Shown here: one piece after another, positions 1-64,000 of the stretch | How positions within the stretch are numbered: position 1 is the first letter of the stretch | How the letters are laid out: each line of letters opens with the position of its first letter | Origin: Dehalococcoidia bacterium | GTDB lineage: Bacteria > Chloroflexota > Dehalococcoidia > UBA6926 | Assembly (NCBI GenBank): GCA_963666115.2 | Contig: CAXXET010000007.1 | Span: forward strand, 96,001 to 160,000 | DNA length: 64,000 bases | Direction: 5' to 3' | Translations under genes and position numbers: made by a program | The notes under the pieces: model-generated | Databases searched by the model: none | Told to the model about the DNA's origin: nothing | Seen by the model: only the letters and a program-made list of their open reading frames with translations

Positions 1-2
1 GG

Positions 3-419
3 CTGCTGGAGCCGCCAACCGGCGTGATTGAGGCCGCGTTGGGCCGCGACCCGCGCCATCGCCAGCGAATGGCCGTCGTCGCAGCGGGCCGCCCCGCCGC
101 GACACGCTACCGTGTCCTCGCCCACGTCAAAGGCGGCTACACGCTCACTGAGGCGAGACCGCAGACGGGTCGTCTTCACCAGATTCGCGTGCATTTCGCC
201 TCGCTGCGCCATCCGGTGGCGGGGGACGTCATCTACGCGCGCGGCAGCCGTGATCCCGTGCCGCGCCTCTTCCTGCACGCGCTGTCGCTCAAATTCGCGC
301 ATCCGCAGAGCGAAGAGCCACTGGAGATTCGTTCCCCGCTGGCGGACGATCTTGCCGGATGTCTCACGGAGCTGACGGCGGGAACACCGGAGTCCGCCCT
401 CGTCGATTCCCTGCGCTAG
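3..419 (+). CDS. RluA/RluD-family RNA pseudouridine synthase, C-terminal part (5' end outside window)
   Basis: Motifs TGRLHQIRVHF, HPVAGDVIY and RLFLHA are typical of the RluA/C/D C-terminus. Confidence 0.9.
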   Translation: MLEPPTGVIEAALGRDPRHRQRMAVVAAGRPAATRYRVLAHVKGGYTLTEARPQTGRLHQIRVHFASLRHPVAGDVIYARGSRDPVPRLFLHALSLKFAHPQSEEPLEIRSPLADDLAGCLTELTAGTPESALVDSLR

Positions 420-428
420 AATAGAGAC

Positions 429-1988
429 ATGCCCACCGATACTGCGCCTACGCGCACGCGCTATGCCCCAAGCCCGACGGGCGATCCCCACGTCGGCAAC
501 GTTCGCAGCGCCCTGTTTGCCTGGCTGTTTGCCCGCAGCACCGGCGGCGTGTTCGCCGTCCGCATCGAGGACACCGACCAGGAGCGCCGCATCCCGGGTA
601 GCGAGGAGCGCATCCTCGACTCCCTGCGCTGGCTCGGCATCGAGTGGGACGAGGGGCCGGACATCGGCGGGCCGTACGGGCCGTATGTGCAGTCGCAGCG
701 GCTCGAGGGCTACGGCGCGGCGGGAAAGCGGCTCATCGAACGGGACGCCGCATACTACTGCTACTGCACGCCCGAGCGGTTGGACGCGCTCCGGGCGGCG
801 CAGCAGAAACGCAGCGTGCCCACAGGCTATGACCGCCGCTGCCGCAACCTGAGCGCGGAGGAGCGCGAGCGGGAAGAGGCGGAGAACAGCGCCCATCGCG
901 TCGTCCGCTTCAAGACGCCCCTCAGCGGGCGCACCACGTTCACGGACGTCATTCGCGGCGATGTGTCATGGGAGAACCGGCTCATAGATGATTTCGTCAT
1001 TCTCAAGTCGGACGGGTTCCCCACCTATCATCTCGCCAACGTGGTCGATGACGTGGCGATGGAAATCACCCACGTGATCCGCGGCGATGAGTGGATGTCC
1101 TCCGCCCCGCGCCACGCCATGATCTACGACGCGCTGGGCTACACGCCGCCCGTGTTCGCGCATCTGCCGCTGATTCTGGGCTCCGACCGCACCAAGCTCT
1201 CCAAGCGCCACGGCTCCGTCTCCCTGCTCGACTACCGCGATGAGGGATTCCTGCCGGAGGCCATGCTGAACTTTTTGGCGCTGCTCGGGTGGTCGCTCGA
1301 CGACAAGACCACGCAGATGACGCGCAAGGAGTTGATCGCGGGATTCTCACTTGATCGCGTCTCCGCATCACCGGCGATGTTCGACCGCGAGAAGCTGGAA
1401 TGGCTCAACGGCGTCTACATCCGCGAGATGCCGCCGGAGGCGTTCGTGGAATCAGCGCGCCCCTACCTGGACGACGGGCTGCCAACGGCAATCCCCCGCC
1501 CGCTTGATGACGAACTGGCGCGAGAGGCGGCCATCCTGACCCAGGACCGCGCGCGCCTCCTGAGCGAGATGCCGGAGCTGTGCGAATTCTTCTTCACGGA
1601 CGAGGTGTCGTTCCCGCCCGCGCTGATCTGGGCCGGCATGGGCGACAAGGCCATGAAGCGCATGGCGGACGGCGGCGAAGACCTGTCGCGCGTGCTGCTG
1701 CCGGAGGACGCGCCAACGGTGTCCGCATGGCTGAATGCCGCCGCCAATGCCATCGAGAAGATACAGTCGTGGAATCACGACGCCATCGAAAGCCGTTTCC
1801 GCGCCCTCGTTGAGGAGCTCGGCACGTCCGGCCGCAAGCTGTTCGGCGCGGTGCGGGTAGCGACGACGGGCCGGACAGCGGCGCCGCCCCTCTTCGTCAC
1901 GCTTGAAGCAATTGGGCGGGAGCGCGCGGCGGCACGAACGCGCGCGGCGGCAGCGGCGCTCCTTGACACAGATTTGGCGCGTTCGTAG
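429..1988 (+). CDS. gltX: Glutamate--tRNA ligase
   Basis: RYAPSPTG, HVGN (HIGH motif), RIEDTD, ITHVIRGDEW and KLSKRH (KMSKS motif). Confidence 0.97.
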   Translation: MPTDTAPTRTRYAPSPTGDPHVGNVRSALFAWLFARSTGGVFAVRIEDTDQERRIPGSEERILDSLRWLGIEWDEGPDIGGPYGPYVQSQRLEGYGAAGKRLIERDAAYYCYCTPERLDALRAAQQKRSVPTGYDRRCRNLSAEEREREEAENSAHRVVRFKTPLSGRTTFTDVIRGDVSWENRLIDDFVILKSDGFPTYHLANVVDDVAMEITHVIRGDEWMSSAPRHAMIYDALGYTPPVFAHLPLILGSDRTKLSKRHGSVSLLDYRDEGFLPEAMLNFLALLGWSLDDKTTQMTRKELIAGFSLDRVSASPAMFDREKLEWLNGVYIREMPPEAFVESARPYLDDGLPTAIPRPLDDELAREAAILTQDRARLLSEMPELCEFFFTDEVSFPPALIWAGMGDKAMKRMADGGEDLSRVLLPEDAPTVSAWLNAAANAIEKIQSWNHDAIESRFRALVEELGTSGRKLFGAVRVATTGRTAAPPLFVTLEAIGRERAAARTRAAAAALLDTDLARS

Positions 1989-2001
1989 CATGAGCTAGCG
2001 C

Positions 2002-2080
2002 GGCCCGGTGGTGTAGTCTGGCTCAACATACTGCCCTGTCACGGCAGAGATCACGGGTTCAAATCCCGTCCGGGTCGCCA
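2002..2080 (+). tRNA. tRNA-Asp(GTC)
   Basis: Acceptor GGCCCGG/CCGGGTC, anticodon arm CTGCC-CTGTCAC-GGCAG, GGTTCAAATCC T-arm and encoded CCA. Confidence 0.97.
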
Positions 2081-2120
2081 GAATTATTTTTGCGGAAGAG
2101 CAGCGAGAACGCGCACGAAC

Positions 2121-3119
2121 ATGGCCAACCCGTACCTGCTGGGCGTCGATGTCGGGGGAACGCAGACGCGCGTCGCCATCGCCCGCAGGCCCCGCGGCTC
2201 GATGCGCCGCACGGCATTCGCCTCCCCCGCCCGCTCCGATCCCAAACTCCTCATTGACGGCATCGTCGAGGCCGCCCACGAACTCATCGGCAAGGCCAAC
2301 GGCGAACTCGCCGCGGGCGTCGTCGCCTGCGCGGGCACGGTGGACACTGCGACAGGCGTCATCGTCGAATCGCCGAATCTGCCCATGGTGCGCGAGTTCG
2401 CGATGGCGGACGCGCTCACCGAGCGCCTGGACATCCCCATCGAGATCGAGAACGACGCCACCGCAGCCGCCCACGCCGTCCACCAAATGGGCGCGGGGCG
2501 CGGCACGAAGGAGATGATCTACCTCACCATCAGCACGGGCATCGGCGGCGGCATCGTCTCCGGCGGCAAGCTGCTGCGCGGCATCGCGGGAGCGGCGGGC
2601 GAGTTCGGCCACATGACCATCGGCATGAATGCCGGCATCCAATGCCCGTGCGGGCTGTCGTCCGGCTGCTTTGAGACTCTCGCCTCCGGCACGGCGATCG
2701 CTCGCATGGCACGGATGCGGATCGAGGCGGGCGGCGATTCGATTCTCGTTGAGAAGGCGCGGGAGGGCGGCAGCGAGAGCATTACGGCGCGTGACGTGTT
2801 CGACGCGGCGGAGCAGGATGATGCGCTTGCGCGCTCGGTGGTCGATGAGGCAGGGCACGCGCTCGGCGTCGGCCTCGCCAACATCGTCAACATCTTCAAC
2901 CCGGAGTTGATCGTGCTGGGCGGCGGGCTGGCGCGCGGCCAGGACGAATACGTAGAGCACGGCATCAGCGTCGCGCGGGAGCGCGCGTTCAAACTCCAGA
3001 ACCGCACCGTTCGATTTGAAGTGACCGAACTCGGAGACGACAACGGCTTGCGCGGCGCGCTGCTGCTGGCGCGGGAGTTGAACTCTCGCATGCGCCGGGC
3101 CGCGCGGCGCGGCGGCTGA
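2121..3119 (+). CDS. ROK-family sugar kinase (glucokinase-like)
   Basis: GVDVGGT, IENDA, STGIGGG, GEFGHM and the CPCG...GCFE zinc motif. Confidence 0.92.
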   Translation: MANPYLLGVDVGGTQTRVAIARRPRGSMRRTAFASPARSDPKLLIDGIVEAAHELIGKANGELAAGVVACAGTVDTATGVIVESPNLPMVREFAMADALTERLDIPIEIENDATAAAHAVHQMGAGRGTKEMIYLTISTGIGGGIVSGGKLLRGIAGAAGEFGHMTIGMNAGIQCPCGLSSGCFETLASGTAIARMARMRIEAGGDSILVEKAREGGSESITARDVFDAAEQDDALARSVVDEAGHALGVGLANIVNIFNPELIVLGGGLARGQDEYVEHGISVARERAFKLQNRTVRFEVTELGDDNGLRGALLLARELNSRMRRAARRGG

Positions 3120-3138
3120 GGAAAGGGGGCACTGCCCG

Positions 3139-3891
3139 ATGGAGGGAACGGCAAACAAGGGCGGCGCCCTCGACTACGTGAGCATCACGCCAACGGACTA
3201 TGACGAATCCCGCGCCTATCCCGTCATCATCCTGGTGCATGGGTTCGGCGCGAGCATGTACGACCTCGCGGGCCTTGCGCCCGCAATTCACCAGACGGGC
3301 TACGTGTACCTCTGCCCGAACGGCACCGTGCCGCTGGACATCGGCGGCGGGCAGGTCGGATACGGGTGGACGACGCCGGGCGGCTTCAATGACCCGGAGG
3401 AGGACAAGCGCTCACAGGAGGCGTTCGACGCCTTCATGGAGGAGATGCGCGAGCCGTACAAGCTTGCGCCGGGCAAGTCCCTGATCATCGGCTTCTCGCA
3501 GGGCGGCGGGATCGCCTATCGCTACGGCCTCCCCAGGCCGGACGTGTTCGCCGGCATCGGCGCGCTCAGCGCATCGATCAACGATATGGAGGAGCTTGCG
3601 GCACAGTTGCCCGACGAGAAGACGCAGCCCATCTTCATCGGCCACGGCAACCAGGACCAGGTCGTGCCCATTGACCGGGGCCGTTCGGCGAACACGCAGT
3701 TGCAGGCGTGGGGCTACGGTGACCTCGTCTACAACGAATACGATGGCGCGGCGCATGAAATAACGCCAACCGAGCTCCGAGACCTGGCCCAATGGGTAGC
3801 CCGCGTCCTCCCGCCTGCGGATGCACAGACGCCGGGCGTCTCTCCCGGCCGGCGGCATCATCCTGCCCTAGCCCGATGCGTATCGGCCTGA
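3139..3891 (+). CDS. Phospholipase/carboxylesterase alpha/beta hydrolase (true stop probably 3871 after a 1-nt indel)
   Basis: HGFG oxyanion loop, GFSQG nucleophile elbow, HGNQDQVVP and AHEI. Confidence 0.85.
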   Translation: MEGTANKGGALDYVSITPTDYDESRAYPVIILVHGFGASMYDLAGLAPAIHQTGYVYLCPNGTVPLDIGGGQVGYGWTTPGGFNDPEEDKRSQEAFDAFMEEMREPYKLAPGKSLIIGFSQGGGIAYRYGLPRPDVFAGIGALSASINDMEELAAQLPDEKTQPIFIGHGNQDQVVPIDRGRSANTQLQAWGYGDLVYNEYDGAAHEITPTELRDLAQWVARVLPPADAQTPGVSPGRRHHPALARCVSA

Positions 3892-4421
3892 TCTCGGACA
3901 CCCACGTCCCCGAGGCCGGCGAGCGTATGCCCGCCCAGGTCTTTGATCTGCTCGCAGGTGTGGACATGGTGATGCACGGCGGCGATATGCACCTCATCGA
4001 CGTGCTGGACTGGCTGGAGGCCATCGCGCCTGTCATCGGGGCGCGGGGGGAACGGCGACGGCGACGGATTCCGCCCGCCCTTCCCGGACGATGATCCCCG
4101 CGTCAAGCACGCCCACGTGGTTGAAGCGGAAGGCGTCAGCATCGGCCTGGTTCACGGATTTCCCCTGCCCGCAGGACACCCCGTGGATCACGACTGAGGC
4201 CCTGATGGAGCGCAACTTCAACCAGCCAGTGGACGTCATCGTTTGCGGCGACACTCACGTCGCGCATATCGAGCGCACGGAGTCCGGCGTCCTGATCGTT
4301 AACCCCGGCAGCCCCGCCCTCCCCCGCAACATCCGCGAACCGGGCCACGTGGGGCATCCTGACTATCGAAGACGGGCAGGCAGCGGCGGAGATTCTGAGC
4401 CTGACCAGCCTGGCGTACTAG
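3876..4421 (+). CDS. YfcE/MJ0936-family metallophosphoesterase, broken by several apparent indels
   Basis: MRIGLISDTH, HGGD, RGNGD (across a shift in a G-run near 4045), VHG, CGDTH and VNPGSP are spread over three frames. Confidence 0.8.
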
Positions 4422-4428
4422 GGGTGGC

Positions 4429-6259
4429 ATGACTGACCAACATTCGCGGTTGGATGTCCTGAAGTCGCGTTTCGGGTACGACGATTTCCTCCCGCTCCAG
4501 TCTGAGATCATCGACAATGTCCTGTCGTCACGAGACTCGCTGGTTCTCATGCCCACCGGCGGTGGCAAGTCTCTCTGCTACCAGTTGCCTGCCCTGCTTC
4601 TCGGGGGAACGACGCTCGTCGTGTCGCCCCTGATAGCCCTCATGAAGGACCAGGTGGACGCGCTGAACGAGTCCGGCATCCCGGCGGGTTTCATCAACAG
4701 CTCACTGTCCGCCGCCGAATCGCGGCGAGTGGAAACACAGGTCCGGGAGGGGCGCATCAAGCTGCTCTATATCGCGCCTGAACGACTTGCGCTCCAGGGA
4801 TTCCGCAACGTCCTGCGCCAGTTGGACATCAGCCTGATTGCCATTGATGAGGCGCACTGCATATCGGAGTGGGGCCATGAGTTCCGCCCGGATTACCGCA
4901 ACCTGCGTCAACTGCGTGAGGAGTTCCCGTCAACGCCGGTCATCGCGCTGACCGCCACGGCGACAGAACGCGTTCGCGCCGACATCATCACCCAACTCGG
5001 CCTGCATGAAGGCGGCGTGTTCGTCTCCGGTTTCAATCGGGGCAACCTCCACGTACACCGTCCGGCCAAAGAGCGCCGCGTGGGAAGAACTCCTCGCCCT
5101 CCTCGAAAGCCACAAGGAGCAGCCCGCCATCATTTACTGCTTCTCCAGGCAGGAGACCGAGGACCTGGCCGCCGACCTGACTGACCGGGGCTTCGAGGCT
5201 CGTCCGTACCACGCCGGCCTTGACACTGAGACGCGCCGCAACACGCAGGACGATTTCCTGCGTGATCGCGTTCCTATCGTCGCAGCGACGATCGCGTTTG
5301 GCATGGGCATCGACAAGCCTGACGTCCGTCTGGTCGTCCACTACAGCATGCCAAAGTCGCTGGAGGGCTATTACCAGGAGACGGGGCGGGCAGGCAGAGA
5401 CGGGCTGCCCGCAGAATGTGTCCTCTTCTACGCGTTTGCGGACAAGGCCAGGCAAGACTACTTCATCAACCAAATAGCGGACGAAACAGAACAGCGCGTC
5501 GCGCGCGAGCAGTTGGCGCGAATGGTGGAGTTTGCCCAACTGACGACCTGCCGCCGCCAGTACGTCTTGCGCTACCTCGGAGAGGAATGGCCGGAGGAGA
5601 ACTGCGGCGGCTGCGACGTTTGCCTGAATCCCAGGGACGAATTCGACGCGACGGAGATTTCGCAGAAAGTCCTGTCGGCGGTCATTCGCACCGGAGAGAG
5701 GTTCGGGGCAGCCCACATCATCCGGGTGCTGCGTGGAGGGCGGGATAAGCGAATCCTGGAGATGCAGCACGATAAGCTGAGCGTCTACGGCATCGCGCAG
5801 AATTACGGCAGGCCGCAGCTACGGGAGATCATCGGACAACTGGAATCAAAGGGGCTACTGGCGAACGTCGGCGACAAGTACCCGGTCTTGGGAGTAACGG
5901 TGACAGGGCGTGAGTTCCTGCAGCAGAGACTGTCGATTTCCCTGTTTCGCCCACTGGACGATGGGACGGACCGCGTCGCCTCCCGTCACGGCCAATCGTC
6001 GCTGGATATGCCATTTGACAACGGACTCTTTGAAGAACTGCGCGCGCTGCGGCGGCGTTTGGCAGACGAAAGAGACGTGCCGGCATTCGTGGTCTTTGGC
6101 GATGCCTCCCTCAAGCAAATGGCCGCCCGCCTCCCCCAGACCACCGATGACTTCACCCGCATCTCAGGCGTAGGCACAACCAAGCTAAACCAATACGGCG
6201 CCGACTTCCTGGAGCTAATCCAAACCTACGTCAAGACGCACCGCAGGACGACTCCCTAG
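4429..6259 (+). CDS. recQ: DNA helicase RecQ (frameshift near 5050)
   Basis: MPTGGGKSLCYQLP, DEAHCISEWGHEFRPDY, YYQETGRAGRDG, CRR...NCGGCDVC zinc motif, RQC and HRDC domains. ORFs 4429-5184 and 5006-6259 join. Confidence 0.95.
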
Positions 6260-6381
6260 ACCTATCCCACCTGTTGCCGGACGCCGCCACCATCCAGCAG
6301 ATCGAAAAAGCATTCGAAATCTGCGGCGCGGGCACACAGTGCCTACAGACTGAGTGGGGACGAGTCGAAACTGGGGCAACG

Positions 6382-6818
6382 CTACTCCGGATCTGCCGCC
6401 CCCAAAGGCTTCCACTGCGGCAGCATCTGGTCGCCCCGCTCCTCGAAGTACACCTCCACCGGCATATCGATCTCCACGTCCTCGATGGCGATGCCCTTCA
6501 CGTTGCCGTTCATCCGCACGTCCTCATCCAGCGTGATCACAGCGTAGATATACGGCACGTCCTCATTGAACGAGGGGTGGCCGGGCTGCCGCACCACGAT
6601 GAAGCTATAGATGCGCCCCTTGCCGCTCGTGTTGATCCACTCCAGGTTATCGGAGAGGCACTCGGGACAACGCTCGCGCGGGTAGAAGAAGCGGCTGCCG
6701 CACGTGCGGCAGCGCTGAATCATCAGCCGGCCCCTCCTTGGTCGCCTCCCAGAACGGCTCCGTGACCCTGGTCCGGGTAGAGGAACCGGCGTTCGGTTAT
6801 CGTCTGCCCCTCTGTCAT
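6382..6818 (-). CDS. Zn-ribbon + OB-fold protein (DUF35/ChsH2-like), N-terminus frameshifted
   Basis: QRCRTCG...YPRERCPEC and GKGRIYSFIVV. The upstream EPFWEA segment is in another frame; SD GGAG precedes ATG 6818. Confidence 0.82.
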
Positions 6819-6926
6819 CGCCCCACTCCTCCGCTCAGCCCCACTACGGGGAAACCTATACGCTTGCGTCGATACCAACCCGTACACGATAGCACTTTTT
6901 GCGGGGCGGAGTGGTACTGTCATGGT

Positions 6927-7295
6927 ATGGACGTTGACGAGTTCGAGAAGTTGGTTGGGCAGGCGCTGGATTCGCTGCCGCCGGAGATCGAGGCGGGCCT
7001 GGATAACGTCGCCATCGTCATCCAGGACTGGCCGACGCGCCACCAGATGGACGAGAACGGCATTCGCGACCGGTACGGCCTGCTCGGGCTATACGAGGGC
7101 ATCGCCCTCACGGATCGCGGCGAGGGCTACAACATGGTCGCGCCGGACAAGATCACCATCTTCCAGAAGCCGATCGAAGCCCTGCGGCTGAGCCCGCGCG
7201 AGACGGTGGAAGAAATCCGCAAGACCGTCCTCCACGAGCTGGCACACCACCTGGGCTTCTCGGAAGACCACATCCACGACCTCGGCTATGGCTAA
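6927..7295 (+). CDS. Minimal zincin-like metallopeptidase
   Basis: LLGLYEG, PDKITIFQ and TVLHELAHHLG (HExxH). Confidence 0.88.
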   Translation: MDVDEFEKLVGQALDSLPPEIEAGLDNVAIVIQDWPTRHQMDENGIRDRYGLLGLYEGIALTDRGEGYNMVAPDKITIFQKPIEALRLSPRETVEEIRKTVLHELAHHLGFSEDHIHDLGYG

Positions 7296-8239
7296 GGCGA
7301 CGCTGCCAAAACTGCGGCGGCGGGGTTTTGGAATGGTACCGCAAGCACGGGCGCGATCTGCCCTGGCGGACATCCGACGATCCGTATCACGCGATGGTGG
7401 CGGAGTTCATGCTGCAACAGACGGGCGTGGGCCGCGTCCTGCCCGCCTACGCATCGTTCCTGGAGAGATTCCCCACGCTCGACTCATTGGCCGCCGCGCC
7501 GCTTTCCGACGTGATCCGCGCGTGGAGCGGACTCGGCTACAACCGCCGCGCCGTCAACCTGCAGCGGGCGGCACGGGCCGTCGTGGAGGAGCACGGCGGC
7601 GTCATTCCGCGCGATCCCCATGCGCTTGAAAAACTGCCCGGCATTGGCCGCTACACCGCGGCGGCCATCGCGTGCTTCGCGTTCCACAAGCCCGTGCCCG
7701 TGATGGACACGAACATCCGCCGCGTGCTGGGCAGGCTGCTGACCGGCCACAACGATGTCGACGCCGCAGCGGGATGGGCGCTGGCAGAGGCGGCAGCGCC
7801 CCGCAACGGCGCGCAAGCATCGGCATGGCACCAGGCGCTCATGGACCTGGGCGCGACGGTCTGCACAACGCGACGGCCAAAGTGCAATGAGTGCCCAGTG
7901 AACGATCTATGCGCCGCGCGACCGCTCATCCACGACAAATCCGCCGCGTCAATCAAGTACGCGGAACTGTCCGAGACGATGCCCACGCTCAGAATCGCCG
8001 AACGCCCCCAGCCAACACAGCAGGGCTGGATCGGCACAACCCGCTACTACCGCGGCCGCATCGTTGAAACCCTCCGGAACCATGTGAACGGCGCGATGCC
8101 GTTGGATGAACTCGGTCCTCAGGTCAGAGATGAGTACAACCCCGCCCAACACCTGGAGTGGCTGCGGGGACTGCTGGCCGCGCTGGAAAGGGATGGATTG
8201 GTTATGGTCAAGGGAGACTTAGCAGCCTTGCCACAGTAA
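7288..8239 (+). CDS. mutY: A/G-specific adenine glycosylase (frameshift near 7325)
   Basis: WYRKHGRDLPWR, EFMLQQT, WSGLGY, LPGIGRYTA HhH motif, MDTNIRRV and the Cx6Cx2Cx5C [4Fe-4S] motif. Confidence 0.92.
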
Positions 8240-8249
8240 CCCCACCTCC

Positions 8250-8274
8250 GTCATTCCCGCGAAAGCGGGAATCT
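8250..8274 (+). repeat. REP-like palindrome, family A (GTCATTCCCGCGAAAGCGGGAATC)
   Basis: Identical copy at 57479-57503, inverted copy at 41102-41124, variants at 40035-40058 and 40170-40194. Confidence 0.85.
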
Positions 8275-8311
8275 GGATCTCATTGACCCAATCAAATGAC
8301 ATGCGGACAAG

Positions 8312-8968
8312 TTACTTTGTTTGAGGTGTGCGCAACCCCTCATATCCCCCGCCCGCAAGCCATCTTTGCACATCTGCCGCGAGCCGCAGCCAGGGGTCTC
8401 GTGCCGGCCTGAGTTCTTCGGTCGAGAGTTCGGTGTACGCCTTGCCAAGGGCCGGGATATACCAGAGACCCGCCAGCCAGAAACCCTCGATACGCTTGGT
8501 TGATGGCTCATTCCGTATGATGCCCGTCGGGGCCGTGACCTCCCACGTTTGCACGATGCCGGACGGTGAGGCTATCGCAAGGGCTTCGTTCCACGTCGCC
8601 TCCCGTTCCGCATCCGATTCCAGATGCTCCATCAGAGCCAACAGGTGCCTAATCCGGTTCTCATCCGTCGCGCCCTCCCCCGCCGCCCGCCGCGTCAGCA
8701 CGCTGTCCCAGTTGGAGCCGAGAGCAGGAATATCGATGCCGCCATCCGACGCAATCGCCAAACACCCGCCTATCCGCGCCCACTCCAACGCCTTGGATTC
8801 GGCAATCTCCCGGTGCGTGCCGCCTGTCTCCTCCGGCGGCTCATACTCTGGCAAATCACCCACACGCCGGAACTCGAACGCCCACCCGTCAAGGCAGTCG
8901 CGGAGCCTGTCAATCTTGGCGGGGTTCGTCGATGCCAGCAGGATGTGTGGGGGAGATTCGCGCGTCAT
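8312..8968 (-). CDS. Ham1/ITPase-fold NTP pyrophosphatase-like protein (divergent)
   Basis: LLASTNPAK, EETGGT...AESKA and IASDGG.IPAL match Ham1 motifs; the C-terminal SHR motif is absent. Confidence 0.75.
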   Translation of the reverse strand: MTRESPPHILLASTNPAKIDRLRDCLDGWAFEFRRVGDLPEYEPPEETGGTHREIAESKALEWARIGGCLAIASDGGIDIPALGSNWDSVLTRRAAGEGATDENRIRHLLALMEHLESDAEREATWNEALAIASPSGIVQTWEVTAPTGIIRNEPSTKRIEGFWLAGLWYIPALGKAYTELSTEELRPARDPWLRLAADVQRWLAGGGYEGLRTPQTK

Positions 8969-9669
8969 GGGAAGTAGTAGCTCGGCTCGTCCCGCTGCTC
9001 CGGCTCGTCAGGCTGCTGCCCTTCCCGCCGCAGGCTCAGCCACAGCCCAGCGACGATGGCCGCGCCCGCAAGCAGCGGCGTCCATTCGCGCGCGCCCAGC
9101 GGCAGCCCGCTGTACCGCAGGCCGAACAACATGAGACCCGCGCCGATGATGACCGTGCTCAGTGTCATGAGCCGTCGTTCCCAACTTAGGAAGATGATTC
9201 CAATTGCGACGGCAGGCACAAGCGAGCCAACGACTATCTGGAACCGGTTCCAGCCGCTCAGCGTCAGCCCCCCGCCGCCCGGCTCCACGTCCCCGGACAC
9301 GAGGAACCAGAACACCGCGCCGATGCCGAAACCGATGCCCGCGCCGACGATAAAGACGGACGCGCGGTAGAAGACCGATCCAAGCACGAGGAGTATCATC
9401 GCCGCGCCGCCGGCGGTGGTCAGCAGCGCCGTGCCCTCCAGCGCAAGCAGGTCGGGGCCTGCGATGACCACGACTGCGCCCCCGGAAACGCCCGCCGCCA
9501 GCGCGATGACCAGCCGGTAGGCGTAGTACCCAAGCAGGCAGAGGGCAAGGCCAAGTAGGGCGAACGGCCACGCAATCCACCACGCCAGGCTCTCCGGCAT
9601 GTACGTCAGGATCAGTTCATCGAGGAGAGACGCGCCCGTAACGACTTCGGGACCTGCGGCTTCAGGCAT
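8965..9669 (-). CDS. Multi-pass membrane protein (DUF4203/TMEM198-like)
   Basis: Six to seven Gly-rich hydrophobic helices; GLALCLLGY at the N-terminus. Confidence 0.65.
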   Translation of the reverse strand: MPEAAGPEVVTGASLLDELILTYMPESLAWWIAWPFALLGLALCLLGYYAYRLVIALAAGVSGGAVVVIAGPDLLALEGTALLTTAGGAAMILLVLGSVFYRASVFIVGAGIGFGIGAVFWFLVSGDVEPGGGGLTLSGWNRFQIVVGSLVPAVAIGIIFLSWERRLMTLSTVIIGAGLMLFGLRYSGLPLGAREWTPLLAGAAIVAGLWLSLRREGQQPDEPEQRDEPSYYFP

Positions 9670-9681
9670 GGGCTGCGGGGG

Positions 9682-12627
9682 CTACGTGATTCCGGCGGGC
9701 GTTCGTTCGCGGCGTGTGGCGCGGGCGGGCTTGCGGCCATTGGCGGGCTTCTGCTTGATGCCCAGCGCCTCCCGCAGAAAATCGCCGGTGTGGCTGTCGC
9801 TGGCCGCGGCGATCTCCTCCGGCGTTCCCTCTGCAACCAGCTCGCCGCCGCGTTCGCCCGGGCCGGGGCCAAGATCAACGATCCAGTCCGCGTTCTTGAT
9901 CATGTCCAGGTGATGTTCGATGAGCAGGACGGAGTTGCCGCCGTCCACGAGCCGATGCAGGACGGCAAGCAGCATCTCCGCGTCGGAGAACGCGAGTCCG
10001 GTGGTCGGCTCATCGAGGATGTAGAGCGTCTTGCCCGTCGCCCGCTTGGAGAGTTCGGCGGCCAGCTTGACGCGCTGCGCCTCGCCGCCGGAGAGCGTCG
10101 TCGCGGGTTGGCCGAGGCGCATGTAGCCGAGGCCAACGTCCTTCATCGTCTTGAACTTGTTGGCGATGCGCGGGATCGACTCAAACACCTCGACGGCCTG
10201 ATCGAGCGTCATGTTCAGAACGTCGCCGATGCTGTAGCCCTTGTAGGTAATCTCCAGCGCCTCGCGGTTGTAGCGCGCGCCCTTGCACGTATCGCACGGA
10301 ACGGTTACGTCCGGCAGGAACTGCATCTCGATAAGCTGGTAGCCCTCGCCCTTGCACTCCTCGCACCGCCCGCCCTTCACGTTGAAGGAAAAACGCCCGG
10401 GGGCATAGCCGCGCACCCGCGACTCCGGCATGGACGCGAAAAGCTCGCGGATGGGCGTGAACGCGCCGGTGTACGTGGCGGGGTTGGAGCGCGGCGTGCG
10501 CCCAATGGGGGATTGGTCGATGTTCACGACCTTGTCGATGAGATCGAGCCCGTCCACGCCGTCGGACGCGCCGGGAATGTCCTTCGCCCTGTAGAGCGTC
10601 TGGGCAAGCCGCTTGAACAGTACTTCATAGACAAGCGTTGACTTGCCGGAGCCGGAGACACCCGTCACGCACGTCAGCAGACCCAGGGGAATGCGGACAT
10701 CCAGGTTGCGGAGGTTGTTGGCGCGCGCGCCGCGAATGACAAGCTCGCGGCCCTCCTGCGGCGCGCGGCGCTCCTCTCTCATGGGAATCTCGCGTCGACC
10801 GCTCAGATACGCCCCGGTAATCGAATCCTCGGCTGCCGTCACGTCGTCCAGCGTGCCGGTCACAACAACCTCGCCGCCATGCTCCCCCGCGCCCGGCCCC
10901 ATGTCGATGACGTGATCGGACGCGCGCATGACCGCCTCATCATGTTCCACCACGATCACAGTATTGCCGAGATCGCGCAGCCCCTTGAGGGTCTCGATGA
11001 GGCGCGCGTTGTCGACGGGGTGGAGGCCAATGGACGGCTCATCGCAGATATACACGACGCCCATCAGCCCGCTGCCGATCTGTGTCGCAAGGCGGATGCG
11101 CTGCCCCTCGCCGCCGGAGAGCGTGCCTGCGGTCCTGTCTAACGTCAGGTACTCCAGCCCCACGTTCACCAGGAACTCAAGCCGCGCCGAAATCTCCTTG
11201 AGGATCTGGCGGGCAATCGTGGACTCCCGGTTATTGAGCGGCCCGTTCTCAGTGTCCGCAAGACGCTGCGCCCATTCGAGTGCGCGGTCGATGCTCTGCC
11301 CCGTCGCCTCCACAATCGTCTTGTCGTCCACGCGGACGGCAAGCGCCTCTCGGCGCAGCCTCTTGCCCTCGCAGGCAGCACACGGGCGGCGCGCCATGAA
11401 CCGCTCGATCTCCTGCCGCTGGTTGTCGGATTCCGTCTCGCGGTGGCGGCGTGTCAGGTTGGGAATCACTCCCTCAAACCGCGCGCCATAACGGACAATG
11501 CGGCCGCTTCGTGTGCGATGCCGCACCTGGATCTTCTCCACCGTCGTTCCGGAATCCGGGCCATACAGTACAAAATCAAGCTGCTCCGGAGACAGCTCGC
11601 GTACCGGCGCATTCATATCTGCGCCAACCATGGATGTTGCCGACGCAAGCATGGACGTGTACCAGCCGGCCATCGTGCCGGAGCGCGCCCACGGCAAGAC
11701 GGCGCCCTCGGACAGCGCGAGGTCCTTATTCGGAATCACAAGTTCCGGATCAATCACAAGCTTGTAGCCGATGCCGGTGCACTCCGGGCACGCGCCGTGC
11801 GGGCTGTTGAATGAGAACGTGCGCGGCGCGATCTCTCCCAGCGAAATGCCGCACTGCACGCACGCGAACTGCTCGCTGTACAACTCTTCCTCGCCGCTGT
11901 CCGCGTCCAACGTCTGGACGACGCCCTGGCCAAGCCGCAGCGATGTTTCAACGGAGTCCGTCACCCGGCTGCGTATCTCGCCGCGATCCTCCGGAATCAC
12001 CAGGCGGTCAACAACGACCTCGATCGTGTGCCACTGCTGCTTGTTCAGCCTGATGTCCTCGGAAAGGTCGCGTATCTCGCCGTTGACGCGGGCGCGCACG
12101 AATCCGCCCCGCCGCGTCTCATCCAGCAGGCCGTAGTGCTCGCCCTTCTTGCGTCGAACCAGCGGCGCAAGAAGCATCACGCGCTTGCCCGGTTCGGAGT
12201 CCAGGATGGCGTCCACGATCTGCTGCACGGTCTGGCTCTCGATGGGCCGTCCGCAGTTGTAGCAGGACGGATGCCCGATGCGGGCGTACAGCAGCCGCAG
12301 GTAATCGTAGATCTCCGTGACGGTGCCAACTGTAGAACGCGGGTTGTGCGACACGCCCTTCTGGTCGATGGAGATGGCGGGAGACAGCCCCTCGATGTAG
12401 TCCACGTCCGGCTTCTCCATCAGGCCCAGGAACTGGCGCGCGTAGGCGGAGAGGGATTCCACGTAGCGGCGCTGCCCCTCGGCGTAGAGGGTGTCAAAGG
12501 CAAGCGAACTCTTGCCGGAGCCGGACACGCCGGTGATGACCACGAGCTTGTCGCGCGGAATCGTGACGTCGATGTTCTTCAGGCTGTGCTCGCGCGCGCC
12601 CTTGACCTGGATGACTGACGTGGACAT
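9682..12627 (-). CDS. uvrA: Excinuclease ABC subunit A
   Basis: [10 protein letters not shown], two Walker A motifs [13 protein letters not shown] signatures, zinc fingers and [10 protein letters not shown]. Confidence 0.98.
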
Positions 12628-12716
12628 AAACCGAATGCGCTCCCTTTCCAACCCCTCCTGCCAGTGTAGGCGCGCCGCGTAGGACTCACAAGCGGGGCGC
12701 GGTGTAGAATACACGC

Positions 12717-13085
12717 ATGGGCATGATTGAAGTCGACATTCAGGTGTCGACTAGAAACGGCGAGAATGAACGGGCGCTGTCAGCGGTCGTCGACACGGGC
12801 TCGTACCTGTCGTCCGTCCCGTCATCGCTGCTTCAGGAGATTGGCGTCACGCCGCATGAGACGCAAAAGTTTGAGCTTGCGGACGGAAGCGTGATTGAAG
12901 AGGCCATCGGATATGCGACCCTGGCGGTCAACGGCCACAGCGTGATCACCCTGGTTTCATTTGGGTCGGACGAAACGGAGGCCCTGCTTGGCGCGCTCAC
13001 CCTCCAGGAGATGCGCCTCACCGTCGATCCGGTGAACGAACTCCTCGCCCCCGCCCCGCCCATCCGCCGCTACAGGAACTACTAG
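12717..13085 (+). CDS. Clan AA (retropepsin-like) aspartic protease
   Basis: VVDTGS catalytic motif, FELADG and LLGALTL. Paralog at 41179. Confidence 0.85.
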   Translation: MGMIEVDIQVSTRNGENERALSAVVDTGSYLSSVPSSLLQEIGVTPHETQKFELADGSVIEEAIGYATLAVNGHSVITLVSFGSDETEALLGALTLQEMRLTVDPVNELLAPAPPIRRYRNY

Positions 13086-13122
13086 CAACCACAGGCGGTC
13101 ATGGAATCCGCTTGTTGCCGTC

Positions 13123-13665
13123 TTACCGCGCCTGAGTCACCCAACGCCACGCGTCCACTACTACGTCGACCGCGCGGTAGTTGTCCAGCCATTGGGCGCC
13201 GTGCAGCGCATACTCCTGGAACTCCTTGAGCGCGGTAAGGGGCACGAGCCACAGAAGCGAGCGACGCCACGTCAGCTCGTAATCCGGCCTGAACCGCAGC
13301 GCCCCCGCCACGAACACGAACCAGAACTCGAACACGTTCGGAAAGAACAGCAGCACCCACCGGTCGCCGATGACCTCGAATGCCAGCACGCCGACGATGC
13401 GAAATCCGAACAGCGCGGCGGCGATGCTGCGCGGCGGGCCGCTCCACCGCAGCGCAACCCACAGGAACGTCACCATGTAGGTGAGGTCGAGCCACTTATC
13501 GAGCGCCTGGTAGTTCCGAACGCCGCCCATATCCAGCAGGTTCATCATGAACAGGTCCGAGAAGTCGATCAGGATGGCCGCAATCGACCCCGCGAACGCC
13601 CACCGCAACACGAGCAGCGCGCCCGCGATACGCGCCGCCGAGATAATGATTTCTTCCGTGGTCAT
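13123..13665 (-). CDS. Hypothetical integral membrane protein
   Basis: Hydrophobic helices, YQALDKWLD and FFPNVFEFW; codon usage matches the host. Confidence 0.7.
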   Translation of the reverse strand: MTTEEIIISAARIAGALLVLRWAFAGSIAAILIDFSDLFMMNLLDMGGVRNYQALDKWLDLTYMVTFLWVALRWSGPPRSIAAALFGFRIVGVLAFEVIGDRWVLLFFPNVFEFWFVFVAGALRFRPDYELTWRRSLLWLVPLTALKEFQEYALHGAQWLDNYRAVDVVVDAWRWVTQAR

Positions 13666-13678
13666 GTAGTGGGCGCAG

Positions 13679-14647
13679 CTACGGAATCAGCAGCAGCTTG
13701 CCGGTCGTTTGGCGGGATTCGAGGCGGCGGTGCGCCTCTGCGGCGTCCTGCAATGGAAAACGCTCCGAGATTCGCAGCGAGAGCCTGCCGTCCGCGATCC
13801 AACCCAGCACGTCGCCCGCCCGCCACTCCAACTCTTCCCGTGTAACCGTGTAGTTGAACAGCGAAGGCCGCGTCAGGTACAGGGACTTGGCGTTCAGCGC
13901 GAGCGGCGCGATCGGAGGCACGACGCCGCTCGATTGCCCGTACATCACCAGGTAGCCGCGCACGCCGAGACTGGCAATCGAACCCTCATACGTCGTCGCG
14001 CCAACAGAGTCATAGGCCACCTGGCAGCCCGCGCCGTCCGTGACGCGCATCACGGCCTCCTGGAAATCCTCCTGCGTGTACAGCACCACGTGATCCGCGC
14101 CCGCCCCCCGCGCAAGTTCCGCCTTCTCCTCTGTCGATACCGTCGTGATGACCGTCGCGCCGCGCATCTTGGCCATCTGGACCAGCAGCAGGCCGACGCC
14201 CCCCGCGCCCGCGTGCACAAGCGCCGTATCGCCGGCAGTGAGCGGGTACGTGGAATGGGACAAATAGTGCGCGGTCATGCCCTGGAGCATCGACGCCGCG
14301 CCCTGCTCCGCCGAGATGCCGTCCGGCAGGACGATAAGGCGGTCTGCAGGAACAACGACCCGCTCCGCGTAGGATCGAGATGCGCCCGTGTACGCGACAA
14401 CATCGCCAACGGCGGGCGCGGCGACGCCGTCACCAACCTCCACGACAGTTCCCGCGCCCTCGCCCCCCAGGATCGTCGGCAGCGGCCCCTGCCCATACAG
14501 CCCCGTCCGCCCATACACGTCCATATAGTTGATGCCGGACGCCGCAAGTTCCACCACCGCCTCCCCCGGCCCGGCCACAGGATCATCAACCTCCCCGTAC
14601 TCCAAAACCTCCGGCCCGCCATACCCCAAAATCTGAACCGCCTTCAT
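13679..14647 (-). CDS. qor: NADPH:quinone oxidoreductase (zeta-crystallin/MDR family)
   Basis: GGPEVL, GINYMD, LQGMTAHYL, HAGAGGVG, YDSVG and TTGKLLL. Confidence 0.9.
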   Translation of the reverse strand: MKAVQILGYGGPEVLEYGEVDDPVAGPGEAVVELAASGINYMDVYGRTGLYGQGPLPTILGGEGAGTVVEVGDGVAAPAVGDVVAYTGASRSYAERVVVPADRLIVLPDGISAEQGAASMLQGMTAHYLSHSTYPLTAGDTALVHAGAGGVGLLLVQMAKMRGATVITTVSTEEKAELARGAGADHVVLYTQEDFQEAVMRVTDGAGCQVAYDSVGATTYEGSIASLGVRGYLVMYGQSSGVVPPIAPLALNAKSLYLTRPSLFNYTVTREELEWRAGDVLGWIADGRLSLRISERFPLQDAAEAHRRLESRQTTGKLLLIP

Positions 14648-14724
14648 CCCATCTACTCCTTGCGTTCGATCAACCCTGCGTCCACGAGGACGAATCCCCC
14701 ACCAACTATAACGGCGCAACCCCC

Positions 14725-15747
14725 CTAACAGAACGGCAGGCCAAGCCGGCCAAAGTCGTTGGACTGCACATCTCGCAGGGTTGCCGGAACACACCCCTCC
14801 AATTGATTGCCGGCAAGGGTCAACCACGTCAGATTTGTCAGTTTGCCTAGTTCCACGGGTATTCCACCGCTTAAATCATTGTTGCTGAGCATCAAACCCA
14901 TCAGGTTGGTCAGGTTGCCCAGTCCCACGGGTATCTCGCCACTCAACTCGTTGTCTCCAAGAATGAGCCACTTTAAGTCTGTCAGGCTAGCCAGTTCTGC
15001 TGGTATCCCACCGCCCAACTCGTTGTCTGCGAGAAAGAAATATGTCAGTAATGTCAGGTTACCGAGTTCCGGTGGTATGCTGCCGCTCAGTTGGTTTCCG
15101 TCGAGACCCAACCCTGTCAACTCTATTAGATTGCCTAGCTCTGACGGTATCTCGCCGCTCAACTGATTGTTCGAGAGATACAAGGCCCTCAATGTAGTCA
15201 GATCGCCCAATTCCACTGGTATCTCACCATCCAGTTGGTTACCGCTGAGTATTATACCTGTCAGGTTGGGTAATCTACTCAGTTCCGTCGGTATGTCACC
15301 AGTCAACTGGTTCTTTGCAAGGTCCAAGACTGCCAAGTTGGGCAGGTTACTCAACTCCGTCGGTATTCTGCCGAATAACTGGTTTTCTTGGAGAGCTAAA
15401 AAGTCCAGGTGGCTCAATTCCCCTAGTTTGGCTGGTATCCTGCCGTTCAATTCATTTTCCATGAGGATCAATGCCGTGACACGCCCCTTGTCATTGGCGA
15501 CCACACCATACCACTCATTAGGAGGCGCATCAGTTAGCCAGTTGTCTTTGCGGCTCCAGTTGTCTCCGTTCGTCGAGTAATAGAACTCCTCCAGTATGTC
15601 TCTGTCCCTGTCATCTATAGGTATCAGGTTAGGTGTAGGTTCAGGCGTAGCCGTCGAACGCGGAACGCCGCAGGCCATCAGCGCGGTCGAAAGTACCAGT
15701 GCCAAAATCAGCAGGAGCACCCGCCTATAAGTGGTTTCTAACGCCAT
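14725..15747 (-). CDS. Plant-type leucine-rich-repeat lipoprotein
   Basis: Lipobox LMAC, a cap region (FYYSTNGDNW...WYGV) and ten 24-aa LxLxxNxLxGxIPxELxxL repeats; lower GC than neighbours. Confidence 0.9.
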   Translation of the reverse strand: MALETTYRRVLLLILALVLSTALMACGVPRSTATPEPTPNLIPIDDRDRDILEEFYYSTNGDNWSRKDNWLTDAPPNEWYGVVANDKGRVTALILMENELNGRIPAKLGELSHLDFLALQENQLFGRIPTELSNLPNLAVLDLAKNQLTGDIPTELSRLPNLTGIILSGNQLDGEIPVELGDLTTLRALYLSNNQLSGEIPSELGNLIELTGLGLDGNQLSGSIPPELGNLTLLTYFFLADNELGGGIPAELASLTDLKWLILGDNELSGEIPVGLGNLTNLMGLMLSNNDLSGGIPVELGKLTNLTWLTLAGNQLEGCVPATLRDVQSNDFGRLGLPFC

Positions 15748-15763
15748 CTCGATTGCCCCGTCT

Positions 15764-18028
15764 CTACTCCTGCCCGTTCAGCGCCCGGTACACCCTCTCC
15801 GCCGTGATAGGCAACTGCGTGACTCGCGCCCCGGACGCGGCGGCAACCGCGTTGGCGATGGCAGGCGAAGACAACACGATGGGCGTGTCGCCGATCCCGC
15901 GCACCTGGTACGGCCCGTGCCCCGTCTCAGACTCCAGCACCACCACGTCCATACGCGCCCCGTCGCCCTGCGTCTGGAGCTTGTAGTCGGCAAAGGAGGG
16001 GTTTGTGATGCTCCCGTCCTGCTCCACGAGCTCCTCGGAAAGCGCGTGCCCGATCCCCTGCACGGAGCCGCCCTCGATCTGGCCGACGAAGCCCATCGGG
16101 TTCAGCACGCGCCCCGTCTCATGCGCGGCGGTGTAGCGGCGCAGCGTCACGCGTCCGGTCTCCGGATCAACCTCCACCTCCGCGATATGCGCCCCGAACG
16201 AGATATACGGGCTGCTGTCTCCCTCATCCACGCTGACCTGTCCGCCGACGGGCTCTCCCGCCCGCGATGCGATGTCCTCGATGGGAACTGCGGCGGCGCG
16301 GCCCTCGCCCCTCACCGTGCCGTCCTCGAACTCGATTGACTCCTCCGTCCACCCGTAGAACTCCGCAGCCAAACGGCGCAGATTCCGCTTGGCCTCCTGG
16401 CTGGCCTCAAACGCCGCCCGGCTCGAGACTCGCGCCCCGCGCTGACCGCCGATCCCCCAGTCGCGCACGCCGGCCTCCGTCGACCATGCCTCCACGGTGA
16501 CGCGCTCGATTGGCAGCCCAAGCTCCTCGGCGACGATCTGGGCAAGGATGGTGCCGGTGCCGACGCCGGGGTCGTAGGTCATCGTATTGACGACAACGCG
16601 GCCATCGGGATGGATGGTGACGGCGGCGGGCGAATCGAACCCCGTATCGCTCTGGCCGTGCAGGGCGATGCCGCGTCCGACGTTTCGGAACGTTGGCGTT
16701 GTGTACTCCGCTGCCTCAACGGCGGCGCGAAGAACTTCCTCGGCTCGCAGCGCCTGGTAGCCGGGCAAGCCGCGCCGCGTAACGGGGCTCCACCCCCGGT
16801 CCGGGTGCGCCTCGCTGGAGGCATGGACGATGTTGCGCAGCCGCAGGTCCAGCGGATTGAGACCAAGCTGGGCGGCGACCTCATCGATGATCGACTCGGA
16901 GGCAAAGACAGACTGCATCAGGCCGGGGCCGCGGAAATACCCGCATGGAACGGTGTTCGTGTAGACCTGGTTTGAGATGATGCGGACGTTCTCGATGCGA
17001 TACGGCTCCACCATGGCGGTGCGCAGCATGCCGCCGTAGGCAGGAACGGGGGCGTAGGCGGCGTAGGCGCCCGTTGCGAAAAAGCCCTCCGCGTCCCACG
17101 CCACGATCAGCCCGTCATGGCGCGCGCCGACGCGCACCCGCACAACCGACGGATGGCGCGGATTCATGGCGGAGAACTCCTCCGCGTAGTCCATGACCCA
17201 CTTGACCGGCCGGCCGGTCTTCTTCGCAAGGAAATAGCCCACCGCCACGCCCGTCGGGTCCATCTTCCCCCCGAACGACCCTCCGAGAGGGACGGGGTGG
17301 ATGATCACGTCTTCGCGCGGCAAACCCATCACGCGCGCCAGGTGTGGACGCCGCCCCGTCGGCATCTGGCATGACATCCAAATATGGGCGCGTCCCTCTT
17401 CGTCCACGTCCACGACGCAGGCGTGCGGCTCAAGATAGGCCTGGTGGACGCGGGGCGTGCGGAATTCCCGCTCGACGATGACGTCCGCCTCACGGAACGC
17501 CGCGTCAACGTCGCCCCATTCATGCGCCATCCGCCCATAGTTGTTGCTCAGTTCGTCGAGCTGTTCCACGCCGCGATAGGAGTTGTACTCCGGATGAAGC
17601 AGCACGGCGTCGGGCCTGGCCGCCTCCTCGGGGTCGAGCAGGGCCGGCAGTTCCTCATAAGTGACGTCGATCAGAGAAAGCGCGGCATTCGCGATGTCGG
17701 CGTCCTCCGCGACAACCGCCGCCACCTTGTCGCCAATGAACCGAATGCGGTCCGCAGACGCCAGTATCGGCTCATCCACGTAGAGGTTCCCCGCGCGGAT
17801 ATCGGGCACGTCATCCCCGGTGAGGACGCCGTGGACGCCGGGCAGCGCAAGCGCGCGCGAGGCGTCGATGCTGGTGACGCGGGCGTGCGGCACGGGTGAG
17901 CGAAGATACTTGAGCCAGAGCGCGTTCGGCGGCGCCACGTCCAGGGCATACCGGGCGCGCCCCGTAACCTTGTCAGGCCCATCGACTGCGCGGACCGATT
18001 TGCCGATCACCCGATACTCAGTCGTCAT
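15764..18028 (-). CDS. Xanthine dehydrogenase/CoxL-family molybdopterin-binding subunit
   Basis: DKVTGRARY, RSPVPHA, QAYLEPH, GGSFGGK, YFRGPG, GQIEGG..QGIG and AIANAV. Confidence 0.92.
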   Translation of the reverse strand: MTTEYRVIGKSVRAVDGPDKVTGRARYALDVAPPNALWLKYLRSPVPHARVTSIDASRALALPGVHGVLTGDDVPDIRAGNLYVDEPILASADRIRFIGDKVAAVVAEDADIANAALSLIDVTYEELPALLDPEEAARPDAVLLHPEYNSYRGVEQLDELSNNYGRMAHEWGDVDAAFREADVIVEREFRTPRVHQAYLEPHACVVDVDEEGRAHIWMSCQMPTGRRPHLARVMGLPREDVIIHPVPLGGSFGGKMDPTGVAVGYFLAKKTGRPVKWVMDYAEEFSAMNPRHPSVVRVRVGARHDGLIVAWDAEGFFATGAYAAYAPVPAYGGMLRTAMVEPYRIENVRIISNQVYTNTVPCGYFRGPGLMQSVFASESIIDEVAAQLGLNPLDLRLRNIVHASSEAHPDRGWSPVTRRGLPGYQALRAEEVLRAAVEAAEYTTPTFRNVGRGIALHGQSDTGFDSPAAVTIHPDGRVVVNTMTYDPGVGTGTILAQIVAEELGLPIERVTVEAWSTEAGVRDWGIGGQRGARVSSRAAFEASQEAKRNLRRLAAEFYGWTEESIEFEDGTVRGEGRAAAVPIEDIASRAGEPVGGQVSVDEGDSSPYISFGAHIAEVEVDPETGRVTLRRYTAAHETGRVLNPMGFVGQIEGGSVQGIGHALSEELVEQDGSITNPSFADYKLQTQGDGARMDVVVLESETGHGPYQVRGIGDTPIVLSSPAIANAVAAASGARVTQLPITAERVYRALNGQE

Positions 18029-18204
18029 GGCGCCTCCCCGGCCTAACGGCCCGCCTAACTCCCCACCCACTGAGTCTAGCGCACAACATCGGCAAAGTGG
18101 CTTGCGTGGGGACGCCAAAAAGGGGCAACATGGGCGGGCGGACGCCTCCCGTGGTTCCGGGGTGGGGGCGAGAATGTGAAAGCCAAGACAAGTGGGGGTG
18201 CTAC

Positions 18205-18951
18205 ATGGCTGGCTACGAGGGCATGATTGCGGAGATCACGACGGTCAAGGGCTACAACGGTGATGAAATCGCGGCATATTACGCGCGCCCGCTTGGCCCC
18301 GGCCCCTTTCCGGGCGTCGTGCTGATACACCACGCGCCGGGCTGGGACGAATGGTACCGCGAGGCGACGCGCAAGTTCGCCCATCACGGCTACCTGGCAA
18401 TCTCCCCGAACCTCTATGAACGCGAGGGGACCGGCAGCCCGGACGATGTCGCCGCCGCAGTCCGTGCCGCAGGCGGCGTGGCGGACGATCAGGCCGTCGG
18501 CGATATTGACGGCTCGATGCGATTCCTCCGCTCATTGCCCCAAACGAACGGCAAGGTCGGCGTGTTCGGCACGTGCTCCGGCGGACGCCAGGCTTACCTG
18601 GCGGGCTGCGCCGGCGGTTTCGACGCCGTCGTGAACTGCTGGGGCGGGCGCATCGTCATGTCCGACGATGAGAAGTCCGAGAAGATGCCCGTCGCGCCAA
18701 TCGACTACACGGAGAAGCTGAGCGCGCCCATCCTCGGCCTGTTCGGCAACGACGACACCAACCCGACGCAGGCGCACGTGAACACGTTGGAGGAGGCCCT
18801 CAAGCATCACGGCAAGGAATACGAGTTCCACCGCTATGACGGCGCGGGGCACGGTTTCTTCTACTACGACCGGACCAACTACCGCATTGAGCAGGCGCTG
18901 GACGGCTGGGAGAAGCTCTTCCACTTCTTCGCCCAGCATCTGGCCGCCTAG
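18205..18951 (+). CDS. Dienelactone hydrolase family protein
   Basis: GVFGTCSGG (Cys nucleophile), GNDD.NP and YDGAGHGF. Confidence 0.9.
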   Translation: MAGYEGMIAEITTVKGYNGDEIAAYYARPLGPGPFPGVVLIHHAPGWDEWYREATRKFAHHGYLAISPNLYEREGTGSPDDVAAAVRAAGGVADDQAVGDIDGSMRFLRSLPQTNGKVGVFGTCSGGRQAYLAGCAGGFDAVVNCWGGRIVMSDDEKSEKMPVAPIDYTEKLSAPILGLFGNDDTNPTQAHVNTLEEALKHHGKEYEFHRYDGAGHGFFYYDRTNYRIEQALDGWEKLFHFFAQHLAA

Positions 18952-18965
18952 GCCGCAAAGCGAAC

Positions 18966-19002
18966 AATCCCCTCTCCCCCTGGGAGAGGGCTAGGGTGAG
19001 GG
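18966..19002 (+). repeat. REP-like element, family C (CCCCTCTCCC-n3-GGGAGAGGG-n-TAGGGTGAGGG)
   Basis: Near-identical second copy at 19937-19973. Confidence 0.85.
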
Positions 19003-19010
19003 CAACAGAA

Positions 19011-19295
19011 ATGTGCACCTGGATAGTCCAATCCGCAGAACTGAACGGCAGCGGCAAGTCCGCAGACGGCTGGATCCCCATCACGAAGGCCAACGTCTGC
19101 TATGACCATCCCGCCCACGCCTTCATGGACCACAGCGTCAACATCGACTTCGTCAACGAGAACGGCGCGCTGGGAGACCGTGTCGCCGTGGAGATCAGCG
19201 CGGAGTCGGCGCGGCAGCTCGTGGACGCGATACTCGCCGCGCTGGAAGAGGGCAGCAAGGAGCACGGAGACTTGCTGGCCGCCGGCAGCGGTTAA
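19011..19295 (+). CDS. Conserved hypothetical protein (DUF6295-like)
   Basis: MCT...GSGK..GW...YDHP.HA..HSVNIDFVN...RVAVEIS.ESAR matches a family I recall; assignment unverified. Confidence 0.7.
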   Translation: MCTWIVQSAELNGSGKSADGWIPITKANVCYDHPAHAFMDHSVNIDFVNENGALGDRVAVEISAESARQLVDAILAALEEGSKEHGDLLAAGSG

Positions 19296-19370
19296 ATCCG
19301 TATGATGGAACGGTGAGCGGCGCCGAGCGAATGGGCGCTGCCGGCTACGGTACGTGAAAGGACGGATGAC

Positions 19371-19937
19371 ATGGTGAACGGCGCTGGTGACGGCGGACGG
19401 CAGTTGCAAACGGCCACGCTCGGCGGCGGGTGCTTCTGGTGCCTGGAGGCCGTGTACGAGCTGGTCGACGGCGTCGAAAGCGTCGTGTCCGGCTATGCGG
19501 CGGGCCACGTCGCAAACCCCACCTATGAGCAGGTCTGCACCGGAACGACCGGCCATGCCGAGGTGACGCAGATCACGTTCGACCCGCAAGTCGTTTCGTT
19601 CGCCCACCTGCTGGACATCTTTTTCACAATCCATGATCCAACGACCCTCAATCGGCAGGGCTACGACGTCGGCCCGCAGTACCGTTCGATCATCCTCCAC
19701 CACGACGACGAGCAGAAAACGGAGGCGGACGCCGCGATCAAGCGGGTGGCGGACGAGGGGCTGTACCGGGAGCCCGTCGTGACCCAGGTGGAGCCGCTGG
19801 ACGTCTTCTATCGCGCGGAGGACTACCACCAGGAGTATTTCCGCAGCAACCCCGGCGCGTCATACTGCCAGGTCATCATCGAGCCAAAGGTCGCCAAGTT
19901 CCGCCAAAAGTACCTGGCAAACGTAGCAACTGCCTAA
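19371..19937 (+). CDS. msrA: Peptide-methionine (S)-S-oxide reductase
   Basis: GGGCFWC, HDPTTLNRQG, QYRS and AEDYHQEY. Confidence 0.96.
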   Translation: MVNGAGDGGRQLQTATLGGGCFWCLEAVYELVDGVESVVSGYAAGHVANPTYEQVCTGTTGHAEVTQITFDPQVVSFAHLLDIFFTIHDPTTLNRQGYDVGPQYRSIILHHDDEQKTEADAAIKRVADEGLYREPVVTQVEPLDVFYRAEDYHQEYFRSNPGASYCQVIIEPKVAKFRQKYLANVATA

Positions 19938-19973
19938 ATCCCCTCTCCCTGAGGGAGAGGGTTAGGGTGAGGG
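19937..19973 (+). repeat. REP-like element, family C, second copy
   Basis: AATCCCCTCTCCCTGAGGGAGAGGGTTAGGGTGAGGG. Confidence 0.85.
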
Positions 19974-19982
19974 GGTGTACCA

Positions 19983-20387
19983 ATGAGCACAACAGAAGAC
20001 GCTCGCTACCGCGAAAAGCTGACGGACATGCAGTACCACGTGACCCAGGAAAAGGGCACGGAGCCGCCCTTCACCGGCATCTACTGGAACGAGCATGAGC
20101 CCGGCGTCTACCGCTGCATCTGTTGCGATACGCCCCTGTTCAGTTCCAAGACCAAGTACGACTCCGGCACGGGGTGGCCCAGCTTCTACGAGCCGCTGGC
20201 GGACGCGGTCATCAAGGAGGAACAGGACCGCTCGTTCGGCATGATCCGCACGGAGGTCATGTGCGGGAAGTGCGGCGCGCACCTCGGACACCTCTTCCCG
20301 GACGGCCCTGCCCCAACCGGCCTCCGCTACTGCCTCAATTCCGCCTCGCTCCGGCTCGATGCCGAGTCCGCCTCCGAGTCCGCCTAA
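19983..20387 (+). CDS. msrB: Peptide-methionine (R)-S-oxide reductase
   Basis: [33 protein letters not shown] and two CxxC zinc pairs. Confidence 0.96.
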
Positions 20388-20449
20388 CGCTGTACCCTAG
20401 GCGATATACTAAACGCGGCGGAATCAACCGGGAGGCGGCACGCGAGACC

Positions 20450-20734
20450 ATGGTGGCAAGCTTAAAAGTTCCGACGGCCATGCGGCGCATCACGGACGGC
20501 GTCGACCGTATCGACGTGCCTGCGGGGTTGCTGACGGACGCGCTGGACATCCTGGAGGAGCGCTTCCCCGGCATAAAGACGCGGGTGCTGGACGACGTCA
20601 CCGGCGATATTCACCCGTTCGTCTCCATTTTCCTGAATGACAACGACATCATGTACTTGCGTGGGCTTGAGACGGAAGTAAAAGACGGCGATGAGATCGT
20701 CATCGTGCCGGCAATCGCGGGGGGCGCGGCATGA
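20450..20734 (+). CDS. MoaD/ThiS/CysO-like ubiquitin-fold sulfur carrier
   Basis: VSIFLNDNDI..L.GLET.VKDGDEI.IVPAIAGG followed by AA; SD GGAGG upstream. Confidence 0.88.
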   Translation: MVASLKVPTAMRRITDGVDRIDVPAGLLTDALDILEERFPGIKTRVLDDVTGDIHPFVSIFLNDNDIMYLRGLETEVKDGDEIVIVPAIAGGAA

Positions 20735-20757
20735 TTTACCGGAGGCGCAGCCGCGAC

Positions 20758-20856
20758 ATGACGCAGACCCTGATGTGGGTCGGCGTCGTCCTGATCGTCC
20801 TGCTGCTGATCATCGCCGCCTTCAAGAGCGGCGATTCCCCGCGGGAAGCCGACTAA
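20758..20856 (+). CDS. Small single-pass membrane protein (32 aa, MTQTLMWVGVVLIVLLLIIAAFKSGDSPREAD)
   Basis: GGAGG at 20741-20745, an in-frame ATGA overlap with the moaD-like stop at 20731, host-like codons and one clean TM helix. Confidence 0.6.
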   Translation: MTQTLMWVGVVLIVLLLIIAAFKSGDSPREAD

Positions 20857-20889
20857 TCCGTCTCTCATTCGACTGAACCCTGGACGTCA

Positions 20890-20922
20890 ACAGGCCCGGA
20901 CTCCTTCAAAGTCCGGGCCTGT
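20890..20922. terminator. Hairpin between convergent units (probable bidirectional terminator)
   Basis: ACAGGCCCGGACT...AGTCCGGGCCTGT, 13-bp stem. Confidence 0.7.
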
Positions 20923-21036
20923 CGTGCGATCGCACCGTGCTTCGGGCGGTTTGTGCGGGCGCTCCGTGCGGGGCGCCACTGGCCGCCCTGTTTGCCTCGC
21001 TATGGCGGGGTGGCTGATCTGGTGCCGCTCAGCGGC

Positions 21037-21111
21037 TCAGCCGGTGCCCTCCACAGCGAGGCGCGCGTAAGGGAACTTCCGTGTGACGTACTCCGCGTAC
21101 AACCGCATCAT
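21037..21111 (-). CDS. Putative 24-aa peptide MMRLYAEYVTRKFPYARLAVEGTG
   Basis: AAGGAGG 9 nt before the ATG and its own consensus promoter upstream. Confidence 0.5.
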   Translation of the reverse strand: MMRLYAEYVTRKFPYARLAVEGTG

Positions 21112-21182
21112 GCCGTCTTCCCTCCTTGACGCCGGCGCCCCGGGGGCGCCGTTTCTGCGGGGCCGCAACCCCTGTACACGGC

Positions 21183-21211
21183 ACTCTACGCATGAGGCGA
21201 TAACGTGTCAA
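21183..21211 (-). promoter_or_regulatory. Sigma70-type promoter TTGACA-17-TAGAGT
   Basis: Forward strand has TGTCAA at 21206-21211 and ACTCTA at 21183-21188, a 17-bp spacer. Confidence 0.7.
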
Positions 21212-21283
21212 CATTGTGCGGAAAATCACTAATGGCGTGGTTGGGGCGTATGCTGGATGGACGATTAAAGGTCGATTTTCGAT

Positions 21284-22339
21284 ATGGCGCTTGCGTACAC
21301 ACTCGGATTGCGCGCCCTCAGCCTCGTGGGCGTGGTGTTCGTTGTCCTTCTGCTCGTTGTCGTGACGCTTGGCGCGACGGGATTCTCCGACCGCATGTTG
21401 ACCGCCATCGTCTCGGAAGAGATGCGCGGGACACGCCAGGCCCTGGCAGAAACGATCAAAGACCCGGAGCGGCTCGAAGAGACCCTGCGGGAGCGGCGCG
21501 CGGAACTCGAAGAGTTCTACGGACTTGACCGCCCCTGGTACACGCGGCTGCCCGGCATGGTCGGGCGAGTCCTGACCCTTGACCTCGGCTCCGCGCGCAA
21601 CCTGCGGAGTTTCGACGGCTCGTCGCGCGTCACGGACATCGTCCTGGAGCGCGTGCCGTATTCGATCATGCTGGTAACGACGTCGCTCGTCATCACGGCC
21701 ATCATCGGCTTATGGCTCGGCGCAAAACTGGCGACGCGCGTGGGCACACGGAGCGACCGCCTCGCATCCTACCTCGCCGCCGCGTCGAACGCCCTGCCCG
21801 CGTGGTGGGCGGGCATCCTGCTCATCCTCGTCCTCTCGTTCCAACTGCGGATATTCCCCTCCGGCGGCTTATACAGTTCTCCACCGCCCGATGGCGGCCT
21901 GCTGCGGTTCATGGACCTGCTCTGGCACGCCGCGCTGCCCATCCTGACCCTCGTGCTGGTCTCCGTGGGCGCGTGGACGTACGTGGTGCGAACCATGCTC
22001 CTGAACACCGCGCAGGAGTTCCACGTGACGGCGGCCCGGGCGCGGGGGCTGCCGGAGGGACAGGTGATGCGGCGGCATATCCTGCGCGTGGCCGCACCGC
22101 CCATCGCCACGAATATCATCCTCGCCCTGACCGGCTCCATCGGCGGGGCAATCCTGACGGAGACGGTCTTCAACTGGCCGGGAATGGGGCGGCTGTATTT
22201 CGACGCCATCACGACGGCGGATGAGGCCGTCATCGTCGCGCTGACGTTCATGTTCACCCTGATGTACGTCGCGGCGCGGTTTGTGCTGGAGGTGCTGTAC
22301 GTGGTTCTTGACCCGCGCGTGAGGTATACGGCGCAATGA
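21284..22339 (+). CDS. Dipeptide/oligopeptide ABC permease (DppB/OppB-like)
   Basis: YGLDRPWY, the EAA-like motif TAARARGL and ETVFNWPGMG. Confidence 0.92.
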   Translation: MALAYTLGLRALSLVGVVFVVLLLVVVTLGATGFSDRMLTAIVSEEMRGTRQALAETIKDPERLEETLRERRAELEEFYGLDRPWYTRLPGMVGRVLTLDLGSARNLRSFDGSSRVTDIVLERVPYSIMLVTTSLVITAIIGLWLGAKLATRVGTRSDRLASYLAAASNALPAWWAGILLILVLSFQLRIFPSGGLYSSPPPDGGLLRFMDLLWHAALPILTLVLVSVGAWTYVVRTMLLNTAQEFHVTAARARGLPEGQVMRRHILRVAAPPIATNIILALTGSIGGAILTETVFNWPGMGRLYFDAITTADEAVIVALTFMFTLMYVAARFVLEVLYVVLDPRVRYTAQ

Positions 22340-23769
22340 GGCCCGGCGAGGCGCTGCGCGTCGTTCTCAAATCAGGCTCAGGGCGGCTGGGCATCGGCCT
22401 GCTGGCCGTCCTCGTCTTCGTCTCCATGCTCGTGCCGTTCTTCTACCCGCTGGATTTCGGCCTGCGGTTCTGGAACAACCCCATCGCCTGGGCGGACAAC
22501 CCGAAAGCCGCCCCGCCCGCCTGGACGAACCTCGTTGGCGACCAAGCCCCGCGCCATCGTGTCTTCGACGCCGAAACACCCACGCAGGAGATCCCGACCG
22601 GCCCGGCAACGACGCGCCTCTATTCCTTCACGTTCGACCATGAGTCTGAGTCGCCGCCCACATTCCTCTCCGTGTCCGTCGGCAAGGTCACGTTCCACGA
22701 CAGGCCGCCGGTAATCTCGATGACCCTTGCGCGGCCCGATGGACGCTCGGCAACGATCCTGCAAGAGGTCGTGCGCGGACAGCGTCCCGATGAAACTCCG
22801 CCCGTCACGCGGTTCGCAGATGAGCCCCGCCGCATCTACCTGACGGGAGATGCCAACGCGCTCACTGCGGCAACCGGCTTTCTGCAGCGTGAGTTCGACG
22901 TGCGCCTCACCGAAGCGGAGATGCAGGGCAACCTGGAGGCGGCGCTCTTCGGCGCGCCCGCGAACAGCGATGCCGCAGAATTCACGCCGTTGACGGGTGA
23001 ATACACCGCAACGATCCGCGTCGTCACCTATGATCCGCGCGACTCGGTGGAGAGCGTGCGCTTCGTGGCGGCAGGCGGCGTGTTCGGGTTGATGGGAACG
23101 GACACGCAGGGGCGCAACCTTGCGACGGGGCTGCTGTTCGGGTTCCCCGTCGCGCTCATCATCGGCATATTAACAAGCGTGGCCGCCACCATCCTCGGCA
23201 CGTTCTTCGGCATCCTCAGCGGCTTCTCCGGCGGCAGGACGGACACCATCATCCAGCGGCTGTCCGACGTGATGACGAACATCCCGCTGCTGCCCATCCT
23301 CATCTTCCTCATCTTCGTTCTCGGCCAGAAACTCTGGCTGGTGATGACGATTCTCGTGATATTCGGCTGGCCCGGGCTGACCATCATCCTCCGCTCGATG
23401 GTGCTGCAAGTGCGCTCGGGGCAGTTGGTGGAGGCGACGCAGGCCCTCGGAGCGTCGCGGTGGCGCATCATGTTCCGGCACGTCTTCTTCCAGATGGCGC
23501 CGTTCATCGTCGCGCAGATGATCTTCTTCACGCCGGCGGCCATTCTCGCTGAGGCGGGGCTGAGCTTCCTGGGCCTCGGCGACCCGTCCCTGCCGACGTG
23601 GGGACAGATCCTCGAGCAGGGATTCCGCACCGGCGCAATCTTCATCGGCTACTGGTGGTGGATACTGCCGCCCGGCATCCTCATCGTGATCACCGCCATG
23701 ACGTTCGTGCTATTGGCGCTGGCAATGGAGCCGGTTCTTAATCCGCGCCTCCGGGAGACGGCGGCATGA
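22336..23769 (+). CDS. Dipeptide/oligopeptide ABC permease (DppC-like) with a large extracytoplasmic insertion
   Basis: W.DNPKAAPPAW, MGTDTQGR, EATQALGAS and EAGLSFLGLGDP..PTWG. Confidence 0.9.
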   Translation: MRPGEALRVVLKSGSGRLGIGLLAVLVFVSMLVPFFYPLDFGLRFWNNPIAWADNPKAAPPAWTNLVGDQAPRHRVFDAETPTQEIPTGPATTRLYSFTFDHESESPPTFLSVSVGKVTFHDRPPVISMTLARPDGRSATILQEVVRGQRPDETPPVTRFADEPRRIYLTGDANALTAATGFLQREFDVRLTEAEMQGNLEAALFGAPANSDAAEFTPLTGEYTATIRVVTYDPRDSVESVRFVAAGGVFGLMGTDTQGRNLATGLLFGFPVALIIGILTSVAATILGTFFGILSGFSGGRTDTIIQRLSDVMTNIPLLPILIFLIFVLGQKLWLVMTILVIFGWPGLTIILRSMVLQVRSGQLVEATQALGASRWRIMFRHVFFQMAPFIVAQMIFFTPAAILAEAGLSFLGLGDPSLPTWGQILEQGFRTGAIFIGYWWWILPPGILIVITAMTFVLLALAMEPVLNPRLRETAA

Positions 23770-24749
23770 CGAACCACAATACGCCCCTGCTCTCCGTCCG
23801 CGAGCTGCGCCTGTCCTACGCAGCCGACCGCGGCGACGTGCGTGCCGTGGACGGGGTGTCGTTCGATTTGGAGCAGGGCAAAACGCTGGCCATCGTCGGC
23901 GAGTCCGGCTCCGGCAAGACCAGCCTCGCGCTCGCCCTGCTCCGCCTCCTCCCCCGCAACACCTCCAAGTTTGAAGGACAGGTCACGCTCAACGGCATGG
24001 ACTGCATGGCGCTGTCCGACGGCGACTTTCGAAGCCGCGTGCGCTGGCGGCAGATTTCAATGGTCTTCCAGGGCGCGACGGAATCGCTCAACCCGATCTA
24101 CAAGGTGGGGCATCAGGTTCGGGAAATCTTAACATCCCGCGGCGGCCAATCACGCGACGCGGCGGACGAGCGCGCGCGCGAGCTGCTGGACATGGTGCGG
24201 CTGCCGCCGGAGACGTTCAACCGCTACCCGCATGAACTGAGCGGCGGCATGAAGCAGCGCATCGCCGTCGCCTCCGCGCTCGCGCTCGATCCCACGCTGA
24301 TCCTGCTGGACGAGCCAACGTCCGCGCTTGACGTGGGCGTGCAGGCGCAGATCATGAACCTGTTCAAGCGGCTCAAGTCGAACCTCGGCATCGCGTCCGT
24401 CTTCATCAGCCACGACATCGCACTCGCAAGCGACCTGGCCGACTACATCGGCGTGATGTACGCGGGGCGGCTTGTGGAGATCGGCCCGTCGGAGGATATT
24501 CTCGGCGCGCCGTCCCACCCCTACACGCAGAAGCTGCTGGCCGCCATCCCTCGTCTCCGTTCGGACGACCCGCTGGAGTTCATTCCGGGCGCGCCTCCCG
24601 ATCTGTCCGACCCGCCAACGGGCTGCCGGTTCCACCCCCGCTGCCAATTCGCAATGGACAGGTGCCGCACTGAGGACCCGGGCAGCTTTGCGACGCCAAG
24701 CGGCCGGTCGACGGCAGCATGTTGGCTCCTGGATGAGGCGGCGTCATGA
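23766..24749 (+). CDS. Oligopeptide ABC ATP-binding protein (DppD-like)
   Basis: GESGSGKT, YPHELSGGMKQR, DEPTSALD and GCRFHPRC. Confidence 0.95.
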   Translation: MTNHNTPLLSVRELRLSYAADRGDVRAVDGVSFDLEQGKTLAIVGESGSGKTSLALALLRLLPRNTSKFEGQVTLNGMDCMALSDGDFRSRVRWRQISMVFQGATESLNPIYKVGHQVREILTSRGGQSRDAADERARELLDMVRLPPETFNRYPHELSGGMKQRIAVASALALDPTLILLDEPTSALDVGVQAQIMNLFKRLKSNLGIASVFISHDIALASDLADYIGVMYAGRLVEIGPSEDILGAPSHPYTQKLLAAIPRLRSDDPLEFIPGAPPDLSDPPTGCRFHPRCQFAMDRCRTEDPGSFATPSGRSTAACWLLDEAAS

Positions 24750-25768
24750 CGACTGGGCAAATCATCACCGCTGCGGACGCAACGAACCCGGCGCCGATGC
24801 TGGAACTGCGGGACGTGGCGATGCACTTCAAGTCACGCGGACGCGGATTCCGCACGACGACGGTGCGGGCATTGGATGGCGTTTCCCTAACGCTGGATCG
24901 CGGCGAGACCATCGCCATCGTGGGCGAGTCCGGCTGCGGCAAGACAACGTTGGGGCGCGTCTCACTGCGTCTATTGGAACCGACGGCTGGGCGTGTGCTC
25001 TTCAACAACCAGGACATCACTGAGTTCAAAGATGGCCAGCTTAAAGAGTTTAGGCGGCGGGCGCAGGGCATCTTCCAGGACCCGTTCACGAGCCTCGATC
25101 CCTACATGACCATCCGCCAGATCGTTGAGGAGCCGCTCGTCATCCATGGCGAGGGGTCGCCCTCCGAGCGGCTGGAGCGCGTGGAATGGGCGCTGGACGA
25201 AGTGCGGATACGGCCGGCGTCAGATTTCCTCGACCGCTTCCCCCACTTATTGTCAGGCGGCCAGCGTCAGCGTGTCGGCATCGCGCGGGCATTGACCCTG
25301 ACGCCTGAGTACATCCTTGCCGATGAACCCGTCTCCATGATCGACGCCTCAAGCCGCGCTGAGATACTCGCGCTGCTGCGCGAACTGCAAGAGCGGCATC
25401 GCATCGGCTATCTCTACATCACGCATGACATCGCGACGGCGCGGCGCTTCGCGCCGACTGCCGCCGTCATGTACCTGGGACGCGTCGTCGAACAGGGCCC
25501 AACGGCGCAACTGATCAGCAACCCTCTCCACCCCTACACGCAAGGGCTACTGGACGCGGTGCCGGAGCCTGACCCGTCGAACCGTCTCGCGGAGCGCCCC
25601 GTCCTCCCCGGCGAAGCCCCAAGCCCCGCCAACGTCCCAACCGGCTGCCGCTTCCACCCCCGCTGCCCCGCATTCATATCCGGCCTCTGCGACACCACCC
25701 CGCCGCCGCTGGTAGAGATAGAACCCAACCGAACCGTGGAATGCCACCTCTACGGCGAAACCGTTTGA
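24746..25768 (+). CDS. Oligopeptide ABC ATP-binding protein (DppF-like)
   Basis: GESGCGKT, LSGGQRQR, ADEPVSMID and GCRFHPRC. Confidence 0.95.
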   Translation: MTTGQIITAADATNPAPMLELRDVAMHFKSRGRGFRTTTVRALDGVSLTLDRGETIAIVGESGCGKTTLGRVSLRLLEPTAGRVLFNNQDITEFKDGQLKEFRRRAQGIFQDPFTSLDPYMTIRQIVEEPLVIHGEGSPSERLERVEWALDEVRIRPASDFLDRFPHLLSGGQRQRVGIARALTLTPEYILADEPVSMIDASSRAEILALLRELQERHRIGYLYITHDIATARRFAPTAAVMYLGRVVEQGPTAQLISNPLHPYTQGLLDAVPEPDPSNRLAERPVLPGEAPSPANVPTGCRFHPRCPAFISGLCDTTPPPLVEIEPNRTVECHLYGETV

Positions 25769-25793
25769 CGCTCCGCCCCCCGCTCGGCATAAT
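25765..25793 (+). promoter_or_regulatory. Promoter of the tRNA cluster, TTGACG-17-CATAAT
   Basis: Consensus hexamers with a 17-bp spacer just upstream of tRNA-Trp. Confidence 0.65.
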
Positions 25794-25809
25794 TGCGTGG
25801 CGTATGTGC

Positions 25810-25886
25810 AGGAGCGTAGCTCAGTCCGGAAGAGCAACGGTCTCCAAAACCGTCGGTCGGGGGTTCGAATCCCTCCGCTCCTGCCA
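25810..25886 (+). tRNA. tRNA-Trp(CCA)
   Basis: Acceptor AGGAGCG/CGCTCCT, anticodon arm ACGGT-CTCCAAA-ACCGT, GGTTCGAATCC and CCA end. Confidence 0.96.
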
Positions 25887-25966
25887 ACGCGCTCCGGCGT
25901 GAGAGCCCAAAAGGCTCAAATCGTTGTCACAGGGCCAGACGCGCCCGCGCAGGCGGGCGATCAGAT

Positions 25967-26053
25967 GCCGAGGTGGTGGAATTGGTAGACACGCTGTCTT
26001 GAGGGGGCAGTGGGCGAAAGCTCGTAGGAGTTCAAATCTCCTCCTCGGCACCA
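25967..26053 (+). tRNA. tRNA-Leu(GAG)
   Basis: Acceptor GCCGAGG/CCTCGGC, anticodon arm CTGTC-TTGAGGG-GGCAG, long variable arm and CCA. Confidence 0.96.
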
Positions 26054-26115
26054 CCCTCTGGACAACGACGCCACGATTGGTACTCTGTCAGTGACACGGC
26101 ATCAGCCGGAACCGG

Positions 26116-26192
26116 GGCGACGTAGCCAAGTGGTTTAAGGCGGGGGACTGCAAATCCCCTATTCGTGGGTTCGAATCCCGCCGTCGCCTCCA
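26116..26192 (+). tRNA. tRNA-Cys(GCA)
   Basis: Acceptor GGCGACG/CGTCGCC, anticodon arm GGGGA-CTGCAAA-TCCCC, U discriminator and CCA. Confidence 0.96.
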
Positions 26193-26193
26193 T

Positions 26194-28524
26194 TCACACC
26201 AGTTCAGCCTCCTCCAACCTCAAAAACCCCTGCGCATCCAACGAAAGGCTCCTCACGCGCTCGGACACCAGGATGTAGTCATTCCCAAAGTACAGCGGAA
26301 ACGCCACGGCCTCCTCGATCATCTGGCGCTCGATCTCCCGGTACTGCTCCAGCCGGTCCTCTCCGGCGATCCTGGCCTCCTCCAGCAGCTCATCAATCTC
26401 CTCCGAGCCCGCCTTGCCGTCATTGTGCGGCGACTCCGTATGGAAGAGAACATCCAGGAAATTGTGCGGATCGGGGTAGTCCGCCAGCCACCCGTAGCTA
26501 TAGATGTTGTAGCCGGCCTCGATCACGGCAGGCAGCTGGTAGAAGTACGCGCGCCCAATGGCCCGATACTGGATGCGGACGCCCAGATTGTCCTCCCATT
26601 GAGTGAAGATGGCGCGGTAGATCTCTCCCACGTCGCCTGAACCTGCGACGAAGATTGTCGGCTGCTCATCGCCAAGTTTGCCGAAGTCTGTGCTGTCCAG
26701 CAGCGCCCTTGCCGCCCCCGGATCGTACCTGACGTCCTCGATGTCCTCGTCATAGCCGGGCAGGCCGGGCGGCATGAATCCGTGCGCAACCTTGACGCCT
26801 GAAGCGGCAAGCTCCTCAAAGATCGCCTCCCGGTCCACCGCCCACAGGAACGCGCGCCGCACGTCCGGGTCATCGAACGGCTCTACTGTCGTGTTGAAGG
26901 CCAGGTACTGGACGCTCAGGGCGTCCGTCTGCGTGATCTGGTCGACCAGCGGGCTTTCCTCCTCGACAAGAAAATCGTAATCTCCCGCCCCGATCCAGGT
27001 GGTTGCGTCAACAAATCCCTCTTCGACCATCGCCGTGGCCAGTCCCGCATGGAAGCGAAACACCAGGTTGCCGATGGCGTGCTGTGGGCCCGTATAGTCC
27101 TCGAACGCGGTCAGGTGCGCCGCCCGGGATCGCTGGAACTCGGCAAGCCGGTACGGCCCGGTTCCAATAGCTGTGTAGTACCACGGATCAGGGATGTCTT
27201 CCTCTTCCGCATCGTCGGACTGCTCATCCGACGACGATTCCTCATCATCGCCCGTCTCGTCCTCCTCCACGAGGCGAGGGTCCGGAACCTCCGGCACGTT
27301 GGATTGCAGCACCACGTAGGCGGACGGATGCGTCAGCTTGGAGAGGAAATAGCTCTTGGCCTCGTCGATGGTAACGACCAGCGTTGAATCGTCCACGGCC
27401 TCCAGTCCGGTCACCGAGTCGGCCTTGCCCGTGTGATACTCCTTCGCGCCGACGATGTCGTCCAGGTAGCTGCCCGCGCTCCCGCCGACGGGCGGCAGGT
27501 TGTGGTTCAGCGCGCGTTCCCATGAGAAGACGAAGTCTTGCGCCGTAACGGGCGTGCCGTCATGGAACTGCGCCCCGGCCTTGATGGTGAACCTGTAGAC
27601 GGTTCCGTCTTCCGACACGTCCCATATGGCCAGGTCAGGCTCAGGGATCAGATCCTCGTTGAGACGAACAAGGCCGCTAAATATCTGCCGGATGTACTGC
27701 GACGAGCCGGCGTCCGTGGATATGCCCGGGTCGAGCGTCAGTGGGCCCTGGTCGAGGTAGAGGACGAGGGTGTCGTCCCGCGGTGCGCCAAAGGGCTGCG
27801 GATCAACGGGGCGGATGCTGGTGGAAACCGCCTCCATCACGTCGAAATTGCGCTCATAGATGGTGCGCGGCGCCTCTGTCTGGATGCCCATGGCCATTGT
27901 TCCGCGAGCGACAAAGGTAACGGCGCCGCGGTATTCGTTGGAACCGGTGCCGTAGCTGTAGAAGACCTGGTGGGCTTCCGAGCCGTCGTCCAGGATGATG
28001 TCGGCCTCCGTAATCGTGCGGAACCCGCTCAGGCCGGCAAGCGGCGTGATCTGCTCCTGCGCGATGTCGGCCGGGTGCGCCTCCTCGGCGCGGAAGAGGA
28101 CGAAGGTCTGGGCGGTTATATCCTCATCACCCGTCTCAAACACAAGGGCAGCGCTCAGGAGGCCGGCCTGCGGGCGCGTGGTCGTCCACGCCTCCGGAAC
28201 CTCAAGCGCATAGCCGTACAGCTTGTCCGTGTAGGTTTTCAGGTCGGACGGAATGAGTGCTTGCGTTTCGTCCTCGTCATCCGTTTCAGTCGGTATGGCA
28301 GTTGCAGTCGGTGGATCGGTGATCGGCACGGGGGTAGCGGGGGGAGCAGAGGTGGGGAATATCACAGGCGTCGCAGACGGTGTTGGCGTCGCCGGTTCAA
28401 CCGGCGCCGGCGTGGAGGCGTCCTCGTCCCCGCAGGCCGCGGCAAGAAGCGCGAGGACAAGGGCGAGGGTGAACGCGAGGATCAGCGAACGCGGCGCGCT
28501 CCGGCTGCCAAAGATGTGTGACAC
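26194..28524 (-). CDS. Family-5 (OppA-like) solute-binding lipoprotein with an extra N-terminal PsbP/DcrB-like domain
   Basis: Lipobox LAAAC, Pro/Thr linker, YGYALEVPEAW domain, then TLDP, FHDGTPVTA.DF, GTGPY, PFDDPDVRRA and WLADYPDP. Confidence 0.88.
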   Translation of the reverse strand: MSHIFGSRSAPRSLILAFTLALVLALLAAACGDEDASTPAPVEPATPTPSATPVIFPTSAPPATPVPITDPPTATAIPTETDDEDETQALIPSDLKTYTDKLYGYALEVPEAWTTTRPQAGLLSAALVFETGDEDITAQTFVLFRAEEAHPADIAQEQITPLAGLSGFRTITEADIILDDGSEAHQVFYSYGTGSNEYRGAVTFVARGTMAMGIQTEAPRTIYERNFDVMEAVSTSIRPVDPQPFGAPRDDTLVLYLDQGPLTLDPGISTDAGSSQYIRQIFSGLVRLNEDLIPEPDLAIWDVSEDGTVYRFTIKAGAQFHDGTPVTAQDFVFSWERALNHNLPPVGGSAGSYLDDIVGAKEYHTGKADSVTGLEAVDDSTLVVTIDEAKSYFLSKLTHPSAYVVLQSNVPEVPDPRLVEEDETGDDEESSSDEQSDDAEEEDIPDPWYYTAIGTGPYRLAEFQRSRAAHLTAFEDYTGPQHAIGNLVFRFHAGLATAMVEEGFVDATTWIGAGDYDFLVEEESPLVDQITQTDALSVQYLAFNTTVEPFDDPDVRRAFLWAVDREAIFEELAASGVKVAHGFMPPGLPGYDEDIEDVRYDPGAARALLDSTDFGKLGDEQPTIFVAGSGDVGEIYRAIFTQWEDNLGVRIQYRAIGRAYFYQLPAVIEAGYNIYSYGWLADYPDPHNFLDVLFHTESPHNDGKAGSEEIDELLEEARIAGEDRLEQYREIERQMIEEAVAFPLYFGNDYILVSERVRSLSLDAQGFLRLEEAELV

Positions 28525-28635
28525 GTACTCAATCCTCCTGTGGACCGGATTTTCACCATGCGGGCGGCTTATGCGAAAGCGGCTTTGTCCCTATTATGAT
28601 ACGAGGCGGGAGAATCCCGCGGAGGTAGCAAGCAC

Positions 28636-31014
28636 ATGCGGCGGAATCCAGCTCGACTACTAGTACTAACGGCCATCATCGCCATCCTGTTAGCAGTCTC
28701 CCCGGCGTCCTTTGCCGGGGCGCAGGAGGGCGAGAGGCAAACGTCCGGCTCCCCCGGCATCCTCACGCCGGACTACCCCTACCTTGCGCCGGACGCGCTC
28801 GCCTTCCGGGACCAGGCCGCCCGCTACCTGTCCGGCCGCGTTTCGCTAATCGCGCAGGGGCTGGACGCGGACTCGGCAAGCATCGGCGGCGAGGGACAGA
28901 CCGGCCCCGTGGCATCCGCCCAGGGCGCGCCTGATTCGCAGGGCGGCGTCCTCGTCCCTTACCGCGACCCCTCCGCGCGTTTCAGCCGCAACATCCTCAT
29001 CCCCACGGACTTCAGCGCTGCTCCCATACAGACGGAGCCGCACCTGGCCGTCGACCCCCTTGATCCCGACCACATCGTCGCCGGCATGATCGACTACAAC
29101 TTCCCGGGCACCACCATGTACGTGACGTACGACGGCGGTGTGACGTGGGAGGGCCCGGCGGTGATCAAGCGACCCCGCGAAGAACTCGGCGCGGGCGGCG
29201 ACCCCGTTCTTGCGTTCGACCGTGAGGGTTCCATTTACAACACCTTCATCTCGCTGGACATCGAGGAGTTCACCGTCGGCAACCTGCTGGGATCGGCGGT
29301 CGTCTCCAGCATGGCGCTCAGTTCGTCTAGCGATGGCGGATTCACGTGGACGCAGGGCTCCCCGGCGGTCAGGAGCCAGGTGACCTCCGATTTCGAAATC
29401 GACTCGCTGGGACGCACGCGCGGCACCGTCTCCATCGGTTTCCTGGACAAGCCCTGGCTGGCCGTCGGCCCGAATCCCGATGAGCCGGAGTCGGACATCA
29501 TCTATATCTCCTACACCCACTTCAACACCACCTACCGCATCTCCTACACGGATGAGTTGGCCTTCCTCAGCAACCCCGTCCTCCAAACCACCATTGAGGT
29601 CGTCAGTTCAGAAGACGGCGGCATCAGCTGGTCTGATCCCGTCATCGTCAGCCCGACCATTCGCCAGGTCTTCGAGTTTGGCGGCTCGGAGCAGGTGACG
29701 ATTGAGGACAACCCCGGCTCCCTGCAATCGCCGGACGCAATCCCCGGCGGGCAGGTGATCGAGAGCCTCAAGCGCATCGTCCAGGGGTCGTACGTGGCGG
29801 CCCATGATGACGGAACCGTCTACGTGTCGTGGATGGACTCCTCCGACGACGGCCCGTTTGAAGGGCTGGCGCAGATGTACGTCGCCAAGTCCGAGGACGG
29901 CGGCGACACGTTCGCGGACGGACGGCAGGCCGCCAGCTTCCTGGAATTGGGCTTCTCCCCGCGAAGCAGCTTCTACCGTTTCTGGGGGTCGGCCTTCTCG
30001 CGCATAGCCATTGGGCCGAATGAGGAACTGTACGTGGTGTTTTCCGCCGCGCCCTCCGGCGACCCGTCCGATGACGCGGACGTCATGATGATCCGCTCGA
30101 TGGACGAGGGCCGCACGTGGAGCCGCCCCCCGCTGCGCGTCAACGACGACCGCACGTCCGGCATCCAGTTCTTCCCCGCCATCGACACCTCCCCCGACGG
30201 CAAGATCCACGTCATGTGGGCGGACACGCGGGACGATCCGGGAATCGACCTCCGCTACCACATCTACTACGCCGTCTCCGAGGACAACGGGGAATCGTTC
30301 AGCATCAACTCCCGCGTCACGGACTCCGCGTCCAACCCCAACTTCGGCTTCCCCGGCGGCCAGTTCATTGGCGACTACATGGGAATAGCCGCCACCGATG
30401 AGGACGTGTACCTCGTATGGCCTGACACCCGACTTGGCGAGTTCCAGGGCACGAACCAAAAGATCGGATTCGCCCGGATGCGCCAGATGCCCAGCCCGTC
30501 CATCTTCCTCTCACCCGCGCGCGGCGCATCCGCCACAACCGTCACAATCCAGGGGTTCAATTTCCAGGCTGACCAGGACATCTTCATCCTCGTCAGCGGC
30601 GTCCTCGTCTCCACCATCGAATCCAACGATGAGGGGCGCTTCACAACGCAGCTCTTCTTCCCCACCGCCGGCGAGGGCCCGCAGAGCGTCGCCGTTTTCG
30701 ACGCCTCCGGCAACTCCGCCACCGCGTCTTTCTACAACGAGTTCGGCTTCGATAACCTCCAGGAGACCGCCGAGCACATCGCGGAGATCAAGGCCGCGCT
30801 GAGTTCGGAGACGCTGACCGGCATCCAGGAGGCGTTGGAGCGCATCGAGGCCGGTGACACGGACGATGACGCCGGCGGCTGCACCACCGGCAACGCCACG
30901 GCGGACATGGCGCTGGTCGGCCTGATCGCCCTGGGCATCATCGGCGGCTTGCAGTTGAATGCGCGCAGACGCCGCCGCGCCAACAACGAGGACGGAGATG
31001 AATTCGATGCGTAA
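28636..31014 (+). CDS. Secreted BNR/Asp-box (sialidase-like beta-propeller) protein with an Ig-like domain and a C-terminal GGC-TM-RRR tail
   Basis: Signal peptide, six Asp-boxes (TYDGGVTW, SSDGGFTW, SEDGGISW, SEDGGDTF, SMDEGRTW, SEDNGESF), DKPW and GDYMG. Confidence 0.85.
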   Translation: MRRNPARLLVLTAIIAILLAVSPASFAGAQEGERQTSGSPGILTPDYPYLAPDALAFRDQAARYLSGRVSLIAQGLDADSASIGGEGQTGPVASAQGAPDSQGGVLVPYRDPSARFSRNILIPTDFSAAPIQTEPHLAVDPLDPDHIVAGMIDYNFPGTTMYVTYDGGVTWEGPAVIKRPREELGAGGDPVLAFDREGSIYNTFISLDIEEFTVGNLLGSAVVSSMALSSSSDGGFTWTQGSPAVRSQVTSDFEIDSLGRTRGTVSIGFLDKPWLAVGPNPDEPESDIIYISYTHFNTTYRISYTDELAFLSNPVLQTTIEVVSSEDGGISWSDPVIVSPTIRQVFEFGGSEQVTIEDNPGSLQSPDAIPGGQVIESLKRIVQGSYVAAHDDGTVYVSWMDSSDDGPFEGLAQMYVAKSEDGGDTFADGRQAASFLELGFSPRSSFYRFWGSAFSRIAIGPNEELYVVFSAAPSGDPSDDADVMMIRSMDEGRTWSRPPLRVNDDRTSGIQFFPAIDTSPDGKIHVMWADTRDDPGIDLRYHIYYAVSEDNGESFSINSRVTDSASNPNFGFPGGQFIGDYMGIAATDEDVYLVWPDTRLGEFQGTNQKIGFARMRQMPSPSIFLSPARGASATTVTIQGFNFQADQDIFILVSGVLVSTIESNDEGRFTTQLFFPTAGEGPQSVAVFDASGNSATASFYNEFGFDNLQETAEHIAEIKAALSSETLTGIQEALERIEAGDTDDDAGGCTTGNATADMALVGLIALGIIGGLQLNARRRRRANNEDGDEFDA

Positions 31015-33620
31015 GCTCATACTCGGCCTCACCCTCATCCTCGGCATCCTCGCCGGCAGCGGCGCGGCCCTCGCTCAAACCCCGGACGACTACACCCCCC
31101 CCCCACGCCCGCCCCGGCCCCGCCGTAGACACCCTCCACTACCGCTCCTTCAACGTCGATCTCGCCCCGCAGGAACTCCAGCGCGATGAGATGGACATGT
31201 ACATCTTCAACCTCAAGACGGACGCGGCGCAGGCCCTGCGCGGCGATGACTCCATCGAACTGTACGAAGCGCCCGCGTCCACCATCTCCCTCATCCTGAA
31301 CCCCGCCCCCGCCCCGGAAGGCCAGCTCAACCCCTTCTCCCTGCCGGAGGTGCGGCGCGCCGTCCAGCATCTCGTCAACCGCGAGTTCATCACGCAGGAA
31401 ATCTACAAGGGCCTCGCCCGCCCCATGCAGACCCACGTCAACCCGTTCGACTTCGATTACACCGTCGTTGCGGAGATGCTGGCGCGGCAAGACCTGTCCT
31501 ATGACCCGGGGCGCGCGCGCGCGGTTATCGCCCACGCCATGACGGAGGCGGGCGCGTCCATGGTGGACGGCGCGTGGAACTACAACGGCGAGCCGATCCG
31601 CCTCCGCTTCATCATCCGCGTGGAGGATGAGCGCCGCGAGGTGGGCGACCTGATCCGCGCCGAGTTGGAGCAGGCGGGATTCCTGATCGCCCCCGTCTAC
31701 CACCAGTTCGCCCCCGCCATCCTCACCGTCTACAGCACGGACCCGCAGCTCTTCGAATGGCACCTGTACACGGAGGGATGGGGGCGCGGCGCGGCGGAAC
31801 GATACGATTCCGCCACCATCAACCAGATGTCTGCCCCGTGGCTCGGCAACATGCCCGGCTGGCAGGAGACCGGCTTCTGGCAGTACGAAAACGCGCGCAT
31901 CGATGACCTCGGCCAGCGCATCTTCCGCGGCGATTTCCAAAACCGCGAGGAGCGCGACGCGCTCTACCGGGAGGTCACGCGCCTCTCCGTCGAAGAATCC
32001 GTCCGCGTCTGGCTCGCGACAATCCTGACCACGTTCCCCGCCAACGCCAACATCGTCGGCGTCACCCAGGACGTGGCGGCGGGCCCCAAGCTCCAGTGGA
32101 CGTTCCGCGAGGCGTACGCGCCGGGGCAGGACACCCTGACCGTCGGCCACCTGTGGGTCTGGACGGAGCGCAGCACGTGGAACCCCGTTTCCGGCTTCGG
32201 TGACGTCTACAGCAGCGACGTGTGGCGCAACCTGGCCGATCCCGCCATGACGCGCCACCCCTTCACCGGCCTGCCCATCCCCATGCGCGCCGGTTACCAG
32301 GTGGAGACGGCAGGCCCGGGCGGCAAGCTCTCCGTGCCGTCCACCGTCCAGCGTTGGGACGCGGACGCCGGGGAGTGGGCGAGCGTGGGCGATGGCGTGG
32401 AGGCCACGTCCAAGGTCACTTTCGACTACAGCAAGTTCTTCCAGGCCCCCTGGCATCACGGCCAACAGATCACGATGGCTGACCTTGTCTATGACATCTA
32501 CCAGACCTTTGACATGGTGTACGGGCCGGAGAAGTCCCAGGTCGAATTCGCCCTCGCAACAACCGCCAAGCCGCTGCTGGACACCGTCCGCGGCTTCCGC
32601 GTGCTGGATGAGAACCGCATCGAGGTCTACGTCGATTACTGGCACTTCGTGGACGACTACATCGCGGAGTACGCCGTGCCCGGCGGCATGACCATGCCGT
32701 GGGAGGTCCTCGCCGCGATGGACGACGTGGTATTCAACCAGCGCCGCGCCGCCTACAGCGACACCTCCGCCCAGCGGTTCGGCGTGCCGTGGCTCAGCCT
32801 GGTGCAGGACCGTGACGCCCGCACCGTTGACCGCGCGCTTGGGCAATTCGAGCGCGACGGCTTTGTGCCCATGGCGGCGCTCACCATCGGAGGGCAGGCG
32901 CTCGTCACGGAGCAGGAGGCCATGGAGCGCTACCGCGCCGCGCAGGCGTGGTTCGATGAGCAAGGCCTCATGGTCATCAGCAACGGGCCGTTCTACCTGG
33001 AGCGGTTCGATCCCCCCGCGCAGTTCGCCGAACTCAAGGCATTCCGCGATGAGAACTACCCCTTCAAGCCCGGCGATTGGCATTTCGGCGCGGCAGAGCC
33101 CATCAGCATTGAGACCGGAAGCCCCGGCAGCATCGTCATCGGCCAGGATTTCAGCGTCGGCTCAACGGTGAACGGCCCCGGTGAGCTGGGCGTCCGCTAC
33201 GTCTGGTCGGACCCCGCCACGGGCAACGTCGTCAAGAGCGGCGACGCGGAAATCGCGGAAAGCTTTCCCGTACAGGCCTTCGTCAACCTCTCCGCGTCGG
33301 AGACCGCCGCGCTCGTCCCCGGCCTCTACCGCCTCTCCATCACCGCCTACAGCGATCAACTCTCCACAGTCTCAGAACGCGTTTTGACGGTGGAGGCGTC
33401 CGCGACGGGCGATGGGACGGCGACGGGCGGAGCCCCGGACGACACCGCCACCACCACAAACCCCGATGATGCCACCGCCGACAGCGACGCCGACACCGGC
33501 GGCGGCTGCTTCGCAGGCGCCGCTACATCGGACCTGCTGCTGATCGGGGGACTTTTGCTGGGGCTGGTGGGGGTGCGTGTTAGGCGGAGGCAACTCGAAA
33601 ATGGAGAGGACGGTGAGTAG
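31007..33620 (+). CDS. Archaeal-type family-5 ABC solute-binding protein with a C-terminal GGGC-TM-RRR tail (frameshift in the poly-C run near 31095-31120)
   Basis: Sec signal peptide without a lipobox, LNPFSLPEVRRA, LYTEGW, WNPV.GF.D.YS, WHHGQ.ITMAD and ISNGPFYL. Confidence 0.85.
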
Positions 33621-33623
33621 AGG

Positions 33624-34865
33624 ATGACGACACAGAATGGGCCGGATCTTGGCTGGGTGCCCTTCTACGAGGAGTTTGCCAACAGGCTCAGGAAAGATTA
33701 CGGGCACGATACCAGGCAAGGAGAGTTAGTCCAGGCGGTTCGGGAAGCGTTGGCAGCCGTGAAGAGCGACGCTAGCGTCAACGAAGGTGCCACTTGCCCG
33801 TTCAGCGTGATGGCGTCATTCAATCGAGGGGTTTCGACTAGCAACGAGACTAGGAAGAAGATCTCGATCGCATTGAGGCATTCCCTGAGCGTTGGAGCAG
33901 ATTCACCTTCCAAATTTGACGGCATCCCTGTCGTCAACAGTCAGCAATGGCGGTTTTTTCCGTATACAAGCGAACCGGAACCGGGTGACATCGAATCCCT
34001 GTGGAAGGTCTTTCGAGACGCACTAGCGCTTGATAAGAATCCTGATGACGACGGTGCGAAGGCGGCATTTGCAGATTCGTTCAATGTCGCGCTCGGGGTC
34101 AAGAACAACGGCTTAAAGAAATTGACCATGGGTCTCTTTTGGATTCGGCCAAACACCTTTGTCGCGCTCGATGAGCCTAACCTCCTGTACATGGAGCGGC
34201 ACTTCCCGCACCCATTGGTTGGTAAGGCCAACAAGGCCAGCCAGAGCGGCAATAAGAGGGGTTTTACCGGTGACAACTATCTTGAACTCAACGACTATAT
34301 TCTCCGCAACCTAGAAGAGGCGAAAGAAGCCGGTTCGCGCGTGGCCAGCATTCCGTCGTTGTCGCATGCCGCATGGGTAAGTCGCAATCGGGACTTCGTT
34401 CAAACCGCGGTCGCGCAACTCTTTGAAGACTTAAGCGAGTTTGACCCAGCGATTGTGGAGGATGAGCTAGAAAGAAAGCTTTCGTCAATCGTCCCTCGCC
34501 CAGGCCAGAATAAGTTTCGTGAAAAACTCCTGAAGGCATACGGAGAACACTGCGCTATCACGGGTTACGATGCGGAGAAAGCACTGCAGGCAGCCCACAT
34601 TCGTCCATACAAGGGACGCAAAACCGATCGTGTTGATAATGGGCTGCTATTGCGCGCGGACATACATAACCTATTTGACGCATATCTACTCGGTATAGAT
34701 CCGGATACGGGAGATGTCTGGATTAGCAATGAGCTAAAGGATACGAAATACGCTGAGTTGGAGGGCAAGAAGGCACAGGTGCCGGAGAAACCTGCGCACA
34801 GGCCGAAAGCAGATGCATTGAGAGAGCGCTGGGAAAAAGCGCGGGAACTGGGTAGGTTCAATTGA
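33624..34865 (+). CDS. HNH endonuclease fused to an McrB-N-terminal-like domain (putative type IV restriction enzyme)
   Basis: C-terminal RPGQ.KFR..LL..Y...CAITG...L.AAHI.PY...NGLLLRADIH.LFD; N-terminal WVPFYEEFA...FDGIPV...LTMGLFWIRP; low GC. Confidence 0.8.
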   Translation: MTTQNGPDLGWVPFYEEFANRLRKDYGHDTRQGELVQAVREALAAVKSDASVNEGATCPFSVMASFNRGVSTSNETRKKISIALRHSLSVGADSPSKFDGIPVVNSQQWRFFPYTSEPEPGDIESLWKVFRDALALDKNPDDDGAKAAFADSFNVALGVKNNGLKKLTMGLFWIRPNTFVALDEPNLLYMERHFPHPLVGKANKASQSGNKRGFTGDNYLELNDYILRNLEEAKEAGSRVASIPSLSHAAWVSRNRDFVQTAVAQLFEDLSEFDPAIVEDELERKLSSIVPRPGQNKFREKLLKAYGEHCAITGYDAEKALQAAHIRPYKGRKTDRVDNGLLLRADIHNLFDAYLLGIDPDTGDVWISNELKDTKYAELEGKKAQVPEKPAHRPKADALRERWEKARELGRFN

Positions 34866-34881
34866 CGCCTGCCAACGCTTT

Positions 34882-34909
34882 AGATTCCTCGGCTGCGCTC
34901 ACAATGACA
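34882..34909 (-). repeat. REP-like element, family B (TGTCATTxTGAGCGCAGCxxGAATC)
   Basis: Reverse complement resembles the copies at 40087-40120 and 56216-56249. Confidence 0.75.
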
Positions 34910-34954
34910 GCAGAGCGGCAGTGGGCGCTATCGCAAACCGACTTAGGTTATTCC

Positions 34955-35251
34955 TTACGCCGTAGTCTGCGGCCGGTACCGCTCGACGTGTATCTGATCC
35001 TCGCCCTTGCGCGCTTGCGCCAGGTCATAGGAGGTCTGCCGGCGCAGCCAGAAGTCCGCGTTTGACCATCCGGCCTTCTCGAGACGAATGGCCATGTCGG
35101 GTGAAATCGCGGCATGGCCGTTCAACACCCGCGAAAGCGTGTGACGGGCGACACCCAGAACCCCCGCCGCCTCAGTGATACTCAGGCCAAGGGGCTCCAG
35201 ACAATTCTCCCTGATGCTGCGGCCAGGATGGGGCGGGTCCTTCATAGCCAT
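34955..35251 (-). CDS. higA: HigA-family antitoxin (orphan)
   Basis: MKDPPHPG...[33 protein letters not shown]....FWL..Q..YDL. Confidence 0.9.
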
Positions 35252-36073
35252 CGAATTGTACCGTGTACCGATACGGCTATCAAAGGTCTCAATAGTGGCG
35301 ACTGGGCTAAGCCATACCGACCTGCCTCCGCTCACCCTGAGCCCGCCGAAAGATGCCCCCCATGTGACACCTCCATTTGACGCACCCCAAACACCTGTCC
35401 TAAAGTCACCCACATCGAGCCATCCCACGGCGGCCCGACACGCTAGCAACTGAGCCGCCACCATCCCCGGGAGCGCACAGGAGGGCGCCCCCTGCACGGG
35501 AAAAGAGAACGCATCGCTGCCAAGGTTCCTCAACATACCCGGCCAGGAAACCACGACGGGTTTGCTCGTGGCCACGGGCGATCAGTGACGGTGGGCTGAC
35601 GGGAGCGCGTAGCGGCCCAAAACATGCCATGACCCTGGCGGGCCGCCCTGCGCAACGTCCGACGCGGGTCAAGTGCCATCGGCATTTGCGTTAGGGGCAT
35701 GCCGTACATCCGTGAAGTGGCATCGCGGCTGTGCGAGGATGGACCGCCGCCGCTCACGTTAACCGCGTGTTGCGCGCGAGGGACGAACTTCCCGTCCGGC
35801 GACGTGATCGCCTGGCGGGAGGCGGACACGGCCAACGCCATCGAAAGGCCCGTGCCCACCCAACATGGGGCGAGGAACCTGCAGGCGCAGCAGACCCGCC
35901 CAGCGTCAGGCGTCCCCTGGCTGCGACCCAAGCGCGCCACCGGCCCGAACCGACGAACAGCCAGGAACCGGCAGCGATGCGTTCCCTCCAAGCCCCCCAA
36001 CTCGAACAACAAACCGAACCGCCAGAAAGGAGCCAACCGAGACCCTCTCCCCCGAACACGCTAAACTATACCG

Positions 36074-38275
36074 ATGATCGAGACTGCCCGAGCGGCAATT
36101 GGCGATGATCCTGCGGCGGCAGCACCCCCGCGCCCCGCGTTCGGTGAGCTTGAAACGCGCCTCAAGGCGCACCGGCTCCCGGCGGAGCGCATCGACGCCA
36201 TCCGTGAAGCGTTTCACACGGCTGAACGCGCCCACGAAGGCCAGCTCCGCAAGTCCGGCGACCCGTACATCTGCCACCCTCTTGAAACCGCCCTCATCCT
36301 GACCGGCATCGAAATGCTGGACGCGCCCACCCTGCAGGCGGCGCTCTTACATGACGTCGTCGAAGACTCCCCCATGACGCTCGACGAGATGCGCGAGGGC
36401 TTCGGCGCGGAGATCGCGGAACTTGTGGACGGCGTCACAAAGTTGTCTCGCCTCGCCGCGCAGCCCGCCAACGCCAGCGTCTACCAGGCCGAAAGCCTCC
36501 GCAAAATGCTCCTCGCCATGGCGCAGGATGTCCGCGTCGTCCTCATCAAGCTGGCCGACCGCCTCCACAACATGCGCACGCTGGACGCCCTCGCCCCTGA
36601 GCAGCGTCACCGCATCTCGCTGGAGACGCGCGACATCTACGCCCCCCTTGCCCACCGGCTCGGCATTGACAGCATCGAATCGGAACTCCATGATCTCGCA
36701 TTCTTCCACCTGGAACCCGCGCGGTATCGCCGCATCTCCTACCTCGTCGCCGCCCGCCTCACGGAGCGCGAAACGGGAGTCCGTGAGGCTCTGACGGCCT
36801 TGACGGAGTCCCTGGCTGAGCAGGGCTACAAGGACGTTGAGATTTCCGGCAGGACCAAGAGCATCTACAGCATCGCCCAGAAGATGGAGCGCTACCGCGA
36901 GATCGGGCGCGATTTCGAAGACATCAACGACCTGCAGGCCGTCCGCGTCGTCGTGAAGGACGTGCAGGACTGCTACGGCGTGCTCGGCATCATCCACGGC
37001 ATCTGGCGCCCCCTGCCCGGCCAGTTCGACGACTACATCGCCAACCCGCGCCAAACCGGCTATCAATCCCTCCACACAACCGTCGTCACGCCGGACGGCA
37101 ACACCCTGGAGGTGCAGATTCGCACGGCGGACATGCACCAGACGGCGGAATACGGCATCGCGGCGCACTGGCGCTACAAGGAGGGCGCGGCGGGCGGCGA
37201 GTTCGATGAGCGCATCGCGTGGCTGCGGCAGCTCCTTGATTGGCAGCGCGACGTGATCGGCGCGCAGGAATTCGTCGATCAACTGAAGCACGAGATACTC
37301 GTCGACCAGGTCTACGTCTACACGCCCAAGGGCGAGATTCGCGAACTGCCGGCCGGATCCACGCCCATCGACTTTGCGTTCCGCATCCACACGGACGTCG
37401 GCTACGGCACGGCGGGCGCGAAGGTCAACGGGCGGATGGTCTCGTTGAGCTACACGCTGAAGAACGGCGACACCATCGAGATCATCCCGTCCAAGAACGC
37501 CAAGGGGCCGAGCCTCGATTGGCTGAACCCGGACCTCGGCTACGTGCGAACGGAGTTGGCGCGTTCCAAGATTCGCCACTGGTTCCGCGTGCAGGAGCGT
37601 TCGGAGAGCGCCGCGCGCGGCCGCCAGATGCTGGAACGCGAGGCGCGCCGGCTCCACATGCAGCTTGACCCGCAGCACCTGGCGACCCTGTTCGGCTACC
37701 AGACGGCGGATGAGTTCATCCTGGCGCTCGGCACCGGGCAGGTCGGCGTCAACCAGATCGCCGCCCGCCTCGCGCCCCCAAAGGAAGAGCCGGAGACAAT
37801 CCAGATCCGCCCCTCCAGCGGCGAACTCGCCGTGAACGTGCCCGGGCTCGGCCCCACGCGCGCCCGCTCCGCGCCCTGCTGCCGCCCCATGCCGGGAGAG
37901 AAAATCCTCGGCTTCATCACGCGCAACCGCGGCGTCACCGTGCATCGGGCCGACTGCGACAACGTGCTCAACGAGGACGAGCCGGAGCGGTTGATGGACG
38001 TGAGCTGGCCGGATTTCGAGCAGAAATACCCCTCCACCGTCGTCATTTCGTCGCAGGACCGCGTTGGGCTTTTGCGCGACATCACGACGCTCGTGTCAGC
38101 CGATCACATCAACATCACGGGGGTGCGTGATAGACACGATGCGGATAGGACGGTTACGATAACTCTCACGGTTGAAGCCAGCGGACTGCCGCAGGTCAGC
38201 CGCATGATGTCCCGGCTGGAAGACCTGCCGGGCGTCTTCAACGTCTACCGGACATCGAGGAGCAGGAGAACGTGA
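36074..38275 (+). CDS. rel: Bifunctional (p)ppGpp synthetase/hydrolase (long RSH, Rel)
   Basis: LHDVVED hydrolase motif, IKLADRLHNMRT, GRTKS, YQSLHT, EVQIRT, AAHWRYK, TGS and ACT domains. Confidence 0.96.
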   Translation: MIETARAAIGDDPAAAAPPRPAFGELETRLKAHRLPAERIDAIREAFHTAERAHEGQLRKSGDPYICHPLETALILTGIEMLDAPTLQAALLHDVVEDSPMTLDEMREGFGAEIAELVDGVTKLSRLAAQPANASVYQAESLRKMLLAMAQDVRVVLIKLADRLHNMRTLDALAPEQRHRISLETRDIYAPLAHRLGIDSIESELHDLAFFHLEPARYRRISYLVAARLTERETGVREALTALTESLAEQGYKDVEISGRTKSIYSIAQKMERYREIGRDFEDINDLQAVRVVVKDVQDCYGVLGIIHGIWRPLPGQFDDYIANPRQTGYQSLHTTVVTPDGNTLEVQIRTADMHQTAEYGIAAHWRYKEGAAGGEFDERIAWLRQLLDWQRDVIGAQEFVDQLKHEILVDQVYVYTPKGEIRELPAGSTPIDFAFRIHTDVGYGTAGAKVNGRMVSLSYTLKNGDTIEIIPSKNAKGPSLDWLNPDLGYVRTELARSKIRHWFRVQERSESAARGRQMLEREARRLHMQLDPQHLATLFGYQTADEFILALGTGQVGVNQIAARLAPPKEEPETIQIRPSSGELAVNVPGLGPTRARSAPCCRPMPGEKILGFITRNRGVTVHRADCDNVLNEDEPERLMDVSWPDFEQKYPSTVVISSQDRVGLLRDITTLVSADHINITGVRDRHDADRTVTITLTVEASGLPQVSRMMSRLEDLPGVFNVYRTSRSRRT

Positions 38276-38535
38276 CAAAGGGAATCTCGGCGGCCAAGGC
38301 GCATCGGCGCTCCCTCAGGAAGCGCGACGTCAACCGCCACCGGAATCGAACAATCAGGACACTCATCCGCAACGCGCGCGAGGACATCGAGGACGGGGTG
38401 GAGGAGGCGCCGGATACCGTGCGCCGCGCCATGGCCGCCCTCGACCGCGCGAAGGGCAAGACGCTGCACGGCAGGAACGTCGATCGGCGCAAGAGCCGCC
38501 TCGCCCGCCTCCTGAACAAGACCCAGGCCGCCTGA
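38272..38535 (+). CDS. rpsT: 30S ribosomal protein S20
   Basis: SA.KA.R.S......NR....IRT...LDRA...LH...RRKSRL; basic, 87 aa. Confidence 0.88.
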   Translation: MTKGISAAKAHRRSLRKRDVNRHRNRTIRTLIRNAREDIEDGVEEAPDTVRRAMAALDRAKGKTLHGRNVDRRKSRLARLLNKTQAA

Positions 38536-38612
38536 TCTCCCCGCCGCGCCGATATGGCTGACATGACGATACACACCGACGGGACTCCCCGGTTATGTGA
38601 ACAGGATCACGT

Positions 38613-38699
38613 GCCGGGGTGGCGGAACGGTAGACGCGGCGGACTTAAAATCCGCTTCCCCAAAAAGGAGTGGGGGTTCGAGTCCCTCCCCCGGCACCA
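38613..38699 (+). tRNA. tRNA-Leu(TAA)
   Basis: Acceptor GCCGGGG/CCCCGGC, anticodon arm GCGGA-CTTAAAA-TCCGC, variable arm and CCA. Confidence 0.96.
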
Positions 38700-38749
38700 C
38701 TCACGCAAATCCCCTGAATTGACCTAAAGGCAATCACCCACGACGAAAA

Positions 38750-39481
38750 ATGTCCAGAGACACGGTACGCATCCTCCACACGTCGGACGTGCACATCGGC
38801 GCGTTCACGGAGCGCTGGTCGCCCCAGCCCCGCAAGTGCCTCCACGCCTTCAAAATCGTCGTGGACCGCGCGCTTGAGGAAAAGGTGGACGCCGTCCTCA
38901 TTGCCGGCGATTTCTTCGACCACAACCGCATTCGGGCGGATGTGGCGGACTACGTGATGGAGCAGCTTGAACGCCTGCCGATGCCGACGGTCATCCTGCC
39001 CGGCAACCACGACCCGCTCGAACAGAACTCCGTCTACTGGCGGATGGACCTGGAGGGCCGCACGCCCAACGTCTACCTGATCAAGGACCCGGAGGGCGAG
39101 ACGGTGACGTACCCGGAGCTTGGCATCGCCGTGTGGGGCAAGCCGCACATCAGCTACGACGACGTGGACCTCTGCCCCCTCAAGGAGCCGCCGCCCCCCG
39201 GGCCGGAGCCCTGGCAGATCGCCATGTGCCACGGCCACTACGTGCGCGACGCGGCGGACGCGGGGCGCTCCTACCCCATCTTCCCTGCGGAGATCGCCAA
39301 CTGCGGGCGCGATTACGTCGCGCTCGGCCACTGGGACGCCCACATGGACATCAGCGAGGGCGACGTGGTGGCCTACTACCCCGGCTCCCCCACGTGGGTG
39401 GGCCTCTCCTCCATCGTCGAGTTCTCAGACCCAAACGGCGCCCGCTCAGTAACAGTAACCTCCTTCCCCGTCTCCCCCTAA
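38750..39481 (+). CDS. SbcD/Mre11-like metallophosphoesterase
   Basis: ILHTSDVHIG, IAGDFFD, LPGNHD, HG, YVALGHW and YPGSP. Confidence 0.88.
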   Translation: MSRDTVRILHTSDVHIGAFTERWSPQPRKCLHAFKIVVDRALEEKVDAVLIAGDFFDHNRIRADVADYVMEQLERLPMPTVILPGNHDPLEQNSVYWRMDLEGRTPNVYLIKDPEGETVTYPELGIAVWGKPHISYDDVDLCPLKEPPPPGPEPWQIAMCHGHYVRDAADAGRSYPIFPAEIANCGRDYVALGHWDAHMDISEGDVVAYYPGSPTWVGLSSIVEFSDPNGARSVTVTSFPVSP

Positions 39482-39563
39482 TGTGACACGACCATTTGCC
39501 CCAAGCCCCCCATCCGCGTTACAACCCCATCAGACGACCAATCAACTGATGGGAGGAACTGCC

Positions 39564-40019
39564 ATGACCACGACGAATGAGCATGAGACGACCGCCGCAG
39601 AAGAGCGCGAACAGCCCACAGACCCCGAACAGCCAACCGTTGAGGAACTCAAATCCGAGTTGGCCGCCCGTGATGAGCGCGTCGCCGCCCTCGAAGAACA
39701 AGTAATCACGCTCGAACGCGAGCTCTCAACGACAGTCTCCCGCTACCGCCTCGCCCTCCTGGACGCCGCCCCGGAAATCCCCGGCGACCTGGTCAGCGGC
39801 AGCTCCGCCGAAGAACTCGAAACCTCCCTGGCAAAAGCAAAGGAAGTAGTAGACCAAGTCCGAACCCGCCTCCTAGAAGGCATGGAGTCCGCGAACGAGA
39901 ACACGGAGCAGCAGTCCGCTCACGGCATCCCCGCAGGCGCGCCGCCGCGAGCCCTCAACGACGCCTCAACAGACCTCACAACCAGGGACAAAATCGCCCT
40001 CGGCCTGGAAAGGCTCTAG
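39564..40019 (+). CDS. Coiled-coil protein resembling a phage capsid scaffold
   Basis: SD GGGAGG, acidic coiled coil, RYR..L....PEIP.DLV.G...EEL..SL..A and a C-terminal PAGAPPR....LT.RDKI..GL. Confidence 0.55.
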   Translation: MTTTNEHETTAAEEREQPTDPEQPTVEELKSELAARDERVAALEEQVITLERELSTTVSRYRLALLDAAPEIPGDLVSGSSAEELETSLAKAKEVVDQVRTRLLEGMESANENTEQQSAHGIPAGAPPRALNDASTDLTTRDKIALGLERL

Positions 40020-40199
40020 GGGAGGCGCCTCCCCTCATTCCGGCGAAAGCCGGAATCCATCGGATTTGTCATTCTGAGCGCCCTTGGTGTCATTCTGAGC
40101 GCAGCGAAGAATCCAAAGCCCCAATTACCCATGCCGTTCACCCTGAGCGCAGTCGAAGGGCGCCCCTCCGTTTTTCCCGCGAAAACGGGAATCCATCGG
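40018..40199. repeat. Composite cluster of REP-like palindromes
   Basis: An 18-bp perfect palindrome (40018-40035), family A copies (40035, 40170), family B copies (40067 partial, 40087) and GTTCACCCTGAGCGCAGTCGAAGGG (40136). Confidence 0.85.
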
Positions 40200-40300
40200 G
40201 CCGCAGCTCTCCGGCCGCAATAACCGCGTGGGCGCTTGAGTTGACTTCTCTTAGCATTACAGTATTATAGCAATGTAGTAAGCAGGGCCATGGAGGGAAA

Positions 40301-40879
40301 ATGCCGCAGATTCTATTGACCGACGAAACATGGGCGAGGCTAAAGGGCCGAGCCGAGCCGTTTGAAGACACTCCTGACGATGTCGTACGGCGGCTACTGG
40401 ATGCGACGGACAACCAAGACCTGCCTGACGGCAAGGACGGATATGCAACAGGTAAAGTTCAGTCTCTGGACACACCTTTGCCTAGTGTTGTTACAGCTGG
40501 CCACCACTCAAACACACCCTCGATCACCGGTGCCCCTGCGCCTCAGAAACGCCGTCACTCTCGGCTGGGGCACGGGCTCAAAGTGCCCCAAGGTGATTTT
40601 CGTAATCCCATCCTTATGGTACTCCAAGAGATGGAGGGGCGCGGTCATGCCCGAGAAGTGCTGAAGGCCGTGGAGCGCAGGATGAGTAACCGACTTTCGC
40701 ATGTCGATTATCAGATCCTCCCCAGTGGGCAGCAGAAGCGCTGGGAGAAGTCCGCTAACTGGGAGCGCCAGCAGATGGTCAATGATGGCCTGCTACGAAA
40801 CGATTCACAGAGGGGCGTCTGGGAGTTGACCGAAGCCGGCTGGGCAGAGGCCCGCAAGATCAAGGGCGCAGGGGAATGA
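40301..40879 (+). CDS. RHH/SeqA-N-like + Mrr-N winged-helix protein (no nuclease domain)
   Basis: N-terminal LTDETWARL...AEPFEDTPDDVVRRLL; C-terminal PIL..L....G....EV...RW.....W.RQ.MV..GLL.....RGVWELT. Upstream TTGACT (40241)/TATTAT and GGAGG. Confidence 0.75.
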   Translation: MPQILLTDETWARLKGRAEPFEDTPDDVVRRLLDATDNQDLPDGKDGYATGKVQSLDTPLPSVVTAGHHSNTPSITGAPAPQKRRHSRLGHGLKVPQGDFRNPILMVLQEMEGRGHAREVLKAVERRMSNRLSHVDYQILPSGQQKRWEKSANWERQQMVNDGLLRNDSQRGVWELTEAGWAEARKIKGAGE

Positions 40880-41067
40880 TGTACTCATCGCACAGATACG
40901 GACAATGCATGACCAAGAGTTATCGGACTATCTGCCGCTATTGCCGTAAGCCCGTAGTGTACTGGGAGTGTTTCCACGGCTCCAGGGTGTTCTTCGACCC
41001 GTCCGACCGTGGCGAAGGCAAGCATTCCTGCAATCAATACTACGTCAGTCGACGATGGCGATGGTGA
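40876..41067 (+). CDS. Small Cys/His zinc-finger-like protein (possibly truncated)
   Basis: ATGA-coupled to the previous gene; CRYCRKPVVYWECFHGSRVFFD...KHSC. Confidence 0.5.
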   Translation: MMYSSHRYGQCMTKSYRTICRYCRKPVVYWECFHGSRVFFDPSDRGEGKHSCNQYYVSRRWRW

Positions 41068-41101
41068 TGCTTACGTATACGACCCTTATCCAGACAGGGC
41101 C

Positions 41102-41124
41102 AGATTCCCGCTTTCGCGGGAATG
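41102..41124 (-). repeat. REP-like palindrome, family A (inverted)
   Basis: AGATTCCCGCTTTCGCGGGAATG. Confidence 0.85.
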
Positions 41125-41178
41125 CGAGCGAGGAGCGCGACAGCTGCGCCTCATCCCGTCCTGTACAATAAAACCATC

Positions 41179-41538
41179 ATGGGCGCCTTCGAAGTACGAA
41201 TGACCGTTTCCGATCCCTCCGGCGAAAACCCGCGAGAGGTCGACGCTCTCGTGGACACCGGATCGCGGCGCACCATGCTGCCTGGCGATATGCTGCACCG
41301 GATGCAAACGCCCGTTAAATGGCGGCGGCAATTCGAGATGGCGGATGGCCGCGTCGTCGAGATGGACATGGGAGAAGCGCGCGTTGCGGTCAACGGCCTC
41401 GACACCGTAACCCAGGTCATCTTCGGCCCGGACGGCTGCCAGCCGCTGCTAGGCGCGATAACCATGCAGGAACTGGACCTGATTGTCGATGTCCCCAACG
41501 AACGACTAAGGCACGACGCAGGGCCGTTTCATCTCTAG
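41179..41538 (+). CDS. Clan AA aspartic protease, second paralog
   Basis: ALVDTGS, FEMADG and PLLGAIT. Confidence 0.85.
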   Translation: MGAFEVRMTVSDPSGENPREVDALVDTGSRRTMLPGDMLHRMQTPVKWRRQFEMADGRVVEMDMGEARVAVNGLDTVTQVIFGPDGCQPLLGAITMQELDLIVDVPNERLRHDAGPFHL

Positions 41539-41553
41539 GGGCGCTCAGACCCC

Positions 41554-41985
41554 CTAAAGAATGATATCGATGACGTTGCTTCCCCCGACAGCATTCCTGA
41601 GCGTGGGTCCGAGGAGTTGCAACAGGTGAACGTCAACCCCCTGCCCCTGCAAGTCGCTGATCAAGCCTGAATAGCCGGTATCTCCGCTGATGAGGACGAA
41701 AACTGTTTCCTCCGGGTTTTGTCCGCACACGCTCTTGGCTTCGGCAATGAGCTTGTCATCCACGTTGTCGTCGATCGGTCGAGCCCGCCACCCAAGCTTG
41801 CTAAGTTCTTCGAGTGCCGCAGACTGATTCGTCCCGCCGAAAGCCTTGAACGTCTCAACCAATTCCCCTCCAAAGTGCCCTTGCAGCGCAGCCCTCATCC
41901 TGCGGCTCACGTCCTGAACACTCTTGGCGGCAACGCCCACGTTCTGGAAATCCCAAAAAACGAGCAACCGCGTCCGATTGGTCAT
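41554..41985 (-). CDS. NYN (LabA/PIN-like) domain protein
   Basis: VFWDFQN, NVDDKL and VLISGD.GY...I..L...GV.V. Confidence 0.78.
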   Translation of the reverse strand: MTNRTRLLVFWDFQNVGVAAKSVQDVSRRMRAALQGHFGGELVETFKAFGGTNQSAALEELSKLGWRARPIDDNVDDKLIAEAKSVCGQNPEETVFVLISGDTGYSGLISDLQGQGVDVHLLQLLGPTLRNAVGGSNVIDIIL

Positions 41986-42048
41986 TGAGTCGCCTCCTTC
42001 AAGAAATGCCAGGGAACAGTTTATCGCTCGGCTGCGTGGAGTGCATGA

Positions 42049-42789
42049 TCAGAATGACCCTCGTATGTCAGGCCTGTCAGAAACAAGCCGCGTCATCGCA
42101 GCCAGCGCATCTGTGACTTGTGCGTATGAGGAGAGAATCATTTCCCCTTGATTCGTCTTGAGCAGGACTTCAACCTCGTTGACCCTGCTGCCAATCGTAT
42201 TGACGTCAGTGTCCAGGACTTGGGCCACTTCCTGTTGCAGTTGTTCGGCGATCTCAACGACACATTCTTGCCGTATCTCAGATAGCGCGTCATCGCCCAG
42301 GCTCTCGAATATGACCAGGGAAGATGAGGCAGTAGGCTCAGCGGCATTTTCCGGCCAGTCGAACTCCACACCGTGTCCTCTCAGCACAGATGCCATGTGT
42401 TCAAAGGGAACATGAAACAACTCGACACCGAAACTCCGCATGAGGGCTTGGGACGGCGCGGACCACCTGCCTGCGAGAACGGCTATCGACTTGCGGATTG
42501 TGGGGTGGGACTTCCGCAGGTTGTAATGAGCGACACACAACCAGCTGCCCTTGTCCCTGTTGTGTTTCGTATACCTGATGTACTTGGGGTCAATCATGAT
42601 CACCGGCCGGTCATCACTGTCGAAGACCACGGCGTCGATCTGGTAATCGTTGCCCGTCCCGTTCCTGAGTCTCTCCGGGCGGATGCTGTACCCGCGAGCC
42701 TCTACGATCGGGCGCAGGGTTTCGCGGACAGCCTCCTCGAAGAGCTTGCCCACGGCTTCACCAAGAGCGCTGGCAGCATTTCTAGGCAT
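42049..42789 (-). CDS. Putative type II restriction endonuclease (PD-(D/E)xK)
   Basis: G..FE...QIDAV...IDPKY catalytic pattern, directly downstream of the MTase. Confidence 0.65.
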   Translation of the reverse strand: MPRNAASALGEAVGKLFEEAVRETLRPIVEARGYSIRPERLRNGTGNDYQIDAVVFDSDDRPVIMIDPKYIRYTKHNRDKGSWLCVAHYNLRKSHPTIRKSIAVLAGRWSAPSQALMRSFGVELFHVPFEHMASVLRGHGVEFDWPENAAEPTASSSLVIFESLGDDALSEIRQECVVEIAEQLQQEVAQVLDTDVNTIGSRVNEVEVLLKTNQGEMILSSYAQVTDALAAMTRLVSDRPDIRGSF

Positions 42790-42801
42790 CTAGGAGTTTC
42801 T

Positions 42802-44215
42802 TTACTTCGTTAGCGTGAGCACGCTCTCTCGCAGCGGAACCTTGTGCCGCTGGGGGTTGTGCCCCCACTTGCCGCCGCGAGTACGCAACTCTTCGACATC
42901 GTATGACGTAAAGCCGCTGGCCAACCCCAGCCGCCCAAGTATGTGCTCGGTGGCTACATGCACCCCGTATGGCGCCGAATCGCCGACGACCAGGACAAAG
43001 CGTCCGCCCGGTTTGAGCGCTCGTTCCGTGCTCTGCATAACACGAAGCATGTCCTCGAAGTAACCGGCAACCACATAATCGTAGGTTTTCTTGCCGCTCT
43101 TCACGGCCCGCATGTCAGCCAGGCGGCTGATGATGTCAGCCAGATCAGCGTGAACGTCGGGGGCCGCGGCGCGAATGCCCGGGCATTCACGCACACCATT
43201 CATTGCCGACATCGAAACTTGCGTTGTCGCCGCCATGACGAGGTGGTCCCGGATCTCACGCGTGATGTCCGCCCACGACGACATCTCACCCCAGAAATAC
43301 GTCTCCAGGCGCGTGCGGTCCGCGTAATCGTAGTTATTCAAATAGGGTGGTGACGTAACGACCAAATCCAGAACCTCTTCACCCGTATAGTCGCCAAATT
43401 GACGGGCATCGCCAAGCAGGACCTGGTGCGACGAAAAGGGCAACCCAAATCCCTGTACCACCTGCAGGTCGTCGAGCATCTTGTGGCATTGAATCTGAAA
43501 CTCGCTGAGCGCCTGCCGTTCCACCTTGCGTTCCGCGTACTTGCTCGGCGCGATGTACGGCCACCCGGCGCCCGCAGTCGTAACGACTCTCAATGTTGTG
43601 GTCAGCGCGAGCTTGAGAAAGTCCCGCGACTCCTCTGCCATATCAGTGTGTCCGATAACCTGCCTCAGCGCGGCGAGTTCCTGCAAATTACCCTGGCTGA
43701 AGCACTTGTAGATAAGCGCCGGCCAGATGCCCTCGTAGTCAGTCTTCCTCATGGCATCGCGGGCCCGGTCGAGTGTTTCTGCAACCAGCTTGGCAAGCCC
43801 GGCAAGGTCGTGATTGAGAAAGAGTTTCGTTCGTGCCACCCAGTGCACGAATCTGTGAGCCTCTACGCCAACCGAGTGGACGCCAAGCATACGTGCTGCG
43901 AGCGAGGTCGTGCCTGTGCCCAGGAATGGGTCGCCAACTGCATCTCCGGCGCCGATGCCATACTGGCTGATCTTTTGCCTCAACGAATTTGTGGGAGTAG
44001 CCTGCCGGATATGTGAACCAGCGGTGTATCGGAGCCTTTAGGCTGTCCTTGAAAGAACCGTAATCGCGGGTGTTGGCGGCCTCATCACTTGAGCCGGAGT
44101 TCGGGGCGGGGGCCGGCGCTCCTCGGGTGTAGATGGCCAGTGACTGTTGATCTCTTACCGCAACGGCATCGTCTCCGTTCGTAGCCAGGCCCCGAGACAC
44201 GCCGGTTGCAGTCAT
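42802..44215 (-). CDS. Amino (probably N4-cytosine) DNA methyltransferase, frameshift near 43980
   Basis: PIHRWFTYPAGYS, DPFLGTGTT (motif I), VTSPPYLNNYDY (motif IV) and LKPGG...VVGDS. Confidence 0.88.
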
Positions 44216-44264
44216 TATCGCCCTCACTCAGTACAAATGTGCCGACAGTGTATCACGAAAACAC

Positions 44265-44294
44265 GCCGCGCTCACCCCGTAGGGTGAGCGCGGC
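44265..44294 (-). terminator. Intrinsic terminator of the NMO pair
   Basis: GCCGCGCTCACCC/GGGTGAGCGCGGC 13-bp stem, followed on the minus strand by GTGTTTT. Confidence 0.75.
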
Positions 44295-44315
44295 ATCTTG
44301 GCTCAACTTTCCGCT

Positions 44316-45457
44316 CTACCGCAAATTCCCCTGCAACTCCTCGATCGTCTCCTCCGCGTCGTTCACCATCTCCATCAAAATCGTCCGCGCCGGCTTCCGC
44401 TCCTTCAGCATCCCGCCGATCTGCCCGGACGGATTCCCGATCAGATCGAGCCTGCCCGCCTTGCGCGCCGCTTTCGTGAACGGCTCCTGGATCAGGCCCT
44501 GCAGCGGCATCGGCAGCGCCTCCAGACCGGAGGCCGCCCACTTCAGCTTCACCGCGTTCTGGTACGCCCGCTGCTGCTTGCCGGACGAGAACTTGCTCGT
44601 CGTGAACTCATCCGAGCGCGCCCCCAGGATCTGGTCCTTGTGCGCGTCCGGGATGTTGTTCTCTTCCGCCACCAGGAAAGCCGTGCCGACCCAGCAGCCC
44701 TGCGCCCCAAGCGCCCGCCATACGCCGCCGCACGTGCCGCCCGGTCCCGATGCCGCCCCGCCGCAAGCACGGGCCGCGGGGACACCTCGTCCACTACCTG
44801 CGGCACCAGCACGAACGTGGAGATGTTTGCCCGTGTGGCCGCCCGCCTCCCGTGCCCTGCGCCGTGATGATGTCCACGTCCGCGGCAAACCTGCCGCTGC
44901 GCGTGGCGCACCGCGCCCGTCATGCCGATCAGCTTCATCCCCTGCGCGTGCGCCTGCTGCGCGAACCACTCCGGCGGCTCGCCCGTCGCTGCGGCGAACA
45001 GCGGCACCTTGTTGTCCAGGACGATCTCAAACTTCTTGCGCAGCAACTCCGTGGACATCGGCGGCTGCTCAGAGACTTCCTCCGCCTCGAACCCATATTC
45101 CTCAATGAGTTCCTGCACGAGCGCCACGTGCTGCGGGTACTGCGGCGCAACCTGCGCATACAGCTCCCGGTTGCTCGTCGCCGTCACCTCGGCTCGCGTT
45201 GCCGGAACCAGGAAGTCCACCCCGTACGGCTTGTCGCCCACGAGCGACTTCAGCCGGCGGATGCCCTCGTCCATCTCATCGAGATTGCGGAAATTGTCGC
45301 CCAGCACCCCAAGCGCCCCGGCGTTCGTGATCGCCGCCACCATCTCAACCGGTGTCGGCGCAAGGTCCTGGCTGCCGCCCACGGCCATGCCAGCCAGCAG
45401 TATCGGGTACTCCATGCCGAGCGTGTCGCACAGCGGTGTGTGTAGCCTGTTTGCCAT
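44316..45457 (-). CDS. Nitronate monooxygenase/FabK-family flavoprotein, paralog 2 (several indels at 44720-44900)
   Basis: YPILLAGM, AGALGVLG, GAVRHA, STFVLVPQV, ALGAQG.WVGTAF and LPMPLQ. Confidence 0.85.
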
Positions 45458-45473
45458 TGTGTCCTCCTATCCT

Positions 45474-46604
45474 CTAGCGCAGGTTGCCCTGCATCCGCTC
45501 GATGGTCTCCTCCGCCTCATTCACCATGTCCATCAGGATGTCGCGCGCCGGCCGCCGGGCCTTGAGCATCCCGCCCACCTGCCCCGCGCTCGCCGCGTCG
45601 ATGTCCAGCCGACCCGCCTGCCGCGCGCCCGCGTACAGCGGCTCCATCAGGATGCCCTGCAGCGGCATCGGCAGCGGCTCGATCCCGGACGCGGCCCACG
45701 CCTCCTTGACCGGCGTCTTGTAGCTGCGCGACTGCTTGCCGGTGTTGTACCTGGTCAGCGTGAAATCCTCTGACCGCGCCCCGACGATCTGCTCCTGGTG
45801 CTCCAGCGGAATCGCGTTCTCCTCCGCGACCAGGAACGCCGAGCCGATCCACACGCCCTGCGCGCCAAGCGCCATCGCGGCGGCAATCTGCCTGCCCGAC
45901 CCGACTCCGCCCGCCGCGAGCACGGGCGTATCCCCCATCGTATCCGCCACCTGCGGCACCAGCGGGAACGTCGCGATGTTGCCCGTGTGGCCGCCCGCCT
46001 CCGTGCCCTGCGCGATGACGAAATCCACGCCTGCGGCCTTCTGCCGCTGCGCGTGCCGCACCGCGCCGACAACCCCGCCAACCTTCATCCCGTGCGCGCG
46101 CGCCACGTCCATGATCATCGCGGGATCGCCCAGACCGGCGACGAAGATCGGCACGTTGTGATCCGCCACGACCTCGAACTGGCGGCGCAGCAAATCCGGC
46201 GACATCGCCTCCGCATCGTCATCGGCCAGCGCGACGTCCGGCAGGTTGTGCTCCTGGATCAACTCCTTGACGAAGCCGACGTGCTGCGGGTGCTCGCGTT
46301 CCAGCCGCTCCCGCACCATCGCCTTGGTGTCCTGCGCCCCCATCTCCGCCATCGTGGCAGGCAGCAGCAGGTCGATGCCCAAAGGCCCGCTCGAAAGCTG
46401 CTTGAACTCACGGATGCACCGGTCGATCGTGTCCGGCTTGCGGCTGCCGCATCCCATCACGCCCAGTCCGCCTGCCTCCGTGACGGCGGCGGCAAGCCGC
46501 GGCGGGCTGGGCATCCGGTCGTCCATCCCAAGCGACATCCCGGCCAGCAGAATCGGGTACTTGATTCCGAGCAAATCCGTTAACGGTGTCGTCAGACGAT
46601 CCAT
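45474..46604 (-). CDS. Nitronate monooxygenase/FabK-family flavoprotein, paralog 1
   Basis: YPILLAGM, AQGTEAGGHTG, VLAAGGVG.G and ALGAQGVWIGS. Confidence 0.9.
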   Translation of the reverse strand: MDRLTTPLTDLLGIKYPILLAGMSLGMDDRMPSPPRLAAAVTEAGGLGVMGCGSRKPDTIDRCIREFKQLSSGPLGIDLLLPATMAEMGAQDTKAMVRERLEREHPQHVGFVKELIQEHNLPDVALADDDAEAMSPDLLRRQFEVVADHNVPIFVAGLGDPAMIMDVARAHGMKVGGVVGAVRHAQRQKAAGVDFVIAQGTEAGGHTGNIATFPLVPQVADTMGDTPVLAAGGVGSGRQIAAAMALGAQGVWIGSAFLVAEENAIPLEHQEQIVGARSEDFTLTRYNTGKQSRSYKTPVKEAWAASGIEPLPMPLQGILMEPLYAGARQAGRLDIDAASAGQVGGMLKARRPARDILMDMVNEAEETIERMQGNLR

Positions 46605-46773
46605 CGTCTCATCCCCTCTCCCCAGTTCACCACACCACGCGCGCCGCATCCCAACGCGCCGCGCCTGTCACCAATCCACGCGAACGGTGACGGCTTATGG
46701 TAAACCCGCCATGCCCTCCCCGCAAGCGCGAGGCAGGACACGGCGGGTCAGCAGACAGGAGAAGGGCGTTCGA

Positions 46774-48226
46774 TTAGACGACGCTGGCGCGCTGCTGGCG
46801 GCCCACGTACCCCACCACAACCACCTTGCGCTCCTCATCCCATGTGAAGGCGACCCGGATCTGCCCGGGCGTTGCGCCCTGTGCCGCGCCCGATGTGCTC
46901 CTCCAGCGTGTACGTCTTTCCGTCGTCGTTCGTCTGGTAATCGGAGCGGTGCCTGCCGGGCGCGCCGTCAAGCTGCACGGGGCGGTAGCGCCAGCCGCAC
47001 GTCGTGAACAGCGACACGTCCAGGTTCCCCACGGGCTTCTCGCCCGTCCGCGAATTGCGGTACGTCGTCGCCAGCCACTCCAGCGCGCTGTACACCTGGT
47101 TCGGCTGGTCGAAGTACATCTTGTGCTCGGAACCGCTGTTCAGTGCGAGCCGCAGCTCGTCCGGCCACCGGTTCTCGACGAACTCCAGCACCGACGCCAC
47201 GTCGCCAAAGTCCGGCGGCGCGGCAAGCGTCTCCGCGATCTCCGGCTCCGGCGTGTCCTCCTCAACAACCTCGGCAACAGGTTCCTCAACCGCAACCGTC
47301 TCCGCCTCCTCCACCTCAACGATTTCGACGGCGGGCGGCGCGGCGGTTACCTCCGCCGCCGGCTCCTCAACCTCAACGGCGGCCGGGCCGTTGGATTCAG
47401 TCGCCTCATGGGTTGCCTTATGCTCGAGTATGAGCGCCTGGAAATATGCCTCTGTGGCCTGCGCGGCGCACCTAAGCTGCACATTCTCCCGTTGCAGCGC
47501 CTCCACCATCTCGCGCAGATACTGCTTCTCAGCCTCGTCAGCCGGGGACTCTTCATCGGATGGAATGATCTCCTCGATGATCGACTCCGCCTCGATAAGC
47601 GCCGCCGCTTCCTCCAACGCCTGCATCGCCAGCGCAATCTTGTCGCGCAGGTGGGAGCGGTCGTCCTGGGGCAGATCGACGGCGAGCGCTTGCGGCGCCG
47701 CCTCTACCTCCTCTTCGTGCTCCTCCTCAACGTCCGGCTCGTCCTCAATCTCCTGTAGCGATTCATGGAGAGTCAGCGCAATCATCAGGTTAACGTCGTC
47801 CGATGAATACTGCGGATGCGCCGACGCAAGCGTTGTCGATAGGTTCTCCCCGGGCGCGCCGAATGTGGAACCGCCGCTTTCGGCCACATCATCGACTGCC
47901 GCCTCCACGATTCCCCGCAGTTCAACCCGTGACTCGCGCCACACGGTCAGCACGGACTCGGCGATTGCATCGACAACAAGGGCCGCGTTTCGCACGGGCT
48001 GAATCAGCATGATGGCCGGCGCGTCCGGCACGTCCGACTCACGAAAGCCGCGAACGGACACGTGCCCGATCAGCGCGTTGTTCAGGGCAGCCCGCGCCTC
48101 TTCAGAAACGCGCGCCCTGTTGGCCAGCGCCCACCGCGCCACGTTTTTCTGGTGTTCCTCGTCCAAAGACTGGAAGATATCCGTGTGACCTGCCGCCCCG
48201 GTTTCCGGGCGCAATGCAACAACCAT
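46774..48226 (-). CDS. Acidic coiled-coil protein with a predicted RelE-like C-terminal domain (frameshift near 46870)
   Basis: SD GGAGG, a long Glu-rich middle, and a C-terminus EEHIGRGTG...IRVAFTWDEERKVVVVGYVGR completed in the 46774-46971 frame. Confidence 0.6.
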
Positions 48227-48385
48227 TCCCGTGTCCTCCTGTTTCCCACGCGCTTCCCTGCCGTCACCCTGACGGCTATTTAATGATAAACCAGCGGCGC
48301 AACGGCTTTCCTCACACAACCGGGGATCCTGGTTCTCCGGTTAGGATAGAGTCAAGGAATTACGCGCACCGAAAGGATCAAAACA

Positions 48386-49198
48386 GTGCCTACGTTTGGC
48401 GACCTGGAACGCGCCCTGCCAAGCCTCTATGAATACAGGTGGTTCATAGCAGTTGGCGCCATAGTGATCGGCGCCGCATTCGCCTGGCTCGTCGTGAGCA
48501 AAGAGTGGCATAGGTATGTGTGGGAGCATCGTGTGCCGTTCGCGATTGGCGGCGCGCCGGTTGTCCTTGTCGGGCTATTCCTGGCCTGGTCACTGGCGTC
48601 GCCGCTCTTCATCAACGTCACCGTCGAGGAGGAGTTCCCGTTCGCCGCGCAGGCCATCGTGCCCGAGGGCATGGAACGCGAGGACGTTGAGAGCGCAATG
48701 GCGAGCATGGCAATGGTGGACGATCCCGTGATGGTGGAGGACATGCCGCCCGGTTCATCGATGACTGCATCGTCCATGGTGATGGCGGGCACACCGGTCA
48801 TGGCCGTCGAGGCCGAAATGATGTCCGATATGGAACAACAAAGCGCGCCGGTCGCGCTAAAGGCCGGCAGTTTCCGCGATGCGGACAGCTTCCACAGGGG
48901 CAGCGGCGATGCGACGATCTATTCCGCGCCCGGGGGCGGTCTCTTGCTGCGGCTTGAGGACCTGAACGTCACCAACGGACCGGCTCTGCACGTCATCCTT
49001 TCTCCCCATCCGGATCCGATGCGCCCGTCGGACGTCAAGCAGCCCGGCTACGTGGACCTTGGCCCGCTCAAGGGTAATCGCGGCGATCAGAATTACATGA
49101 TTCCCGCCGGCGTGGACGCTTCCGCAATGGGCAGCGTCGTTATCTACTGCAAGCCGTTCTCCGTCGTCTTCAGCGTGGCCTCATTGAACGACTCATAG
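48386..49198 (+). CDS. Membrane-anchored DM13-domain protein with a Met-rich linker
   Basis: Two TM helices, SPLFI..TV.E, GSF..ADSFH.GSG.A, NGP.LHV.L, DLG.LKGN.G.QNY.IP and VIYCKPF. Confidence 0.88.
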   Translation: MPTFGDLERALPSLYEYRWFIAVGAIVIGAAFAWLVVSKEWHRYVWEHRVPFAIGGAPVVLVGLFLAWSLASPLFINVTVEEEFPFAAQAIVPEGMEREDVESAMASMAMVDDPVMVEDMPPGSSMTASSMVMAGTPVMAVEAEMMSDMEQQSAPVALKAGSFRDADSFHRGSGDATIYSAPGGGLLLRLEDLNVTNGPALHVILSPHPDPMRPSDVKQPGYVDLGPLKGNRGDQNYMIPAGVDASAMGSVVIYCKPFSVVFSVASLNDS

Positions 49199-49312
49199 CC
49201 CCTGGCCTCGACCAGGATTCTCTCCCTCTCTTGCATCGTCGTTAGGTTGCGATGCACATTAAAGGCGTCTTGCCCTTCGCGCCCGGAACCTCACGGGGAG
49301 GAACAAACCGAT

Positions 49313-51529
49313 ATGACGGAACGACTCGCCCGACTCAGCGCCCGCAGGCCCATCGTGACCATCCTCCTGTGGGTGGCGGTTGCCCTCCTTGGCGGAGCGC
49401 TCATCGCGCAGCTCCTGGACAGCGCATTGACGACGGAACTCAAGCTCGGCAGCGGATTTGAGTCCCAACGGGCGGAGCAGCTGCTCGAGGATCGGATGCG
49501 CGGGCCGAAACCGATCACGGAGATGGTCATCGTCCAGTCCGAAAGCCTCACCGTTGATGATCCCGCATTCCAGTCCCGCGTCACGTCGCTAACCGGACAG
49601 ATCCAGGAATTGGGCGATGACGTCATTGACGAGGTCCTGAACTTCTACGCGCTAAGCCAACAGAACCCCCTGCAGGCCGCTGTCCTCGTGTCTCAGGATC
49701 GCCGCACCACTTTGGTTCCTGTGATCATGACGGGCGACCTGCAGGAGGCGGAAGACAACGTCCATTATCTCCTTGACCTTGCGAAAGAAGAGAACGGCAA
49801 GGACGGATTCCGTGTCCTGACGGTCGGCGATGCTAGCATCTCCCTCGAACGCAACGAACTGTCCGAACAAGACCTGCAGCAGGGCGAACGAGTCGGTATT
49901 CCCGTCGCGCTGATTATCCTCGTGCTGCTCTTCGGCGCCGTCGTCGCCGCCCTTGTCCCCATTGGACTCTCGCTGATCTGTGTCATTGCAGCCTTGGGCC
50001 TCGCGGCGGTCATCGGACAGTTCTACGAGTTGGTCTTCTTTGTCCAGTTGATGATCATCATGATTGGCCTGGCCGTGGGCATCGACTACTCCCTCATCAT
50101 CATTTCGCGGTTCCGCGAAGAGTTGGAGAGAGGGCTGTCCGCCTTTGACGCGACGGTAAAGGCGGGTGAAACGGCGGGGCGGACCGTGTTGTTCAGCGGC
50201 GCAACCGTGGTCGTCGCCCTCTGCGGCATGTTCGTCGTCCCGTTCGGCTTCTTCCAGTCGCTCGCCATCGGCGCAATCCTCGTCGTCATCGTCGCCGTCG
50301 CCGCCAGCCTCACTCTCCTTCCGGCGGTCATTGCCCTCATGGGGCCCCGGGTCAACATGCTGTCCATCCCCAGGTTCGGGCGGTCTCAGCCGCGTGCGGA
50401 ACAGGAAAGCGGGGGCGGCTTCTGGGATCGAATCACCCACGTCGTCATGCGCAATCCCGTCCTAAGCATCGTGCTCGTCGGCGTTCCGATGGTCGTCGCC
50501 ACGTATTTCTATTTCGACATCGAGACCGGCCTGAACGGCGTGGACGTCTTCCCCGGAGAAGCGGAGACCCGCGAGGCGTTCTTCGTCATGGAGGAGAAGT
50601 TCTCATTCGGCCTGATCGACCCGACGGAGGTCGTCATTGACGGCGATCTCGCTGATCCAGGCGTCCAGGGCGCCGTGCAGCAGCTCCAGGCCGCGTTGCT
50701 GGCCGACCCCGCATTCCCGTTGCCCACGCTGCTCGAGCCGAACACCGCCAATGACCTGGGGCTCCTGCGCGTCGTCATTCCGGGCGAGCCTGCGAGCCAT
50801 TCCGCCGTCGATGCCGTGAATACCATCAGGGATACGCACATCCCCGCCGCGTTTGACGGCGTGGACGCGGAGGTGCTCGTTGGCGGCAATTCCGCTGTCG
50901 CGGCTGAGGTCTTTGACGTCGTTGCCCGCTACACCCCCATCGTCTTCGCCTTTGTGCTCGGTGTCAGCTTCCTGATCCTGATGGTGGTGTTCCGCTCGAT
51001 AGTGATCCCCATCAAGGCCGTCTTCATGAACCTGCTGTCCGTCGGCACGGCATACGGACTGCTCGTCCTGGTCTTCCAGAAGGGCTACGGCAGAGACCTG
51101 CTGGGATTCCAGGAGGCTGCCGTCATCGACGTTTGGATTCCCCTGTTCCTGTTCTCCATCCTGTTCGGCCTCTCGATGGACTACCACGTCTTCCTGCTGA
51201 GCCGTATCCGTGAGCGGTTCGACCAGACGGGCAACAACCTTGAAGCGGTGGCATTCGGACTGCGGGAGACCGCCGGCCTCATCACCGGCGCGGCCCTGAT
51301 CATGGTCGCCGTCTTTGGCGCATTCGCCTCCGGTCAAACGATCATCAACCAGCAGGTCGGCTTTGGCCTCGCGGTCGCCATCTTCCTCGACGCGACGCTG
51401 GTGCGTTCCGTCCTCGTGCCCGCGACCATGGAGCTGCTGGGAGCGCGCAACTGGTATCTGCCCGGCTGGCTAAGCTGGCTCCCGGACGTCCGCATCGAGC
51501 CTGCCGAAGAGCACGAGGCTCCCGCTTAA
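49313..51529 (+). CDS. MMPL-family (RND) transporter
   Basis: GLAVGIDYSL...RFREE, TAGRTVLFSG and FGLSMDYHVFLLSRIRE. Confidence 0.94.
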   Translation: MTERLARLSARRPIVTILLWVAVALLGGALIAQLLDSALTTELKLGSGFESQRAEQLLEDRMRGPKPITEMVIVQSESLTVDDPAFQSRVTSLTGQIQELGDDVIDEVLNFYALSQQNPLQAAVLVSQDRRTTLVPVIMTGDLQEAEDNVHYLLDLAKEENGKDGFRVLTVGDASISLERNELSEQDLQQGERVGIPVALIILVLLFGAVVAALVPIGLSLICVIAALGLAAVIGQFYELVFFVQLMIIMIGLAVGIDYSLIIISRFREELERGLSAFDATVKAGETAGRTVLFSGATVVVALCGMFVVPFGFFQSLAIGAILVVIVAVAASLTLLPAVIALMGPRVNMLSIPRFGRSQPRAEQESGGGFWDRITHVVMRNPVLSIVLVGVPMVVATYFYFDIETGLNGVDVFPGEAETREAFFVMEEKFSFGLIDPTEVVIDGDLADPGVQGAVQQLQAALLADPAFPLPTLLEPNTANDLGLLRVVIPGEPASHSAVDAVNTIRDTHIPAAFDGVDAEVLVGGNSAVAAEVFDVVARYTPIVFAFVLGVSFLILMVVFRSIVIPIKAVFMNLLSVGTAYGLLVLVFQKGYGRDLLGFQEAAVIDVWIPLFLFSILFGLSMDYHVFLLSRIRERFDQTGNNLEAVAFGLRETAGLITGAALIMVAVFGAFASGQTIINQQVGFGLAVAIFLDATLVRSVLVPATMELLGARNWYLPGWLSWLPDVRIEPAEEHEAPA

Positions 51530-51537
51530 AGAAGAAT

Positions 51538-51566
51538 GGCGGCGCTCCCACGTTGGGAGCGCCGCC
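51538..51566. terminator. Bidirectional terminator hairpin
   Basis: GGCGGCGCTCCCA/TGGGAGCGCCGCC between convergent genes, with a T-rich tail on the minus strand. Confidence 0.75.
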
Positions 51567-51589
51567 CGATTCCATCGAAACGTGGCCGT

Positions 51590-52768
51590 CTACCCTGTCG
51601 GCGCAGGCCCGAGCACGCGATACCCCTGGTTCTCCTCGGTGCGGTCGGCAACCGGTAGAATCTCGATCACGACGTTGGAGAGGCCCACAACCTCGCCGCG
51701 CGAGTCGAATGAGTAGTTGTTGCCGATCGTGCCGCTCCACGTAACCTCATAGAGGCAGTCGCGGAACGCGTCCGCGTCCTGGTCGTCCTCCGTCTCCTTC
51801 AGGCATTCCGCAGTGATGTACACGCTGTCATACGCGGAACCCAGGTACCACGGCAGCGTCACGTAGTTGTACCGCGCCCGGAAGGCCTGCAGAACGCTCT
51901 GTCCCTTGTCATTGGCAGGGTCAAGATCCGCGATCACCGCCTTCAGTCCCGTCGCCGCCTCGCCCGCAACCTCAAGCGACGTCGAGCCGATGGACACAAC
52001 CTCGCTGTAGATCGGCTTGTCAAACCCGATCTCGCGCGCCTGCTTGATGATTGAGCCTGCGCTGGCCTCCGCCTGCGCCGCCACCAGCAGCGCGTCCGGA
52101 TTCACCTCGCGCAGCAGGGTCAACTGCGTCCTGAAATCCAGTGTCTCCGTCTGGTAACGCTCCAGGCCGACGACCCGCCCGCCAAGAGCCTCAAACCGAT
52201 CGGAAACACCGCGCCGCACTCCCTCCGCATAGTCCGTCGACTCGGAGATCGTGGCCAGCGTCTGGATGCCGTCTGCCCACAGCAGGTTGCCCGTCTCGAT
52301 GCCCAGCTTCTCATCGCTGATCGCGGTGCGGAAGATATAGTCGCCCGCGTCCGCGATATCCGGGTTCGTCGCCGATGACGAGAACAGAACCACGCCATCC
52401 TCCTCGGCCAGGGGCGCCGCGCCCAGCATCGCGCCGCTGCAGGACGTGCCGAGAATGATCTTGATGTCATCCACGTCCGTCAGCTTGTTGTACGCCGTGA
52501 TTGCGTCCTGGGCGTTGCACTTGGAGTCCTCGGCAACCAGCTCGAGCGGCGTGCCGTTGATGCCGCCGTCCTCGTTGATCTCCTCCATCGCCAACTGCAT
52601 GGCCCGGTGGGAGAGGTTCCCGTACGTTTCGCCGGGGCCGGTAAGCGCCGCCATAACGCCGATGCGGTAGGTCTCCGGTTCATCGTCCCCGGTACAGCCC
52701 GCGGCAGCGCCGATGATCAGCATGCAGGACATAACGAGCAGAAGTGGCGCGATAATCGGGTGCTTCAT
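51590..52768 (-). CDS. Branched-chain amino-acid-type ABC solute-binding lipoprotein
   Basis: Lipobox AAGC, IGVMAALTG, INEDGGING, GTSCSG and YIFRT. Confidence 0.9.
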   Translation of the reverse strand: MKHPIIAPLLLVMSCMLIIGAAAGCTGDDEPETYRIGVMAALTGPGETYGNLSHRAMQLAMEEINEDGGINGTPLELVAEDSKCNAQDAITAYNKLTDVDDIKIILGTSCSGAMLGAAPLAEEDGVVLFSSSATNPDIADAGDYIFRTAISDEKLGIETGNLLWADGIQTLATISESTDYAEGVRRGVSDRFEALGGRVVGLERYQTETLDFRTQLTLLREVNPDALLVAAQAEASAGSIIKQAREIGFDKPIYSEVVSIGSTSLEVAGEAATGLKAVIADLDPANDKGQSVLQAFRARYNYVTLPWYLGSAYDSVYITAECLKETEDDQDADAFRDCLYEVTWSGTIGNNYSFDSRGEVVGLSNVVIEILPVADRTEENQGYRVLGPAPTG

Positions 52769-52805
52769 CTCTTCCTCCTTGCGTACCGGCGGCTCGTCTG
52801 AAACA

Positions 52806-52882
52806 TGGTGGGCGATAGAGGATTTGAACCTCTGACCTCAGCGATGTCAACGCTGCGCTCTAACCAACTGAGCTAACCGCCC
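52806..52882 (-). tRNA. tRNA-Val(GAC)
   Basis: GGGCGGTTAGCTCAG..., anticodon arm CAGCG-TTGACAT-CGCTG, GGTTCAAATCC and CCA. Confidence 0.96.
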
Positions 52883-52957
52883 ACGCCACCCGTATCATGC
52901 GCGTTGCCGCAACACTGTGCGGGTGAGATTCATTCTATGTATGCCGCGCCCCTCCGT

Positions 52958-53872
52958 CTACCGCTCCCCAGCCACGTACCCGCTCTCCTCAAACAGCGTA
53001 CGCACCGGCAACCCGATGATCGACGCCACCCGCGCCTCCGGGTGCGTCTCCAGGTAAGACCGCACGATGGCGTAGCCGATCGAATACCCTGCCCACACCG
53101 GCACGCGGTCGTCGTCCCCGTACAGGTAGCGGCGAATCTCCAGCGGATCGGTATCGTTCAACCGGCTCTCCACGTTGGGCCAGATGGCGCGTTCAACCTC
53201 CGGCGCGAGCGCCCCGACCCAGTGCGGCCGGTGTTCCGGCACGATGCCGCCCGCAAAGGCATCGGCAATCCCCTCGGTCACCATCGCGTCCAGCAGGGTG
53301 TCCGGCTCATTGTTCTTGACGTAGATCATGCGCCCGCCGGTGAGGCCGCGCGGGAACAGCCAATTGCGGACAAGATGGACGTATTCGTGCGCCGTGATAT
53401 ACGCCAGCGTCTCCGTCCAGTTGTGCGCGGGCCACACGAATACGAGCGTCACGCCGGAGCCGAGGCTGACGCCGTTCGCGTATTGCAGGGCCTGGGTCAA
53501 CCCGCGGCTCTCGCCGTCCCCCATGAGGATGACGACGCGCGCCATGAGGTCCGGTCGCGGCAGGGCCTGTGAGCACCGGTAGAGCGTGTCTTCCACGATG
53601 CCGCGCGGCCCGGCGGCGTCCGCGGCGTTCACCGCGCGGATGAACGCGTTGAGCTCAGGATCGCCCGTCTGCGTCATCGTCCAGTGCTCGCCGATGTCGA
53701 TGAACGACGGCTGCTCCCCGGCCAGCAGGCGCCGGACGTAGAGCCGCAGCCGCTGCTTGAACAATTCCAGCGGGGGCTGCCCAACCTGGCCGAGGGCCTG
53801 TTCCGCGAAGTGCCCCTCCAGGCGGTACGCGGGAACCACCGTCATCTGACGCGGTAGCCGCCTGCCTGTCAT
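52958..53872 (-). CDS. DUF2268-like Zn-dependent protease
   Basis: AHEYVHLVR, TLLD.MV.EG.AD.F and WAGYSIGY.IV. Confidence 0.82.
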   Translation of the reverse strand: MTGRRLPRQMTVVPAYRLEGHFAEQALGQVGQPPLELFKQRLRLYVRRLLAGEQPSFIDIGEHWTMTQTGDPELNAFIRAVNAADAAGPRGIVEDTLYRCSQALPRPDLMARVVILMGDGESRGLTQALQYANGVSLGSGVTLVFVWPAHNWTETLAYITAHEYVHLVRNWLFPRGLTGGRMIYVKNNEPDTLLDAMVTEGIADAFAGGIVPEHRPHWVGALAPEVERAIWPNVESRLNDTDPLEIRRYLYGDDDRVPVWAGYSIGYAIVRSYLETHPEARVASIIGLPVRTLFEESGYVAGER

Positions 53873-53918
53873 GGCGAGTTGCGCGCGGACGTGGCGAGCG
53901 GTCGCACGGGCAGCGGCT

Positions 53919-56139
53919 CTACCCGATTGCGCCGGACTCCTCGAGCCCCGCGTATTCCTCGTCGGACATCCCCAGGATGCCGGTCAGTACCTCCCGCGTG
54001 TGCAGGCCGGGCGTGGGCGCGCCCATGCGAACACTGCCCGGCGACTCGCTGAATTTGATCGTCATGCCCGGGTGCTCGACGGGGCCCGGCACGTTGTGAT
54101 TCACTTCAACGACATAGCCGCGAGAGCGAAGCTGTGGATCGAGGTACAGATCCTCGCCGGTGGCCGCCATGCCCGCCGCAACCCCGGCGCGTTGGCACGC
54201 GTACATGACCTGGTGCGCCGAGCGGGTTTGCGTCCACGCCGTGATCTCTTCATCCAGGGCGTCGTGGTTCAACTGCCGATCCGCGAACGTTGCGAAACGC
54301 GGGTCGTTGACGAGTTCAGGCCGCCCAATCACCTCCGCCAGCGCGTGCCATGACGCGTTGTCGTCGTCCGGGCATGAGATGGCGCACCACCGGTCGCCGC
54401 CCCCGCACTCATAGACGCCCTGTGGCGCGGCGTTCGGGTCGCGATTGCCCCATGCCTCCGCGGACTCCGCCCCGAACTGCGTCTCGAGGAACGCGAGGCC
54501 GATCATGCTAGCGGCGGCCTGGAACTGCGGAATCTCAATGTACTGCCCCTGCCCCGTGCGCTCGCGGAAATGCAGCGCCGCCATGATCGACAACGCAAGG
54601 TTGCCGGCGGTGATGAAGTCCGGGTAGGCGTTCCTGCCGCGCGCGGGCCATTGCGCGTCCGGCTGCGCCCACAAATAACCCAAGCCGGTGAACGAGGTCA
54701 GGCACTGGCCGACTGCTGTAAAATTTCGCATCGGCCCCATCGCGCCGTAGCCGGGGCAGCTCACCATGATCAGGCGCGGGTTGACCCGCTTGAGCGCGTC
54801 ATAGTTGATGCCGAATCGGTCGATCGCGCCCGGCGCGTTGTTCTCCACGACCACATCCGCCTCCGCCGCAAGCCGCCTGAACAACTCCTGCCCGTCCGGC
54901 GTATGCAGATCAATGGCGATAGACCGCTTGTTGCGGTTGTTCTCGCCATAGGCCGCGTTGGTGCTGCGCCATGCCGTCGGGTTGCGCTCGCGGTCGTGAA
55001 CCCGCCCGTCCGGGAACTTGGTCGATTCGACCTTGATGACGTCCGCGCCGTAGTCGGCGATGAATCGCGTGCCGAACGGCGCGGCCCACACCCGCTCGAA
55101 TGCGAGTATCCGCACGCCGTCCAGCGGTAGGCGGGATTCCCGCGCTCCGTTCGACGCGCCCACCGGAACCGCCTGGCGCTCGGCGGGCGCGGTCCCAAGA
55201 ATCTCATCCTGGTGCTGCCCCAGCAGGGGCGCGGGGCGGCGGACGCTCAGGGGGCTCGCGCCGAAACGCGCCGTCCCGCCCGGGATCTTGTATTTGCCCA
55301 GGACGGGATGCTCCATCGGCGAGAAGAAACCGTACACCTCCGCGTGCGGGTGCGCGGCGAAATCCGCCGGCGTATTCGCGGGCGCAACTGTGACGTGCCT
55401 CTCCACGCCGCCGCCCAGGTACTCCTCCGCTGTCATCGAACTGATGAAATCCTTGGCGATGGCCTGGATGCGGTCTGTCTTGTCGTCCCGCCCGCTTAGC
55501 TCGCGCATGGCGGGGTCGAGCAAAAACGGGTCGGCAACCCAATTGGCGAACTCAACCCACTGGCGCGGCGAGGTCAGCGCAAGCTGCACCCACACGCCGT
55601 CGGACGCCTGGAAATACTGGGTGGGGCCGGTGCCGCCCTTGCTGCCGCGCCGCCGAGTAAACGGAGCCGCTCAATGCGGTGACGGCTATATCCGCTCCAA
55701 CAAAGTCTCGGTACGGGCCTGTGCGACCAAAGGGCGTGATGGACGTGACGACAATGGCGGGATTGACGGCGGCGAGATCGTCGTAGCCGAGGCCGCGCGC
55801 CTCCATCTCGCCGGGATGCCCGGATTCGAGAACAACGTCCGCGTCCCTGACCAGTTCAAGAAAACGCGCCTTGTCCTCCGCCGAATCGAGATCGAGCGTG
55901 ACCCCGCGCTTGTTGGTGTTGAAATGGATGAAGAACAGGCTGTTGTCCGGCCCGGCCTCCCCGTGAGCGAACGGGGCCATGCGCCGCGACGGGCTGCCGG
56001 ACGGCGGCTCGACCAAAATCACGTCCGCGCCCAGGTCGGCGAGAATGCGCCCGCACGGCTGCCCCTGCGGCCCCGTGAGGTCAAGCACGGTCAGCCCGCT
56101 GAGCGCCCCAGTTTCGCCTGCGCTCGTCCCGTTCGTCAT
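53919..56139 (-). CDS. Double-domain CaiB/BaiF (family III) CoA transferase, disrupted near 55650
   Basis: Two CaiB starts (ALSGLTVLDL...LADLGADVI..E...NTNKR and PLDGVRIL...ADYGADVIKVE...NRNKRS). The first domain is frameshifted and appears to lack an internal segment. Confidence 0.85.
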
Positions 56140-56178
56140 GGCATCCTCACTTCAAAGCTTCACCGAAAGCTCACGCAC

Positions 56179-56207
56179 AGAATAGGAGCGCCCGCCCAAA
56201 GCGTCAA
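56179..56207 (-). promoter_or_regulatory. Sigma70-type promoter TTGACG-17-TATTCT
   Basis: Forward strand has CGTCAA at 56202-56207 and AGAATA at 56179-56184. Confidence 0.6.
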
Positions 56208-56215
56208 CGCAACGC

Positions 56216-56249
56216 GTGTCATTCTGAGCGCAGCGAAGAATCCAAAGCC
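56216..56249 (+). repeat. REP-like element, family B
   Basis: 34 bp identical to 40087-40120 (GTGTCATTCTGAGCGCAGCGAAGAATCCAAAGCC). Confidence 0.88.
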
Positions 56250-56300
56250 ACCAATTGCTCGCCAACTTTGCTTCCACAACCGACGCCTTAAACTGACATC

Positions 56301-57443
56301 ATGAGCAAAACAGTAATGCTCCTGACGACGGTCGCCCTTCTCCTAACCGCCTGCGCCAACGGCGCCGCCCAACCAACGTCACCACCCCCCACAGCCCTGC
56401 CGCCCCCAACCCCCGCCGCCCCCAACCAGGACATGGACGTCGTAACAGTCCTCGAAAAAGACGCCATCCCCGCCATCCGCTCGCCGGAGTTCGTGGACGT
56501 TGACGCCGCCGAGTCGTGGATGAACCCCGATGAGCCGATCATCAGCGTCGAAATCGACGGCGACGCCCGCGCCTATCCAACCGCCATGCTCAGCCGCCAC
56601 GAGATTGTGAACGACACCGTGGGAGGCGCGCCGATTGCGGTGACGTGGTGACCCCTCTGCTACACGGCCATCGTGTATGGCCGAGAGGTGGACGGGCAGT
56701 TGCTGACCTTCGGCGTCTCCGGCAAGCTCATCCTCAACAACCTCGTCATGTTCGACGACCAGACGGACTCCGAGTGGAGCCAGGCATACGGCGCGGCCAT
56801 CTCCGGCCCCCTAGAGGGCGCGGAACTCGAACTGGTCGCATCGCGGCTAATGTCATGGGAGGCGTGGAAAAGCCTCTACCCGGACACCCTCGTGCTTGAC
56901 AAGCGAGGCCTCTACCGCCGAGACAACTACGACACGTACTACACGAACCCGCAGGCCGGAATCCTGGGCCGGAGCATCAATGACCGGAGGCTCGGACTAA
57001 AAGACCTCGTCCTCGGCATAGAAATCGGCGAGGCACAACGCGCCTACCCCTACGACGCCCTGGCCGAAACGCCGATAGTGAACGACACTCTCGCCAACCA
57101 CGAAATCGTAGTAATCCACGAACCGGACGCAGGCTTCGCCGCAGCCTACAGCCGCCGCCTAAACGATGCCGCCCACGCAATAGCCCAAGGCCCCTTCGGC
57201 ATGAACGCCCCAAAAAACCTGACCTTTGAGCAGGCCAACGCGGCTCAGTTGGGGAACGACCCAACAGTCTCCAGCCCCGTAATGCGAGACCGCGAAACAG
57301 CCTCAATCTGGAGCGCCTACACAGGCAAAGCAATCTCCGGCCCGCTCGAAGGCGCAACCCTAACCCAAATCCCGACCACCCCATCATTCTGGTTCGCCTG
57401 GGCAGACCTATTCCCGGATACGGGGGTGTGGGGAGAGGAGTAG
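56301..57443 (+). CDS. DUF3179-family selenoprotein (lipoprotein), Sec at TGA 56649-56651
   Basis: Lipobox LTAC, DAIPAI..P, ARAYP...HEIVND, then VTW-TGA-PLCYTA continuing in frame into FGVSGKL...D.QT.S.WSQ and FWFAW. Confidence 0.9.
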
Positions 57444-57478
57444 GATAGACGCCCCCGCCACACACCCCACCCCGCCGC

Positions 57479-57503
57479 GTCATTCCCGCGAAAGCGGGAA
57501 TCT
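57479..57503 (+). repeat. REP-like palindrome, family A
   Basis: Identical to 8250-8274. Confidence 0.88.
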
Positions 57504-57541
57504 AGGACGCATTACGCCAACCGTGCCCGACTCCCAGCAGA

Positions 57542-58240
57542 CTACCCCCTTAGCCGCACAGTAGTCTGCGTACCTTCCCCTCCCACTTCAAATCTGTCAG
57601 GGGCTGATCTGATGAGTTGCGTCAACTGCTTATGACCATAGTCGCTGGGCGTAAAGCCTTCCCTAAGGCGGCGCAGCGTAGTACCAACATCGGCCATGCG
57701 CGCCCAGCCATTATCCTTCGCTGTCGCCTCGATTGCCTGCCTCGTAAGTTCAATCCATCCCATCGAGGAAGGTTCCTCTTTGCGAGTCTCAGCCTTTTCC
57801 CCTGGCGCCAAGGTCTCCGTCACGACAAAAATGTCACATGCGCTCTTGAAAGCATCGGGGGTGTTATCTCGCCCAATGCCCATTGCAAACAAGCCCTGCT
57901 GACGAATTCGAGTTGCTAATCGAGTGAAATCGCTGTCGCTTGAGACGATACAGAACCCTTGCACGGACCCTCCATGCAGGATGTCCATGGCGTCGACTAT
58001 CAGGGCAATATCCGTCGAGTTCTTTCCCTTGACGGTGTTGAATTGCTGTACAGGCTGGAGCGCATGAAGATTGAGGACATCCTTCCAACTCTTCATGGTG
58101 GACCCCGCCCAATCCCCATAGACCCGCCGCGTCGTGACAGCCCCATGCTTGGCAGCCTCGGCTAGGATCTCCTCAATGATCGACGCTTGAGCATTGTCCC
58201 CGTCAATCAACACGGCAATCCGTCGCGATTCAGTAGTCAT
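57542..58240 (-). CDS. NYN domain + OST-HTH/LOTUS protein
   Basis: AVLIDGDN, RVYGDW, GKNSTDIAL.VDAMD, SSDSDF and C-terminal F.PSDYG.K.L. Confidence 0.9.
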   Translation of the reverse strand: MTTESRRIAVLIDGDNAQASIIEEILAEAAKHGAVTTRRVYGDWAGSTMKSWKDVLNLHALQPVQQFNTVKGKNSTDIALIVDAMDILHGGSVQGFCIVSSDSDFTRLATRIRQQGLFAMGIGRDNTPDAFKSACDIFVVTETLAPGEKAETRKEEPSSMGWIELTRQAIEATAKDNGWARMADVGTTLRRLREGFTPSDYGHKQLTQLIRSAPDRFEVGGEGTQTTVRLRG

Positions 58241-58280
58241 GCACCAGATTCTAGCTGATGGCCAACCTCTCCGCGAACAA

Positions 58281-59189
58281 TCACTGCGTCGCCCGGCCTC
58301 TCCCCGTCCCACCCCCCACCATATCCGCCACGGATGCCCCCAATGCGTCCGCTATCCGGGACAGCGCCCCGAACGATAGATTCTGCCTCCCGTTCTCAAC
58401 CAGGCTGATGTAGGTTCGATCCAGACCGCACGCCTCCGCCAGTTCCCTCTGGGTCATCCTCCGACGCGAGCGCATCGCGCTGATGGTCGACCCAAGCGCG
58501 CCGAGCTGCTGCTCCAAGCTCGGCTTGACGCTCCCAAGCCCCACAAGCCGCCGGCCCTCACTGACCGCCTCAGGAGCGGCGTGCGCTATCGCGTCGCAGC
58601 CCAGAGATGCCGCCGTCACGCTCTGCCCCGCCAAAGCCTGCCCGCCGAGGATGATCCGGGGCGCCGAATCTCCCAACGCTCGAATCTCATTGGACGCCCG
58701 CGTCACGCGCGGCAGGGAACCCGGTAGCGTGGCAGACAGCGCGACCAAATCGGCAGCGCGGTCCCGCGCGAAGCGCGCCAGATCCTCGCCCGGCGTCCCC
58801 ACCCCCAGGAAGTCCACGTCCCACCCGTCCATCGCAAAGAACTCCGCCACGAAACGCGCCCCGATGCTGTGCGGATCTCCCTCCGGCGGCGTCACCACAA
58901 CCCGCAGCCCATTGCCGGGGCCTGGCGTCCGCCTCCGGCTCAGCGCGTCCAGCACGCCGAGGGTGATCGTCGTCGCCAGGTGCTCCTGCGCAACGTTGAG
59001 CAGTCCGCTCCGCCACCGTTCGCCAATCCTGGCCTGTGAGGGCGCAAGCACGTCCAGGCAGATGGCCGCAGCGCCCGCCCCCCCGCTCAGGGCGTGGTCG
59101 ATCACCGAGTGCGCCAGCGCGGCCTGCCCGGCCACCAGGGCATCCAGGTATCTCTCCCGGGCCTCCGACAACTGCGTGTGCCCTTCCAC
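58281..59189 (-). CDS. Cobalamin-binding (CarH-type) domain fused to a C-terminal XRE HTH
   Basis: GERW-x9-EH, EGDPHSIG, LG..TP, VALS and IILGG, then MTQRELA..CGLDRTYIS.VENG.QN. Confidence 0.85.
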   Translation of the reverse strand: MEGHTQLSEARERYLDALVAGQAALAHSVIDHALSGGAGAAAICLDVLAPSQARIGERWRSGLLNVAQEHLATTITLGVLDALSRRRTPGPGNGLRVVVTPPEGDPHSIGARFVAEFFAMDGWDVDFLGVGTPGEDLARFARDRAADLVALSATLPGSLPRVTRASNEIRALGDSAPRIILGGQALAGQSVTAASLGCDAIAHAAPEAVSEGRRLVGLGSVKPSLEQQLGALGSTISAMRSRRRMTQRELAEACGLDRTYISLVENGRQNLSFGALSRIADALGASVADMVGGGTGRGRATQ

Positions 59190-59215
59190 TGCCCCTCACC
59201 CTTGCCAATCGGCTG

Positions 59216-59240
59216 ATGTCGTGTATATTATACATGATAT
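59216..59240. promoter_or_regulatory. AT-rich palindromic operator overlapping a TATAAT -10 box (minus strand)
   Basis: ATGTCGTGTATA-T-TATACATGATAT with a perfect core TGTATA-T-TATACA. Confidence 0.6.
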
Positions 59241-59505
59241 GAGGGATTGAGTGAGTCTTACTCGACTCCTGGAGCGTTGTTATCTAGTCCAGGCGCCAGT
59301 CGCCTGAACCGGGGCGGCCCTTCTCCTCCTCCTTTGCGAATCCCGTTCGTTTCCCCCCACCGCATGAATCGAACCGGGTCGCGAGGGACGGGCCGCCCCA
59401 TCTCTCCCCCGCCTTCCTCCCCAACCCATCCCGCCCCGCGCTTGCTACAATAGCCCCATCGGTTGGGGGTAGAGTGACACGCCACGGGGCAGGAGGGACT
59501 GGGAC

Positions 59506-60348
59506 ATGACCGCCACGCAAGTTCAGGAAAAGCACGTCACCGTCAACGGGGTGAAGCTCCGCTATTTCGACTACGGCAATGAGGGCGCGATGCCCATGGT
59601 CTGCCTGCACGGCCACACCGGACAGGCACATATTTGGGACGAGTTCGCGGAGGCCATGGCGCCAAACTTCCACGTCGTCGCCGTCGATCAGCGCGGACAC
59701 GGCGGCAGCGAGCACGCCTCCACCGGCTACGCGCGTGACCGCTTCGTCGAGGATTTGGATGAGCTGGTCGTCGCGCTGGGCTTTAATCGATTCGTACTGG
59801 TCGGCCTCTCCATGGGCGGCTGGCACTCCCTGCTCTACACGGGCGAGAAGCATCCCGAGAAGGTGGAGCGCATCGTCATCGTTGACATCGGGCCGGAGCC
59901 CAGCGAGCGGTCAAAGGTGGAGTGGGGCGACCGCCCCCCGACGCCAATGTCCTTCGCCAGCGTCGATGAGGCCTTCGCGTGGGCCCGCGAGGGCAACCCC
60001 TGGGCGGCCGGGGCGCGGCTCCGCAAGGACATCGAGGATAAGGTGAAGCAGACGCCGGACGGGTCATGGACGTGGAAGGCGGACGCCGCCCTGTTCAACG
60101 TCCCCCTCGCGGACGGCACGGATGAGACCCTGATCAACCGCTACTGGAAGGCGATTGAGACCATTGAGCAGCCGATCCTGGAGGTTCGCGGGCTGGAAAG
60201 CCCCCTGATCGACGACCTGATCAAGGACAAAATGCTCGCCGCAGCCAAAAACATGTCCTGGGTGGACGTCCCAAACGCAGGCCACGTCGTCACGGTGGAC
60301 AAGCCACAGGAGTTCATCGCCGCCACCCGAGAGTTTTTGGGGGTCTAG
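59506..60348 (+). CDS. Alpha/beta hydrolase
   Basis: LHG, DQRGHG.S, GLSMGG, VDIGP and AGHVV; upstream TGcTACAAT and AGGAGG. Confidence 0.9.
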   Translation: MTATQVQEKHVTVNGVKLRYFDYGNEGAMPMVCLHGHTGQAHIWDEFAEAMAPNFHVVAVDQRGHGGSEHASTGYARDRFVEDLDELVVALGFNRFVLVGLSMGGWHSLLYTGEKHPEKVERIVIVDIGPEPSERSKVEWGDRPPTPMSFASVDEAFAWAREGNPWAAGARLRKDIEDKVKQTPDGSWTWKADAALFNVPLADGTDETLINRYWKAIETIEQPILEVRGLESPLIDDLIKDKMLAAAKNMSWVDVPNAGHVVTVDKPQEFIAATREFLGV

Positions 60349-61617
60349 CTACCCACCCGCCACCCCATCCAGCGCCTCCCGCCACTCGCGGGTAGACAGG
60401 CCGTTAGGGTATCCCTTCCGGTACGTGATGACACCGTTGCCGTTGATGACGACTGCAGACGCGTGAGTATTGATGCCGTATTCATTCGATAAATGCACAT
60501 CGAACGCCGCCATGCCCCAGGGATACCCCTGTCTCTCGGCGTATCGGCGGATACTGCTCTCATCATCGATCGGACTGGCAGCGATGGCGAGAACGGCAAC
60601 CCGGTCCGAGTAATCTCCGTATAGATCCTTGAGGCTCTGCAAATCAGAGCGACATACCGGTCAAGTGCTTGAGAAGAAGTACAAAACGACGGGCTGGTTG
60701 GCCTGCTTGAAGTCCGTCAGCGAGCGGGTTACGCCATTCGTCGTCGTCACCGTGAAGTCCGGCGCGGACTGCCCCACACGGTTGCCAACGGGCGGAGCGG
60801 GTTGGGCGGGCGGCTGGGTGGGCGGGATGGGCACAGGCGTGTCCGTAGGCTGCGTTGACGGCGTTGTGCCTGACAGCGTGGGAGGCGTCGGTTCGGCGGT
60901 TCCGGGCAGCAACGCAGGCGGAGCGACGGTTGGTGGCGTGAGCGTCGGCGGCGCTTGGGGGGTCCCCGTCACGGTCGCATTGGTATCCGGCTGCGAGGCG
61001 CTTGTATCGACCTGCGTGCCTGTCAACGGGAGCGTCGTCACCGCGTCAAGCGCCTCCCGCCACTGCTCAGCATTGTGGCTTCTCCCCGCCGCCCGGAACG
61101 TGATGACGCCATCGCCGTCGATGATGACCTTGGAGGGCTGGCGGATGACGCCAAAGGCCGTCTGCACGTCTCCGTGATAAATTGCCATTTCCCAGGGGTA
61201 TCCCTGTTGTGCGGCATATCTGTCTATCGTTTCCGCAGTCTCGTCCGGGTCGACGTCAACCGCGATGAACGCCACCTCATCCTGGTAGTCGGGGTAAACA
61301 CTCTTGGCAGTCTGCAACTCAGACCGGCATGACGGTCACCAGCTTGCGAAGAAATAGACGACGACAGGCTGGTTCGCCTGCTTGAAATCCGTCAACGACC
61401 GCGTCACGCCGGATGTGGTCGTCACGGAGAAGTCCGGCGCGAGATCGCCGACACGGTTGCCGACCTCCGGCGCGGCCTCCGCCGGCGTCCCGTTTTCCGG
61501 TGAGGTTGGTGCCGTCTCCTCCGTGCCCGTGCCGCACGCGGCGGCCAGCATCATCAGCGCCGCAACCAGCAGCGCGCCAACCAGGACGCCCGCCCACATG
61601 TGCAGTCGTATGCTCAC
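60349..61617 (-). CDS. Tandem two-domain TlpA/AhpC-TSA redoxin lipoprotein with two selenocysteines
   Basis: Three in-frame ORFs (61336-61617, 60661-61317, 60349-60642) are joined by TGA codons, giving FASW-U-PSC and FSST-U-PVC; lipobox AAAC and duplicated APDF motifs. Confidence 0.88.
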
Positions 61618-61636
61618 AAGTCGCCTTCCTCCGCGT

Positions 61637-63247
61637 TCATGGCGGCGAGCCAGCCAATCCCCACCCGCCCCCGCCCGGCGTCTCTATCGTAAGCCTGTCC
61701 CCCGCCCCAACGGTAGCCGTCACCGTCGCCGGTAGTTCTTCATCATCGTCTCCACCGATTCTGCGCAGCGTATTCCGGCCCGGCGCGCCGTCCGCCCCTC
61801 CCGCCAAACCCCACGCCCCGCGCGAACGCCTCTCCGTCAGCAGGGATACCGTCGCGTCGCCCAAAAACTCCACCGTCCGCACAAGGCCGTCGCCGCCCCG
61901 GAACCGCCCCGCCCCGCCGGAGCCGCGCCGCACCCCGTACTCCAGCACGCGGAATGGGTACTGGTACTCCAGCGCCTCGATTGGCGTATTGAGCGTATTC
62001 GTCATATGGCTGTGGATGGCCGACTCGCCGGGCCCGTCGGGGCTCGCGCCGACTCCCCCCGCGAGCGTCTCGTAATATGCGAAGGGCTGGCCGGTGCGCG
62101 GGTCCGTGCCGCCGATGGTCACGTTGTTCATCGTCCCCTGGCTTGCGGCCGGGATTTTGTCGGGCAGAACGTCTGCGAGCGCCCCAAACACGACGTCAAC
62201 TATCCGCTGCGATGTCTCCACGTTGCCCGCCGCGACGGCGCGCGGCGGGCGCGGATTGACCAGCGATCCCTCCGGCGTGATGACCTCCACGGACGCGAAC
62301 GAGCCCTGGTTCGCCGGAGCGCGCGGCCCGGCCAGGCAGCGCACGCAATACTGAACCGACGAGACGGTAACGGCACGCACCGCGTTGTTATTGCTCAGCG
62401 GCTGTTCCGGCGACGTGCCCGTGAAATCCACACTGAGCGAACCGTCGCCGTCGCTCGTGATGGTCACGGCGATGCGGGGACGCTCCCCGCCGCTCGTGGG
62501 TGGCTCCATATCGTCCGAGAACGCATACTCGCCCGACGGTATCTCGCGCAGCGCGGCCCGCACCAAACGCTCGGCGTACTCGATCAGCGCGTCGCCGTGC
62601 TCTGTCACCGCCTGCCAGCCATACCGCCTGATCAGCGACTCGTAGCGCCCCTCGCCAATGCGGTTGGCGGCGATCTGCGCCGCAAGGTCGCCCCGCCGCT
62701 CCTCCGGGGTCCGCACGTTCCGCATGAACAACTCAACGGCCTCGTCGTTGAGCACGCCTGCTTTGGCAAGCCTGATCGGCGGGATGATGAACCCCTCCTG
62801 GTAGATGGACGTTGACGCGGGCATCGAACCGGGGGCCATGCCCCCCACGTCCGCGTGGTGCGCCCGCGACGCCACGAAGCCCGCCAACTCCCCAGCATCC
62901 CCGTCATCAATGCCATCGGGAATGAACACAGGCGAGATCAAAGTCAAATCCGGCAGGTGCGTGCCGCCGAGATACGGATCGTTTAGCGCGATCAGATCGC
63001 CCGGCTCAAAAATGTCGAACCGCTCGATAGCGGCCTGCACCGACGCCGGCATCGCGCCCAGGTGGACGGGGATATGCTCCGCCTGCGCTAGGATGCGCCC
63101 CGTGGAATCAAAGACGGCGCAGGAAAAATCACGCCGCTCCTTGATGTTCGGCGACCACGCCGTCCGCCCCAGCGCCGCCCCCATCTCCTCCGCGATGGCC
63201 GCGAATAACCGCCGAAACACCTCCAGCGAGATGGCGTCAACGCTCAT
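61637..63247 (-). CDS. Hydantoinase B/5-oxoprolinase family subunit
   Basis: SPNIKERRDFSC, HIPVHLG, NDPYLGGTHLPD, HHADVGG, TNTLNTPIE and TPGGGGWG. Confidence 0.95.
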   Translation of the reverse strand: MSVDAISLEVFRRLFAAIAEEMGAALGRTAWSPNIKERRDFSCAVFDSTGRILAQAEHIPVHLGAMPASVQAAIERFDIFEPGDLIALNDPYLGGTHLPDLTLISPVFIPDGIDDGDAGELAGFVASRAHHADVGGMAPGSMPASTSIYQEGFIIPPIRLAKAGVLNDEAVELFMRNVRTPEERRGDLAAQIAANRIGEGRYESLIRRYGWQAVTEHGDALIEYAERLVRAALREIPSGEYAFSDDMEPPTSGGERPRIAVTITSDGDGSLSVDFTGTSPEQPLSNNNAVRAVTVSSVQYCVRCLAGPRAPANQGSFASVEVITPEGSLVNPRPPRAVAAGNVETSQRIVDVVFGALADVLPDKIPAASQGTMNNVTIGGTDPRTGQPFAYYETLAGGVGASPDGPGESAIHSHMTNTLNTPIEALEYQYPFRVLEYGVRRGSGGAGRFRGGDGLVRTVEFLGDATVSLLTERRSRGAWGLAGGADGAPGRNTLRRIGGDDDEELPATVTATVGAGDRLTIETPGGGGWGLAGSPP

Positions 63248-64000
63248 GCGGACGACCTTTCGAGAATGAGGTTCAGGCGCTCATCCACACGGCCAACCCA
63301 CCCCGGCGGCACATACGTGGTGCAGTCTGTCTGCGTAAGCACGGCAGGGCCGGCGATGCGGTTGCCCGCCATCAGCGCGTCGCGGTCATAGAGCGGCGCG
63401 GCGGTCTCTCCCGTGTCCGTCGTCAGCGTCGTCTCGCCAAGTCGTGCATGGCTCGCGTCCGGCCCGCCCTCCCCGTTCGCAACAGCGAACTCAGGGCGGC
63501 GCGCGGGTATGGTCGCGCGCAGCCGCAGCGTGACGACCTCCGTCGGCCAATCGGGATGGCTATGGTCGAAACGACGCTGGTGGGCGGCGTGAAAGCGTTC
63601 CTCCAGCGTCAGGCCGTCACCGCCGCCTGCCGGGATGGACAACTCGTACCCCTGCCCCTTGTACCGCACGTCCGCGAACGCCGCAAAGCGCGAGCTGGAA
63701 GCGTGTAGGCCGTCTGCGCCCATATCGAGCCGCGCGTCCGTTTCCATCCGCCCCAGCATCCGCCACACATTCGTCACCGTCGCGTACTCCATGTCCCACA
63801 TAACGGTGCGCGAGAAATCGCGGGTCACATCGATGTTCAGCATCCCCCACGCCGACAGCGCGCCCGGCAGGCGCGGTATCAGCACGCTGCGAATGCCAAG
63901 CCCGTCCGCGAGTTCGCAAGCGTGGAGCGGCCCCGCCCCGCCGAACGCCACCAGGGTGAAATCGCGCGGGTCGTGTCCCCGCTCCAGCGAGACTACCCGC
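63244..64000 (-). CDS. Hydantoinase A/oxoprolinase family subunit, C-terminal part (5' end outside window)
   Basis: G.DPRDF.LVAFGGAGPLHA, LSAWG, RY.GQ..EL and GPA. Confidence 0.92.
   Translation of the reverse strand, partial: RVVSLERGHDPRDFTLVAFGGAGPLHACELADGLGIRSVLIPRLPGALSAWGMLNIDVTRDFSRTVMWDMEYATVTNVWRMLGRMETDARLDMGADGLHASSSRFAAFADVRYKGQGYELSIPAGGGDGLTLEERFHAAHQRRFDHSHPDWPTEVVTLRLRATIPARRPEFAVANGEGGPDASHARLGETTLTTDTGETAAPLYDRDALMAGNRIAGPAVLTQTDCTTYVPPGWVGRVDERLNLILERSSA

Follow-up and report, generated by a model that had tools for sequence, protein, structure and literature searches.

Two adjacent exported proteins of a Dehalococcoidia genome (G000) end in a common C-terminal tail with a single cysteine, which is best read as a Cys-type sorting signal, in a Dehalococcoidia variant not yet named, with putative lipidation or cleavage. 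The proposed module comprises a Gly/Ser-rich linker, one Cys, 5-15 residues, Asp or Glu, a hydrophobic helix of ~14 residues and an Arg cluster. Judged from sequence, it is somewhat probable that this tail works as an inverted lipoprotein signal, marking the Cys for lipid anchoring. All coordinates refer to the window, i.e., the whole stretch of 64,000 nucleotides that was analysed.

The two tails and their locus

The original observation of a common tail on two neighbouring exported proteins is confirmed at the positions given in Table 1. Tails A and B align with 15 identities, at a score matched by 0 of 5000 composition-preserving shuffles. Genes A and B both encode a signal peptide without lipobox, as claimed, which is followed by a small Ig-like domain (~625-681) in gene A and by a low-complexity stalk in gene B. 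The Cys and Asp codons are located at 30880-30882 and 30904-30906 in tail A, and at 33507-33509 and 33531-33533 in tail B. The Asp at Cys+8 is part of Asp-Met and Asp-Leu, respectively, and Asp-Pro occurs in neither tail. In each of the two ORFs, the tail Cys is the sole Cys. The Arg cluster, predicted to form the protein end, is present but not terminal, as 8-11 mostly acidic residues follow (11, mainly acidic, in tail A; 9 in tail B).

Table 1. Features of the locus, in window coordinates.
Feature	Position	Strand	Description or basis
Gene A	28636..31014	+	Exported BNR/Asp-box protein, 792 aa
Tail A	30874..30978	+	Gly-Gly-Cys, 7 residues, Asp, hydrophobic helix, five Arg
Gene B	31007..33620	+	SBP_bac_5, family 5 ABC solute-binding protein (SBP)
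Tail B	33501..33590	+	Gly-Gly-Cys, 7 residues, Asp, 14-residue hydrophobic helix, Arg cluster
Run of ten C, site of gene B frame change	31095..31104	+	ORF frames; relatives
Dpp/Opp-type permease and ATPase genes	21284..25768	+	Order in relatives
Second family 5 SBP, N-terminal lipobox, no tail	26194..28524	-	Contrast case

In this assembly, the signal peptide of gene B (ATG at 31007) lies in a different frame from the gene B body. Because the orthologues of the genus relatives examined read through in a single continuous frame, the frame change in the C run is likely an assembly error; contigs from sequencing runs gave no coverage of this run. The Dpp/Opp genes of the window, whose two permeases contain no Cys, are likely the cognate transporter of the pair, since such permease and ATPase genes directly follow the Asp-box and SBP genes in relatives. 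The second SBP gene is divergent from gene A here and in several relatives. That the other exported proteins are N-terminal lipoproteins was found to be true of this SBP and of the protein encoded at 14725-15747 (minus), which also has a lipobox, but not of the genome at large, which also encodes exported proteins with plain C-terminal helices.

Conservation and carriers of the tail

Conservation of the motif Cys in orthologues had been anticipated, and it is kept in 21 of 22 gene A and all 22 gene B orthologues of the genus, encoded by both TGC and TGT, with variable linker positions. The gene A orthologue of G001 has Leu in place of the motif Cys, and a peptidase, P0273, has a tail without it; with the helix in place, the Cys is therefore no absolute requirement. 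The invariant column of the tails is the Cys and not the glycines, even though Gly-Gly precedes it in most tails. Of 90 distinct tails, 87 have an acidic residue downstream of the motif Cys and none has another Cys within 7 residues of it; the mature body is free of further Cys in 90 of the 96 proteins that bear the tail. As proposed, the tail is a tripartite, Cys-containing element of Chloroflexota (Dehalococcoidia) that is kept in orthologues and found only at the C-termini of exported proteins.

The expectation of many non-homologous carriers holds for related genomes but fails in G000, where genes A and B alone carry the tail; a two-tail HMM over 22,826 ORFs, regex scans and a 28-tail profile revealed no others there. 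In other Dehalococcoidia, six or more families of unrelated proteins end in the tail, with five unrelated carriers in G409, three in G165 and two in G312. Among the carrier bodies compared, only those of Ig/stalk type show marginal similarity (E 0.005-0.05), and the remaining ones have no mutual match below E 0.7. A survey of 401 class genomes gave 41 hit genomes, of which 35 contain true C-terminal Cys tails on inspection, a count to be read as "at least", as no more than 19 candidates were scored in each genome and the peptidase survey revealed tails in further genomes. The other six were rejected, having no Cys or a position that is not C-terminal. A search of 1.84 billion representatives returned only 19 hits, consisting of fragments of the tail's own families, JDVT- or MYXO-like-looking tails and four long proteins. 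The ESM Atlas gave a single, uninformative lead at 0.75.

Tail A aligns better with the sister-genus SBP tail (score 94, 19 identities) than with tail B (score 77, 15 identities), whereas the gene A orthologue of that genus ends in a plain helix. The tail of gene A is therefore likely a copy of an older SBP tail.

Helix length and anchor exchange

The helix of the SBP Cys tails is short, with a median of 14 residues versus 22.5 in plain anchors; a length of at most 17 residues is seen in 29/29 Cys tails versus 1/26 plain anchors, a comparison whose significance is overstated, as it includes related sequences that are not independent. For the Asp-box protein, the medians are 14 (Cys tail) and 24 (plain). 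The lipobox h-regions of this genome have a median length of 16.

Four anchor types were distinguished among 120 SBP orthologues: Cys and helix (34), Cys motif without helix (43), plain helix (27), and an N-terminal lipobox without tail (7). Lipobox and tail are mutually exclusive, as all seven lipobox SBPs are tail-less, and no lipobox occurs in the 104 SBPs that end in a tail or a plain helix. The lipobox forms occupy four separate places in the SBP tree. The helix-less form is a single clade (support 0.95), in which the Cys is kept in 23/23 dereplicated members, and ends in Gly-Gly-Phe-Ser-Cys-x-Gly-Pro-Pro followed by a stop. At 12 of 12 loci read, the stops are genuine and the helix is found in no other frame, on which grounds readthrough or frameshifting into a downstream helix was rejected. 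In five out of five genomes searched, this form is confined to the SBP; long tail forms occur only in one of them, G407 (Asp-box protein and peptidase).

One protein scaffold thereby provides a natural series of N-terminal lipobox, plain helix, Cys with short helix, and Cys without helix, which makes the question of Cys lipidation directly testable in E. coli. It also suggests that the lipid step is separable from a myxosortase.

Comparison with described sorting signals

MYXO-CTERM (TIGR03901) is the best-scoring model, reaching E<=1 for 13 of the 28 tails. Measured against its whole-protein cut-off of 20 bits, the gene A product (16.7) and P0011 (18.4) stay below and gene B gives no match; isolated pieces of tail A score 21.4 (74 aa, above the cut-off) and 19.1 (41 aa). 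The tail had been presented as a candidate new sorting signal outside the described CTERM families. The latter applies to the whole proteins, but not to the 74-residue piece, and the novelty lies in the Dehalococcoidia form, the kind being the known Cys-CTERM kind.

MYXO-CTERM proteins likewise combine a signal peptide, a low-complexity stalk, a Gly-rich motif, an invariant Cys, a hydrophobic helix and an Arg cluster, with several unrelated carriers within single genomes. The Dehalococcoidia tail differs in phylum, in the 1-5 carriers found per genome, in having no second Cys and an acidic residue ahead of the helix, in that no Mrt orthologue was found, and in the existence of a helix-less form. 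The tail-bearing lineage is monoderm, in contrast to MYXO-CTERM hosts. MYXO-CTERM has been described with the myxosortases MrtX, MrtC and MrtP (Haft, 10.1101/2023.06.07.544157; PMC11980579). Its curated criterion limits it to Myxococcota (10.1101/2023.06.07.544157), whereas the near-identical loci found here are labelled Dehalococcoidia. PMC11980579 demonstrates Cys-dependent cleavage, proposes Lgt-like lipidation, and presents the acyl-transferase for Cys-type sorting signals of Myxococcus as still to be named.

JDVT-CTERM (NF033191, with MrtJ, NF033192) resembles the tail in its single Cys, an Asp ~8-12 residues on, a Leu-rich helix and few carriers per genome. However, its near-invariant Asp-Pro nine residues after the Cys occurs in only 6 of 90 Dehalococcoidia tails and in neither window tail, and the window tails score 7.4 and 12.2 against a cut-off of 27. 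The CPBP of G000 reaches 37.7 of 75 for MrtJ and lies on another contig; no MrtJ is adjacent. Synerg-CTERM (TIGR04564, MrtS) and CGP-CTERM (TIGR04288, MrtA) share the Cys-containing tripartite design. The invariant Pro in the Leu-rich Synerg-CTERM helix is absent from the window helices, and one of 28 tails matches (E 0.58). CGP-CTERM of the Thermococcales has Gly-Pro directly behind the Cys, unlike the long Dehalococcoidia tails, of which 3 of 28 match weakly; the helix-less Cys-x-Gly-Pro is one residue off its Cys-Gly-Pro. The whole proteins also score below both cut-offs. GlyGly-CTERM has Gly-Gly directly before the helix, whereas here ~10 residues with Cys and Asp intervene, and among the matches listed it has none for either window tail. 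Neither the LPXTG motif (TIGR01167 12.4 of 15.9; PF00746 16.5 of 20) nor the PEP-CTERM motif is present in the window tails.

The N-terminal lipobox (Lgt/LspA) is similar in placing a Cys beside a short hydrophobic region with a basic end (h-region of 16 versus 14 residues), and takes the tail's place in orthologous SBPs. The tail is distinguished by its inverted order, its C-terminal location, and Gly-Gly-Cys or Phe/Leu-Ser-Cys instead of a canonical lipobox. The NCBIfam 'lipo-invert' domain NF058595 gave no match above cut-off. The tail, which has no NCBIfam model of its own, can serve to annotate the surface proteins of SAR202-type Dehalococcoidia.

Proposed mechanism and alternatives

As an inverted lipoprotein signal, the tail would act after predicted Sec export, with the short helix keeping the Cys on the outer side of the membrane and the Arg cluster inside. 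An acyl-transferase, possibly the housekeeping Lgt (one is present in G000), would then attach a lipid to the Cys as a lasting membrane anchor. Helix removal may be optional or performed by a general protease, given that the tail is not accompanied by a dedicated enzyme of the myxosortase type. This reading is supported by the conservation and modularity of the tail, its C-terminal position, the short helix, the sole Cys, the exclusion of the lipobox, and the helix-less clade with its Cys. Against it stand the G001 orthologue and P0273, whose tails lack the motif Cys, the 87 of 120 Asp-box orthologues with a plain helix and the presence of only two carriers in G000. Lgt usually requires a lipobox behind a hydrophobic region, and the helix-less form, which has none, speaks against the Lgt route.

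A more tentative proposal is that the Cys motif alone constitutes the signal, defining a C-terminal lipoprotein route of Dehalococcoidia. Jointly with this, the helix-less form might be the gene-encoded equivalent of a cleaved myxosortase product, lipidated without helix or sorting protease, and might be exchanged freely with the N-terminal lipobox to anchor one and the same subunit of the transporter.

It is unlikely that the tail anchors the protein without cleavage or lipidation, its Cys being used for a disulfide within a homodimer, between A and B, or with a surface (S-layer-like) protein, a partner on which the helix-less form would hang. The lone extracellular, membrane-proximal Cys of both proteins of the operon is consistent with such a bond, as are the need of the helix-less form for some tether and the substitution of plain helices for the tail in orthologues. 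However, a dedicated disulfide partner was not found in the operon, and at 15 complete helix-less SBP loci those permeases that are present contain no Cys and the Asp-box partner lacks Cys in 13. Only one of the Asp-box and SBP partners is tailed in genus g2 and other lineages. A disulfide also leaves the shortened helix and the exchange with the N-terminal lipobox unexplained.

A full myxosortase-type pathway, with a lipidated Cys and removal of the helix by a CPBP (Rce1-like; in G000 the trpA-adjacent one), is unlikely. For each of the four Cys-CTERM signals described so far, a CPBP partner has been proposed (10.1101/2023.06.07.544157). Exactly one CPBP, located beside trpA and with intact EExxxR and HxxxN motifs, is encoded in G000, and a CPBP is present in nine of ten further genomes with the tail that were searched. 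However, all seven CPBPs scanned stayed below the Mrt cut-offs, those of MrtC and MrtP included, with top scores of 40.3 against 75 for MrtJ and 31.5 against 100 for Mrt_core. The G000 enzyme scored 24.9 of 100 for Mrt_core, compared with at most 31.5 for the other six, and 35.1 of 130 for MrtS, the maximum among CPBPs being 40 of 130. Of the 401 class genomes, 213 encode a CPBP of the trpA-adjacent type (a tally including the unpublished G260, on which no other result depends), but it was undetected in the tail-bearing G029, G312 and G276. It is present in 7/11 genomes with a tailed peptidase versus 38/60 with a tail-less one, where the peptidase state differs from the genome state in G086 and G248, which carry the tail on other proteins. 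No CPBP was found in G406, which has the helix-less form, or among the neighbours listed at 10 loci. On cut-off scores and lack of co-distribution, a dedicated CPBP for the tail was rejected as far as examined. Neither exosortase PF09721 nor PrsW was found in G000 (100% complete), and the predicted co-distributed protease was not borne out, as no CPBP or exosortase tracking the tail was found.

Action of the genome's sortase or rhomboid at Gly-Gly, with a secondary role for the Cys, is very improbable: G000 has one sortase-family gene and one rhomboid gene (PF01694) and most tails offer the Gly-Gly, but LPXTG and listed GlyGly-CTERM matches are lacking, Gly runs also stand ahead of plain helices in orthologues, and the Cys is the invariant column. 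Local duplication of an ordinary anchor, in which the Cys has no special role, would fit the two adjacent carriers of G000 and the probable copying of tail A, but is the least credible reading and already largely refuted by unrelated carriers in other genomes, since it accounts neither for the five in G409 nor for the peptidase family, with 44 of 50 hits, nor for the helix-less clade.

The cysteine tail of the Asp-box and solute-binding proteins

The exported BNR/Asp-box protein (gene A) and the adjacent family 5 ABC solute-binding protein (SBP; gene B) end in tails A and B of a common layout: after Gly-Gly-Cys come seven residues and an Asp, then a hydrophobic stretch, an Arg cluster and a short acidic end. 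The shared C-terminal Cys tail of the original prediction is borne out by alignment of the tails, with 15 identities and a score attained by 0/5000 shuffles; the bodies, compared without the tails, show no similarity. The tail Cys is the sole Cys of the ORF in both A and B.

Features of the gene pair and of other sites in the window
Feature	Position	Strand	Basis or remark
Gene A, BNR/Asp-box repeats, 792 aa	28636-31014	+	gene and domain calls
Gene B, family 5 SBP, directly after gene A	3' end 33620	+	domain call
Gene B signal peptide	start 31007		frame differs from that of body
C10 run, site of gene B frame change between signal peptide and body	31095-31104	+	genus relatives intact, one frame throughout
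Module of Asp-box protein, large SBP and Dpp-type importer	21284-33620		conservation extends from Dehalococcoidia as far as Caldilineaceae, Deinococcota and archaea
HNH endonuclease gene, lower GC	33624-34865		immediately 3' of SBP gene
RecQ-type helicase in two frames	4429-6259		second possible assembly frameshift

The frame change of gene B is probably an assembly error, since its genus relatives read through. The PF00496 match at the SBP start covers the second half of the model only. At the position of the HNH gene, relatives have different genes, such as a restriction-type pair in locus L128, and the site therefore looks like an insertion hotspot that parted the operon from its permeases.

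Unrelated carriers across Dehalococcoidia

Scans of the source genome (G000; 2.07 Mb, 100% complete) with a tail HMM, a regex and a profile revealed no third carrier. This genome has 37 candidates for an N-terminal lipobox, and several of its exported proteins end in plain C-terminal helices lacking the motif Cys. Over 401 class genomes, a 28-tail profile matched 28 genomes and a subsequent 29-tail profile matched 41, of which 35 were judged by inspection or orthology to hold true C-terminal Cys tails and six were false. True tails were seen in some 15 families within the class. The expectation of many non-homologous exported carriers was thus realised in related genomes, with at least six body types in a comparison that left out locus L291: Asp-box, SBP, peptidase MA, an Ig/stalk type (L236, L244, L245 and L283, of marginal mutual likeness), the L252/L282 type and L248. 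In genome G409 five proteins carry the tail: the SBP, one peptidase MA protein (PF13485) and three that match no Pfam family. G165 has three carriers and G312 two; all the carriers in these three genomes combine a signal peptide with a Pro/Thr-rich stalk.

In the peptidase MA family, the tail ends 44 of 50 database matches, a count biased by a query that itself had the tail. Across the class it is present in 11 of 71 complete orthologues (90 loci taken from 187 genomes with a match, minus 15 unread by the motif filter and four cut by contig ends). In peptidase MA of family f22 (L341, L343-L346, L348), a C-terminal dockerin-like repeat presumably replaces the membrane anchor; this ending would be a fifth anchoring mode. 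Among 80 loci, those from Caldilineaceae, Anaerolineae, Deinococcota and archaea showed no Cys tail on their Asp-box and SBP orthologues. The Asp-box tail of locus L117 (genome G060; 1009-1185) has an unusually long Cys-to-Arg distance. The neighbouring SBP there lacks a tail and begins with a lipobox-like sequence.

Tail anatomy and anchor exchange

In 90 distinct tails, the residue before the Cys is Gly or Ser. An acidic residue lies 6-16 positions after the Cys in 87, Asp-Pro occurs in six and a second Cys in none. The mature part has no further Cys in 90/96 carriers. The uncharged hydrophobic run has a median of 14 residues, near the 16 of the lipobox signals of G000; for the plain anchors on SBP and Asp-box proteins, the medians are 22.5 and 24, respectively. 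Under established membrane-insertion rules, a 14-residue run would make a poor permanent anchor.

The 120 SBP orthologues comprise 34 with Cys and helix, 43 whose helix-less Cys motif is separated from the stop by 2-12 residues, 27 with a plain helix, seven with an N-terminal lipobox and no tail, and nine with neither; none combines lipobox and tail. One of the nine is truncated, and comparable tail-less loci belong to Deinococcota and other lineages. In a midpoint-rooted tree of 75 dereplicated SBP bodies, built after trimming of the tails and of the first 45 residues and exclusion of one truncated row, the helix-less form is a single clade (support 0.95), with the Cys kept in 23/23 members. 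Lipobox forms and long Cys forms each appear at four places; no order of changes is claimed because deep nodes are poorly supported. In the five genomes searched for it, the short form occurs as one copy per genome, and G407 has both forms. Readthrough or frameshifting to a helix was rejected, as 12/12 loci have true stops and no helix in other frames. Within a plain-helix SBP clade (L121, L125, L127, L129-L132, L136-L140, L142, L144, L175), two internal Cys residues are conserved and probably form a structural disulfide.

Relation to known signals

The Dehalococcoidia tail works like the Cys-type signals described by Haft (10.1101/2023.06.07.544157) and in PMC11980579, but the tail fails the membership tests of each described signal. 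NCBIfam release 20 has no family named for such a tail. Chloroflex, Dehalococc and SAR202 have 0 occurrences in the main text of 10.1101/2023.06.07.544157, whose supplements could list further genomes. Among titles retrieved on MYXO-CTERM, JDVT-CTERM, Dehalococcoidia/Chloroflexota sorting, the SAR202 envelope and Lgt lipidation, none concerns this tail. The Cys tail is real, a variant of known Cys-type signals still without a name.

Proposed mechanism and alternatives

Dehalococcoidia are monoderm, and the prolipoprotein acyl-transferase Lgt normally needs a lipobox behind a hydrophobic region. The tail's conservation and modularity, the length of its helix and the exchange of anchors are observed; the following route, which we infer with a modest leaning in its favour, is the most likely. 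The protein would be exported by Sec and held transiently by the short helix, Arg inside; Lgt or a similar enzyme would attach a lipid to the Cys, and the lipid would remain as the lasting anchor, removal of the helix being optional. The helix-less derivative makes the question of lipidation testable.

Under an unlikely alternative, the tail Cys would form a disulfide tether; no Cys-bearing permease was found beside a helix-less SBP at the loci examined.

Slightly more doubtful is Cys lipidation combined with cleavage by a CPBP (Rce1-like) protease. G000 encodes one Lgt and one CPBP, and none of seven CPBPs scanned reached any cut-off for myxosortases (Mrt), proposed partners of Cys-type CTERM signals. 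The G000-type CPBP adjoins trpA and chorismate mutase, as in G057, G165 and G409. It was detected in 213/401 class genomes and undetected in three tail-bearing ones. Its presence in 7/11 genomes with the peptidase tail versus 38/60 without shows no enrichment, and no CPBP was found in G406, which has the short form. A dedicated myxosortase is therefore not supported, and the check foreseen originally for a co-distributed CPBP brought none to light; the housekeeping CPBP may have a general role. In each of four families (L031, L263, L264, L265), a CPBP gene neighbours chorismate mutase and a trpA that stands alone.

Handling of the tail by a sortase or rhomboid is very improbable; G000 has one gene of each, and the searches run found no exosortase or PrsW. 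Its only sortase-family gene (C6:113714-114652, L429) adjoins a thioredoxin-like gene.

The least credible alternative is a neutral copy of the tail. A and B are present in 22/22 genus genomes, with the Cys kept in 21/22 (tail A) and 22/22 (tail B) and Asp at +8 in 44/44 tails, amid synonymous codon changes and a variable linker. The sister genus has the tail on B only, its A protein ending in a plain helix. Tail A was probably gained by copying, as it is nearer to the sister-genus SBP tail than to tail B. Local duplication, the objection foreseen originally, thus holds for the A/B pair but fails for the tail as such, which has unrelated carriers elsewhere. The motif Cys has been lost naturally in the one exceptional tail A (L021 in G001), which has Leu instead, and in a peptidase tail (P0273), which has a Cys at the helix end instead.

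Follow-up and report, generated by a model that had tools for sequence, protein, structure and literature searches.

How should one read a stretch of DNA in which three open reading frames follow each other in the same frame and are parted by nothing but TGA codons? The question arises on the minus strand of the window, the whole stretch of 64,000 nucleotides of a Dehalococcoidia genome that was analysed here. The answer that we favour, with a probability of roughly 0.86 for the explanation as a whole, is that the three apparent gene fragments are one gene, which would encode a protein tethered to the membrane whose two domains, both thioredoxin-like, each have a selenocysteine (Sec) at the active site. 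It draws upon the structure of the gene, the capacity of the genome for Sec decoding, sequence conservation, the covariation of two hairpins, the protein fold and the traces of a gene fusion.

One Reading Frame with Two TGA Codons

Positions 61617 to 60349 constitute a single frame of 422 codons, of which two TGA codons are the sole interruptions (table 1). Under translation table 11, the same frame is listed as the fragments 61336..61617, 60661..61317 and 60349..60642, and the public protein set holds from this contig solely the middle one, of 218 amino acids (P0010), since gene callers split the gene. Each TGA takes the first position of a UxxC motif, in the context FFASW-U-PSC for U94 and FFSST-U-PVC for U319. 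Translation and the listing of reading frames thus bear out what a first-pass annotation of the sequence had perceived: fragments in one frame separated only by TGA, each TGA at the first position of a CxxC motif (W-U-P-S-C and T-U-P-V-C), and a product of 422 residues from a frame that is open when TGA is read as U.

The Shine-Dalgarno-like sequence is placed just past the point at which the preceding gene, for hydantoinase B (Pfam Hydantoinase_B, 684 bits), ends in TGA (61639-61637), and the start position is kept as GTG or TTG in four aligned relatives. The neighbours of the gene encode hydantoinase A and B, an alpha/beta hydrolase, a B12-binding HTH protein and a NYN protein; no functional link was found from these neighbouring genes.

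Table 1. Features of the proposed gene, with positions counted within the window
Feature	Position	Strand	Remarks
Complete read-through gene	60349..61617	-	GTG start; 422 codons including two putative Sec-UGA; TAG stop 60351-60349
Shine-Dalgarno-like GGAGGAAGG	61624..61632	-	6 nt upstream of the GTG start; by sequence inspection
Predicted N-terminal signal/anchor, residues 1-28	61534..61617	-	R4, hydrophobic helix, lipobox-like LAAAC with Cys28
Redoxin domain 1 (Pfam AhpC-TSA, residues 56-174)	61096..61452	-	TlpA/ResA-type thioredoxin fold
Putative Sec codon 1 (UGA, U94), W-U-P-S-C	61336..61338	-	TGA in 22/22 genus genomes
Candidate SECIS hairpin 1, CGGUCUG-AGUUG-CAGACUG	61308..61326	-	7 bp counting the outer C-G, 5-nt loop, MFE -7.9 kcal/mol
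Pro/Thr-rich linker, residues 196-269	60811..61032	-	5' end is the fusion junction
Redoxin domain 2, residues 270-419	60361..60810	-	Pfam; 55% identical to domain 1
Putative Sec codon 2 (UGA, U319), T-U-P-V-C	60661..60663	-	TGA in all 21 genomes with the second domain
Candidate SECIS hairpin 2, GCUCUG-AUUUG-CAGAGC	60634..60650	-	6 bp, 5-nt loop, MFE -8.8 kcal/mol

Capacity for Selenocysteine and Conservation of the UGA Codons

The genome, with a completeness of 100%, possesses the components expected of an organism that inserts Sec, for which the first-pass annotation had suggested to search: tRNA-Sec (C6:144464-144561), found by both ARAGORN and Rfam (RF01852, 68 bits, above the cut-off), selA (539 bits) and selB (330 bits, C3:59828-61669), above their curated cut-offs, and selD (387 bits, likewise above the cut-off), which carries its own in-frame TGA and would itself contain Sec. 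Across the 22 genomes of the genus, this one and 21 others, TGA occupies every one of the 43 orthologous sites, and the sequence to either side is conserved as coding. The column of the U position is invariant Cys in 13 Cys-type homologs. Cys forms include P0029 (52% identical), which reads FFASWCPVC, and G745, which reads WCTTC, while G528 and G717 read WUTxC.

Contig cover from other samples is patchy, and the retention of a TGA can be stated there only for TGA 1, which is kept in record 20 of run X3, the two differences of this record lying at 61330 and 61366. The variants that adjoin the TGA codons in other samples are silent or conservative in this frame. No RNA dataset was among those listed as containing this stretch.

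Each in-frame UGA would then be decoded as Sec during translation, in that a hairpin of 6-7 bp with a 5-nt loop, located 16 nt downstream within the coding sequence, may recruit SelB with Sec-tRNA(Sec) to the ribosome, a step that we model upon the established bacterial mechanism.

The Hairpins Following the UGA Codons

The hairpins have the same spacing from UGA to loop, exactly 16 nt, and the differences between the two copies, from G-U to G-C and from G-C to C-G, are real; the first-pass annotation had rightly noted a common geometry with a 5-nt loop and swapped pairs. In isolated windows of 60 nt, the folds are unexceptional when compared with shuffles (z of -1.48 for copy 1 and -0.64 for copy 2), so that the support for the hairpins is that of comparison across genomes, not of folding energy. 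In the alignment, the stem pairs in 90.9% of 252 cells, compared with 29.8-48.0% when the partner is shifted by 1-3 columns. Cells altered on both sides number 25 against a shuffled mean of 8.2, and the covariation score is 0.318 against 0.142, neither value being equalled in 500 shuffles, even if such tests are inflated by the close kinship of the sequences, paralogs among them. Of the five covariation measures, two do no better than shuffles: the pairs with a change on both sides (3 vs 2.1, matched by 100/500 shuffles) and the further pair types (7 vs 6.8, matched by 305/500). RNAalifold independently predicts the same helix.

Pair 27-35 is UA in 25 of the 43 sites and CG in the other 18, hence broken in none; it couples the silent third base of a Ser codon with the second base of a Gln/Arg codon, and the sister taxa G013 and G012 are unlike in it. 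In orthologs of hairpin 2, the stem varies in a compensatory manner, for instance as GUUCCG/CGGAAC or GCUCCG/CGGAGC. At the outer C-G of hairpin 1, pairing is lost in 21/36 distinct rows, and the MFE is -7.5 kcal/mol or lower in 40/43 sites and above this value in 3/43.

What kind of SECIS would these hairpins be? The first-pass annotation had proposed a short shape specific to the lineage, and in this it has to be corrected. The published bSECIS model, as given in PMC13188914, specifies a loop of 3-9 nt, a stem of 4-16 bp, a G at loop position 1 or 2, a spacing of 16-37 nt and an MFE of -7.5 kcal/mol or lower. Measured against this model, hairpin 1 conforms to all constraints and hairpin 2 to those on loop length, stem, spacing and energy, while having AU, and no G, at the first two loop positions; both lie at the minimum spacing of 16 nt. 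The general bacterial model thus fits, the loop-G rule in copy 2 excepted. Other selenoprotein genes of the genome have their stem start at a similar distance but different loops, of the types GGN and GUC, and the same hairpin position accompanies the protein family into other families of Dehalococcoidia; the shape therefore seems to belong to the gene family rather than to the lineage.

The covariance model built from the 43 sites (R1) finds in this genome only the two redoxin sites, the next matches having E values of 0.16-0.46, which makes it uninformative on the SECIS type used genome-wide. Rfam SECIS families gave no match over the window at gathering thresholds, and a permissive Rfam scan of 60300-61700 gave chance matches only (E 1.6-9.6). 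The AUUUG loop, which lacks the consensus G, follows an intact-looking Sec codon in fourteen species, which thereby constitute a natural test set for the requirements of SelB.

With the Sec machinery present, TGA conserved at every orthologous site, Cys in distant homologs and compensatory changes in the hairpins, the reading of the gene as that of a selenoprotein is well supported. The core of the proposal made at the outset, an exported protein whose two Sec residues occupy UxxC motifs with a SECIS after each UGA, is likewise supported by machinery, Cys in homologs, conservation and covariation.

Fold, Membrane Anchor and Possible Function

Pfam recognises the protein as AhpC-TSA (132.1 bits vs a cut-off of 26, E 1.4e-38) and as Redoxin (94.6 bits vs 26.6), each in two stretches. 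The AlphaFold2 model, made for domain 1 only, has a mean pLDDT of 87.1, with one helix at residues 3-26 and another at 95-110 directly after U94; domain 1 is thus modelled as a thioredoxin fold in which helix alpha-1 begins at the CxxC-type motif. The top Foldseek matches of this model are ResA structures (4nmu and 1su9, with target-normalised TM of 0.85-0.90), and the best structural matches also include other TlpA-like proteins and pneumococcal lipoprotein thioredoxins. None of the NCBIfam models matches at its cut-off (ResA NF002854, 95.2 vs 170; DsbE TIGR00385, 90.2 vs 123.15; DsbE equivalog, 66.6 vs 359), and therefore the protein is not the ortholog of a characterised enzyme.

The N-terminus, with R4, a hydrophobic stretch and LAAAC ending in Cys28, agrees with a lipoprotein signal; in the predicted lipobox, Leu is at -4, not -3, relatives have LAVAC and gene 2 of the relatives has GAVAC. 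The genome contains lspA (116.7 bits) and lgt (147.7 bits), each above its cut-off. The protein is probably extracytoplasmic and tethered to the membrane by a predicted lipid anchor. Its likely chemistry would be thiol/selenol-disulfide exchange outside the cytoplasmic membrane: Sec would attack a disulfide, sulfenate or peroxide of the substrate, the resolving Cys would close a selenenylsulfide, and the role could be the protection or repair of exported proteins. Lipidation, substrate and direction of electron flow are here those that we infer.

A membrane electron donor of the CcdA/DsbD type is part of systems such as those of ResA and DsbE. Pfam finds no match in this genome for DsbD_TM (PF02683), DsbD_2 (PF13386), DsbB or VKOR, and DsbD_TM is above cut-off in 0/22 genomes of the genus, several of which are single-contig. 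Exported Sec-redoxins without recognisable CcdA/DsbD, DsbB and VKOR make the recycling of extracytoplasmic redoxins directly testable in a small genome.

One reading of function is that the exported Sec-redoxins work independently of cytoplasmic electrons, as a selenium-based extracytoplasmic thiol peroxidase or oxidase whose selenol is oxidised by peroxide or oxygen and recycled by the substrate or by ambient small-molecule thiols. We regard this as possible, though clearly the less likely course. The missing donors in a marker-complete genome speak in its favour, as does the fact that the strongest Pfam match is to the peroxiredoxin-type AhpC/TSA family; moreover, Sec reacts faster with peroxides than Cys and is resistant to over-oxidation. 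By its W-U-x-x-C motif and ResA-like fold, the protein goes with disulfide exchangers and not with peroxiredoxins, in which a Thr stands three residues before the peroxidatic Cys, and a donor may exist that belongs to an undescribed family or is too divergent for the Pfam models. Independence from a donor is a matter of function alone and does not conflict with the model of a fused Sec gene. Since no known membrane shuttle for thiol electrons was found in the genus, the Sec-redoxins may be self-contained, running on peroxide and ambient thiols. A bolder version, to which we give slightly less credit still, would have the tethered Sec-redoxins form such a self-contained thiol peroxidase/oxidase system, fused here into a two-headed enzyme, in a lineage whose SelB accepts loops beyond the consensus, such as AUUUG.

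A part in cytochrome c maturation like that of CcmG or ResA, in which the protein would keep the haem-binding cysteines of apocytochromes reduced, is rather improbable. The genome does have parts of Ccm system I (Cytochrom_C_asm at C4:15231 with 118 bits and at C4:20595 with 113 bits), and the best partial NCBIfam matches, ResA and DsbE, and best structures, ResA and CcmG, are of this kind; yet those scores are well under the cut-offs, the gene lies beside hydantoinase genes with the ccm genes on a different contig, a Cys-type paralog at C6:114709-115101 could do the job, and CcdA/DsbD was not found in any genome of the genus, as judged by DsbD_TM. Two paralogs, each on a long Pro/Thr tether, are moreover not known as a feature of CcmG.

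A role other than thiol-disulfide exchange, with deiodinase-like domains that dehalogenate halogenated aromatics outside the cell, has very little to recommend it. The Pfam family T4_deiodinase scores 63.8 bits (gathering 27) with its best stretch at residues 281-345 around FFSSTUPVC, the NCBIfam 'deiodinase family protein' model matches weakly, sponge-metagenome runs contain related sequence, and deiodinase-like selenoproteins ('Dio-like') have been reported from marine bacteria, according to PMC2398784. But the match to PF00837 spans only positions 75-140 of the 237 in the profile, which is the shared core of the thioredoxin fold, and recurs in the Cys-type homologs P0003 and P0015; NCBIfam deiodinase_rel reaches 57.9 vs a cut-off of 250, and the matches to AhpC-TSA, ResA and DsbE are much stronger and full-length. 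Thiol/selenol-disulfide exchange stays the reading that we prefer.

Fusion of Two Adjacent Genes

How did one protein come to possess two UxxC domains? Among the 21 other species of the genus, 20 have a pair of lipoprotein genes side by side, and one retains the first gene only; the two genes of the relatives lie in different frames or are parted by real stops, and each has its own lipobox signal. The junction is found here right after codon T195 (61035-61033), with neither the first stop nor the second signal peptide in place, and the protein reads ALDAVTT-LPLTGTQ across it. In a DNA alignment, four relatives have the corresponding codon followed by TAG, a short spacer, ATG and the signal peptide of gene 2. 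In the phylogenetic tree, both domains of G000 are nested among the split-gene relatives, with support of 95/91 and 100/96. The two-domain protein is, judging from these comparisons of sequence, a recent in-frame fusion of adjacent paralogous selenoprotein genes and not an old internal duplication. The first-pass annotation was therefore right in describing two related redoxin domains joined by a Pro/Thr linker, as the two Pfam stretches and the linker attest, while the internal duplication has to give way to the recent fusion of separate genes. Lost in the event would be the stop codon of gene 1 and the spacer, together with the start codon and the signal peptide that gene 2 once had, leaving domain 2 to be exported as the tail of domain 1 via its own former Pro/Thr tether.

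The fusion is absent from all the other 21 species of the genus, and the assembly is of metagenome type, in 9 contigs, so that one may suspect an artefact of assembly or consensus in an organism whose two genes are in truth separate, as in its relatives, all the more as paralogous genes with repetitive Pro/Thr linkers can mislead assemblers. Sequence from other samples makes this highly improbable. Three runs have contigs that extend across 60854-61193 with no gap; among these runs, only X2 and X3 count as independent because X1, the junction contig of which has 0 differences, may be the source sample of the assembly. In X2, from another study, record 9 covers 60861-61193 with 7 substitutions in 333 nt, and in X3, from a third study, record 16 covers 60902-61110 with 18 substitutions in 209 nt; both are colinear across the junction without any indel. 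Moreover, it is unique sequence, that of the C-terminus of domain 1, which meets the linker at the junction; the homologous domains do not adjoin there.

No other two-Sec fused form was present among the 401 Dehalococcoidia genomes sampled, which include this one, and a full-length protein search at lengths near that of the query returned 6 matches and no two-domain relative. The fusion has thus been caught soon after the event, with the unfused state kept in 20 sister species, and represents one route to bacterial proteins with multiple Sec.

Other Candidates for Recoding in the Genome

A scan for TGA followed by an open frame and a hairpin gave 1855 candidates genome-wide, which is useless at 63% GC. 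A first filter on codon usage was too strict, leaving 15 candidates and missing known positives; a relaxed one left 71 candidates and recovered both redoxin sites, while missing selD and the DsbA site. The UGA of selD lies near the N-terminus. When Pfam was applied to 20 candidates, ten had a domain across the TGA (in GRDB, the domain ends just before it). Candidates L071, L073, L074, L077, L078 and L081 were rejected as two adjacent genes or for having the domain not across the TGA, and L068, L075, L079 and L080 as TGA codons without Pfam match.

That the TGA codons of the redoxin gene are real stops, within a decayed gene or three small open reading frames that encode no selenoprotein, agrees with the three fragments of standard gene calling but is hardly credible, given that TGA stands at the exact catalytic codon in all the sites of 22 species with protein conserved on both sides, that the Sec machinery is complete, that a covarying hairpin follows each TGA, that variants beside the TGA codons in other samples are silent or conservative in frame and that at least ten other genes here have one Pfam domain across a TGA. 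The gene thus offers a clean and well-controlled case of standard annotation breaking one gene in three; with at least ten more such genes in the genome, the protein catalogues of these uncultured bacteria would be systematically truncated at active sites.

Comparison with Known Systems

Tandem Cys-type redoxin lipoproteins such as P0030 (325 amino acids) and the P0180 form have the same arrangement of domains, in the order of putative lipobox signal, redoxin, linker and redoxin. P0030, 35% identical, has WCPTC and WCPVC and no Sec. P0180 has Cys in domain 1 and a Pro/Thr linker, and its gene call stops at FFAATW, where a Sec-UGA would fall, so that it would have at most one putative Sec; the genome behind P0032, which has FFAATW as P0180 does, was not found among 401 Chloroflexota genomes.

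With the pneumococcal Etrx1 and Etrx2 (PDB 4hqs, 4hqz and 2yp6), the protein would have in common a TlpA-like fold on a surface lipoprotein anchor, which those have according to the PDB titles. Etrx1 and Etrx2, too, are two paralogs in one organism. In contrast, they are Cys proteins encoded by separate genes; they receive electrons from CcdA proteins and support a methionine sulfoxide reductase at the surface.

ResA, CcmG (DsbE) and TlpA provide the best structural matches (4nmu, 1su9 and 2b1k) and share the motif of W-C-x-x-C type, the membrane tether and the extracytoplasmic location. The present protein differs from them in having a putative Sec in place of the nucleophilic Cys, in scores below the cut-offs, in a position outside any cytochrome-maturation cluster and in a genus where no CcdA/DsbD was found.

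The family as such is already known, and we are not dealing with a new kind of system: the TlpA/ResA-like UxxC proteins named "Prx-like thiol:disulfide oxidoreductase" are a catalogued selenoprotein family, according to PMC13188914, and are tabulated in PMC1794560 as well. NCBIfam models for ResA-like selenoproteins match weakly (WAxxUGC, 34 bits vs 300; TUGYCR, 32 vs 100). The catalogued family shares with the present protein the thioredoxin fold, the match to PF00578, Sec, here putative, as the first residue of UxxC and a SECIS that follows the UGA immediately. The catalogued two-Sec form is that of UxxU, with both residues in one motif, whereas here two Sec residues would lie in separate domains, each with its own SECIS, brought together by the fusion of two genes.

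A Split Reading Frame with Two Active-Site UGA Codons

Translation of the locus confirms the observation of the first-pass annotation: a single 422-codon frame, here running from a GTG start to a TAG stop, is interrupted only by two TGA codons (codons 94 and 319), each of which opens a CxxC-type motif, FFASW-U-PSC in one case and FFSST-U-PVC in the other. A table-11 ORF listing gives three fragments in this frame, and the public protein collection holds from this contig only the 218-residue middle one (P0010). The duplicated redoxin domains and Pro/Thr linker of that annotation are seen as well: Pfam matches AhpC-TSA/Redoxin in two stretches of the read-through protein (132.1 bits vs. a cut-off of 26), which share 55% identity across 150 residues and are separated by about 75 linker residues rich in Pro and Thr. 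At the N-terminus, a basic residue and a hydrophobic helix precede the sequence LAAAC (Cys28).

The genome (2.07 Mb in 9 contigs, 100% complete, 0.3% contaminated) contains all four elements of the Sec machinery that were sought, namely tRNA-Sec (ARAGORN; Rfam RF01852 at 68 bits, above cut-off), selA (539 bits), selB (330 bits), and selD (387 bits), the last with an in-frame TGA of its own. These genes give the organism the capacity to make selenoproteins. In the available text of a 2026 database paper (PMC13326102), two Dehalococcoidia are in the top ten bacteria by selenoprotein gene number (49 and 46), a ranking from which a rich selenoproteome would be expected here.

When 40 relatives were searched in six frames, each of the other 21 genus genomes yielded redoxin homologs, in matches that always contained TGA. 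All 43 sites across 22 genomes (22 sites in domain 1, 21 in domain 2) have TGA as the active-site codon, with coding sequence conserved on both sides of every one. Sec forms with a single domain are found in further Dehalococcoidia families (genomes G106, G194, and G249), and other Chloroflexota have WUTxC (G528, G717) or WCTTC (G745). A Cys lipoprotein that is 52% identical (public record P0029) reads FFASWCPVC, and the U column is an invariant Cys in 13 more distant homologs, bearing out the expectation of Cys at these positions. Such Sec-or-Cys alternation outside the genus is the classic Sec/Cys signature; together with the Sec machinery and the 43 TGA codons, the Cys homologs support the selenoprotein interpretation. 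In many relatives in the genus there is also a third redoxin paralog, which is more distant and contains a single in-frame TGA; with the same query, our genome gave one other match only, a Cys-type paralog.

Hairpins Following the UGA Codons

A hairpin of the same geometry follows each TGA, and its pairing is kept, as initially noticed. For the gap-free alignment of 43 sites, RNAalifold independently predicted a 6-bp helix (columns 23-28 with 34-39) with a 5-nt loop. When a supplied 7-pair structure was tested on the 36 distinct rows, 90.9% of 252 cells were paired, vs. 29.8-48.0% with the 3' partner slid by 1-3 columns. Cells changed on both sides numbered 25 against a shuffled mean of 8.2 and the covariation score was 0.318 against 0.142, values reached in none of 500 shuffles, tests that are inflated by the kinship of the sequences. 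Pairs with any double change (3, reached by 100/500 shuffles) and extra pair types (7, reached by 305/500) were no better than shuffles, and the outermost C-G pair is formed in only 15 of the 36 rows. The most telling pair is 27-35, which is UA in 25 and CG in 18 of the 43 sequences and broken in none; it ties a Ser codon, at its silent third position, to the second position of a Gln/Arg codon, and even the sister taxa G013 and G012 have different versions of it.

The constraints for bacterial SECIS elements in the available text of PMC13188914 are a loop of 3-9 nt, a stem of 4-16 bp, a spacing of 16-37 nt, G in the first two loop positions, and MFE <= -7.5 kcal/mol. The hairpin after codon 94 agrees with all of these, its spacing of 16 nt being the minimum, and that after codon 319, with its AUUUG loop, departs from the G rule alone. 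Domain 1 has the loop AGUUG in 22 of 22 genus sequences, domain 2 AUUUG in 14, AGUUG in 6, and AGUUA in 1 of 21; an MFE of -7.5 kcal/mol or lower is reached by 40 of the 43 hairpins.

The suggestion of a lineage-specific SECIS shape was not supported. Other Sec sites of the genome mostly have 7-8 bp stems from +13 to +20 with GGN loops; selD, unlike these, has its hairpin (UUGCGCAG-GUC-CUGCGCAA) from +29, counted from the U of UGA, and this is of a different and more classical kind. G106, of another family, has GUGCCG-AGUUU-CGGCAU at the same position as the redoxin hairpins. Since the stems and loops of the other Sec sites differ, the redoxin hairpin, matched by no Rfam family, is compact and family-specific, not a new lineage-wide shape.

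Fusion of Two Selenoprotein Genes

In 20 of 21 genus relatives, the two domains are encoded by adjacent genes; G016 has gene 1 alone at the locus. Gene 1 (about 195 codons) proceeds from lipobox LAVAC through FFASWUPSC to a stop, and gene 2 (about 300 codons) begins at a start codon of its own and encodes a signal peptide bearing a GAVAC-type lipobox, then a long Pro/Thr tether and the redoxin domain. They lie in different frames in 18 relatives and in a common frame, with real stops between, in G008 and G009. DNA alignment with four close relatives shows that neither the TAG and spacer nor the ATG and hydrophobic signal region of gene 2 follow codon 195 in our genome, where the linker is about 260 nt shorter. 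Contigs from three public sequencing runs (X1-X3) cover the junction colinearly and without indels. In the domain tree (49 rows, none dropped; rooted at the midpoint purely for display), a single clade unites the genus sequences (98/93) and another the domain-1 sequences (96/84), and each of the two domains of our genome sits within split-gene relatives (95/91 and 100/96); the fusion is therefore derived and recent. Among 401 sampled Dehalococcoidia genomes, itself included, only this one has a single match over both domains with two TGAs.

Other Candidate Selenoprotein Genes

Screening by codon usage, then Pfam on 20 candidates, revealed ten further genes with an in-frame TGA inside one Pfam domain or, for the GrdB-like protein, just after its end. 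Given the Sec sites of GrdA, the GrdB-like protein, and a probable GrdB, a glycine/betaine-type reductase seems to be encoded. The TGAs of the MGMT/Ogt, DUF427, thiolase, and CoA-transferase genes fall at what look like catalytic positions. MGMT is already catalogued as a selenoprotein family. The terms for the other three are absent from the available text of the 2026 review PMC13188914, and none of the papers listed by a term search contains DUF427. The DUF3179 gene, 3 kb from the redoxin gene, encodes a second exported-looking, hidden selenoprotein in the window: its domain (residues 56-377 of the read-through frame) spans the TGA at residue 120 (TW-U-PLC), the N-terminus is lipobox-like (LLLTAC), and a 7-bp hairpin, CGGCCAU-CGUGU-AUGGCCG, begins at +17. 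PMC13188914 lists DUF3179 among known selenoprotein families, as UxxC/T.

Coordinates of the redoxin gene, its surroundings, matching contigs, and other genes considered
Feature	Position	Strand	Detail
Redoxin frame	window 61617-60349	-	422 codons
TGA, codon 94	window 61338-61336	-
TGA, codon 319	window 60663-60661	-
Shine-Dalgarno-like motif	6 nt before GTG start	-	GGAGGAAGG
Hydantoinase/oxoprolinase A and B	window 61637-63951	-	directly upstream, same strand
X1 contig	window 60854-61069		0 differences; may be source sample
X2 contig	window 60861-61193		7 differences; different study
X3 contig	window 60902-61110		18 differences; third study
DUF3179 protein	window 56301-57443, TGA 56649-56651	+	305.8 bits
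MGMT/Ogt, candidate	C4:249601	-	VP-U-HRVV; TGA inside single Pfam domain
DUF427, candidate	C4:325067	-	ST-U-PFKG; TGA inside single Pfam domain
Thiolase C-terminal domain, candidate	C6:337437	+	FYD-U-YT; TGA inside single Pfam domain
CoA-transferase, candidate	C4:504246	+	DST-U-PVT; TGA inside single Pfam domain
DsbA	C3:9354	-	YI-U-PWC; Pfam domain spanning TGA
AhpC-TSA protein	C6:445152	+	FTGG-U-ERE; Pfam domain spanning TGA
Rhodanese	C4:384268	+	Y-U-QGGIR; Pfam domain spanning TGA
GrdA	C3:27800	+	CFV-U-TAAG; Pfam domain spanning TGA
GrdB-like protein	C4:417645	+	TT-U-PICN; Pfam domain ends just before TGA
Probable GrdB, candidate	C3:23697	-	LTST-U-GTSTRSG
selD (locus L018)	C6:420976-421899	+	HCAG-U-AAKL; itself a selenoprotein
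Ccm system I genes	C4:15231-15839; C4:20595-21080
Cys-type redoxin paralog	C6:114709-115101
Third redoxin paralog, examples in relatives	G011:C51:59404-59766; G018:C1:935713-936084; G014:C1:845555-846064		one in-frame TGA

Predicted Function and Known Relatives

The AlphaFold2 model of domain 1 (15-sequence alignment, mean pLDDT 87.1) has a thioredoxin fold in which helix 95-110 begins directly after U94. Its best structural matches are ResA and other TlpA-like proteins, CcmG, and pneumococcal surface lipoprotein thioredoxins, with which a PDB sequence search agrees; no NCBIfam model reached its cut-off (ResA 95.2 vs. 170; DsbE 90.2 vs. 123). The protein belongs to the TlpA-like family in the broad sense, without being orthologous to any characterised enzyme. 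Lipid anchoring is possible, given that lgt and lspA are present, and the most likely function is thiol/selenol-disulfide exchange on the membrane's outer face. Among potential redox partners, our genome has no match to DsbD_TM (PF02683), DsbD_2 (PF13386), DsbB (PF02600), or VKOR (PF07884), and PF02683, the CcdA/DsbD model, is above cut-off in none of the 22 genus genomes. Our genome nevertheless has genes for system I of cytochrome c maturation (Ccm). The neighboring genes (hydantoinase A/B, alpha/beta hydrolase, B12-binding HTH protein, NYN protein) give no functional hint. Hydantoinase B also lies directly upstream of gene 1 at the relatives' loci that were read, a conserved neighborhood with no obvious link to redoxins.

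Term searches of open-access text turned up no account of a fusion that places two Sec residues in different domains; supplementary tables of the papers cited here, or BSepDB, may already list these genes. UxxC selenoproteins of this fold are known: the available text of PMC13188914 has a "Prx-like thiol:disulfide oxidoreductase" (PF00578, UxxC or UxxU, 1-2 Sec), a "thiol:disulfide interchange protein", and a cd02966 entry, and that of PMC1794560 tabulates such proteins too. Among public protein records, P0030 carries two redoxin domains on one lipoprotein as here, but both are of Cys type, whereas in P0180 a Pro/Thr linker joins a Cys domain to a second one, and the gene call breaks off at FFAATW, where a Sec-UGA would lie. 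The calls of P0180, P0032, and P0179 all end there, at the residue before the expected active-site codon, and these records probably represent a fused form that arose independently and has a single Sec. Beyond the picture of the first-pass annotation, the fusion of two selenoprotein genes gives this known family a new architectural variant.
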